Origin: Pseudomonadota bacterium
GTDB lineage: Bacteria > UBA10199 > 2-02-FULL-44-16 > JAAZCA01
NCBI GenBank assembly: GCA_043798915.1
Contig: JAZDOG010000040.1
Location: forward strand, 1 to 29,978
Reading direction: 5' to 3'
Length of the DNA stretch: 29,978 nt
Positions 1 through 29,978 of the stretch are shown here, piece by piece; positions within the stretch are counted from its first letter, which is position 1; each line of letters opens with the position of its first letter. The notes under the pieces are model-generated. The model saw only the letters and a program-made list of their open reading frames with translations, had not been told where the DNA came from and ran no database searches. The position numbers were made by a program, and so were the translations under genes.

Positions 1-22
1 TGACAATTTACGGCAAGCATTT

Positions 23-115
23 TCCCCTCCTTTGTAAGGAGGGGATAGGGGAGGTAGATCAGCATTGAAACGGCGGTCTACCCCACCCTGACCCTCCCCT
101 TACAAAGGGGAGGGA
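23..115. repeat. REP-like palindromic doublet (two GC-rich hairpin units in inverted orientation)
   Basis: Unit tcccctcctttgtaaggaggggataggggaggtaga (23-58) faces tctaccccaccctgaccctccccttacaaaggggaggga (77-115). A near-identical doublet lies at 22040-22120. Confidence 0.85.
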
Positions 116-159
116 AACGTCACTATATTATGCAGTCATCACTAAAGGGATTAATAAAA

Positions 160-1575
160 ATGAAATTCTCTATAGGGTATAATCATGACATTAAATTATT
201 GGATCTGCTGGATGTTTATAAAGATAATATCGAGGCCCTTTATTTTCCAATACCCCGCCAATACCTAGGTTCTGGGAGGCATATTCCTCAAAAAAATGGT
301 TATTTAAATGAAATCCCAGAGATAATTAAAAAATGCGCCTCGTTAAACATAAAATCTCAGCTGCTATTAAATGCAACATGTGAAGGAGAATCGGGACTGG
401 AGAAAAATTTCTTTTCAAAAATTATTGATTATATGCAAGGACTGAAAGATTTAGGATTAAAAAGCGCAATCGTTACGAATCCTGCCTATATCTCCGAGAT
501 AAAGGAGCAAATTAAAGAAATTGAAGTGGAATCATCTGTCAATTGTTATGTTAAAACAGTGGAACACGCTTTATATCTTAAAGACTTGGGCATAGACATC
601 CTGACTATTGATAGGGATATAAATCGAGACATATCTTTGATTAAGGAAATCAAAGATAAAACGGGGCTTAAAATAAGGCTGATGCTTAATGAAGGATGTT
701 TAAGGAATTGTCCCTTTAGAAAAATGCATTTTAATTTTATAGCACACACAAAGCCAAAATCCAAAGCTGAGATGATAGGTGGAATTTTTTTTGAGAAGTG
801 GTGCATGAAAATTTTATCCCAAAACCCCGCAAAGATTTTCAGCGTTCCGTTTATTCCGCCGGATGCTTTAAAATATTATACCCGATTTGTAGACTATTTT
901 AAAATTTCATGCCGGGATTCTCGCACTTCTCAAATTGAATTTCGTTTAAAAGCGTATATAAGTCAAAATTTCAACGGCAATCTGCTGTCATTGTTGGACT
1001 GTTCAGGCCTTGCCCCATATTTCAGATACATTGATTCAAGGGTGCTCAATGAAGGTAATTTTTTTAAAAGAATGCTTGAATGCACTGGCAACTGTGACGA
1101 ATGCAATTATTGTCGTAAATTAGTAAACAGGGCAGTTATAACTGACAGCTGTTTTTTAGATCCGACTCATCCCATTAGAATTAAAGAAAGTGAAAAGGCT
1201 GTAAAGATATACCGAAGGATTTTAAAAACTTTTCCATTTGAAGGCGCTATTTATCTGGGTTTAACCAGAGCCTACTTTAGGCTCAAGAACTATGGAGAAG
1301 CAATCAAAAAAGCAAAGAAGGTAATCGAATTGGATTATAAAGATAAAGAAGGTAATATCCATTTTCTTTTGGGTTTTTGTTATGAGAAAACCAAACAATA
1401 TAAGAAGGCAATCGGGGAACTTAAAAAAGCGCAGAGAATAAGCCCTCAAGAGCCTCAGGTAAATTTCTCTCTTTCTAATTGCCACAGAAATATTAATCAA
1501 ATAGAACAATCCAATAAAGAATTAGAGAAAGGGTTTTTAAAATTTAAGAAATCTAAACAAATGTCCAATTCTTAA
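160..1575 (+). CDS. U32-family protein (putative Fe-S hydroxylase) with C-terminal Cys cluster and TPR repeats
   Basis: Motifs SSVNC, DRDINRD, LMLNEGCLRNCPF..H and FKISCR (equivalent of U32 LKIEGR), then CTGNCDECNYC. The last ~120 aa are TPR-like (IYLGLTRAYFRLKNYGEAI; HFLLGFCYEKTKQYKKAI). The ORF track starts at 130; ATG 160 is preferred because AAAGGGA lies upstream. Confidence 0.8.
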   Translation: MKFSIGYNHDIKLLDLLDVYKDNIEALYFPIPRQYLGSGRHIPQKNGYLNEIPEIIKKCASLNIKSQLLLNATCEGESGLEKNFFSKIIDYMQGLKDLGLKSAIVTNPAYISEIKEQIKEIEVESSVNCYVKTVEHALYLKDLGIDILTIDRDINRDISLIKEIKDKTGLKIRLMLNEGCLRNCPFRKMHFNFIAHTKPKSKAEMIGGIFFEKWCMKILSQNPAKIFSVPFIPPDALKYYTRFVDYFKISCRDSRTSQIEFRLKAYISQNFNGNLLSLLDCSGLAPYFRYIDSRVLNEGNFFKRMLECTGNCDECNYCRKLVNRAVITDSCFLDPTHPIRIKESEKAVKIYRRILKTFPFEGAIYLGLTRAYFRLKNYGEAIKKAKKVIELDYKDKEGNIHFLLGFCYEKTKQYKKAIGELKKAQRISPQEPQVNFSLSNCHRNINQIEQSNKELEKGFLKFKKSKQMSNS

Positions 1576-1590
1576 AAGTAAAAATTCAAC

Positions 1591-2445
1591 ATGAAGAATT
1601 TCAAGTTAGCCTCCCGCATTGAAAAAAAGAACAGAACGATCGTTCGCGTCCAGGATGTGCAGGTGGGCGTTGGTTTTATTATTATCGCGGGCCCCTGCAG
1701 CGTGGAAAATGAAAAGCAGATGATCCAAACGGCCCAGAAAGTAAAAGAGGCTGGCGCAAATATGCTGCGGGGCGGCGCATTCAAGCCCCGCACTTCGCCG
1801 TATGATTTTCAAGGCCTTGGCATCAAGGGATTAAAAATTCTGGGAAAGGCAAAGAAGGAAACCGGTTTGCCAATCGTCACCGAGGTCATGGATGCCAGGG
1901 ACGTCTCCTGGGTGTATGAATATGCAGATGTGCTTCAAATTGGTTCACGCAATATGCAAAATTTTACATTATTGAGAGAGGTGGGAAAGCTGGATAAACC
2001 TGTTCTCCTGAAGAGGGGGATGTATTCTACGCTTGAGGAGTGGCTGGGTTCAGCAGAATATATATTATCAGAGGGAAATCCAGATGTCATATTGTGTGAG
2101 AGGGGCATTCGGACGCATGAGACCTATACGAGAAGCACCCTGGATTTGAGCATCGTTCCGTCTTTGAAAGAGGTTACCCATCTTCCTGTCATTGTTGACC
2201 CATCGCACAGCACGGGGCGACGCAGCCTTGTGGAGCCGATGAGCCTTGCAGCGGTCGCCGCAGGGGCGGATGGCCTCATCGTAGAGGTTCACCCCAATCC
2301 GGGCAAAGCCTTGAGCGACAAAGAACAACAAATAACACCCGCCATGTTCTCTTCGCTGGCTCAAAAAATAACGACCCTTCATTCCTGTATGGTAGAGATG
2401 AACGGCAACACGAAAAAAGGAAAGATCAAACATGCAGTCGATTGA
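1591..2445 (+). CDS. aroF: 3-deoxy-7-phosphoheptulonate (DAHP) synthase, type I-beta, catalytic barrel only
   Basis: IAGPCSVE, RGGAFKPRTSPYDFQG, IGSRNMQN, LKRG, CERGIRT, DPSH motifs. 284 aa with no N-terminal ACT or chorismate mutase domain. Confidence 0.95.
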   Translation: MKNFKLASRIEKKNRTIVRVQDVQVGVGFIIIAGPCSVENEKQMIQTAQKVKEAGANMLRGGAFKPRTSPYDFQGLGIKGLKILGKAKKETGLPIVTEVMDARDVSWVYEYADVLQIGSRNMQNFTLLREVGKLDKPVLLKRGMYSTLEEWLGSAEYILSEGNPDVILCERGIRTHETYTRSTLDLSIVPSLKEVTHLPVIVDPSHSTGRRSLVEPMSLAAVAAGADGLIVEVHPNPGKALSDKEQQITPAMFSSLAQKITTLHSCMVEMNGNTKKGKIKHAVD

Positions 2446-3460
2446 AATCCGCGGAACAACCGGCGGTTCAAAAATCCTTATAGGTGAGTCATTTAAAAAT
2501 CTGGGCGCCTATGTCGGTACGCGAAGATCCATCATCATTACCGATTCCAACATATTGCATTGTTACCACAAAGATTTTTCTCCCTACGAGATAATAGAGA
2601 CGGGATCGGGTGAGAGCATAAAGAACCTCCGTACGGTGGAACACATATATCATAAGCTCATTGAATGTAATGCGGATCGATCCTCCTTTATCATCGGCGT
2701 CGGCGGAGGAGTAGTCTGTGATATCACAGGATTTGTCGCATCAACTTTTTTAAGGGGGATAGATTTTGGTTTTGTGCCCACGACGCTTCTCTCACAGGTC
2801 GATGCAAGCATAGGCGGGAAAAATGGCGTAAATATTGACGGCTATAAGAATTTAGTTGGCGTTTTCAATCAACCTGAGTTTGTTCTATGTGACATCTCTT
2901 TTCTGAATACCCTTTTCGCAGACGAAGTTCTCAATGGTTTAGCAGAGATTGTGAAATGCGCCGTGGTAGGCGACGCTCGTCTATTCAATTTTTTAGAACA
3001 TAATTATCACGAGGTTCTGAATCTTGATCGAAAAATAATGGAACGCCTGGTGTTCGATGCTGTAGCCTTTAAGGCATCCATCGTAAACAATGACGAGAAG
3101 GACAACAATGAAAGGATAAAATTGAATTTCGGCCATACTTTTGGTCACGCCATCGAAAAAACGGAAGGCATCCCGCATGGCCGCGCGGTAAGCATCGGGA
3201 TGGCCATCGCCACAAAGCTTTCCGTTATGCGCAACCTGCTGGAACCATCCGCTGCGAACAGGATTGAAACGCTTCTTCTGTCGCTGGGATTACCCATAGA
3301 ATTTAATTCAGACAAAGATCAAATCAAGGATGCCATCAGAAAAGACAAGAAACACAGGGGCAATTCTATTGCAGTCGTTCTCTTAAAGGGGCTTGGCGAA
3401 GCCGTCATAGAAGAAATATCGATCACAGATATGGAGGCGGTTATCGATGATATGCGTTAG
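2432..3460 (+). CDS. aroB: 3-dehydroquinate synthase
   Basis: GGGVVCDITGF, PTTLLSQVDASIGGKN, LNFGHTFGHAIE; start overlaps the upstream gene. Confidence 0.96.
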   Translation: MQSIEIRGTTGGSKILIGESFKNLGAYVGTRRSIIITDSNILHCYHKDFSPYEIIETGSGESIKNLRTVEHIYHKLIECNADRSSFIIGVGGGVVCDITGFVASTFLRGIDFGFVPTTLLSQVDASIGGKNGVNIDGYKNLVGVFNQPEFVLCDISFLNTLFADEVLNGLAEIVKCAVVGDARLFNFLEHNYHEVLNLDRKIMERLVFDAVAFKASIVNNDEKDNNERIKLNFGHTFGHAIEKTEGIPHGRAVSIGMAIATKLSVMRNLLEPSAANRIETLLLSLGLPIEFNSDKDQIKDAIRKDKKHRGNSIAVVLLKGLGEAVIEEISITDMEAVIDDMR

Positions 3461-4085
3461 CATCTCAACAGCCGGTTTCAAATCATGCATGAAATCCCTG
3501 CGGGACGCGGAACTGGCTGAGATCAGGTTGGATAAGGTTGGTCTCTCTGATGAAGAAATCAATAAACTCTTTTCCTTGCCGTTGAAGACGATCGCCACGT
3601 GCCGTCCGAGCGCGCTTTCCTCCGTAAAAAGAATGGAGCGCCTCAAAAAAGCCATTTATGCTGGTGCTCATTACATCGACATTGAACTTGAGGCCTCCAA
3701 TAGTTACAAAGCTGAATTGTTGCGGGCAGCAAGAAATCACGGCTGCAAAGTCATCATCTCTCACCATGATAATGACAAGACACCAGGCAGAACATGTTTA
3801 AAATCTATCGTAGACCGATGCTTTGATTCAGGCGCAGACATCGCAAAAGTAGCTTGTTTTTCAAGATCCCGTGCGGACAACGCGAGAATTCTTTCGCTTT
3901 ACGATGACGATCGAAACATCATAGCTCTAGGACTTGGGAGCATAGGGCAATTTACAAGGGTGGCTGCAATTTTATTGGGCGCGCCATTTACGTATGCCTC
4001 GCCAGCTAAAGGAATGGAAACCGCAGCGGGCCAGCTGGATAAAAAAACTTTATCGAAGATTCTGGAGAATTTGAAAAGTGTCTAA
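3447..4085 (+). CDS. aroD: Type I 3-dehydroquinate dehydratase
   Basis: AEIRLD, IATCR, YIDIE, IISHHD, ADIAKVA, TR..A..LGAPFTYA and TAAGQL motifs; operon context. Confidence 0.92.
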   Translation: MICVSISTAGFKSCMKSLRDAELAEIRLDKVGLSDEEINKLFSLPLKTIATCRPSALSSVKRMERLKKAIYAGAHYIDIELEASNSYKAELLRAARNHGCKVIISHHDNDKTPGRTCLKSIVDRCFDSGADIAKVACFSRSRADNARILSLYDDDRNIIALGLGSIGQFTRVAAILLGAPFTYASPAKGMETAAGQLDKKTLSKILENLKSV

Positions 4086-5397
4086 AACGAACATTTATGC
4101 CGTAGCAGGCACGCCCGTGCTTCATAGCAAAAGCCCTGCCATATTTAATGCATTATTTAATGCTCATGCTGTTGATGCAATATATACGCGCATCGCCGCC
4201 CGTTCAGCGGATGAGGCCATTTATCTTTTCAGGGAAATTGGTCTGGCTGGAATGAACGTCACTTCGCCATTTAAAGTGGAGATCGCATCGCATCTCGACT
4301 TCATCGATCCCGAGGCTTCCTCCATAGGGGCTGTCAATACAATACTGAATAAAGACGGGGCGCTCTGTGGCTATAATACCGATCATATAGGTGTCGTTAA
4401 GTCTCTGCTGAAAAATGGTGTAAATATAGCCGGCGCCAAGTGTATCGTTCTCGGCGCCGGAGGAGCTGGAAGAGCCGCGGCCTACGGCCTCTTAAAATAT
4501 GGCGCAGATGTCATAATGATCAACAGAACGTTCGATAAAGCCAAAAGAGCAGCATCTGCTTTAGGTTGTCGGGCTGAAAAATATGAAACATTGAAGAAGT
4601 TTATAGAACAGGCGGATGTGCTTGTCTCTGCTGTCCCCACCGGCACCTGCTCCATAAACGCGGCTTCCCTTAAGAAAGAGCTCGTCGTGCTCGATGCAAA
4701 TTATCTGCCTCCGTCCTTTTCTGAAGGGACGTCGGGCAGTAAAATCTTCCGCATCGGTGGTGAGGAATGGCTCGTTCAACAGGCCATTCCGTCATATAAA
4801 TATTTCACTGGTCTCGATCCCGATGAACATCTTATGAGCGAAGCAGCATCACTGCCGACTCGTCCAAAAGGAAGCAATATATCCTTAATCGGTTTTATGT
4901 GTTCCGGCAAAAGCAGCGTCGGAACGTGTCTTTCACAAATATTGCGTTTGGAGCATATCGACACAGACGATTACATCCAGCAGGCCTCAGGCAAAGCAAT
5001 TCGAAACATCATCGATTCAGAGGGTGAGAACAGTTTCAGGCTCCTAGAGAAAAAGGCGATTCTGCAGCTGAACAAGCGCTGCAGCACGGTCTTGTCGTGC
5101 GGAGGCGGCGCTGTTATCGATAGTCGCAACAGATCAGTTCTCAGGGATAACTCTTTGGTAGTATGGCTTTATTCTTCACCTGAATCGATTGTGACAAGGC
5201 TTGATGGGGGATCGAGACCTCTCTTGGACGGCATCAATCCCATCCACAAGGCAAAATCAATGCTGAAAGACAGACTTGCATTTTACGCCGATGCTGCAGA
5301 TATTATCGTGGCAAGCGATGGAATGAGCCCAAAAGAGATTGCCGATAGAATACATGAGGAAATCAGTTCTGCCTTCAAAAATATCTGGAATTATTAA
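4078..5397 (+). CDS. aroE: Shikimate dehydrogenase - shikimate kinase fusion (AroE-AroK)
   Basis: N-terminal HSKSP, NVTSPFK, GAVNT, GYNTD, LGAGGAGRA, INRT. C-terminal P-loop GFMCSGKSSVG, DTD, SCGGG, RPLL. GTG start. Confidence 0.93.
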   Translation: MSKTNIYAVAGTPVLHSKSPAIFNALFNAHAVDAIYTRIAARSADEAIYLFREIGLAGMNVTSPFKVEIASHLDFIDPEASSIGAVNTILNKDGALCGYNTDHIGVVKSLLKNGVNIAGAKCIVLGAGGAGRAAAYGLLKYGADVIMINRTFDKAKRAASALGCRAEKYETLKKFIEQADVLVSAVPTGTCSINAASLKKELVVLDANYLPPSFSEGTSGSKIFRIGGEEWLVQQAIPSYKYFTGLDPDEHLMSEAASLPTRPKGSNISLIGFMCSGKSSVGTCLSQILRLEHIDTDDYIQQASGKAIRNIIDSEGENSFRLLEKKAILQLNKRCSTVLSCGGGAVIDSRNRSVLRDNSLVVWLYSSPESIVTRLDGGSRPLLDGINPIHKAKSMLKDRLAFYADAADIIVASDGMSPKEIADRIHEEISSAFKNIWNY

Positions 5398-6604
5398 GGC
5401 GCCGGCGTCCAAGAGCATGACGCAGCGTGCGATCGCTGCCGCATTTCTATCCAAAGAAGGGACCGCAATATTAAATCCTTCGTTCTGCACTGACGCGATT
5501 TCCGCGATGCACATGGCTGAAGGCCTTGGAGCTGTAATTGAGAAAACCCCGGAAAGGATTATTGTAAGGCGCGGGTCAGAATCCCATTTAAGCAGACTGG
5601 ATTGTGGCGAATCTGGTTTTTGCGTCAGGATGTTCTCACCGATCGCAGCTCTTTTTGACAAAGAGATCACACTCTCCGGAGCAAAATCGCTTGCGGGAAG
5701 GCCTCATAAAATGATCGAAGCCCCGCTTCGGGAACTTGGCGCCGAGTGTTCCACTCGTGATGGTCATCTGCCGATTCAAATAAAGGGTCCGATTCGAGGT
5801 GGAGTGGCTCACGTAGACGGCTCAATTACTTCACAATTTCTTTCGGGGCTGCTCATCGCGCTTCCGGTAATAGCTGACGACACTGAAATTATCGTATCGA
5901 ATCTCAAAAGCAAGCCATACATCGACATGACTTTGTCTGTGCTGGACAAATTTGGCATCGCCGTCGAGCACTCAGGCTACGAGCGTTTTTTCATAAAAGG
6001 CCGCCAGAGCTATTGTGCTGAAGAATACGCAGTCGAAGGCGACTGGAGCGGTTCGGCCTTCATGATGGTCGCTGGGGCAATAGGTGGAAGCGTTGAAATT
6101 ACCGGGCTAGACATCACTTCCAGTCAAGGCGACGTAGCTGTATTGGATATCTTAAATGCCTGTGGTGCTGGCATCAACATCGGCACTGGGAGCATAACAG
6201 TATCAAAAGCAAATCTTCACTCCTTTAGATTTGATGCGGCTGAGCATCCTGACCTTGTTTTGCCCCTCGCAATTTTAGCCTGCAATTGCGGTGGAATCAG
6301 TTATATTACAGGCTTGGAGCGATTGCAGCACAAAGAGAGCGACAGGGCTTTATGCTTATATCGCGGGCTTTCGAAATTGGGCGCCGATATAATCCTCAGA
6401 AACGATTGCATGGAAATTAACGGCAGCAAATTGACAGGCGGTTATTTTGACCCTTGCGGCGATCATAGACTTGTGATGGCCGCGGCTGTGGCCGCGATTG
6501 CTTCGAAGGAAAGAGTGGTTATCGATCAGTGCGAATGCGTATCAAAGTCTTATCCAGATTTCTTTGAGGATATCATCGGCATAGGAGTAAATATCCATGA
6601 ATAG
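5354..6604 (+). CDS. aroA: 3-phosphoshikimate 1-carboxyvinyltransferase (EPSP synthase)
   Basis: PASKSMTQR, CGESG, TSQFLSGLL, EGDWS, HKESDR, DHRLVMA, KSYPDFF. ATG 5354 preferred over TTG 5339. Confidence 0.96.
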   Translation: MRKSVLPSKISGIIKAPASKSMTQRAIAAAFLSKEGTAILNPSFCTDAISAMHMAEGLGAVIEKTPERIIVRRGSESHLSRLDCGESGFCVRMFSPIAALFDKEITLSGAKSLAGRPHKMIEAPLRELGAECSTRDGHLPIQIKGPIRGGVAHVDGSITSQFLSGLLIALPVIADDTEIIVSNLKSKPYIDMTLSVLDKFGIAVEHSGYERFFIKGRQSYCAEEYAVEGDWSGSAFMMVAGAIGGSVEITGLDITSSQGDVAVLDILNACGAGINIGTGSITVSKANLHSFRFDAAEHPDLVLPLAILACNCGGISYITGLERLQHKESDRALCLYRGLSKLGADIILRNDCMEINGSKLTGGYFDPCGDHRLVMAAAVAAIASKERVVIDQCECVSKSYPDFFEDIIGIGVNIHE

Positions 6605-7589
6605 CTTTGGAAGGCTTTTCAGAATCAGCGTCTATGGCGAATCTCATGGACAATCCGTGGGTGTCGTAATCGACGGATGTCCTGCCGGAATCCCGCTCTC
6701 GGAAAAAGATTTTGAAAAAGATCTCATGGAACGGCGATCCGGAGCAAGAGGCACCTCCACGCGCAGGGAGCCTGATAAACCGATTATTATGAGCGGCCTC
6801 TTCCGTGGGAGGACGACAGGCGCTCCGCTCACAGTGCATTTTAGAAATACTGATGTCGATTCGAAAACTTATAAATCCGTAAGGGACATTCCAAGGCCCG
6901 GACATGCTGATTATGTGGCTGTGAAAAAATATGGCGGATTCAATGACCACAGAGGCGGGGGTCATTTTTCCGGAAGAATGACCTTGGGGCTCGTGGCATC
7001 AGGCGTGGTTGCAAAGAAGCTGATCCTTCCGATGAAAGTGCGCGCACATCTGGTTGAAGCAGGGGGAGACGCCAATATAGCGCAAGCTGTTGAATGCGCT
7101 CTTAGTAGTGAGGATTCAATAGGCGGAATCATCGAGTGCATTGTCATTGATGTGCTTCCGAAACTCGGCGAACCTTTTTTTGATTCCGTCGAATCGCTTG
7201 TAAGCCATGCGATGTTTTCGGTTCCCGGAGTGAAGGGAATCGAGTTCGGGGCCGGTTTTGCATCGGCTCGAATGCGCGGAAGCGAGTATAATGACCCCAT
7301 TATCAGCGCTCGCGGAAAAACGAAAACCAACAATTGCGGCGGTATAAATGGGGGTATTACAAATGGAAACGACCTTTTGCTCAGGGTTGCTGTAAGACCC
7401 CCATCGAGCATAGGGGCTATCCAGCATACATATGACTTCGTGAAGAAGAAGCGGGTTCGAGTATCAATACCGGGAAGGCATGATGCATGCATCGCACTGA
7501 GGATGCCGGTGATTGTTGAGTCCGTAGTCTCTGTCGTGCTCGCGGATTTGTGCCTCCTTGACCAACAGCTGTCACGCGTGACGAGGTAA
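6597..7589 (+). CDS. aroC: Chorismate synthase
   Basis: GESHG, RPGHAD, GGGHFSGR, NNCGGINGGITNG, GRHDAC. Confidence 0.96.
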   Translation: MNSFGRLFRISVYGESHGQSVGVVIDGCPAGIPLSEKDFEKDLMERRSGARGTSTRREPDKPIIMSGLFRGRTTGAPLTVHFRNTDVDSKTYKSVRDIPRPGHADYVAVKKYGGFNDHRGGGHFSGRMTLGLVASGVVAKKLILPMKVRAHLVEAGGDANIAQAVECALSSEDSIGGIIECIVIDVLPKLGEPFFDSVESLVSHAMFSVPGVKGIEFGAGFASARMRGSEYNDPIISARGKTKTNNCGGINGGITNGNDLLLRVAVRPPSSIGAIQHTYDFVKKKRVRVSIPGRHDACIALRMPVIVESVVSVVLADLCLLDQQLSRVTR

Positions 7590-7592
7590 CCC

Positions 7593-8657
7593 ATGAACCT
7601 GGCCGAAATCAGAAAGGAAATCGACCACGTCGATTTAAGGATTCTGAAGCTGCTCAATGAAAGAATGGAACGCGTGCTGATCGCGAATAAATTCAAGGCC
7701 GCCATCGACGACCCCAATAGAGAGAAAAACATCCTGGATGGAGTGAGAAGGCATTCAGGAATGATCCTTGAGCCTCGTTCATGTGAAATATTATTTAAGG
7801 AAATAATGAAAATAAGCAAAAGGCTTCAAGCAAAAGATCATCGCTTAATTGCCTTTCGAGGCGAACATGGGAACTATAATGAGCTGGCAGCGACACAGTG
7901 GAAAGACAATCTTATTCCAATTCCGTGCCGGGAATACGAGGATGTGTTTGAAGGCATCAGCTCAATGTATTACGATTATGGAATTGTGCCGATGGAGAAC
8001 ACGCTCGATGGGTATGTTGGCCCTTCCGTCGATCTTCTGATGGGCACAAATCTCTTTGCGGCTGACTCCGTTCAAATGCCAATACATCACTGTCTTCTTG
8101 CTATCCCCGGAACTGACCATCGTGAAATCAGAATTGTTTATTCACACCCTCACATACTTTCGCAGTGCAGGCGTTTTTTGAGCAGGAACAAGCTTGTTCC
8201 AAAACCTTATCATGACTCTGGAGCTGCGGCAAAATGGCTTGCGGAGGAGGCCCCCGGAGATTCCGCCGTCATTTCGAGCAAATTTGCGGCAAATCTCTAC
8301 AACCTGGAAATCCTCAAGGAGAACATTGAAGATATCAAAGCGAATAAGACGAGGTTCCTGGTGTTCAGTCGAAATAAAAATCAAAAACCCAATTCCAAAA
8401 ACAGCATCATCATATCGACAGATGACAAGACCACAACGCTTTTGAGGATATTGGAATGCTTCGTCAAAGAGGGCGTCAATCTCACAAGTGTTGAGTCAAT
8501 ACCGAGGCAATTGGGCAAGCATACGTTCATGCTCGATTTCATCGATTCGGGGAAAGACGGGAAGGTTTCAAAAGTGATAAATCGTGTTAAAAAGATGACG
8601 ATCGATTTTAAATATTTAGGCAGCTATAATGAAGTCGAGGTCGTTGAATCGAATTAG
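7593..8657 (+). CDS. pheA: Chorismate mutase (AroQ) - prephenate dehydratase - ACT (P-protein); dehydratase and ACT motifs atypical
   Basis: AroQ domain (LAEIRKEIDHVD..NER..K..DPNRE..S..Q); PDT domain with ENT, SHP and TRF motifs; C-terminal ACT-like region with NLTSVESIP. Confidence 0.9.
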   Translation: MNLAEIRKEIDHVDLRILKLLNERMERVLIANKFKAAIDDPNREKNILDGVRRHSGMILEPRSCEILFKEIMKISKRLQAKDHRLIAFRGEHGNYNELAATQWKDNLIPIPCREYEDVFEGISSMYYDYGIVPMENTLDGYVGPSVDLLMGTNLFAADSVQMPIHHCLLAIPGTDHREIRIVYSHPHILSQCRRFLSRNKLVPKPYHDSGAAAKWLAEEAPGDSAVISSKFAANLYNLEILKENIEDIKANKTRFLVFSRNKNQKPNSKNSIIISTDDKTTTLLRILECFVKEGVNLTSVESIPRQLGKHTFMLDFIDSGKDGKVSKVINRVKKMTIDFKYLGSYNEVEVVESN

Positions 8658-8681
8658 CACTAATTGGGGCCAGGGGGCAGG

Positions 8682-10070
8682 ATGAAAAAAGCGATCAAGG
8701 CAGGCCTCATATTCGTCATCCTGTGTCTGTTGTCTCCCATTCCAGCCAGAGGCCAGGGCAGGACGATCTACCGCATAACCCTCGAAGACGACATCATAAA
8801 CCCGGTCACCTCCGAGTACATCACCACATCCATCGAGAGGGCCGAGCGCGACGGCGCCCTCTGCCTCATCATCGAGCTCGACACGCCAGGCGGGCTTCTG
8901 ACCTCCACGCGCACGATCGTGAAGGGCATCATGAACGCGCGCGTCCCCGTCGTCGTCTACGTGGCGCCGAAGGGCGCGAGGGCCGGCTCCGCGGGCGTAT
9001 TCATCACGCTCGCCGCAAATATCGCGGCGATGGCGCCGGGGACAAACATAGGCGCGGCGCACCCGGTGGAAATCGAGGAGCGCCGTTCGACCGGGGATTC
9101 GCTCGAAGATATTCTGGGCAGGATATTCCAGAAGGACGCCAAGGAGAAGAAGAAGGCCGCGAAGGCAGCCGCCGCTCAGCCGATGGAACAGAAGATCCTC
9201 AACGACACAAAGGCATGGGCCGAGGCGATCGCCCGCGAGCGCGGGAGAAATGCGGCATGGGCCTCGTCGGCCGTCACCGAGAGCGTCTCCGTCGCTGATG
9301 CCGAGGCATTGAAACTCGGGATCATCGACATCGTCGCGGCCGACACGGCCGACCTCGTCGCAAAACTCGACGGGCGGAAGGTGAAGATGGCGGAAGGCAC
9401 CGCCACGATCGAGACCCGCAATGCCACCATCGTCGACATCCCGAAGAATTTCCGCCTCCGCTGGCTCTCGGCCCTCGCGCATCCGAACATCGCCTATATC
9501 CTGATGATGCTTGGGTTCTACGGCCTGCTCTTCGAATTCACCCACCCGGGCATCGCGTTCCCCGGCATCGCCGGGGCGGTCTCGCTCATCCTCGCGTTCT
9601 TCGGCCTCCAGGTGCTGCCCACGAACTACGCCGGCGTGGCGCTCATCGTGCTCGCGATCGCGATGTTCATCGCGGAGATAAAGGTCGCGAGCTACGGCCT
9701 GCTCACCGTCGGAGGAGTCATCACCCTCTTCCTTGGCTCGCTCATCCTCTTCTCGTCGCCCTACGACTTCATGCGCGTCTCGATTCCGATCGCGCTGGCC
9801 TTCACTCTCGCGACGCTTGCGGTCGCGTCTTTTCTGGTCTTCATCGTCGTCCGGTCCAGAAAGCGGCGCGTCGTCACCGGCCTCGAGGGTATCGTGGGAG
9901 AACGCGGCGGGGTCAAGAGCTGGAAGGACGGCAATGGCAAGGTCTTTGTCCACGGCGAGCTGTGGGACGCCACATCAAACGAGACACTTGCAGTCGGTAC
10001 CAATATCGAAGTAGTTTCGGTTCAAGGGATGACAGTTGTTGTAAAACCAAGTACTCAGAATTTCAACTGA
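8682..10070 (+). CDS. nfeD: NfeD-family membrane-bound serine protease (long form: ClpP-like domain, TM region, OB fold)
   Basis: Signal peptide, [26 protein letters not shown], hydrophobic TM block, [12 protein letters not shown]; paired with an SPFH gene. ATG 8682 preferred. Confidence 0.93.
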
Positions 10071-10080
10071 AGGAGGTCCT

Positions 10081-10836
10081 ATGCCGTCACCGATGATGAT
10101 TTTTGTGGGTTTCATCGTTCTCTATCTCCTCTCGTGCGTGAAGATCCTCAAGGAATACGAGCGCGGCGTCATCTTCCGGCTGGGGAGGCTCCTCTCGAAA
10201 CCCAAGGGGCCCGGGATTATCTTCGTCTTCAAGCCAGTGGACAAGATGGTCCGCATCTCGCTGCGCCTGGTCGCGTTCGACGTCCCGCCTCAGGACATCA
10301 TCACGAAGGACAACGTCTCGGTGAAGGTGAGCGCAGTCATATACTTCAGGGTGATGGACGCCAACAAGGCAGTGACGGACGTCGAGGACTTCGGCTTCGC
10401 GACGAGCCAGATGGCGCAGACGACACTGAGGAGTGTCATCGGGCAGAGGGAGTTGGACGACCTCCTCTCCGAGCGCGACAAGATCAACGCACAGATACAG
10501 GAGATCCTCGACAAGCAGACCGAGCCGTGGGGGATCAAGGTGTCGAACGTCGAGGTGAAGAACGTCGATATCACCGAAGAGCTCAAACGCGCGATGGCGA
10601 GACAGGCAGAGGCCGAGCGCGAGAGGAGGGCAAAGGTGATCAACGCCGAGGGCGAATTTCAGGCCGCGGCAAAGCTCGTCGAGGCGGCAAAACTTATCGA
10701 AGTCCACCCGGTGGCACTGACGATGCGCTATCTGCAGACGCTCGTCGAGATCTCGAGCGAGAACAACACGACCACGCTCTTTCCCATCCCGATCGATTTC
10801 ATCAAACCGTTTATGGAGAAGCTGCAGCAGAAGTAG
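10081..10836 (+). CDS. SPFH/stomatin-like (slipin) protein
   Basis: [63 protein letters not shown]. Confidence 0.95.
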
Positions 10837-10984
10837 CGCATTCAAAAACTCTCCCTCCCTTGATGGGAGGGAGTCAGAGGGAGGGTGACCTTGCAACATT
10901 CTTTCACCCGGTCTTCATCGCCCCCCTCACCCTGACCCTCTCCCACGAGGGGAGAGGGAAAAGAGTTGCATGCACCTGAATAGT
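10835..10984 (+). repeat. ~150-bp REP/MITE-like element, copy 1 (inverted relative to the copy at 12485-12637)
   Basis: ctccctcccttgatgggagggagtcagagggagggtgacc...ccctgaccctctcccacgaggggagagggaaaagag...catgcacctgaata aligns along its length with the reverse complement of 12485-12637. Confidence 0.9.
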
Positions 10985-10988
10985 CACT

Positions 10989-11324
10989 TTATTTGCATGG
11001 TTTCCACGGCAGATTGTAGCACGTGGTCTTTTTCCGCTCGACCTTGCCCGTCGCGGGGTCGCAGTAGAATTGGCCTTCCCTCGGCTCGTAGCATTTTTTG
11101 GTCGCCTTGTCCCTGCCGTACTTGCAGCCGCTCTTTCGGATATCACCCATGTTGCAGCTCAAGTTTGCGCCTTTCTTTTTCCCCTTCTCGGCCCCCTGCC
11201 TCGATTCGCTCGATGGTGCCTTGACCGCCCACAGCTCAGCCAGACCCAGCCGACATCCGCTGAAACTAAGCTGGATCAAAAGAGCCGCCACAACAAAAAT
11301 CACAAGCGATATGACAATCTTCAT
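10989..11324 (-). CDS. Small secreted Lys/Cys-rich hypothetical protein (111 aa)
   Basis: Hydrophobic N-terminus MKIVISLVIFVVAALLIQLSFSGC and 7 Cys. The ORF track's upstream extension comes from the repeat. Confidence 0.65.
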   Translation of the reverse strand: MKIVISLVIFVVAALLIQLSFSGCRLGLAELWAVKAPSSESRQGAEKGKKKGANLSCNMGDIRKSGCKYGRDKATKKCYEPREGQFYCDPATGKVERKKTTCYNLPWKPCK

Positions 11325-11389
11325 GTTCGCCCCCCCCTCACCCTGACCCTCTCCCACGAGGGGAGAGGGAAAAGAGGTGTATGAATAGT
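11318..11389 (+). repeat. Partial direct copy of the right half of the 10835-10984 element
   Basis: cccccctcaccctgaccctctcccacgaggggagagggaaaagag is identical to 10921-10965; flanking tcttcat and tgaatagt are also shared. Confidence 0.9.
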
Positions 11390-11391
11390 TC

Positions 11392-12345
11392 TTATGCCCT
11401 CTTCTGCACCGACATGACTACGAACGAGCCATGTTTTCGAAGGATTTCGGGGATGAGTCTCAGCTGTTCGAGCGTGCGCCGCGCGATCCTCTTCCCGTAT
11501 CTGCGGTCCACCTCCTCCGCGCGGCTCTCATAGACGGCCAGCGAATGCTCCCACGTCTTCATGGTATCGTCGATTATGTCCATCTTCCTGCTGATCGTGA
11601 ATCCGTTCGCCTCAAATATGGCCGGCCAGTCGGTGACGAGTTCCGCGCCCTCATGATAGAGGATGGCCCTCATCGCCCGCTCCTCATCCCGCGCCGGCTT
11701 TCCGGTGAAAACGAGGTCGGAGAATCCGACGGAGCCGCCTGCTTTGAGCACCCTGCGCATCTCGCATACGAGCCTCGCCTTCTGCGCGTCGGTCACGCAG
11801 ATGTCTCCGGCCACCTCAAGACAGACTATGGAATCGAACGAACCGTCGGCGAAATCGAGGTCGAGCGCATTGCCCTTCATGACATCGATGCTGCGGCTAA
11901 GCCCGTGTTCCTCGACGTGCGCCCTGCCCTGCCTCACCTGTTCGGCGCTGATGTTGACGCACGCGAGGCGGCAGCCGTGCATTCGCGCCATCCTGATCGC
12001 GGGCGCGCATATGCCGCAGCCCAGATCAAGGACCCGTTTGTCCGAAGATAACCCCGCCATCTCCGCGACGATGTCCGTGTGGTTTGCGAGGGCCTGGTCG
12101 AGGTTCTCGGCGCCGCTCTTGTAATAGCCGAAGTGAAAGTTGTCGCCATAGAACATGCGCGCATCGTCGGTGATGAGATCGAAATAGGCGCCGACGCTTG
12201 CGTTGGTGCGGCGTCCAAGTGTCAAAAGCGGCAGGCTCATCCTGATGGCCGCAGCGACCTTCCGCGCGCACCCGGAGAGCCCGGATTCGCGCCAGGTCTC
12301 CGTAAGAAAACCGCCGCCAGCTGCAAGGACCTTCTCTTTCCGCAT
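11392..12345 (-). CDS. SAM-dependent methyltransferase (sterol C24/tocopherol/RebM-like small-molecule class)
   Basis: YGDNFHFGYY, VLDLGCG, VNIS..Q, LDFADGSFD, RVLKAGG motifs; substrate unknown. Confidence 0.88.
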   Translation of the reverse strand: MRKEKVLAAGGGFLTETWRESGLSGCARKVAAAIRMSLPLLTLGRRTNASVGAYFDLITDDARMFYGDNFHFGYYKSGAENLDQALANHTDIVAEMAGLSSDKRVLDLGCGICAPAIRMARMHGCRLACVNISAEQVRQGRAHVEEHGLSRSIDVMKGNALDLDFADGSFDSIVCLEVAGDICVTDAQKARLVCEMRRVLKAGGSVGFSDLVFTGKPARDEERAMRAILYHEGAELVTDWPAIFEANGFTISRKMDIIDDTMKTWEHSLAVYESRAEEVDRRYGKRIARRTLEQLRLIPEILRKHGSFVVMSVQKRA

Positions 12346-12484
12346 AATTCTTTATCTCCAATCAGGGACAGGCGCCGTGCCTTAGTCCGCCCGCCCGCAA
12401 ATGTACATAGGCAAGTTATAACCGGTCATACAGCCTCTAGCCCTTGGCTTTCAACAAAAATGCGCATACACTGGAGCCCATTAT

Positions 12485-12637
12485 AATTATTCAGGCGCAT
12501 GTGTCTCTTTTCCCTCTCCCTTGAGGGGAGAGGGTCAGGGAGAGGGTGGCAATGGCAACCGGGTGAAAGAAATTCGCAGGGTCACCCTCCCTCCGACTCC
12601 CTCCCATCAAGGGAGGGAGGATATTGAAAAACGCGCT
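12485..12637 (-). repeat. ~150-bp REP/MITE-like element, copy 2 (inverted)
   Basis: Reverse complement reads ...ctccctcccttgatgggagggagtcggagggagggtgaccctgc...ccctgaccctctcccctcaagggagagggaaaagag...catgcgcctgaata, matching 10835-10984. Confidence 0.9.
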
Positions 12638-12667
12638 GCCGAATAGTTACAAGCGCAGGAGGCACGC

Positions 12668-14083
12668 ATGATATTCCGGAACAAGACGAAGATTATCGCC
12701 ACGATCGGCCCGGCGAGCAACGGCCTGCCCGTGCTCCGCTCCATGCTCCGCGCAGGCGCAGACATCCTTCGCATAAACGGCGCGCACGGAAACGCAGCCG
12801 AGCACAAAAGATCCATAGCGGCGGTCCGCGCAGCAGCCAAAGGGCTGGGCCTCACCGTCGCGGTGCTCGTCGACCTGCCCGGCCCCAAATTCAGGATAGG
12901 AAAACTCAAAAGGGAGCCGATGCGCCTCAAGAAGGGCGAGGGCGTGACGCTCCTGTGCGGCAGCGATTCTCAGAAAAACAGCAGTATCCCCATACCTCAC
13001 AACATCCACCTCAGCCTGAAGGTCGGAAACCCCATATTCATGAACGACGGCGCGGTCGAACTCAGAGTCCTCAGGATAAAGGGGCGTGAAATCGAATGCA
13101 GCGTGAAGGCGGGCGGCGAAATCAGCTCGCACAAGGGGATCAACCTCCCGGGGACGAAGCTCTCCGTCCCCTCCCTCACCGCAAGGGACAAGCGGATATT
13201 GCGCTTCGCGATCAGGGAGAAAGTCGATTACGTCGCGCTTTCGTTCGTGCGGTCGGCGAAGGACATGGTCGCGCTGAGAAGAATGCTGAAACGCAGCGCG
13301 CCGCACATCGGGATCATCGCGAAGATCGAAAAACCCGAGGCGCTCAAGGATATGGACGCGATCATCGCCGCCTCCGACGCCATAATGGTCGCGAGGGGCG
13401 ATCTCGGGATCGAGGTGCCGTTCGACAGGCTCCCCGGCATCCAGAGGGACATACTCGCCAGATGCCTCCGGGCCGGAAAGCCTTCCATCACCGCGACGCA
13501 GATGCTCGAGTCCATGATTCTGGCCGAGAAGCCCACGCGCGCGGAGGCGACCGACGTCGCCCAGGCGGTCTGGGAGGGCTCGGACGCGGTGATGCTCTCC
13601 GCCGAGACGAGCGTGGGCATAAACCCCGCGGCCGCGGTGGAGGCCATGGCGAGGATCGCCCTCGAGGCGGAGGGCTGCATGCCGCATCTCGAATCCATGG
13701 AGTGCCATGGCAGCGCGGAGGTCCGTCAGGCTCAGGTGATAAGCCGGGCGGCCGGATTCATAGCGGAGAGCCTGAATGCCAGGGCGATTGTCGCCCCGAC
13801 GCGCTCCGGGCGGACGCCCCTCTTCATCAGCAGAAACCGAGCGGCGGTTCCGGTGATCGCGCTGACCGAGGATCAGCGCACGGCCAGGCGCATGTGCCTC
13901 TACTGGGGGGTGAGCCCCATGGCGATGCCGCGCGCCTCGACGGTGGACAAGCTCCTCGCACAAGCCGAGAGGGCGGCGTTCCGCTCGGCGTTCATCAGAC
14001 ACGGCGACACGATAGTCATCGCGAGCGGCGCGCATGGTCAGAAGGGCGACATCACGCGCCTTGTCGAGGTGCGGCGGGTGTAG
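12668..14083 (+). CDS. pyk: Pyruvate kinase
   Basis: TKIIATIGPAS, DLPGPK, KGINLPG, IAKIEK, IMVARGDLG, ATQMLESM, PTRAE, DAVMLSAET; AGGAGG RBS. Confidence 0.97.
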   Translation: MIFRNKTKIIATIGPASNGLPVLRSMLRAGADILRINGAHGNAAEHKRSIAAVRAAAKGLGLTVAVLVDLPGPKFRIGKLKREPMRLKKGEGVTLLCGSDSQKNSSIPIPHNIHLSLKVGNPIFMNDGAVELRVLRIKGREIECSVKAGGEISSHKGINLPGTKLSVPSLTARDKRILRFAIREKVDYVALSFVRSAKDMVALRRMLKRSAPHIGIIAKIEKPEALKDMDAIIAASDAIMVARGDLGIEVPFDRLPGIQRDILARCLRAGKPSITATQMLESMILAEKPTRAEATDVAQAVWEGSDAVMLSAETSVGINPAAAVEAMARIALEAEGCMPHLESMECHGSAEVRQAQVISRAAGFIAESLNARAIVAPTRSGRTPLFISRNRAAVPVIALTEDQRTARRMCLYWGVSPMAMPRASTVDKLLAQAERAAFRSAFIRHGDTIVIASGAHGQKGDITRLVEVRRV

Positions 14084-14128
14084 AATATCCTTGAGTTTCC
14101 GCGGGGCACTTCCTATTGTCCCCCGCCG

Positions 14129-16804
<2,676 letters not shown>

Positions 16805-16822
16805 ATTGCCGCGAAACGGCCT

Positions 16823-16850
16823 TTGCCTCTCCCTTCAAGTATGCTAGAGT
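16823..16850 (+). promoter_or_regulatory. Possible sigma70-type promoter for the sctV-like gene
   Basis: TTGCCT (16823-16828), 16-nt spacer, extended -10 TGcTAGAGT (16842-16850); GGGAGGAG RBS before ATG 16881. Confidence 0.35.
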
Positions 16851-16880
16851 AAAGGGCAATTTACGGGAGGAGTTCGACCG

Positions 16881-19058
16881 ATGGCCAGCCAACCGCCGGC
16901 AACAACAGGACAGGGCGTAAAGGGCCTTTTGCTGGGCAATGTTAACGATATAATCGGCAAGTACAGCGACATCGTGCTTGCGGTCATCATCATCGCAGTG
17001 ATCGGGATGATCGTCATCCCGCTGCCCACCTGGCTCCTCGACATCCTCTTGACGATCCAGATCACGATGGCGGTGATCATCATCCTGGTCGCCCTCTACA
17101 TCAACGACGCGCTCAGGATCGCCTCGTTTCCGACGATCCTCCTGATGTCCACGCTCTACAGGCTCGCGCTCAACGTGTCGACCACGCGCCTCATCCTCTC
17201 TCAGGCTGACGCCGGCGAGGTTGTCCGCGCGTTCGGGTCGTTCGTGGTCCAGGGCAACTATGTGGTAGGCGGCATCCTCTTCCTGATCATCACCCTGATC
17301 AACTTCATCGTTATCGCGAAGGGCGCAGAGAGAGTCTCCGAGGTCGGCGCCCGGTTCACACTGGACGCGATGCCAGGCAAACAGATGTCGATCGACGCCG
17401 ATCTCCGAGCTGGCATCATCAACATGGAGCAGGCGCTCGAGAGGCGCTCCACCCTGCACCGCGAAAGCCAATTCTACGGCGCCATGGACGGCGCGATGAA
17501 GTTTGTGAAGGGCGACGCCATCGCCGGCATGATCATCACGCTCATCAACATCATCGGCGGTCTCATCATCGGCGCCGCGATGAGGGGGATACCTATCATC
17601 GAAGCGGTCAAGACCTATTCCCTCCTCACCATAGGCGACGGCCTCGTTCAGCAGATCCCGGCGCTCATCATCTCGGTCTCGGCAGGTATCGTGGTGACGC
17701 GCGTCGCCTCGGAGACCGAGGGCTCGAACCTCGGCCGCGACATCATCACGCAGGTCACCAACTACCCCAAGGCACTGATCATCGCCGCGGTGCTCCTGGG
17801 GCTCATGGCGATCGTCCCGGGGCTGCCCAAGGTCCCGTTCATCATCATGTCGGTCTTCGTGGGCGGAACCGCCGCGTTCCTGATCAAGTCCAAGGAGAAG
17901 GTCGTCCGCGAGATCATGGAGGCGCCCAAACAGGATGCGGTGAAGAAGGCGGTGCGAAAGCACGGCGACGTCCTCCCGTTCATCATGCCGTCCCCCATCT
18001 CGCTCGAGGTGGGCAGCGCCCTCATCCCCTTCGTGGACGACTCGCAGGACGGAGGCCGGTTCATAAACGAACTGATCCCGCTTCTGCGCCACGGCCTCTA
18101 TTATGAGCTCGGCGTCAACTTCCCCGGCATCCAGGTGCGGGGGCAGACTGTCGACATGGAGGCGGAGGCCTACATCATCAACATCAACGAGGTGCCGGTC
18201 GCGCAGGGGCGCATAATGAAGGGGCACATCCTCGTGGGCGAACCGCTCGAACAGCTCTCGCTCTTCAACATCACCGGCACGGAGACGATCCACCCGATCG
18301 ACGGGTCGGTCGTGACCTGGATAGCCGCGGAGCACAAGGACGTCGCCACGCAGGCCGGCTTCAGGATGTGGGACACGGCAGAGTATTTGATCCTCCACCT
18401 CTCCTACATCCTGCGCAAGCACGCGAACGAGTTCCTGGGGCTGCAGGAGATCCAGACGATGCTGACCGAGCTCGAGAAGAGCCACCCGGCGCTCGTGAAG
18501 GAATTGATACCCAAGATCATCACGCTCCTGCAGCTCTCGGAAATATTCCAGAGGCTCGTGCAGGAGGACGTGGCGATCAGGGATCTGAAGAGCATCTTCT
18601 CCACGCTCGCGCAGTGGGGCGAGATCGAGCGCGATACGCTCACGCTCACGGAGCACGTTCGCGCTGGACTCAAGCGCTACATCACGCACAAATACGCGGG
18701 GAGCCAGAACACGCTCGCGGTGTATCTGCTCGATCCGGAGATAGAGGACCTGGTCAAGAACGCGATCAGGCGCACTGAGAAGGGGAACTACCTGGCGCTC
18801 GAGCCGGAGATCACGCAGGAGATAATCGAGGCGGTGGGAAAAGAGATCGCCTCGCACCCGTTCCCGCCGGGCGCCCGGCCGCCGGTGATCCTCACGACAG
18901 CCGAGATCCGCCACTACTTCAGGAAGATCGTCGAGCTCGAGTTCCCGCAGCTCTCGGTCCTCTCCTATCAGGAGCTCTCCGAAAACCTGCGCATCCAGCC
19001 CATCGCCCGCGTGGGCCTGCCTCAGGAGATTCTCGAGGCAGCGACCGCAACGGCGTAA
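16881..19058 (+). CDS. sctV: Type III secretion export gate, FHIPEP family (SctV/LcrD-like rather than FlhA)
   Basis: FPTILL..TLYRLALNVSTTRLIL, KGAERVSEVGARFTLDAMPGKQMSIDADLRAG, FYGAMDGAMKFVKGDAIAG, LTIGDGLVQQIPAL, VLSYQEL. QMSIDADLRAG and SYQEL are injectisome-type variants (FlhA is typically QMAIDADLNAG). Confidence 0.85.
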   Translation: MASQPPATTGQGVKGLLLGNVNDIIGKYSDIVLAVIIIAVIGMIVIPLPTWLLDILLTIQITMAVIIILVALYINDALRIASFPTILLMSTLYRLALNVSTTRLILSQADAGEVVRAFGSFVVQGNYVVGGILFLIITLINFIVIAKGAERVSEVGARFTLDAMPGKQMSIDADLRAGIINMEQALERRSTLHRESQFYGAMDGAMKFVKGDAIAGMIITLINIIGGLIIGAAMRGIPIIEAVKTYSLLTIGDGLVQQIPALIISVSAGIVVTRVASETEGSNLGRDIITQVTNYPKALIIAAVLLGLMAIVPGLPKVPFIIMSVFVGGTAAFLIKSKEKVVREIMEAPKQDAVKKAVRKHGDVLPFIMPSPISLEVGSALIPFVDDSQDGGRFINELIPLLRHGLYYELGVNFPGIQVRGQTVDMEAEAYIININEVPVAQGRIMKGHILVGEPLEQLSLFNITGTETIHPIDGSVVTWIAAEHKDVATQAGFRMWDTAEYLILHLSYILRKHANEFLGLQEIQTMLTELEKSHPALVKELIPKIITLLQLSEIFQRLVQEDVAIRDLKSIFSTLAQWGEIERDTLTLTEHVRAGLKRYITHKYAGSQNTLAVYLLDPEIEDLVKNAIRRTEKGNYLALEPEITQEIIEAVGKEIASHPFPPGARPPVILTTAEIRHYFRKIVELEFPQLSVLSYQELSENLRIQPIARVGLPQEILEAATATA

Positions 19059-19078
19059 GAACTGAACCATCGATAAAA

Positions 19079-19127
19079 GCCAAAATGAAAAGGGAGGACC
19101 AATGCGGTCCTCCCTTTTCATTTTGGC
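19079..19127. terminator. Long hairpin between convergent sctV and tRNA-Glu (probable bidirectional terminator)
   Basis: Perfect 22-bp stem gccaaaatgaaaagggaggacc / ggtcctcccttttcattttggc with 5-nt loop aatgc. Confidence 0.75.
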
Positions 19128-19200
19128 GCTCCCAGCGGGATTCGAACCCGCGATCTTTGCCTTGAGAGGGCAATGTCCTAGGCCGCTAGACGATGGGAGC
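19124..19200 (-). tRNA. tRNA-Glu (anticodon CTC)
   Basis: Reverse complement GCTCCCATCGTCTAGCGGCCTAGGACATTGCCCTCTCAAGGCAAAGATCGCGGGTTCGAATCCCGCTGGGAGCGCCA: cloverleaf, TTCGAA T-loop, anticodon arm TTGCC-CT-CTC-AA-GGCAA, encoded CCA. Confidence 0.97.
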
Positions 19201-19332
19201 AACGATCTGCAAAAGCCCTCGTTGCCGGGCAGCCTCTAGCAAATCGCCAGATTACAGGCAAGCGCTAAAATCCTGATTTCCTCCCGCTCCTTTGCCTTGA
19301 CCACCCCAAGAAAATCCTGTTGTCTCCCATCC

Positions 19333-21456
19333 ATGGGGGTCCTGCGAAAAAATCACCGGTTGAGCCATGCCCTGTGGGCGCTCGCCATAGGGGTCGGCTG
19401 CGCGGCCATCGCCATTGCCATATCCCAGACACGCCTCGCCAGGAGCTGGGAGCTGCACACATACGACGCACGGATGTGGCTCGCGCAAAAGAGCCGCCCG
19501 AAGCCCCGGGACGTCGTGATGTTCTACGTCGACGAGCCGTCGCTCAGGCGGATGGAGGGCCAGGGGATAAACTGGCCGTGGCCGCGCGAACTCTATGCCT
19601 CAGCGATGAATTTCTGCAGGCTGGGCGGCGCACGCGCGGTCCTTTTCGACCTCTTCTTTTCCGAGGATTCGGTCTACGGAGTCGGCGATGATGAGGCATT
19701 CGCCTCCGGCGTGGCGAAGGGCCCGCCATCCTACTTCGTCGCATTCCTGACAAAGAACGAGACGGCCGATGATCCGCGCATTCCGGCGGTGATCCGGAAG
19801 GGCGCGGTCCCGCTTGCCCAGCCATATCCGGAGTGGATGCGCTCCTCTCGATCGCTCGCCTCCCTCCCGATCGAGCCCCTCGTCGAGGCCGCCACGGGTT
19901 TCGGAAACGCGCAGATGCCGCCGGATGAAGACGGCGTCTACAGGCGCATCCCGCTCATCGAGGGAATCGGAAGCGAGGCGATGCCCTCAATCCCCCTCAA
20001 GGTCGCCTCCGACATCAAACAGGTCCGGGCCCTTTCGTGGCCGAAAAAATTCAGCTTCATGTTCGGCGGTCAGGCGATCCCGCTGGATGGCGGCGGGCAC
20101 ATGATGCTCAATTATTACGGAGGAGCCGACACCTTCCCCGCCCATTCCCTGGCCGATATCCTGGTGGCCGACGCGGCGGTCGCCGCAGGGAAAAAACCGG
20201 ACATCGACCCTGCGATAGTGAAGGACAAGGTGGTGATAATAGGCGTCGCGGCGCCGGGCCTCTATGACTTGAAGCCCATGCCGCTCTCGCGCGTCTACCC
20301 CGGGCCCGAGATACACGCCACGGCGATCGAAAATATCCTCACATCCGACTTCATAACGCCCGCGCACCGGACCACCACGGCGCTGATCGCGCTCTTTGCG
20401 AGCCTCGCAGCGGCCCTAGGGCTCGCATGGATGAAGCGAATGTGGGGGATCGTCCTGTTGCTCTCGCTCCTTGCGCTCTCCCTCATCGGTGGCGCGTGTT
20501 TGCTCTTCTGGCGATCGGTCTGGGTCCCGATCGTTTCGCCCGCGGGCGCGCTGGCCCTCTCCGCGTTCGCTATGTCGGTCAGGAACTTCATGACCGAGGG
20601 GAGAAAAAAGCGGGAGATCAGGCGCGCCTTCGGCCAGTACCTTTCGCCTCACATCGTCGGACAGATCGCCGAACACCCGGAGTCCCTCTCGCTGGGGGGC
20701 GCCGAACAGGAGATAACCATCTTTTTCTCCGACATCGCCGACTTCACCTCGATATCGGAAAAGATCACCCCGGCCGAGATCGTCGAAAAACTCAACGGCT
20801 ACTTCTCTGGAACCACGAGGATAATACAGGCATCCGGCGGCACGCTCGACAAATACATAGGCGACGCCATCATGGCATTCTGGGGGGCGCCGCTGCCGAT
20901 GGCGGACCACGCCGTACGCGCCGCCACTGCGGCGATCGACATCCAGAAGTGGCTCGCCGAAAACTCGAAGTTCACAACGCGAATCGGGATCCACACCGGA
21001 CCGGCCGTGGTCGGCAATATCGGTTCGGACATAAGATTCAACTACACCGCGATAGGCGACGCCGTGAACCTCTCCTCCCGCCTCGAGGGCCTGAACAAGA
21101 AGTTCGGGACGCGGATCATCCTGAGCGAGCCGGCCTGGCTGCAGGCCTCGGCTTCGATCAGGGCGAGGAGGATCGGCCGCGTGCGCGTCAAGGGGCGAGC
21201 GGAACCGATCGGGATATATGAGCCGCTGGGGCTTGCCGGCGAGGCAAACCCAATCGACGATTCGACCATCGAGGAGTTTGCCCGGGCCTTAGGCCTCTTC
21301 GAAACGTCAAAATTTGGCGAGGCCGGGGAGATATTCGGAATGCTCGCAGCAGAGAAGGCCGATGCCGTATCGCGAAGCTACAAGCGGCTCTGCGCCGAAT
21401 ATACACGGAAGGCGCCCGACGGGTTCGACGGCGCCATCACATTCACGACAAAGTGA
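19333..21456 (+). CDS. CHASE2-domain class III adenylate cyclase (membrane-bound)
   Basis: N-terminal TM; CHASE2 motifs WPWPR..YA, FDLFF, D.DGVYRR, PGPEIHAT..ENIL; three TMs; catalytic FSDIADFT, DKYIGDAIMAFW, YTAIGDAVNLSSRLE (Lys/Thr indicate ATP specificity). ATG 19333 preferred over TTG 19297. Confidence 0.93.
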   Translation: MGVLRKNHRLSHALWALAIGVGCAAIAIAISQTRLARSWELHTYDARMWLAQKSRPKPRDVVMFYVDEPSLRRMEGQGINWPWPRELYASAMNFCRLGGARAVLFDLFFSEDSVYGVGDDEAFASGVAKGPPSYFVAFLTKNETADDPRIPAVIRKGAVPLAQPYPEWMRSSRSLASLPIEPLVEAATGFGNAQMPPDEDGVYRRIPLIEGIGSEAMPSIPLKVASDIKQVRALSWPKKFSFMFGGQAIPLDGGGHMMLNYYGGADTFPAHSLADILVADAAVAAGKKPDIDPAIVKDKVVIIGVAAPGLYDLKPMPLSRVYPGPEIHATAIENILTSDFITPAHRTTTALIALFASLAAALGLAWMKRMWGIVLLLSLLALSLIGGACLLFWRSVWVPIVSPAGALALSAFAMSVRNFMTEGRKKREIRRAFGQYLSPHIVGQIAEHPESLSLGGAEQEITIFFSDIADFTSISEKITPAEIVEKLNGYFSGTTRIIQASGGTLDKYIGDAIMAFWGAPLPMADHAVRAATAAIDIQKWLAENSKFTTRIGIHTGPAVVGNIGSDIRFNYTAIGDAVNLSSRLEGLNKKFGTRIILSEPAWLQASASIRARRIGRVRVKGRAEPIGIYEPLGLAGEANPIDDSTIEEFARALGLFETSKFGEAGEIFGMLAAEKADAVSRSYKRLCAEYTRKAPDGFDGAITFTTK

Positions 21457-21528
21457 TCTCCAGTTGCCTTGGGTTCAATTCGCGAGTATAAAATGCGATC
21501 AATAGAATCAGCACCGAAAGGAGATTAT

Positions 21529-22032
21529 ATGAAGAAAGGGACGTTTTTAGCAATAGCTCTCATCGCCGCAGCCGTCGCTGCGACGCCCGCCTTCGGCAGG
21601 GGCAAGGGTGGCGGAGGCGGAGGTAAAAGCGGGACGATGAGCGTGCAGGTGCGCGAGGCGATCGTCCGCACCACGCCCAATTACATGGGCGGAACCGCCG
21701 GCACATTGTCCTACGGCGCGCAGGTGAACGTCGAAGGCGAGGAAGGAAACTGGTATCGGATCGCATCTCCGGCCGGCTTTCTCCCCAAGAGCGCCCTCAC
21801 ATCCCACAAGGTTGCAGTGAATCCGGATTCGAAGGGTTCCGGCAGGGGCGCATCGCACGATGAGGTCGCGCTCGCCGGCAAGGGTTTCAACCCGCAGGTC
21901 GAGGCCCAGTACAAGAAGAGCAATGCCGAGGTCGCGGCCGCATACGCAATCGTCGATCGCGTCGAGCAGTTCGGCGCGGGCGAAGCGGCGGTCAAGGCCT
22001 TCCAGGCTGCGGGAAAACTGAAAGCGCGATGA
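21529..22032 (+). CDS. Secreted SH3-like domain protein
   Basis: Signal peptide, Gly linker, SH3b-like VR.TP....LSYGAQVNV...GNWYRI..GFLPKSAL, then EVALAGKGFNPQVE. AAGGAG RBS before ATG 21529. Confidence 0.75.
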   Translation: MKKGTFLAIALIAAAVAATPAFGRGKGGGGGGKSGTMSVQVREAIVRTTPNYMGGTAGTLSYGAQVNVEGEEGNWYRIASPAGFLPKSALTSHKVAVNPDSKGSGRGASHDEVALAGKGFNPQVEAQYKKSNAEVAAAYAIVDRVEQFGAGEAAVKAFQAAGKLKAR

Positions 22033-22039
22033 GAATCCT

Positions 22040-22120
22040 CCCCCTTCTTTGTAAGGAGGGGCCAGGGGAGGTAGACCATGATCTACCCCACCCTGACCCT
22101 CCCCGTACACAGGGGAGGGG
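22040..22120. repeat. REP-like palindromic doublet, same family as 23-115
   Basis: ccccttctttgtaaggaggggccaggggaggtagac...tctaccccaccctgaccctccccgtacacaggggagggg. Confidence 0.85.
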
Positions 22121-22143
22121 AATATCAACTCAGGAGACAAAAC

Positions 22144-23010
22144 ATGAAACGCCATCTCACCTGCATAATGATAGCGGCCCTCCTTTCCATCCCGGCCTCC
22201 GCTCCCGCATTCGACCTTGGCCAGGTGGTGCAGTCGGCGGTCGGCGGAATCCAGCAGGTCGCCGAGGCTTCGAAGGATATCACGCCCTCTGAAGAGCACT
22301 ACATCGGCCGCGCAGTCGCGGCGGAGGTCCTGTCGAAATATCCGCTGTTCGATAATCCGGCTCTCACGAAGTATATAAACGAAGTCGGATTGCTGCTGGC
22401 TTATTCATCCGAGAGGCCATCGACGTACGGTGGATATCACTTTGCGGTGCTCGCGAGCCAAGAGCCGAATGCCTTCGCGTGCCCTGGCGGAATAATCTTC
22501 ATAAACCAGGGGCTCTTGAAGCTGCTGAAAAATGAGGATCAGCTGGCCGCGATCCTTGGCCATGAGATCATGCACGTGGTGCAGAGGCATTCGATCGGCG
22601 AACTCAAGAAGGCGCAATGGACGAAGCTGGGATTCTATGCGGCCGCTGAAGTGGGCAAACAGTATTCGGCCAGCGAGGTGGGCCAGATCGTGAACCAGTT
22701 CCAGGGCGTCGTCTCCGACGTCGCAAAGAGGGTGCTCGAATCCGGCTACAGCAAGGGGGATGAGAAGAAGGCCGACGAGAGCGGCATGCGCCTTGCCTAT
22801 AAGGTCGGCTACAACCCGTCGGAGGGCGTCGATTTCTTCAAGATGCTTGAGGAAAAAGACATTGGCACTTCATCCGGCCCCTTTGCCGATCATCCCAAGA
22901 TCCAGGCAAGGATCAAAAACCTCGAGGGCGAGCTTGGCGGTTTGAATGACGCAGCGGCAACCGATCCGGTTCGCACGGCCAGGTTCAACGCCGTGATGGG
23001 AAGGAGATGA
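22144..23010 (+). CDS. M48-family zinc metallopeptidase (exported)
   Basis: Signal peptide, PNAFACPGG, EDQLAAILGHEIMHV (HEXXH), E..AD..G, GYNP, HP. CAGGAG RBS before ATG 22144. Confidence 0.92.
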   Translation: MKRHLTCIMIAALLSIPASAPAFDLGQVVQSAVGGIQQVAEASKDITPSEEHYIGRAVAAEVLSKYPLFDNPALTKYINEVGLLLAYSSERPSTYGGYHFAVLASQEPNAFACPGGIIFINQGLLKLLKNEDQLAAILGHEIMHVVQRHSIGELKKAQWTKLGFYAAAEVGKQYSASEVGQIVNQFQGVVSDVAKRVLESGYSKGDEKKADESGMRLAYKVGYNPSEGVDFFKMLEEKDIGTSSGPFADHPKIQARIKNLEGELGGLNDAAATDPVRTARFNAVMGRR

Positions 23011-23735
23011 CGGTGAGGATGCTGGCTATCAACGGCAGCCCCAGAGGACGAGGCGGCGCCACCTGGTGGGTGCTCGAGCGCTTCATCCAGGGCGTCGAGG
23101 AAGCTGGTGGAAAAGTCGAAGTCATCCAGCTCGCGGGCAAGAATATCCACCATTGCACGGGCGAGCTCAGCTGCTGGTTCAAGACGCCGGGCAAGTGCAT
23201 CCACAACGATGACATGGAGGAGATACTGTCCGCGGTCGCGACAGCGAACGCCTTCATAATAGCAACCCCGGTCTACCTCGACGGCATGACCGGGCTGCTC
23301 AAGAACTGCATGGACCGCATGGTGCCAACCGTCTCCCCGCATTTCGAACTCAAGGACGGCCATCTTCGCCACGCCGCTCGAAAATTTGCCGCGCGCAGCG
23401 TCGCGCTGGTCTCCACCTGCGGATTCTTCGAGCTCGATAATTTCGGTCCCCTCGTGGCGCATGTGAAGGCGATCTGCAGGAACATGGACGCCGAGTTCGC
23501 CGGCGCCGTCCTTCGCCCCGCAGCGCCCATGATCCCGGAGATACCGACCATCCACCCGCTCTTTTTCAAGCTGCGCAGCCTGACGAAGGCCATCAGGCAG
23601 GCGGGCAAGGAATTCGTAAAGGAAGGCAGGATTTCGGATGAGATCGGGCGGGCGGTCTCGGCCGATATCGTGTCCAGGGAAAAATATTTTCAGGAAGCCA
23701 ACAGCCACTTCGACAAGGTGTTGAAGAAAATCTAG
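23007..23735 (+). CDS. Flavodoxin-like / iron-sulfur flavoprotein family (NADPH-dependent FMN reductase)
   Basis: INGSPR, C..(E)..CW.KTPGKC..DDM, ATPVY, LKNCMDR; ATGA overlap with the M48 gene. Confidence 0.88.
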   Translation: MTVRMLAINGSPRGRGGATWWVLERFIQGVEEAGGKVEVIQLAGKNIHHCTGELSCWFKTPGKCIHNDDMEEILSAVATANAFIIATPVYLDGMTGLLKNCMDRMVPTVSPHFELKDGHLRHAARKFAARSVALVSTCGFFELDNFGPLVAHVKAICRNMDAEFAGAVLRPAAPMIPEIPTIHPLFFKLRSLTKAIRQAGKEFVKEGRISDEIGRAVSADIVSREKYFQEANSHFDKVLKKI

Positions 23736-25102
23736 GCCGCAAAAACCATTTCGACTTTAAGCCCTCCCTCGGGCCTGTTCGAGAAGATGAGCCTGACGCC
23801 GCTCGCCTCGGCTATCCTCAGACACAGATTTAGCCCCACTCCTGCGGCGGCCGACGAACTCCCCTCTTTGTTCAGCGAGAGCAGCACCGTATCGGCAAGC
23901 CCGGGCCCATCGTCTGAAATAGCGAACACCGTGCCCGATCTGCCCTGCATGAGGGAAATGATGCACCGGGATTCTGCGGGGGCGTGGTCCCTGACGTTCC
24001 TTATGAGGTTGTCGACCATCCGATAGAGGAGCCTCGGATCGGCGCGCGCCTCCACCCTTTCCGCATGCGGGCCCTCGAACAATATAGGGCGATCGAGCGT
24101 CCTCTCCCAGCTCGCCCTGTTCTCCTCCACCCACCGCGCCAGATCGATCTGCTCCGGGTTGAAGAACGGCGCCACGCCCGCGTTTTCGCCGACCCTGAGG
24201 ACCGTATCCACTATCTCCGACATCCGCTGTATCTCCTCGAGCGAACTCTGGAGCACCTTTTTATAATCCTCTCCTCCGGCCCCTTCGCGCATGAGGGCCG
24301 TCTCGGCCTCACCCCTGAGGATCGTGAGCGGCGTTCGCATCTCATGCGCCACATATCTGCTCATCTTCCTGAGCTTGAGTATGGCCGTCTGCGTCCTCTC
24401 GCCCAGGAGATTGATCCCGTCTATGATCGCGCTCAGATACCGGCCCTGCTTTCCCAGCTCGAGGGGCCGCCAGTCCTCTATCTTCACCGGGTCCATCCGC
24501 TGGAGGTGCTCCGCCACGATCCCCACGGGTTTGAGCAATCGCCCCGAGAGCCACCTGGAGAGGACGACCGAAATGCCGATGAGGAGGCTCACGAGCAGAA
24601 GGCTCTGCCACCAGAGGTTCTCCACTATATCGGAATAAGCGGGGAGCGGAATCACGACCTGCAGATAATATGTTTTTCCGTTGCCCTCGCTCTCGTAGGG
24701 CATCACCAGGCTCTCATATCTCCGCCGCTCCCCCTCCATCTCGATGAAGGCCGGCTTCTCGATCGGCTTGTGGAGGACGTTAGGCAGTTTGTCGTAATCC
24801 GCTCCGGCCGTCGTGAAGAGGAGCTTTCGCGAAGAGTTGTAGATGCGGATGATCTTGTCGACGCGGTCCATCTGGAGTGCGTCCTCGACGAACCGGTTCA
24901 AATCCGAAAACTCCTCCAGCTCAGAGTAGTGCGAGATGCCGAGCGTGAGGAGGCTCGTCGCAGTGGCCTGGAGCTGCTGCCTCACAGACTCCCTGTGACT
25001 GCTGACCAGAAGCGCCCCGGTGAGCGTCGCAGAGGCAATCGTGCTCACCGCCGTCATGACCCACATGGCAACCGATATTTTGGATCGGAGCGATGACTTC
25101 AT
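23732..25102 (-). CDS. Sensor histidine kinase (two TMs, HisKA-HATPase)
   Basis: H-box VAHEMRTPLT, N-box NLIRN, DDGPG, GVGL; coupled to the upstream response regulator. Confidence 0.92.
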   Translation of the reverse strand: MKSSLRSKISVAMWVMTAVSTIASATLTGALLVSSHRESVRQQLQATATSLLTLGISHYSELEEFSDLNRFVEDALQMDRVDKIIRIYNSSRKLLFTTAGADYDKLPNVLHKPIEKPAFIEMEGERRRYESLVMPYESEGNGKTYYLQVVIPLPAYSDIVENLWWQSLLLVSLLIGISVVLSRWLSGRLLKPVGIVAEHLQRMDPVKIEDWRPLELGKQGRYLSAIIDGINLLGERTQTAILKLRKMSRYVAHEMRTPLTILRGEAETALMREGAGGEDYKKVLQSSLEEIQRMSEIVDTVLRVGENAGVAPFFNPEQIDLARWVEENRASWERTLDRPILFEGPHAERVEARADPRLLYRMVDNLIRNVRDHAPAESRCIISLMQGRSGTVFAISDDGPGLADTVLLSLNKEGSSSAAAGVGLNLCLRIAEASGVRLIFSNRPEGGLKVEMVFAA

Positions 25103-25779
25103 TTTTCTCCCAGCCAGTAGCCAACTCCTCTCCGGCTGTGTATGAGCGGCTTGAACTCCCGGTCGACCTTGGAGCGCAGGTTGGCGATCGTCACTTCAAC
25201 CACGTTGCTCTCGGGATAGTGATCTATGTCCCACACCTCGTCCAGTATCTGCGTCTTCGGAAAGACCTGGCCCGGATTGCGAGCGAGGAGGCAGAGCATC
25301 TTGAATTCCTTGGCTGTCAGGTCGATCTTCTTCCCCTCCCGGGAGACGCGCTGCATCTCCAGATCGATCCTCAGGTTCTCGTAGATGATGAGCGTATCCC
25401 TGGCTCCAGCCGCTTCCGCCTCGCCCCTCCTCGAGAGCGCCCTGAGCCTCGCTATCAGCTCCGAGATGTGGAACGGCTTGCCGAGATAATCGTCCGCCCC
25501 TTCCGAGAGCCCTTTTACCCTCTCCTCCACCTCAGAGAGCGCGGAGAGCACGAGCACCTTCGCCTTGGGGGCAGCCTGCCGGATGTCATGGAGGGACTCG
25601 AGCGAGTCCTCGCCGCCAAGAAGGCGGTCGAGCACGATCGCATCATAATCGCCGGTCTTGAGCGAGACCAGGAGATCCGCGACCGTCGACACCGAGTCCG
25701 CGGCCATCCCCGCCGTGGTCAGGGCCTGGGTGATGAAGCTGCGCACCTTCTTTTCGTCCTCGACGACCAGTATCCTCAT
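25099..25779 (-). CDS. OmpR/PhoB-family response regulator
   Basis: MRILVVEDE, IVLD, GADDYLGKPF, LTAKEF, VVEVTIANLRSK, RRGVGY. Confidence 0.96.
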   Translation of the reverse strand: MRILVVEDEKKVRSFITQALTTAGMAADSVSTVADLLVSLKTGDYDAIVLDRLLGGEDSLESLHDIRQAAPKAKVLVLSALSEVEERVKGLSEGADDYLGKPFHISELIARLRALSRRGEAEAAGARDTLIIYENLRIDLEMQRVSREGKKIDLTAKEFKMLCLLARNPGQVFPKTQILDEVWDIDHYPESNVVEVTIANLRSKVDREFKPLIHSRRGVGYWLGEK

Positions 25780-25828
25780 AACGGGCGATATATATTATCA
25801 GGAGTTTAAGGGCAAACGGTTAAAAAAA

Positions 25829-25856
25829 ATTAATTTTCGCTTCATACTGCCTTAAT
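25829..25856 (+). promoter_or_regulatory. Putative OmpR-family (PmrA/QseB-type) direct-repeat binding site
   Basis: ATTAAT-N5-CTTCAT-N5-CTTAAT at 11-nt periodicity, between the regulator and the divergent gene. Confidence 0.5.
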
Positions 25857-25932
25857 CATTCGAGCATAGCTTCCCGCCTCAAGAAATGGATGGCCGGAAA
25901 CGAACGTTTTTCAACCAAAGGAGGTTGTACGT

Positions 25933-26478
25933 ATGAAGAAGATCCTCGGAGTTGCAGTGGCAGTGGCTTTCGCTTTCACGGCAGCGGCTGTGTACGCGCA
26001 GGCGCCGAAGACGACCGAGCCGACGAAGGCCCCGGTAGTCGATCAGCAGAAGACAGTGAAGACCCCCGATGCAGCAGTGAAGACCACCCCGGTAGTTGAG
26101 CAGAAGACAGTGAAGGCCAACGATGCAACAGCAACGAAGGCCCCGGAAGCGACGAAGGCCCCGGTCGCCAAGGCAGTTGATCCCAAGGCCGATTGCCTGA
26201 AGCAGTTGAACAAGACCGAGAAGAACGCTCTGGACGCTGACGTCACGAAGTGCATCGCCGACGCGAAGGCGAAGGAAATGACGAAGACGAACGAAGCGGC
26301 GAAGACGAACGAAGCGACGAAGGCCAACGAAGTAACGAAGGCGAACGAAGCGACGAAGGCCCCGGTTGTTGAGAAGAAGGCCCCGGAAGCGACGAAGGCC
26401 CCGATAGTTGCAGAGAAGAAGGTCGAGAAGAAGGTCGAGGCCACGAAGACCCCGGTCGACCAGAAGAACGCGAAGTAA
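25933..26478 (+). CDS. Secreted low-complexity Lys/Ala/Thr/Glu-rich repeat protein
   Basis: AGGAGG RBS, signal peptide ending VYA, repeated EATKAP(V/I)V and xNEATK units, one Cys pair. Confidence 0.85.
   Translation: MKKILGVAVAVAFAFTAAAVYAQAPKTTEPTKAPVVDQQKTVKTPDAAVKTTPVVEQKTVKANDATATKAPEATKAPVAKAVDPKADCLKQLNKTEKNALDADVTKCIADAKAKEMTKTNEAAKTNEATKANEVTKANEATKAPVVEKKAPEATKAPIVAEKKVEKKVEATKTPVDQKNAK
26287..26358 (+). repeat. In-frame 18-nt tandem repeat, four copies (TNEAAK/TNEATK/ANEVTK/ANEATK)
   Basis: acgaacgaagcggcgaag acgaacgaagcgacgaag gccaacgaagtaacgaag gcgaacgaagcgacgaag. Confidence 0.85.
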
Positions 26479-26500
26479 GTTGATTTGAAAAGTTCACAAG

Positions 26501-26532
26501 AAACGCGGCATCTTCGGATGCCGCGTTTTTTT
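26501..26532 (+). terminator. Rho-independent terminator
   Basis: aaacgcggcatc-ttcg-gatgccgcgttt followed by a T tract. Confidence 0.85.
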
Positions 26533-26544
26533 AGGAGGTATTCC

Positions 26545-27138
26545 ATGAAACGCATCACAATCGTCGCGCTCCTCGCAATCATCGCATCATCTTCGGGAAT
26601 CGCATCCGCAGCCGAGTCGGTCTCCATAGCATTGACCATGCCGCCAGGCACTGCCGCAGAGGCATGCAAGATACCCGCCTGGAAGGGCCTCACGGTAGCG
26701 TGGGGAGGAGTTACAGACAAGAGGCCTTCGCCGGAGGTGGGGCTGCAGACACAGAAGGGCAAGGAAGCAATCCCGGTCCTCGCCGAGCCGGCGCTCACGT
26801 CTGCGTTTGATTCGGCGCTCCGGACTCTCTTCTCCGCCTGCGGTATGAAGTTCGCCTCGAAAGAAACTGAAGGCGCGGTGCAGCTGTCAGCTGAAATCCG
26901 GGAGTTCTACGTCGGGGTCAAGAAGGGGCTCCTGACGGGCAAGAGCGAGGCAAAAAGCGGCATCGCATTTGTCAGCAGGCACGGAAACCAGTCGGCGACC
27001 GTGGTGGTTGGCTCCGAGATGGAGTCGAAGAAGATTCGCAGTGGAAACATAAAACAGATCACATCGACACTCAACGACCTCTTCGCCGACACGCTCAAGC
27101 AGATACCCGCTACGCAGGAGATGAGGGAATTGAAGTAA
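26545..27138 (+). CDS. Exported protein, YajG-like
   Basis: AGGAGG RBS, signal peptide, VTDKRP..VG and LSAEIREFYV patterns reminiscent of YajG; family call tentative. Confidence 0.6.
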   Translation: MKRITIVALLAIIASSSGIASAAESVSIALTMPPGTAAEACKIPAWKGLTVAWGGVTDKRPSPEVGLQTQKGKEAIPVLAEPALTSAFDSALRTLFSACGMKFASKETEGAVQLSAEIREFYVGVKKGLLTGKSEAKSGIAFVSRHGNQSATVVVGSEMESKKIRSGNIKQITSTLNDLFADTLKQIPATQEMRELK

Positions 27139-27149
27139 GCTGAAGGCTA

Positions 27150-27194
27150 TCCGCCCCGCCTCTTTGCGCGCCGATGGACCAGCAACAGCACGCC
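27150..27194 (-). repeat. Diverged duplicate of the 3' end of the 29234-29590 gene (left boundary of islet)
   Basis: 38/45 nt identical to 29243-29287; encodes GVLLLVHRRAKRRGG followed by TAG (27147-27149). Confidence 0.85.
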
Positions 27195-27313
27195 CTGGAC
27201 CTGTTCTGTCACCTCGCCATCGCTGAGTTCCTGCCCTGTATTTTCGAGTGTATTTTCGAGGAAGAGGCCCAACATTCGAAGTAAAGGCGCGTAAGTATCT
27301 GATTTTTAATGTC

Positions 27314-27347
27314 TTCCATATACATGGATTAATCCATATATATGGAA
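27314..27347. other. 34-bp near-perfect palindrome (protein-binding or recombination-site-like)
   Basis: ttccatatacatggatt|aatccatatatatggaa with one mismatch. Confidence 0.7.
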
Positions 27348-27388
27348 CAAGCAAGTAGAATTCTTCGATTTATCCGCAACTATAGATC

Positions 27389-27820
27389 GTGCTCTTCATG
27401 GGTGAGACGCCGAAGAAAAACCGCGAATTTGTCCAGAAACAGCTCGAGAAAACTCCGAATGCAATCATGACATTTCGCGGACACAGCTTCAGTTTAGGCA
27501 ACAGTTTTCCATCGGATATTTTTGGCAACAAAGCGAGCCATGTGCTCTTCATCCCCGGCAGTTGCGGGAGCTCCGGCAGCACTGCGGATTACATCCAGAA
27601 AAATCCCCGCACCGACCTGCGCTTCTTCGCCAACACCTCCACCGGCAAAGGACAGGTGACAAATGCCATCCTGGACGCCCTTATAGCTACGCGCAGCAAG
27701 ACCCGATTTTCTGCTGTCCTCCAGAAGGCGAGTAAAGCGATCGATAGCAATGGCGGCGATATAAACACGATCAAGGCATGGAGCAACGGAGAGGCCCTTT
27801 TGGCGTACGTCAATCAGTAG
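27389..27820 (+). pseudogene. 5'-truncated remnant with clan CD-like His/Cys motifs
   Basis: No RBS; in-frame TAG at 27383; AIMTFRGHS and VLFIPGSCG motifs. Confidence 0.5.
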
Positions 27821-28008
27821 GCACGCACCAGCTATCAGCCGAGACTCGCCTGCCGGAATTCGGCGGCGGGCAATTTCAGTCCGTGACAAAATGTCACGAC
27901 CTCATGTAGGCGCGTGCGAGAATGGGGCCAGAAATGGGATCAAGGAGCGCCAGCACGGGCCCACCAGGACAAATACCCGAATTTCAGTTCCAATGAATGA
28001 CTAAATAC

Positions 28009-28118
28009 ATTACACTACAAATACTGGATATCATTGAAAGTAGTGTAATTGCTCTTGACGGGGACTCTGGTCGTCCGTTACACTACAGTTAAGGGCTTTT
28101 AAGGAATAGTAGTGTAAC
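28009..28118 (+). promoter_or_regulatory. Promoter with two inverted-repeat operators
   Basis: ATTACACTAC-N21-GTAGTGTAAT (28009-28049) and GTTACACTAC-N22-GTAGTGTAAC (28077-28118). TTGACG (28055-28060) lies between them, and TACACT (28079-28084) lies inside the second repeat. Confidence 0.75.
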
Positions 28119-28119
28119 C

Positions 28120-28434
28120 ATGAACATCCTCACCTCGACACTCAAAGAAGAACTCTCAACGGCCAGACGGCTTGAGAAACGGTATTTGATGAAGATCGCC
28201 GAACTGTCTCCGGGCAGCTTCTTCGTGAGGCCGATACGAGGCGGCAAATATGCCTATCTCAACAGGAGGGAAGGGCGGAAGGTTGTTCAGCACTATCTCG
28301 GGAAGGCCACGGCTGAACTTGTGGAATCATATCGCAAGTCCAGCGCGATGAAGAAGGATTATCAGAAGAAGCTCAAGAACGTCAGGGAACAGATCAAGAT
28401 GCTCGAAAGGGCCCTCCGTGGAAATACAGCATAA
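28120..28434 (+). CDS. Small basic protein, putative DNA-binding antitoxin/regulator
   Basis: 104 aa, Lys/Arg-rich, GSFFVRPIRGGKYAYLNRREGRKVVQHYLGK beta-motif and C-terminal coiled coil; overlaps the next gene. Confidence 0.75.
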   Translation: MNILTSTLKEELSTARRLEKRYLMKIAELSPGSFFVRPIRGGKYAYLNRREGRKVVQHYLGKATAELVESYRKSSAMKKDYQKKLKNVREQIKMLERALRGNTA

Positions 28435-29098
28435 ACTGGTGATGGATCTTCTCCGTCGGCTCTCCGCCAAGGGCATCCTCGATCACGTTCTTCTGGTTGG
28501 AAGCTGGTGCGCCCATTTTTATAAGGAATACTTCTCCAAGGTTGAATATCATTCGCTCATTCGGACCCGGGACATCGACTTCCTGCTTCCTGTCAGATTT
28601 CACATGGCAACGCCTGTGGATTTGGAGCAGCTCCTCTCGCCGCTCGGTTTTGAGGTTGAATTCTATGGCAAGGGATACATGAAACTTGAGAGCGATGATC
28701 TGGCTATTGAATTTCTCGCGCCTGAAATCGGGCCTTCCAAGGAAAAACCGCATCCAATGCCAGGACTTCATCTCAATGCACAGCCGCTGCGTCACATGAT
28801 GATGCTGTGGCGCGATCCCGTGGAAGTAAGTGTCGAGGATATTCGCCTGTTGCTGCCGCACCCGGCTGATTATTCTCTGCAGAAACTCGTGGTATCAGGA
28901 AAGCGAAGAGATGCCGGCAAAAGGGCAAAGGACGTTCAATCGGCTAGTTTGGTGATCGATGCACTACTTGAAACAGGCGACGCACATAGCCTGCGCCATG
29001 CATACAAGAACCTCAGCAAGTCAGAGAAAACAACAGTCAGCCGCGCTTTGCGCCTGGCCGGGTATAAACAGCTGGATATTGAATTATCGAAAAAATAA
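28418..29098 (+). CDS. Nucleotidyltransferase-fold protein (Pol-beta superfamily, GSU2403/AbiEii-like), putative toxin
   Basis: VLLVGSW...RTRDIDF (hG[S]-x-DxD), P.PADY.LQKL and KRAKD motifs; GTG start overlapping the upstream gene. Confidence 0.8.
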   Translation: MEIQHKLVMDLLRRLSAKGILDHVLLVGSWCAHFYKEYFSKVEYHSLIRTRDIDFLLPVRFHMATPVDLEQLLSPLGFEVEFYGKGYMKLESDDLAIEFLAPEIGPSKEKPHPMPGLHLNAQPLRHMMMLWRDPVEVSVEDIRLLLPHPADYSLQKLVVSGKRRDAGKRAKDVQSASLVIDALLETGDAHSLRHAYKNLSKSEKTTVSRALRLAGYKQLDIELSKK

Positions 29099-29120
29099 CG
29101 ATCATAGCGCTGACCTTGAG

Positions 29121-29220
29121 TATCATTCTGAGGCATTAGCCCCTGCCTGCCGGCAGGCAGGGAAGAATCCCATGGAGTCCATGTCGGCGGGGGATTCAGA
29201 GCGCAGCTAGGAATTACAAA
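29121..29220. repeat. Degenerate REP-like element interrupted by a perfect 22-bp palindrome
   Basis: tatcattctgaggcattagc[ccctgcctgccggcaggcaggg]aagaatccc...gggattc; palindrome at 29141-29162. Confidence 0.55.
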
Positions 29221-29233
29221 CAAGATTTTTATT

Positions 29234-29590
29234 TCATTCCTTTCCGCCGCGTCTCTTCGCGCGCCGGTGGATGAGCAGCAGCACGCCGCAGACGATCAGG
29301 GCGATCGGCAGAAACGGCAGATCGATCTTCAAGAGCTGCCCCACGCCGGCCGCCACGAATATCGTGCCGATTATGAGCCAGAACATGCTCACGGAGACGC
29401 GGAGAAAGAACCTCACCATTGTCCCGCTGAGCACGATGAGGCCTATGCCGATTGAACCTACGCCGACCGGCAGTGCCTTCTTCGCCAGAATGATTATCCC
29501 CAGCCAGATGAAGAACAGCGTCCAGCCGACGGCATCGAGGGCCACCCCCAGCCTGCTCCGCCTCTGTTCCGTAGTCTCCTCAAGAATCAT
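29234..29590 (-). CDS. Small integral membrane protein (~4 TM, 118 aa)
   Basis: AAGGGG RBS before ATG 29590 (MILEETTEQ...), four hydrophobic segments and a basic C-terminus. The ORF track's extension to 29869 is not supported. Confidence 0.8.
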   Translation of the reverse strand: MILEETTEQRRSRLGVALDAVGWTLFFIWLGIIILAKKALPVGVGSIGIGLIVLSGTMVRFFLRVSVSMFWLIIGTIFVAAGVGQLLKIDLPFLPIALIVCGVLLLIHRRAKRRGGKE

Positions 29591-29692
29591 GGCATCCCCT
29601 TGAGTAGAAATCTGCCAAAAAGCTATCAGATTGACGCTACAGGGACAAACAATTCCTTTTGAATCCCGCCCGCCTTTATATAAGGTCCCTCC

Positions 29693-29978
29693 ATGGCCCG
29701 GACATTCCCCAAAAACGCCGTCCTGATCTCGGTTGCCGTCCATGCCGCCCTCATAGTGCTCATAGCATTCGGAGCCTCTTTCCTTAAGGAGGCCGAGTTT
29801 CAAAGGCCCGGCGACGATGGAGAAAGCGTCGTGGATGTCTGGGTCGAGGGAAGCGACGGAGGCGGGCACACACGCAGCCTGGCTGCTCCCAAAACACTGC
29901 CCGGGAGAACTACTCCTTCAGAGGCTGGGGTGGGGAGCCGCCTCGCAAGCGGCGGGGAGGGGGTTTCCCCCTCCGAGG
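29693..29978 (+). CDS. TonB/TolA-like energy transducer, N-terminal part (runs off window)
   Basis: Open frame MARTFPKNAVLISVAVHAALIVLIAFG... with the SxxxH TM motif, then a Gly/Ser/Pro-rich linker. Absent from the ORF track because it has no stop codon in the window. Confidence 0.65.
   Translation, partial: MARTFPKNAVLISVAVHAALIVLIAFGASFLKEAEFQRPGDDGESVVDVWVEGSDGGGHTRSLAAPKTLPGRTTPSEAGVGSRLASGGEGVSPSE

Follow-up and report, generated by a model that had tools for sequence, protein, structure and literature searches.

That prephenate can serve as an organic oxygen donor was discovered only recently, and the evidence so far comes from UbiU/UbiV and from genetic links for RlhA and TrhP. To our knowledge, most subfamilies of U32 proteins have no known substrate. 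UbiU and UbiV (YhbU and YhbV of Escherichia coli) form an O2-independent ubiquinone hydroxylase that is reported to need prephenate, the oxygen of which ends up in ubiquinone (PMC10990095). Prephenate dependence is likewise reported for RlhA (YdcP), which is required for ho5C2501 in 23S rRNA, and for TrhP (YegQ), which is required for ho5U34 in tRNA (PMC5727448, PMC6599085). U32 proteins are described as binding a [4Fe-4S] cluster through the four-cysteine motif CX6CX15CX3/4C; the patterns given for UbiU and UbiV are CX6CX16CX38C and CXnCX12CX3C, respectively (PMC6747719).

The window analyzed here, 29,978 nucleotides in length, is the entire contig C42 of a MAG (termed G000) that consists of 105 contigs and is 97% complete with an estimated contamination of 3.3%; sequence upstream of the window cannot be read directly. 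An initial annotation of this DNA proposed that a U32 gene and the aromatic operon behind it form a portable hydroxylation module that makes its own prephenate. The window yields no such conserved module of hydroxylase and donor supply. Its pairing of U32 and aro genes looks like a one-off splice, and we consider it reasonably probable, though far from assured, that the locus is a mosaic in which two pieces, each imported on its own, precede host genes, with the U32-type gene serving a radical-SAM peptide (RiPP) cassette and the aro operon making phenylalanine.

A divergent U32-type gene precedes a complete aromatic operon

The gene order described by the initial annotation is real. A gene encoding a U32-like TIM barrel followed by TPR repeats (nucleotides 160 to 1575; hereafter U32-TPR) is separated by 15 nt from the ATG of the first gene of the series aroF-aroB-aroD-aroE/K-aroA-aroC-CM/PDT (1591 to 8657), whose members overlap or lie 3 nt apart. 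All genes of the block are on the plus strand, and gene identification with Pfam and NCBIfam bears out the statement that the block contains no tyrA, trp, or aminotransferase genes. The block is also lower in GC than host genes, as had been claimed: 0.34 for the U32-TPR gene and 0.44 to 0.51 for the aro genes, compared with 0.58 to 0.64 for host genes further along. The corresponding GC3 values are 0.47 to 0.55 for the aro genes and 0.84 to 0.91 for the host genes band7, pyk, and secA.

The start of the U32-TPR gene at position 160 is correct, since its relatives begin at that Met and an ATG at position 130 falls within a host repeat. Nucleotides 160 to 1164 (plus strand) encode the U32-like domain with its conserved cysteines, and nucleotides 1165 to 1575 encode a TPR repeat domain and the stop codon. 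The TPR repeats, which the initial annotation did not mention, are matched by the Pfam family TPR_2 and related families at residues ~352 to 476 (numbered from the ATG at 130), and the TPR part alone gives matches in 40 relatives of the host. The match to Peptidase_U32 (PF01136), the only one in G000, is weak at 29.0 bits (cut-off 22.4) and covers only positions 3 to 86 of the 233 in the profile, whereas canonical U32 genes of three genomes of the phylum score 286 to 300 bits over positions 3 to 232. Among NCBIfam models, only TPR families match (E up to 0.001), and there is no match to UbiU or UbiV. These results agree with the earlier assignment of the protein to a divergent, uncharacterized U32-type subfamily. 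The fold is nonetheless that of a U32-type TIM barrel: the domain profile matches PDB entry 5D88 (E 5.7e-16), and an AlphaFold2 model of the domain (pLDDT 92, pTM 0.91) has the same entry as its best Foldseek match (E 2e-11, TM 0.70 by target length).

The conserved cysteines of the subfamily comprise a CX3C pair, a further cysteine 30 residues on, and a C-terminal CX3CX2CX2C cluster, and a comparison of conserved residues reveals that the canonical four-cysteine spacing is not kept. Because the first of these cysteines sits where C169 of UbiU sits, an iron-sulfur cluster at that site is plausible.

The imported operon is the sole aromatic branch found in the host genome

The operon covers all activities from DAHP synthase through prephenate dehydratase with strong Pfam scores, and all of its genes are on the plus strand. 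Its first gene, aroF (1591 to 2445), encodes a type I-beta DAHP synthase of the Bacillus subtilis type (TIGR01361, 407 bits) that lacks the N-terminal regulatory domain, with the match to PRK08673 beginning at model position 67 of 338. The next genes encode 3-dehydroquinate synthase (aroB; 2432 to 3460; TIGR01357, 327 bits), type I dehydroquinase (aroD; 3447 to 4085; PF01487, 130.6 bits), and a fusion of shikimate dehydrogenase with shikimate kinase (aroE-aroK; 4078 to 5397; Shikimate_dh_N/Shikimate_DH at residues 9 to 199, SKI at 274 to 429); AroD and AroE score under the NCBIfam equivalog cut-offs and over those of Pfam. These are followed by genes for EPSP synthase (aroA; 5339 to 6604; TIGR01356, 339 bits), whose true start may lie slightly downstream of the TTG at 5339, and chorismate synthase (aroC; 6597 to 7589; PF01264, 354 bits). 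The final gene (7593 to 8657) encodes a pheA-type chorismate mutase/prephenate dehydratase (CM_2 at residues 6 to 79, PDT at 86 to 262) with an ACT-like tail. This tail, residues 265 to 336, weakly matches the N-terminal part of TIGR01268 (phenylalanine 4-monooxygenase), a part that corresponds to an ACT regulatory domain.

The initial annotation had asked whether the host has another aro set for housekeeping. None was found in the 97%-complete G000: by tblastn, all seven aro proteins match C42 alone, and PF01264 matches once. TyrA (PDH_N), TrpA, and MqnA were not found in this genome either, and the retention of seven steps for phenylalanine alone is an odd arrangement that counts against the mosaic reading. 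Among 12 genomes of the host family, aroC and pheA are each found in none and DHQ synthase in one, such that the aro block is foreign to its host, as had been suspected. AroC is 40 to 46% identical to homologues from five genomes of the phylum, and the best match of the AroE/K fusion beyond G000, among 5.8 billion proteins, is 48% identical. The case documents a re-acquired single aromatic branch in a lineage where the pathway is otherwise not found.

The U32-type gene is foreign as well, with its U32 domain being absent from the 92 other genomes of the phylum that were searched (0/92). G000 is therefore both the sole genome of its family with the aro operon and the sole one of 93 in the phylum with this U32 domain, and the fact that the two sit side by side counts against the mosaic. 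PF01136 as a whole occurs in 4 of 41 genomes of the phylum, and all four also carry aroC, as do 17 of the 37 that lack PF01136; this co-occurrence is weak because the relatives are not independent, and it weighs slightly against the mosaic.

Such observations could be accommodated by a selected fusion, which narrows the proposal of the initial annotation to this genome. In this view, the main reason for the aro genes to have been taken up, or retained, behind the U32-TPR gene would be a supply of prephenate, which would donate the oxygen in a hydroxylation that needs no O2. Its probable substrate would be the RiPP cassette peptide, in a lineage otherwise unable to make prephenate. We judge this to be unlikely. 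It draws on the four genomes that carry both PF01136 and aroC, on the lack of aroC from all 12 family genomes, on the missing TyrA and TrpA, and on reports that UbiU/V require prephenate, that the same is proposed for U32 proteins generally, and that the E. coli PheA-type chorismate mutase suffices as a prephenate source (PMC10990095). However, the terminal dehydratase of the operon consumes prephenate, and the canonical U32 cysteine spacing is absent. The neighborhoods of related genes, described below, also argue against it.

Relatives of the U32-TPR gene neighbor peptide cassettes rather than aro genes

The closest relatives of the U32-TPR gene, with 89% protein and 90% DNA identity, reside on uncultured Omnitrophota-type contigs. 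If the gene belonged to a portable module, then aro genes should recur near such relatives, and the initial annotation named a lack of this enrichment first among the findings that would speak against it. Within the fetched flanks of 80 loci, an aro gene was found in just one (L041), where a DAHP-synthase-like gene lies 1 kb away in divergent orientation. This count is unchanged under genetic code 4 and at E values up to 0.01; fewer than 4.5 kb are available for 30 of the 80 loci, and the 50 longer ones also give a count of one. A conserved module, and with it a selected fusion of the kind considered above, is accordingly disfavored.

The recurrent neighbors of the family are radical-SAM, PqqD, and YcaO genes of peptide cassettes. 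By Pfam, at least one of these three is a neighbor in 17 of 37 loci. Homologues of proteins from a cassette that G000 itself carries on contig C99 are present in 28 of the 80 loci, and 13 of the 80 have cassette-specific proteins (the PqqD-domain protein, the precursor, a 300-aa protein, and a 151-aa protein). Further members of the subfamily come from at least 10 loci that read TGA as sense (GC 19 to 32%) and include proteins that source records assign to DPANN archaea. Organisms like these usually lack amino-acid synthesis, and this distribution further opposes a selected pairing with the aro operon. The same is true of the loci whose U32-TPR genes are 86 to 90% identical in DNA (L024, L025, and L026), since the genes downstream are unlike those of the window and encode a PEMT-like methyltransferase, a band-7 protein, and a small protein.

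Junctions between the imported pieces and host DNA

DNA likeness to the three close loci amounts to 90.0% over 1444 nt for L024 and L025 and to 86.1% for L026, and it is confined to nucleotides ~142/153 to 1596. On the left, the alignment to L026 begins at ~142, the same point where C42 and another contig, C77, diverge, and nucleotides 142 to 159 (plus strand) form a donor-derived 5′ leader with a purine-rich ribosome-binding stretch. On the right, the 15-nt spacer between the U32-TPR gene and aroF (1576 to 1590, plus strand) can still be aligned to the 3′ flank of the donors. The BLAST match ends at ~1596, and likeness to all three loci ends at the aroF ATG. In this spacer, a scan for promoters and terminators revealed neither a terminator-like site nor an obvious Shine-Dalgarno sequence. 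Judged from these features, the junction argues for read-through from the U32-TPR gene into aroF. The remarkable tightness of this junction, the lack of a terminator-like site, and the loss of the aroF leader count against the mosaic and in favor of the selected fusion, because a selected transcriptional fusion would look alike.

Alternatively, nucleotides 142 to 8657 could have arrived in a single transfer from a donor that already paired the U32-TPR gene with the aro operon. Both parts are below host GC, on the same strand, and only 15 nt apart. Moreover, the U32-TPR gene is ~11 points lower in GC than its surroundings in donor loci as well (0.30 versus 0.41), and thus the GC step to the aro genes is by itself no proof of two donors, a point that weighs against the mosaic. 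We nevertheless regard a single transfer as very unlikely. Contigs as long as 56 kb are available from organisms with U32-TPR genes of 86 to 90% identity, yet the AroE/K fusion nowhere exceeds 48% identity in the protein collection, and the likeness to the three close loci does not extend past the aroF ATG. The two parts differ in history, with protein identities of 89% for the U32-TPR relatives and at most 48% for AroE/K, which contradicts their treatment as one unit in the initial annotation and likewise disfavors a selected fusion.

At its right end, the imported block gives way to host DNA over a 25-nt spacer (8658 to 8682, plus strand), as read from the sequence and the GC step. The nfeD and band-7 genes that follow (8683 to 10836, plus strand) are host context outside the island, with nfeD orthologues of 48 to 70% identity present in 11 of 12 family genomes. 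In four relatives, nfeD is preceded by a divergent gene, and the G000 orthologue of that gene is located at C99:71009-72281, which means a break in synteny at this point.

An assembly or binning artefact, in which the assembler joined a low-GC left end to host DNA, could be suspected from the fragmented MAG with its estimated contamination, from a contig that begins inside a repeat, and from the three GC levels present on that contig. This explanation we consider most improbable. Host-specific sequence lies on both flanks, with the repeat on the left and nfeD on the right, and all three junctions fall within spacers of 15 to 25 nt that leave every reading frame intact, which is rare for random chimeric joins. 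Furthermore, ~50 other low-GC stretches occur within host contigs, many of them in long ones, indicating that uptake of foreign DNA is recurrent in G000.

A peptide cassette probably lies beyond the repeat at the left end

The contig breaks within a dispersed palindromic host repeat (1 to 141, no strand assigned). BLAST matches this copy 91 times across 42 G000 contigs, with 75 of the matches being at least 80 nt long, and a further copy is found in the window at 22041 to 22119; no match was found in the 80 U32 loci or in 15 loci from relatives. C42 and C77 have an identical 141-nt prefix in common, as do contigs C99 and C73, and one pair overlaps the reverse complement of the other by 135 nt. 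This overlap implies an exact repeat of 147 nt in a tangle with two ways in and two ways out, for which C99 and C73 are the only candidates to abut the left end of C42. The left neighbor of the U32-TPR gene, which begins 159 nt from the contig end, is either C99, with its cassette and AbiE genes, or C73.

The assembly graph alone leaves C73 as possible as C99, and the unproven join counts against the mosaic. C99 carries its radical-SAM peptide cassette at 1 to 10.2 kb, to which the C73 end shows no likeness, and its precursor has the same leader as precursors beside U32-TPR genes in L026, L034, and L037. We infer that C99 probably adjoins C42 across the repeat that broke the assembly.

The C99 cassette has a host-like GC content (0.52 to 0.58) and shares only 45 to 65% identity with the cassettes found beside U32-TPR genes, and hence it was not co-transferred with the U32-TPR gene. 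Together with the size of the single-gene insert (~1.45 kb), this could mean that the gene is a functionless hitch-hiker, a stray from a cassette that lacks a partner here and would neither serve the C99 cassette nor use prephenate. We find this quite unlikely, given that its 471 codons can still be read without interruption although the DNA has diverged by 10% from that of its nearest relatives and that the invariant cysteines and other invariant residues are all retained.

A proposed history and role for the locus

Under the mosaic that we favor, the first piece (142 to ~1596) would be a single gene for an iron-sulfur U32-like TIM barrel with a TPR docking domain, acquired in recent times from a donor of the Omnitrophota type. 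Members of the family would act there as accessory enzymes of radical-SAM peptide cassettes, and in G000 the enzyme would most likely serve the homologous cassette at the start of C99, probably located just upstream beyond the 147-nt repeat. The protein is predicted to bind an iron-sulfur cluster and to modify the cassette peptide, possibly through O2-free hydroxylation of an aromatic residue. The second piece (1591 to 8657) would be the complete shikimate operon with CM/PDT, from an unsampled donor into a family otherwise lacking the pathway, and its main role would be to provide phenylpyruvate and, through it, phenylalanine. With the upstream region of aroF taken away by the splice, transcription of the aro genes probably passes through the U32-TPR gene or begins inside it.

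Were the enzyme to share the prephenate requirement of UbiU/V, the operon would be its only source, and a functional coupling of the two pieces is conceivable, albeit not likely. We are slightly more doubtful still that, in a family from which the shikimate pathway had disappeared, the imported phenylalanine-branch operon and the peptide-cluster U32 gene are fused as one transcription unit whose chorismate mutase supplies prephenate for O2-free RiPP hydroxylation. If true, this would be the first genomic evidence linking a RiPP-tailoring U32 enzyme to prephenate chemistry. The locus offers a natural test case, wherein the only possible prephenate source of the cell is fused behind the gene for a U32-type enzyme linked to peptide cassettes. 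A prephenate dependence of the protein would extend the substrates of this chemistry from quinones and RNA to peptides; its absence would make the subfamily evidence for other roles of U32 barrels.

Comparison with known systems

The U32-TPR protein has the U32-type TIM-barrel core in common with UbiU and UbiV. By hhalign, residues 23 to 171 of its domain pair with residues 20 to 159 of UbiU (probability 41%), and one of its cysteines follows the same strand as C169 of UbiU, whereas the alignment to UbiV is not significant (probability 0.7%). It differs from both proteins in lacking a match to their NCBIfam models, in its cysteine pattern with an extra C-terminal cluster, and in the presence of a TPR domain. 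Moreover, no gene for UbiT or a heterodimer partner adjoins it, and its relatives are flanked by peptide-cassette genes rather than ubi genes. RlhA and TrhP belong to the same Pfam family, but the U32-TPR protein matches only a part of that profile and at a lower score than canonical members, and no RNA-related context was seen around its gene. The top match by both profile and fold, the U32 domain of MK0906 from Methanopyrus kandleri (PDB 5D88), is 17% identical, spans only the barrel, and has no assigned function that could indicate the chemistry.

Omnitrophota have radical-SAM peptide cassettes that include U32-type accessory genes, and these share with G000 the protein family, the precursor leader family, and the radical-SAM/PqqD/ABC gene set; our literature search turned up no publication that places U32 proteins in RiPP clusters. 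Unlike in those cassettes, the U32-TPR gene of G000 lies outside the cassette, at best after an AbiE pair and the repeat; its GC content is far below that of the cassette, and an aro operon is fused behind it. Ordinary aro and pheA operons, with the B. subtilis-type DAHP synthase and the E. coli P-protein as references, likewise unite all seven common-pathway activities and CM-PDT in one tight operon. The operon of the window differs from these in that it is the sole aromatic branch found in its genome, was imported into a family where the pathway is not found, and has had its original 5′ region replaced by the U32-TPR gene.

Gene content of the block and origin of the aro operon

The window corresponds to one complete contig (C42; 29,978 nt) of the metagenome-assembled genome G000, which comprises 105 contigs and 2.34 Mb with a GC content of 57.7%, a completeness of 97% and a contamination of 3.3%. 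Scans with Pfam and NCBIfam confirm the gene list and gene order given in the initial annotation. The first gene (160 to 1575, plus strand, 471 codons) encodes a U32-like protein with TPR repeats at its C-terminal end, which were identified by Pfam and were absent from the earlier description. This U32-TPR gene is followed, after a gap of 15 nt, by a DAHP synthase gene (aroF, 1591 to 2445) and then by aroB (2432 to 3460), a type I aroD (3447 to 4085), an aroE-aroK fusion (4078 to 5397), aroA (5339 to 6604), aroC (6597 to 7589) and a pheA-type gene for chorismate mutase/prephenate dehydratase (CM-PDT, 7593 to 8657), wherein all genes reside on the plus strand and overlap or almost abut. As had also been proposed, the block is lower in GC than the host genes, with values of 0.34 for the U32-TPR gene and 0.44 to 0.51 for the aro genes (GC3 of 0.47 to 0.55) versus 0.58 to 0.64 for host genes downstream (GC3 of 0.84 to 0.91 for band7, pyk and secA).

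Each of the aro proteins finds its match in G000 on C42 alone, and thus the host carries no second, housekeeping aro set of the kind that the initial annotation had considered. Prephenate dehydrogenase (TyrA), TrpA and MqnA were not found in this 97% complete genome. A divergent and isolated TrpE/PabB-like gene on another contig (C23:9916-11085, equivalent to 7917 to 9086 on the minus strand of the fetched locus L111) gives weak matches to Chorismate_bind (44 bits) and Anth_synt_I_N (40 bits), lacks trp, pab or men neighbors, and may be a second user of chorismate. As far as can be seen, the operon, which is ordinary in gene content, is the sole aromatic pathway of the cell and feeds phenylalanine only.

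In the host family, the shikimate pathway appears to be missing: among its 12 genomes, chorismate synthase and the CM-PDT protein were each found in none, and DHQ synthase was found in one. The aroC gene does occur in other families of the phylum, where AroC proteins of more distant members are 40 to 46% identical to that of G000. Across the entire protein collection, no match to the AroE/K fusion exceeds 48%, and the GC3 of the operon is far from that of the host. The absence from the family, the low identities and the foreign GC3 together indicate that the operon was acquired from a lineage unsampled in databases.

Host synteny at the right junction

The stop codon of pheA is separated by 25 nt from the ATG of nfeD (8683 to 10070), a gene with orthologs in 11 of the 12 family genomes (48 to 70% identity) and with a GC3 of 0.59 versus 0.84 to 0.91 in neighboring host genes. 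In four host relatives (L124 to L127), a divergent gene pair lies ahead of nfeD and band-7 (8683 to 10836 in the window), the G000 orthologs of this pair reside elsewhere (C99:71009-72281), and comparison with the same relatives places the genes of window positions 19300 to 23000 between genes of C99 type. Therefore, G000 has been rearranged around the island.

It is very improbable that the block is an assembly chimera, given that the foreign DNA is flanked by host-specific sequence at both ends, that all junctions fall within short spacers and that every reading frame is intact. Moreover, about 50 other stretches of at least 1 kb with a GC content below 45% are embedded in long contigs of host-like GC, including C99:51001-53500 (minimum of 0.33) and C103:24501-26500 (0.35). 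This abundance suggests that G000 takes up low-GC DNA often.

Predicted fold of the U32-TPR protein

The match of the product of 160 to 1575 to Peptidase_U32 is weak (29 bits versus a cut-off of 22.4) and covers positions 3 to 86 of the 233 in the profile. When a full-length alignment was used for a profile search of the PDB, TPR proteins dominated the results, and the search was therefore rerun with the barrel domain alone. The profile of the N-terminal 335 residues matched the U32 domain of MK0906 (5D88) with an E value of 5.7e-16. An AlphaFold2 model of the U32-TPR protein (pLDDT of 92, pTM of 0.91) likewise yielded 5d88 as the best Foldseek match (E of 2e-11), and the remaining matches were generic TIM barrels. 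At the 50% identity level, the U32-like family comprises 926 representatives (E up to 1e-10).

The U32-TPR gene resembles genes of Omnitrophota

When 40 host relatives were searched with the U32-TPR protein, matches were confined to the TPR part, and the barrel domain was found, among 93 phylum genomes, in G000 only (E up to 1e-10). A scan of genome contigs with the single U32-TPR protein recovered five distant loci at 26 to 30% identity. The closest relatives in a large protein collection are 89, 86, 83 ... % identical, and those named by source are overwhelmingly from Candidatus Omnitrophota. Forms without TPR repeats (about 45 to 57% identity) are found in Margulisbacteria and in archaea assigned by their sources to Woesearchaeota, Nanohaloarchaeota and Bathyarchaeia.

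Two metagenome contigs, L024 and L025, share 90.0% DNA identity with the window, and a third, L026, shares 86.1%; this likeness is confined to positions from about 142/153 to 1596. The fact that the alignments begin 18 nt 5′ of the U32-TPR ATG and stop at the aroF start codon points to an insert consisting of a single gene with minimal flanks. The drop in GC from the aro genes to the U32-TPR gene was considered and discarded as proof of two donors, since the gene lies equally far below its surroundings in the donor loci. Similarly, a band-7 gene located 3′ of the closest relative (in L025; 38.7% identity to the window band-7) was rejected as a trace of old synteny because nfeD and band-7 in the window are ordinary family orthologs.

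Aro genes are rare beside U32 relatives

The initial annotation had proposed that the U32 gene and its aro genes form a portable hydroxylation module, a reading that predicts enrichment of U32 homologs near aro and pheA genes. We took the best 80 of the 147 confirmed metagenome loci with genes for relatives and searched them with the seven aro proteins of the window. A match was present in one of these 80 loci, and thus the predicted enrichment is not observed. The exception, L041, carries at a contig end (3 to 362, minus strand) the start of a DAHP-synthase-like gene that is 47% identical to the window AroF, and that is divergent from and about 1 kb upstream of a U32-like gene without TPR repeats. 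The count was unchanged when TGA was read as sense or when the E value was relaxed to 0.01, and it is still one among the 50 loci that remain when the 30 shorter than 4.5 kb are set aside. In the three closest loci (L024, L025 and L026), the neighbors are a tRNA-deaminase-like gene, methyltransferases, band-7 and a radical-SAM set. With an adjacency seen in a single genome and one match among the best 80 of 147 loci, a conserved module of hydroxylase and prephenate supply is not supported.

Ten loci that encode relatives without TPR repeats (L061-L064, L066, L068, L069, L072, L076 and L089; GC of 19 to 32%) have long ORFs over 0 to 14% of their length under the standard code, and become 85 to 99% coding with TGA as sense. 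The restored coverage indicates that the U32 subfamily also exists in TGA-recoded lineages. Its presence in at least ten such loci, as well as in proteins named DPANN archaeal by their sources, argues against a general dependence on the products of an aro operon. TGA-recoded low-GC lineages and DPANN archaea would rarely be expected to make aromatic amino acids.

U32 relatives and a peptide cassette in G000

A Pfam scan of 84 of 195 candidate neighbor ORFs in 34 loci, restricted to ORFs of about 100 residues or more and to loci without TGA recoding, identified radical-SAM proteins in 12 loci, PqqD in two and YcaO in two; methyltransferases and ABC exporters also recur. Counting L026, 17 of 37 loci have a radical-SAM, PqqD or YcaO neighbor.

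G000 itself has a radical-SAM peptide cassette at the start of contig C99 (C99:1-10200, minus strand; locus L131). Its order is a PqqD-domain protein, a 67-residue precursor rich in Cys, Trp and Tyr, two radical-SAM genes, a 300-residue protein, a third radical-SAM gene and an ABC exporter, after which lies an AbiEi/AbiEii pair. The 300-residue protein belongs to no Pfam family, was found in none of the 12 family genomes, and is 44% identical to its counterpart in L026, an Omnitrophota-type locus with a U32-TPR relative; this value is above the 26 to 36% observed in six other genomes of the phylum. Homologs of the cassette proteins are present in 28 of the best 80 of 147 U32 loci, and cassette-specific homologs in 13 of these 80, reaching 40 to 65% identity in L026 and L034. 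The U32-TPR gene of L034 sits between the first two radical-SAM genes, and the precursors adjoining U32-TPR genes in L026, L034 and L037 have a near-invariant leader in common with the G000 precursor. A modeled complex of the U32-TPR protein with the C99 precursor peptide, run without controls, scored 0.00 and counts neither for nor against binding.

Positions 1 to 141 of the window are a copy of a palindromic dispersed repeat with two hairpin modules, which is matched 91 times across 42 contigs of G000 and gave no match in the 80 U32 loci. A further copy is located at 22041 to 22119, and the repeat also occurs at the starts of C77, C99 and C73 and at the end of C88. The first 141 nt of C42 and C77 are identical, as are those of C99 and C73, and the C42/C77 start overlaps the reverse complement of the C99/C73 start by 135 nt. 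Such ends are expected when a de Bruijn assembly with k = 141 meets two exact copies of a 147-nt repeat. The repeat breaks the assembly and leaves the four contig starts in a 2-in/2-out tangle. C42 is therefore preceded by C99 or C73, and C99 is the likely partner. If C99 joins, the U32-TPR gene would lie about 0.8 kb past AbiEii and would be co-directional with the repeat, the AbiE pair and the cassette. The C73 end has no cassette-like sequence.

Discussion

The most economical account of this region is a mosaic island, wherein an Omnitrophota-type accessory gene of peptide cassettes would have been spliced straight onto the 5′ side of a phenylalanine-branch operon gained by horizontal transfer. 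The splice would replace the leader of aroF itself, such that the aro genes would be transcribed by read-through from the U32-TPR gene. Such read-through is probable since there is no terminator-like site between the two. The scan for promoters and terminators was at shuffle level (13 promoter-like and 10 terminator-like sites versus 14.7 and 9.4 in shuffles) and is uninformative. The adjacency is a single event in one genome and, because very many windows were screened, one such coincidence is unsurprising.

We consider it unlikely that the U32-TPR enzyme is coupled to the prephenate supply of the operon, as the initial annotation held. The very tight junction with aroF is consistent with coupling, as is the fact that G000 alone in its family has either element. 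Among 41 genomes of the phylum, aroC is present in all four that are positive for PF01136 versus 17 of the 37 others; the genomes compared are related to one another and not independent. A study of E. coli UbiU/V describes a PheA-type chorismate mutase as a sufficient source of prephenate (PMC10990095). If the U32-TPR enzyme works like UbiU/V, then it must rely on this operon, however the two came to be linked.

A literature search yielded no work on the U32-TPR subfamily or on its tie to peptide cassettes, and nothing on peptidase U32 hydroxylases linked to shikimate gene clusters. What is new here is the junction of a U32-TPR gene with an imported aro operon, in a family where the pathway was not otherwise found. 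We regard this arrangement as a single suggestive case that lends itself well to experiments, rather than as a conserved system.

The conserved cysteines of the U32-TPR protein comprise a CX3C pair just past a barrel strand, a cysteine 30 residues on and a C-terminal CX3CX2CX2C group, and the protein probably binds an Fe-S cluster. Alignment of the U32-like domain to UbiV with hhalign gave nothing of note, and the NCBIfam scan returned no UbiU-, UbiV-, RlhA- or TrhP-type match. Together with the weak PF01136 match and the non-canonical cysteines, these results agree with the divergent U32 subfamily initially proposed and point to a U32-fold protein outside every characterized U32 family. Pelosi et al. 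describe a CX6CX15CX3/4C motif for most U32 families, with variants in UbiU and UbiV (PMC6747719). The cysteine spacing of the window protein differs from this motif and matches neither variant as described there, and its first cysteine corresponds by position to C169 of UbiU.

Follow-up and report, generated by a model that had tools for sequence, protein, structure and literature searches.

Known P-proteins, related operons and U32 enzymes

The bifunctional P-protein of Escherichia coli (PheA, b2599) combines a chorismate mutase (CM), a prephenate dehydratase (PDT) and an ACT domain, in that order. Within the ACT domain, PMC13217925 assigns a regulatory function to the motifs GALV and ESRP, and the role of the TRF motif and of E159 in PDT is addressed both there and in PMC8192741, according to which residues Y16 and S17 of GqqA, within the first PDT motif (GxxGxYS), line the cleft. 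According to PMC3182895 and PMC6199770, which cite Nelms 1992, two variants of the E. coli ACT domain, G309C and deltaT304/G305K/deltaQ306, serve as PheA alleles that stay active while resisting feedback. Among U32 enzymes, UbiU/V, TrhP and RlhA are reported to be prephenate-dependent (PMC10990095, PMC6599085, PMC5727448), and PMC10990095 indicates that enzymes of this type in E. coli already obtain prephenate from wild-type PheA, whose dehydratase is active.

The PheA protein analyzed here, encoded in a window of 29,978 nt (the whole stretch of DNA that was analyzed, contig JAZDOG010000040.1 of a Pseudomonadota bacterium), is a further instance of the already known P-protein class. It shares with the E. 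coli enzyme the domain order, the CM active-site residues and the PDT residues E159, N160, H209, Q215 and T278-R-F, but it matched NF007910 with only 143 bits (cut-off 577), has Thr at the G309 site and ESIP for ESRP, lacks a pheL-type leader, and is encoded by the last gene of a shikimate operon. The feedback-resistant alleles affect the same ACT loop (residues 276-282 here, 304-310 in E. coli) and also have intact catalytic domains; however, they are laboratory changes of a regulated enzyme, while the present variant is natural and carries ten more changes at clade-conserved ACT positions. The best matches for PDT plus ACT were the Chlorobium tepidum PDT with L-Phe (2QMX; 2qmx_A was the top PDB sequence match, E 2.3e-40) and the Brucella PDT (6VH5), with target-normalised TM values of 0.80-0.82, yet both lack a fused CM and have G-S-L / ESRP-type or related ACT motifs instead of T-T-L / ESIP.

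At the operon level, loci of the type aroF-aroB-aroD-aroEK-aroA-aroC-pheA-tyrA from uncultured Spirochaetota, Marinimicrobia and others have the same gene order through pheA (40-75% identity per gene). In those operons tyrA usually follows pheA and no U32 gene precedes the cluster, whereas the locus studied here has no tyrA, has a U32-like gene with TPR repeats in front, and shows acceleration in PheA alone. Set beside the prephenate-dependent Fe-S hydroxylases UbiU/UbiV, TrhP and RlhA, the product of this neighbouring gene matches U32 weakly and has cysteines, conserved among its own homologues, that may hold Fe-S clusters; it differs from them in covering only profile positions 3-86 of 233, in its TPR tail, and in a linkage to aro genes that is not conserved.

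The PheA protein and its catalytic residues

According to the open reading frame list, pheA lies on the forward strand at positions 7593 to 8657, starting 3 nt past the aroC stop, and its frame is open across 354 codons, encoding a P-protein of 354 aa. The AroQ chorismate mutase domain corresponds to residues 1-82 (7593-7838), the PDT domain to residues 83-262 (7839-8378, with TRF at 8349-8357), and the ACT domain, in which the fold is kept and the sequence strongly diverged, to residues 263-348 (8379-8636). The protein matched the Pfam families CM_2 (51.3 bits) and PDT (PF00800; 173.5 bits with a gathering score of 25.2, profile positions 1-180 of 181). The ACT domain alone scored 20.8 bits against Pfam ACT, under the 27-bit cut-off; two relatives reached 38.6 and 28.8 bits. 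In addition to that of NF007910, the NCBIfam equivalog cut-offs of NF008865 (186.8 vs. 219) and NF008866 (182.8 vs. 359) were missed, and these low scores were counted against the reading of PheA as a working enzyme. The AlphaFold2 model had a mean pLDDT of 85.4, with a predicted beta-alpha-beta-beta-alpha-beta ACT fold at residues 269-345 (block pLDDT 70-91), and in Foldseek searches it matched six solved full-length PDT-family entries, among them 6vh5, 7am0, 2qmx, 3mwb and 2qmw, with target-normalised TM values of 0.78-0.85. No other PDT was encoded in the host genome, which is 97.23% complete.

The sequence-only reading had proposed a P-protein with an intact chorismate mutase and an eroded dehydratase, which would consume prephenate poorly or without Phe control. 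Its first element was confirmed, as all eight E. coli active-site positions of the mutase (R11, R28, K39, D48, R51, E52, S84 and Q88) are identical in PheA (R7, R24, K35, D40, R43, E44, S75 and Q79). The dehydratase keeps E135, N136, H185, Q191 and T253-R254-F255, aligned to E. coli E159, N160, H209, Q215 and T278-R279-F280, so that TRF is in place at 253-255 as had been stated, and retains 46 of the 49 positions at least 80% conserved family-wide. The term eroded was therefore too strong for a domain with a nearly full-length Pfam match, these retained positions, and an identity at matched overall divergence of 0.560 (0.548 in control pairs), although an excess of change specific to the domain was measurable. 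Poor consumption of prephenate found no support, given that the strongly conserved PDT residues are all kept.

Motif changes and domain-specific acceleration

Relative to ten syntenic relatives, four motifs carried changes present only in this PheA: GEHGAYSE to GEHGNYNE, SH(P/S)QAL to SHPHIL, DTAGAA to DSGAAA, and HK(A/S)GTLF to DKTTTLL. The Asn at position 96 was found in none of 225 other P-proteins. The two motifs associated with Phe sensing in the ACT domain, GALV and ESRP, both deviate. G-A-L-V reads T-T-L-L, with T281 (codon 8433-8435, forward strand) replacing the Gly that corresponds to E. coli G309, a site occupied by Gly in 101 of 108 family representatives and by Thr in one. ESRP reads ESIP, with I at that site in 8 of the 108. 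The motif deviations listed previously were correctly described, and several are unique with respect to the syntenic relatives, but GEHG is normal for the lineage, H92 being invariant in an alignment with 23 relatives. The suspicion that ESIP might also be lineage-normal was borne out by S-I/V-P at this site in 22 of 23 aligned relatives. Since several changes fall in GxxGxYS, SHPQAL and DTAGAA, the first of which is partly cleft-lining in GqqA, dehydratase activity may be reduced or altered.

Rates of evolution were evaluated through identity ratios (identity of the host protein to its relatives divided by identity among the ten syntenic relatives) and profile scores; the nearest PheA relative is 55% identical in protein, and synonymous sites were judged saturated. 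The ratio was 0.95-1.07 for six shikimate genes vs. 0.86 for PheA, and within PheA it decreased from CM (0.96) to PDT (0.88) and ACT (0.73). The same pattern was obtained from domain HMM z-scores against 117 clade relatives (CM -0.26, PDT -3.5, ACT -7.2), which are not to be read as probabilities because the relatives are phylogenetically non-independent, and from the fraction of changed sites among those at least 95% conserved in the clade (1/16 in CM, 12/57 in PDT and 11/29 in ACT). The domain-specific acceleration in PheA is therefore real, with the CM domain evolving at a normal rate. The PDT profile score was the lowest of 118 clade sequences (229.5; mean 253.1, SD 6.7), and this value, together with the 12 changed PDT sites, was counted against a working dehydratase. 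Five clade-conserved Gly residues of PheA are now D, N or T. Changes at conserved sites were equally spread over motif and non-motif positions (Fisher p = 1.0, odds ratio about 1), which is also compatible with plain relaxed selection. A targeted remodelling of the PDT active site was considered as well, and dropped on account of this lack of enrichment in cleft motifs. As a reusable control for claims of motif erosion, a gene under suspicion can be compared, across syntenic relatives, with the other genes of its operon.

A shikimate operon on a foreign segment

Upstream of pheA, Pfam searches identified on the forward strand the genes for the DAHP synthase I-beta core (1591-2445), aroB (2432-3460), a type I aroD (3447-4085), an aroE-aroK fusion (4078-5397), aroA (5339-6604) and aroC (6597-7589), each in single copy in the host genome. 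The order from DAHP synthase to aroC followed by pheA was also present at 12 related loci, while at a 13th no aroE-K was detected. At these loci a tyrA gene (prephenate dehydrogenase, 257 aa) usually lies after pheA; it is absent here, and the host genome had no match to PDH_N (prephenate/arogenate dehydrogenase, tyrA) nor to TrpA.

The operon is part of an 8.7-kb low-GC segment with two compositional layers, GC3 being 0.32 in the U32-like gene and 0.47-0.55 in aro-pheA, vs. 0.79-0.91 in the host genes that follow. The right compositional boundary is at 8658-8681, where the pheA stop is followed by a short spacer and then by a native high-GC nfeD (ATG at 8682, GC3 0.82). On the left, the contig end (1-135) is a palindromic repeat copy of a family spread across the host genome (112 blastn matches over many host contigs), with identical 135-nt ends on four other contigs; the ends of three of these contained toxin-antitoxin genes, an integrase and unknown genes, and no peptide-modification or aromatic genes. 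PDT, chorismate synthase and U32 were absent from all 12 genomes of the host family, and PDT and U32 from all 21 genomes of family plus order. With respect to the host family, the 8.7-kb segment is of foreign origin. Named homologues of the host's pyruvate kinase belong to MAGs labelled 'Deltaproteobacteria', 'Pseudomonadota' or 'Myxococcales'.

Within positions 1-11000, promoter-like and terminator-like signals were at chance level (14 vs. 14.0 expected, and 15 vs. 11.6, respectively), and the scan found no plus-strand terminator 3' of the U32-like gene or of pheA. The spacing of the genes suggests that the U32-like gene, the aro genes and pheA could be co-transcribed.

The U32-like neighbour

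The gene located at 160-1575 on the forward strand, separated by 15 nt from the DAHP synthase gene that follows it, encodes a U32-like protein that is rich in Cys and carries TPR repeats at its C-terminus. Its match to Pfam U32 (PF01136) was partial (29 bits), and it aligned to PDB 5d88 over residues 49-192 (E 6.5e-6). Residues C59, C129, C180, C184, C215 and C308/C312/C315/C318 were conserved in 93-100% of 120 homologues, and positions 153-1596 of the window had 90% nucleotide identity to metagenome contigs L122 and L123.

No U32-TPR homologue was found near pheA relatives at any of 80 loci (1.12 Mb), using a profile built from the protein's own subfamily alone, which canonical U32 genes could escape. 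Conversely, no aro genes were found near the loci of seven U32-TPR relatives (the closest 84-89% identical), of which only L123, L124 and L126 had enough flank; their neighbours were variable, and radical-SAM genes adjoin relatives of the U32-TPR protein. Taking nearest relatives, the aro genes were 55-75% identical, vs. the 90% nucleotide identity of the U32-like gene. Because both GC3 and distance to nearest relatives differ so sharply, the U32-like gene and aro-pheA cannot have co-evolved for long. The earlier proposal that PheA feeds the U32 enzyme came solely from adjacency in this one contig, and it is weakened by these histories, by the absence of linkage at the loci of relatives on either side, and by the sufficiency of wild-type E. 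coli PheA.

Explanations for the divergence of PheA

On balance, we consider it probable that PheA is a working enzyme within an acquired operon, with faster evolution of PDT and ACT and with Phe feedback weak or absent. Under this reading, pheA would be the last gene of a horizontally acquired shikimate-to-phenylpyruvate operon, its product would act as a bifunctional chorismate mutase / prephenate dehydratase and as the only route of the genome to phenylalanine, and the class I/II aminotransferases of the host, of which three strong candidates are encoded, could complete Phe synthesis. After the split from its relatives, PDT and chiefly ACT have evolved faster than CM and the other six operon genes, and the catalytic residues of both enzymatic domains have been retained. 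In the Phe-binding loop of ACT the conserved glycine is gone, and one in three clade-conserved ACT positions has changed. The most likely outcome would be a feedback inhibition by phenylalanine that is weak or absent, and a dehydratase activity that is not lost. We infer an active enzyme that has probably lost Phe control, and such an enzyme appears more likely than a broken, prephenate-stockpiling one. The lack of Phe control suggested in the sequence-only reading is thus plausible, in view of the Thr at the Gly of the GxL/GALV loop, the same residue changed in the feedback-resistant G309C allele. Moreover, the DAHP synthase consists of the catalytic core only, as its alignment to NF006421 begins at profile position 67 of 338, and if the missing N-terminal part is a regulatory extension, as we assume, this fits a pathway without allosteric regulation.

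The acceleration of PDT and ACT, but not of CM, would also be expected if the pathway had been gained for prephenate itself, with the U32-TPR Fe-S protein using it as oxygen donor and the dehydratase weakened or deregulated so that the pool persists. This explanation, which we regard as unlikely, draws on the U32-like gene lying on the same strand just upstream of the shikimate genes, on the prephenate requirement of UbiU/V, TrhP and RlhA reported in PMC10990095, PMC6599085 and PMC5727448, on the confinement of both functions to the 8.7-kb segment, as follows from their absence in family and order, and on the lack of PDH_N and TrpA matches, which sets the pathway apart from a general aromatic amino-acid route. 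It is opposed by the retention of all strongly conserved PDT residues, by the 80 PheA-relative loci without the U32-TPR family and the three judged U32-TPR loci without aro genes, and by the different histories of both parts, owing to which the changes in PheA cannot be a long adaptation to this neighbour; furthermore, wild-type E. coli PheA is enough to feed U32 enzymes (PMC10990095). In its most elaborate form, equally doubtful, a host without shikimate pathway would have assembled a self-contained oxygen-donor module from two foreign sources (U32-TPR plus a complete shikimate-to-prephenate operon), dropping tyrA and loosening ACT and PDT, so that prephenate production would be constitutive and part of the prephenate would be left for the anaerobic hydroxylation of a peptide or RNA. 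If true, a dedicated prephenate supply beside a U32-type enzyme would lend genomic support, beyond quinone and RNA modification, to the proposal of PMC10990095 that prephenate serves generally as a donor of oxygen under anaerobic conditions.

An even spread of changes over motif and non-motif sites, the replacement of five conserved Gly residues, a host family that lives without the pathway, and the loss of tyrA, the next gene in relatives, would be in line with relaxed selection, in which the host would use imported amino acids and the last operon gene would drift, through AT-biased loss of Gly and Ala, to a hypomorph or pseudogene. This seems improbable, however, for a 354-codon frame that remains open, with no acceleration in CM or the six upstream genes, family-wide invariant residues spared (46/49) and a fold predicted with confidence. 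The three sharp GC3 layers, the position of the low-GC part at a contig end and the estimated contamination of the assembled genome (3.26%) could alternatively reflect a chimeric contig of two or three organisms, in which case pheA would be an ordinary gene of a low-GC organism and its neighbourhood uninformative. A chimera is very unlikely, as each of the two junctions is located in a short spacer that separates intact genes of the same strand and the repeat at 1-135 indicates host-type DNA on both flanks, and the findings internal to PheA would hold regardless. Finally, the unique substitutions in the ACT domain and in motifs that face the cleft could indicate a change of substrate, for instance to arogenate as in plant ADTs, given that ACT-domain residues set prephenate vs. 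arogenate use in Arabidopsis ADTs according to PMC13217925; this is the least probable explanation, since no dedicated prephenate aminotransferase was identified and prephenate would be delivered directly by the fused CM.

If the reading of PheA as an active enzyme with little or no feedback control is correct, this organism, whose relatives cannot make aromatic amino acids, would carry a natural PheA without Phe control. It would represent a modest case of a pathway gained through horizontal transfer, and its gene might provide an enzyme that is naturally insensitive to feedback.

Composition and synteny of the shikimate operon

The window is a complete contig of 29,978 bp, in which one strand carries, at positions 160-8657, a U32-like/TPR gene (160-1575) followed by the DAHP synthase I-beta core, aroB, aroD, an aroE-aroK fusion, aroA, aroC and pheA, each present as a single copy in the genome, pheA being its sole prephenate dehydratase (PDT) gene. 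GC3 values were 0.32 for the U32 gene, 0.47-0.55 from DAHP synthase to pheA, and 0.79-0.91 for nfeD and beyond (genome mean GC, 0.577). This low-GC segment is foreign to the host lineage, since PDT, chorismate synthase and U32 were missing from all 12 genomes of the host family (present in 0/9, 4/9 and 0/9 genomes of the rest of the order, respectively). Positions 1-135 correspond to a copy of a palindromic repeat family (112 blastn matches across many contigs of the assembly), which breaks the assembly, as the identical 135 nt form the ends of four contigs (C42, C77, C99 and C73). The low-GC segment thus has host-type DNA on both flanks, which speaks for a genuine insertion and against chimerism of the contig. 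The repeat was found again at about 22041-22119. Across the 57.7% GC assembly, 81 of 1122 2-kb windows had low GC (<0.50), with long runs on contigs C99, C46 and C98, suggesting numerous islands of foreign DNA or heterogeneity of the bin.

The DAHP synthase (1591-2445, 284 aa) consists of the catalytic core; it matches NF006421 from profile position 67 of 338 onwards, and therefore lacks the N-terminal part of that profile, which we take to be a regulatory extension. The aroE-aroK gene (4078-5397) encodes shikimate dehydrogenase and shikimate kinase fused in 439 aa, a fusion common to syntenic relatives.

The order DAHP synthase-aroB-aroD-aroEK-aroA-aroC-pheA was found in 12 of 80 loci of PheA relatives, and in a 13th in which aroE-K was not detected. 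A 257-258-aa ORF followed pheA in 9 of these 13 syntenic loci (e.g. L077:11053-11826), and four of the six tested ORFs downstream of pheA were prephenate dehydrogenases. Syntenic operons of other phyla usually have a prephenate dehydrogenase gene after pheA; in the present genome the foreign DNA ends at the pheA stop. No PDH_N (tyrA) or TrpA match was detected in this genome, in which the chorismate-binding profile gave one weak match and three class I/II aminotransferases matched strongly. A 389-aa high-GC ORF adjoining a thiD-like kinase (contig C23:9916-11085; L129:1453-2622, minus strand) matches the chorismate-binding profile in part (42 bits over profile positions 158-247 of 257); it may encode a divergent protein of PabB/TrpE type that, as a native enzyme, might consume chorismate.

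Domain integrity of PheA

The pheA gene (7593-8657, plus strand) is an open 354-codon frame starting 3 nt past the chorismate synthase stop. Pfam searches recovered an AroQ chorismate mutase (CM) domain (51.3 bits) and a full-length PDT domain at residues 86-262 (173.5 bits; positions 1-180 of the 181 in the profile), and no ACT match at the default threshold; the C-terminal 92 residues alone scored 20.8 bits for ACT, under the 27-bit cut-off, compared with 38.6 and 28.8 bits in two relatives. PheA also fell below all three NCBIfam equivalog cut-offs. Its closest solved relatives were PDTs (2QMX, E 2.3e-40, and 6VH5), and an AlphaFold2 model based on a 24-sequence alignment (mean pLDDT 85.4) presented a canonical beta-alpha-beta-beta-alpha-beta fold in the ACT part, with target-normalised TM values of 0.78-0.85 against the full-length chains of the PDT-family entries 6VH5, 7AM0, 2QMX, 3MWB and 2QMW (Foldseek).

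Residues were compared in an alignment with E. coli PheA (translated from NC_000913) and 108 full-length family representatives, one per 50%-identity cluster. The CM residues listed in the sequence-only reading were all confirmed (R7, R24, K35, R43, E44, S75 and Q79, equivalent to E. coli R11, R28, K39, R51, E52, S84 and Q88), together with D40 (E. coli D48). Among 49 family positions at least 80% conserved, 46 were kept, the only departures being A210G, G281T and I300V; E135/N136 (E. coli E159/N160), H185, Q191 and T253-R254-F255 were retained. The deviations that reading had flagged in PDT and ACT motifs held in part: the residues concerned were rare among the 108 representatives (N94 in 1, N96 in 0, H187 in 6, I188 in 4, S209 in 12, G210 in 5 and T281 in 1), and the flagged changes were all private to this PheA with respect to ten syntenic relatives, but GEHG and ESIP were normal forms in the alignment with 23 clade relatives.

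Uneven divergence among domains

Four controls indicated that the asymmetry among CM, PDT and ACT is real. At matched divergence (1613 control pairs at 46-56% overall identity), the identity of this PheA to its partners was 0.468 vs. 0.411 in controls for CM, 0.560 vs. 0.548 for PDT, and 0.416 vs. 0.497 for ACT, the ACT/PDT ratio being the lowest of 130 sequences. Domain profiles trained on 107 distant representatives and used to score 117 clade relatives gave 83.2 for CM (relatives, mean ± SD: 84.9 ± 6.6; z -0.26), 229.5 for PDT (253.1 ± 6.7; z -3.5, lowest) and 84.1 for ACT (112.1 ± 3.9; z -7.2, lowest); as the relatives share ancestry, these and the other control figures are descriptive and should not be read as probabilities. 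Within the operon, the ratio of identity between this genome and relatives to that among relatives (ten syntenic loci) was 0.95-1.07 for six shikimate genes vs. 0.86 for PheA (CM 0.96, PDT 0.88, ACT 0.73). Finally, among positions conserved in at least 95% of 118 clade relatives, 1/16 were changed in CM, 12/57 in PDT and 11/29 in ACT (mean changes in clade members put through the same test: 0.46, 1.41 and 0.45, respectively). The PDT changes were not concentrated in cleft motifs (Fisher p = 1.0). As many rare substitutions were present in PDT in 73 of 225 members of the wider family, but in ACT in only 17 of 225. The proposed uneven erosion is therefore strongest in ACT and mild in PDT, and it spared residues conserved throughout the family.

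GALV and ESRP are named as the ACT regulatory motifs in PMC13217925. The ACT loop at residues 276-282 (TDDKTTT) corresponds to E. coli 304-310, placing T281 at G309. Two feedback-resistant, still active pheA alleles in use, G309C (PMC3182895) and deltaT304/G305K/deltaQ306 (PMC6199770), are credited to Nelms et al. 1992 in those papers. Given the position of T281 and these alleles, inhibition of PheA by Phe is predicted to be weak or lost.

Relationship between PheA and the U32 gene

The U32-TPR protein has homologues that are 81-89% identical, several named Omnitrophota or Omnitrophica, and positions 153-1596 of the window have 90% nucleotide identity to metagenome contigs L122 and L123 (37-41% GC). 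Among 120 homologues, mostly Omnitrophota-named with some archaea and Margulisbacteria, cysteines C59, C129, C180, C184 and C215 and a cluster of the pattern C-x3-C-x2-C-x2-C (C308-C318 in the 471-aa form) were conserved in 93-100%.

It had been proposed that PheA accumulates prephenate to feed the U32 enzyme. In favour of this, U32 and PDT are both missing from the host order and both carried by this one segment, the acquired pathway has no Tyr or Trp branch to serve, and acceleration in PheA is limited to its prephenate-consuming and regulatory parts. However, the catalytic residues of PheA are kept, and the linkage is not conserved: neither tblastn nor a profile of the subfamily, which does pick up the copy in the window, detected a U32-TPR homologue in the 80 loci of PheA relatives (43-54% identity, 1.12 Mb). 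Similarly, no aro genes were found near U32-TPR relatives in the three loci with enough flank to be judged, whose neighbours varied: deaminase, PEMT-like and band 7 genes in L123; a P-type ATPase in L124, where a radical-SAM gene lies ~4 kb off; and V-ATPase subunits in L126, where the U32-TPR gene is immediately followed by a radical-SAM gene. The U32-aro juxtaposition is unique so far and compositionally recent, and therefore no long adaptation of PheA has been driven by it. Moreover, a weakened dehydratase is not needed to feed U32 enzymes, since a delta-pheA delta-tyrA strain regains the prephenate-dependent function of UbiU/V with plasmid-borne full-length PheA, and likewise with just its CM domain (PMC10990095). 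The accumulator proposal is thus improbable.

In L123, the closest related contig, the band 7/SPFH gene (8577-9464) follows the U32-TPR gene after ~0.8 kb; the band 7 gene of the window (10081-10836, after nfeD) is 39% identical to it and has host-like GC, the presence of both being probably a coincidence.

The pheA gene closes a shikimate operon that was gained by horizontal transfer and truncated before tyrA. Its product is an intact P-protein, probably active, whose feedback sensor appears to have degenerated.
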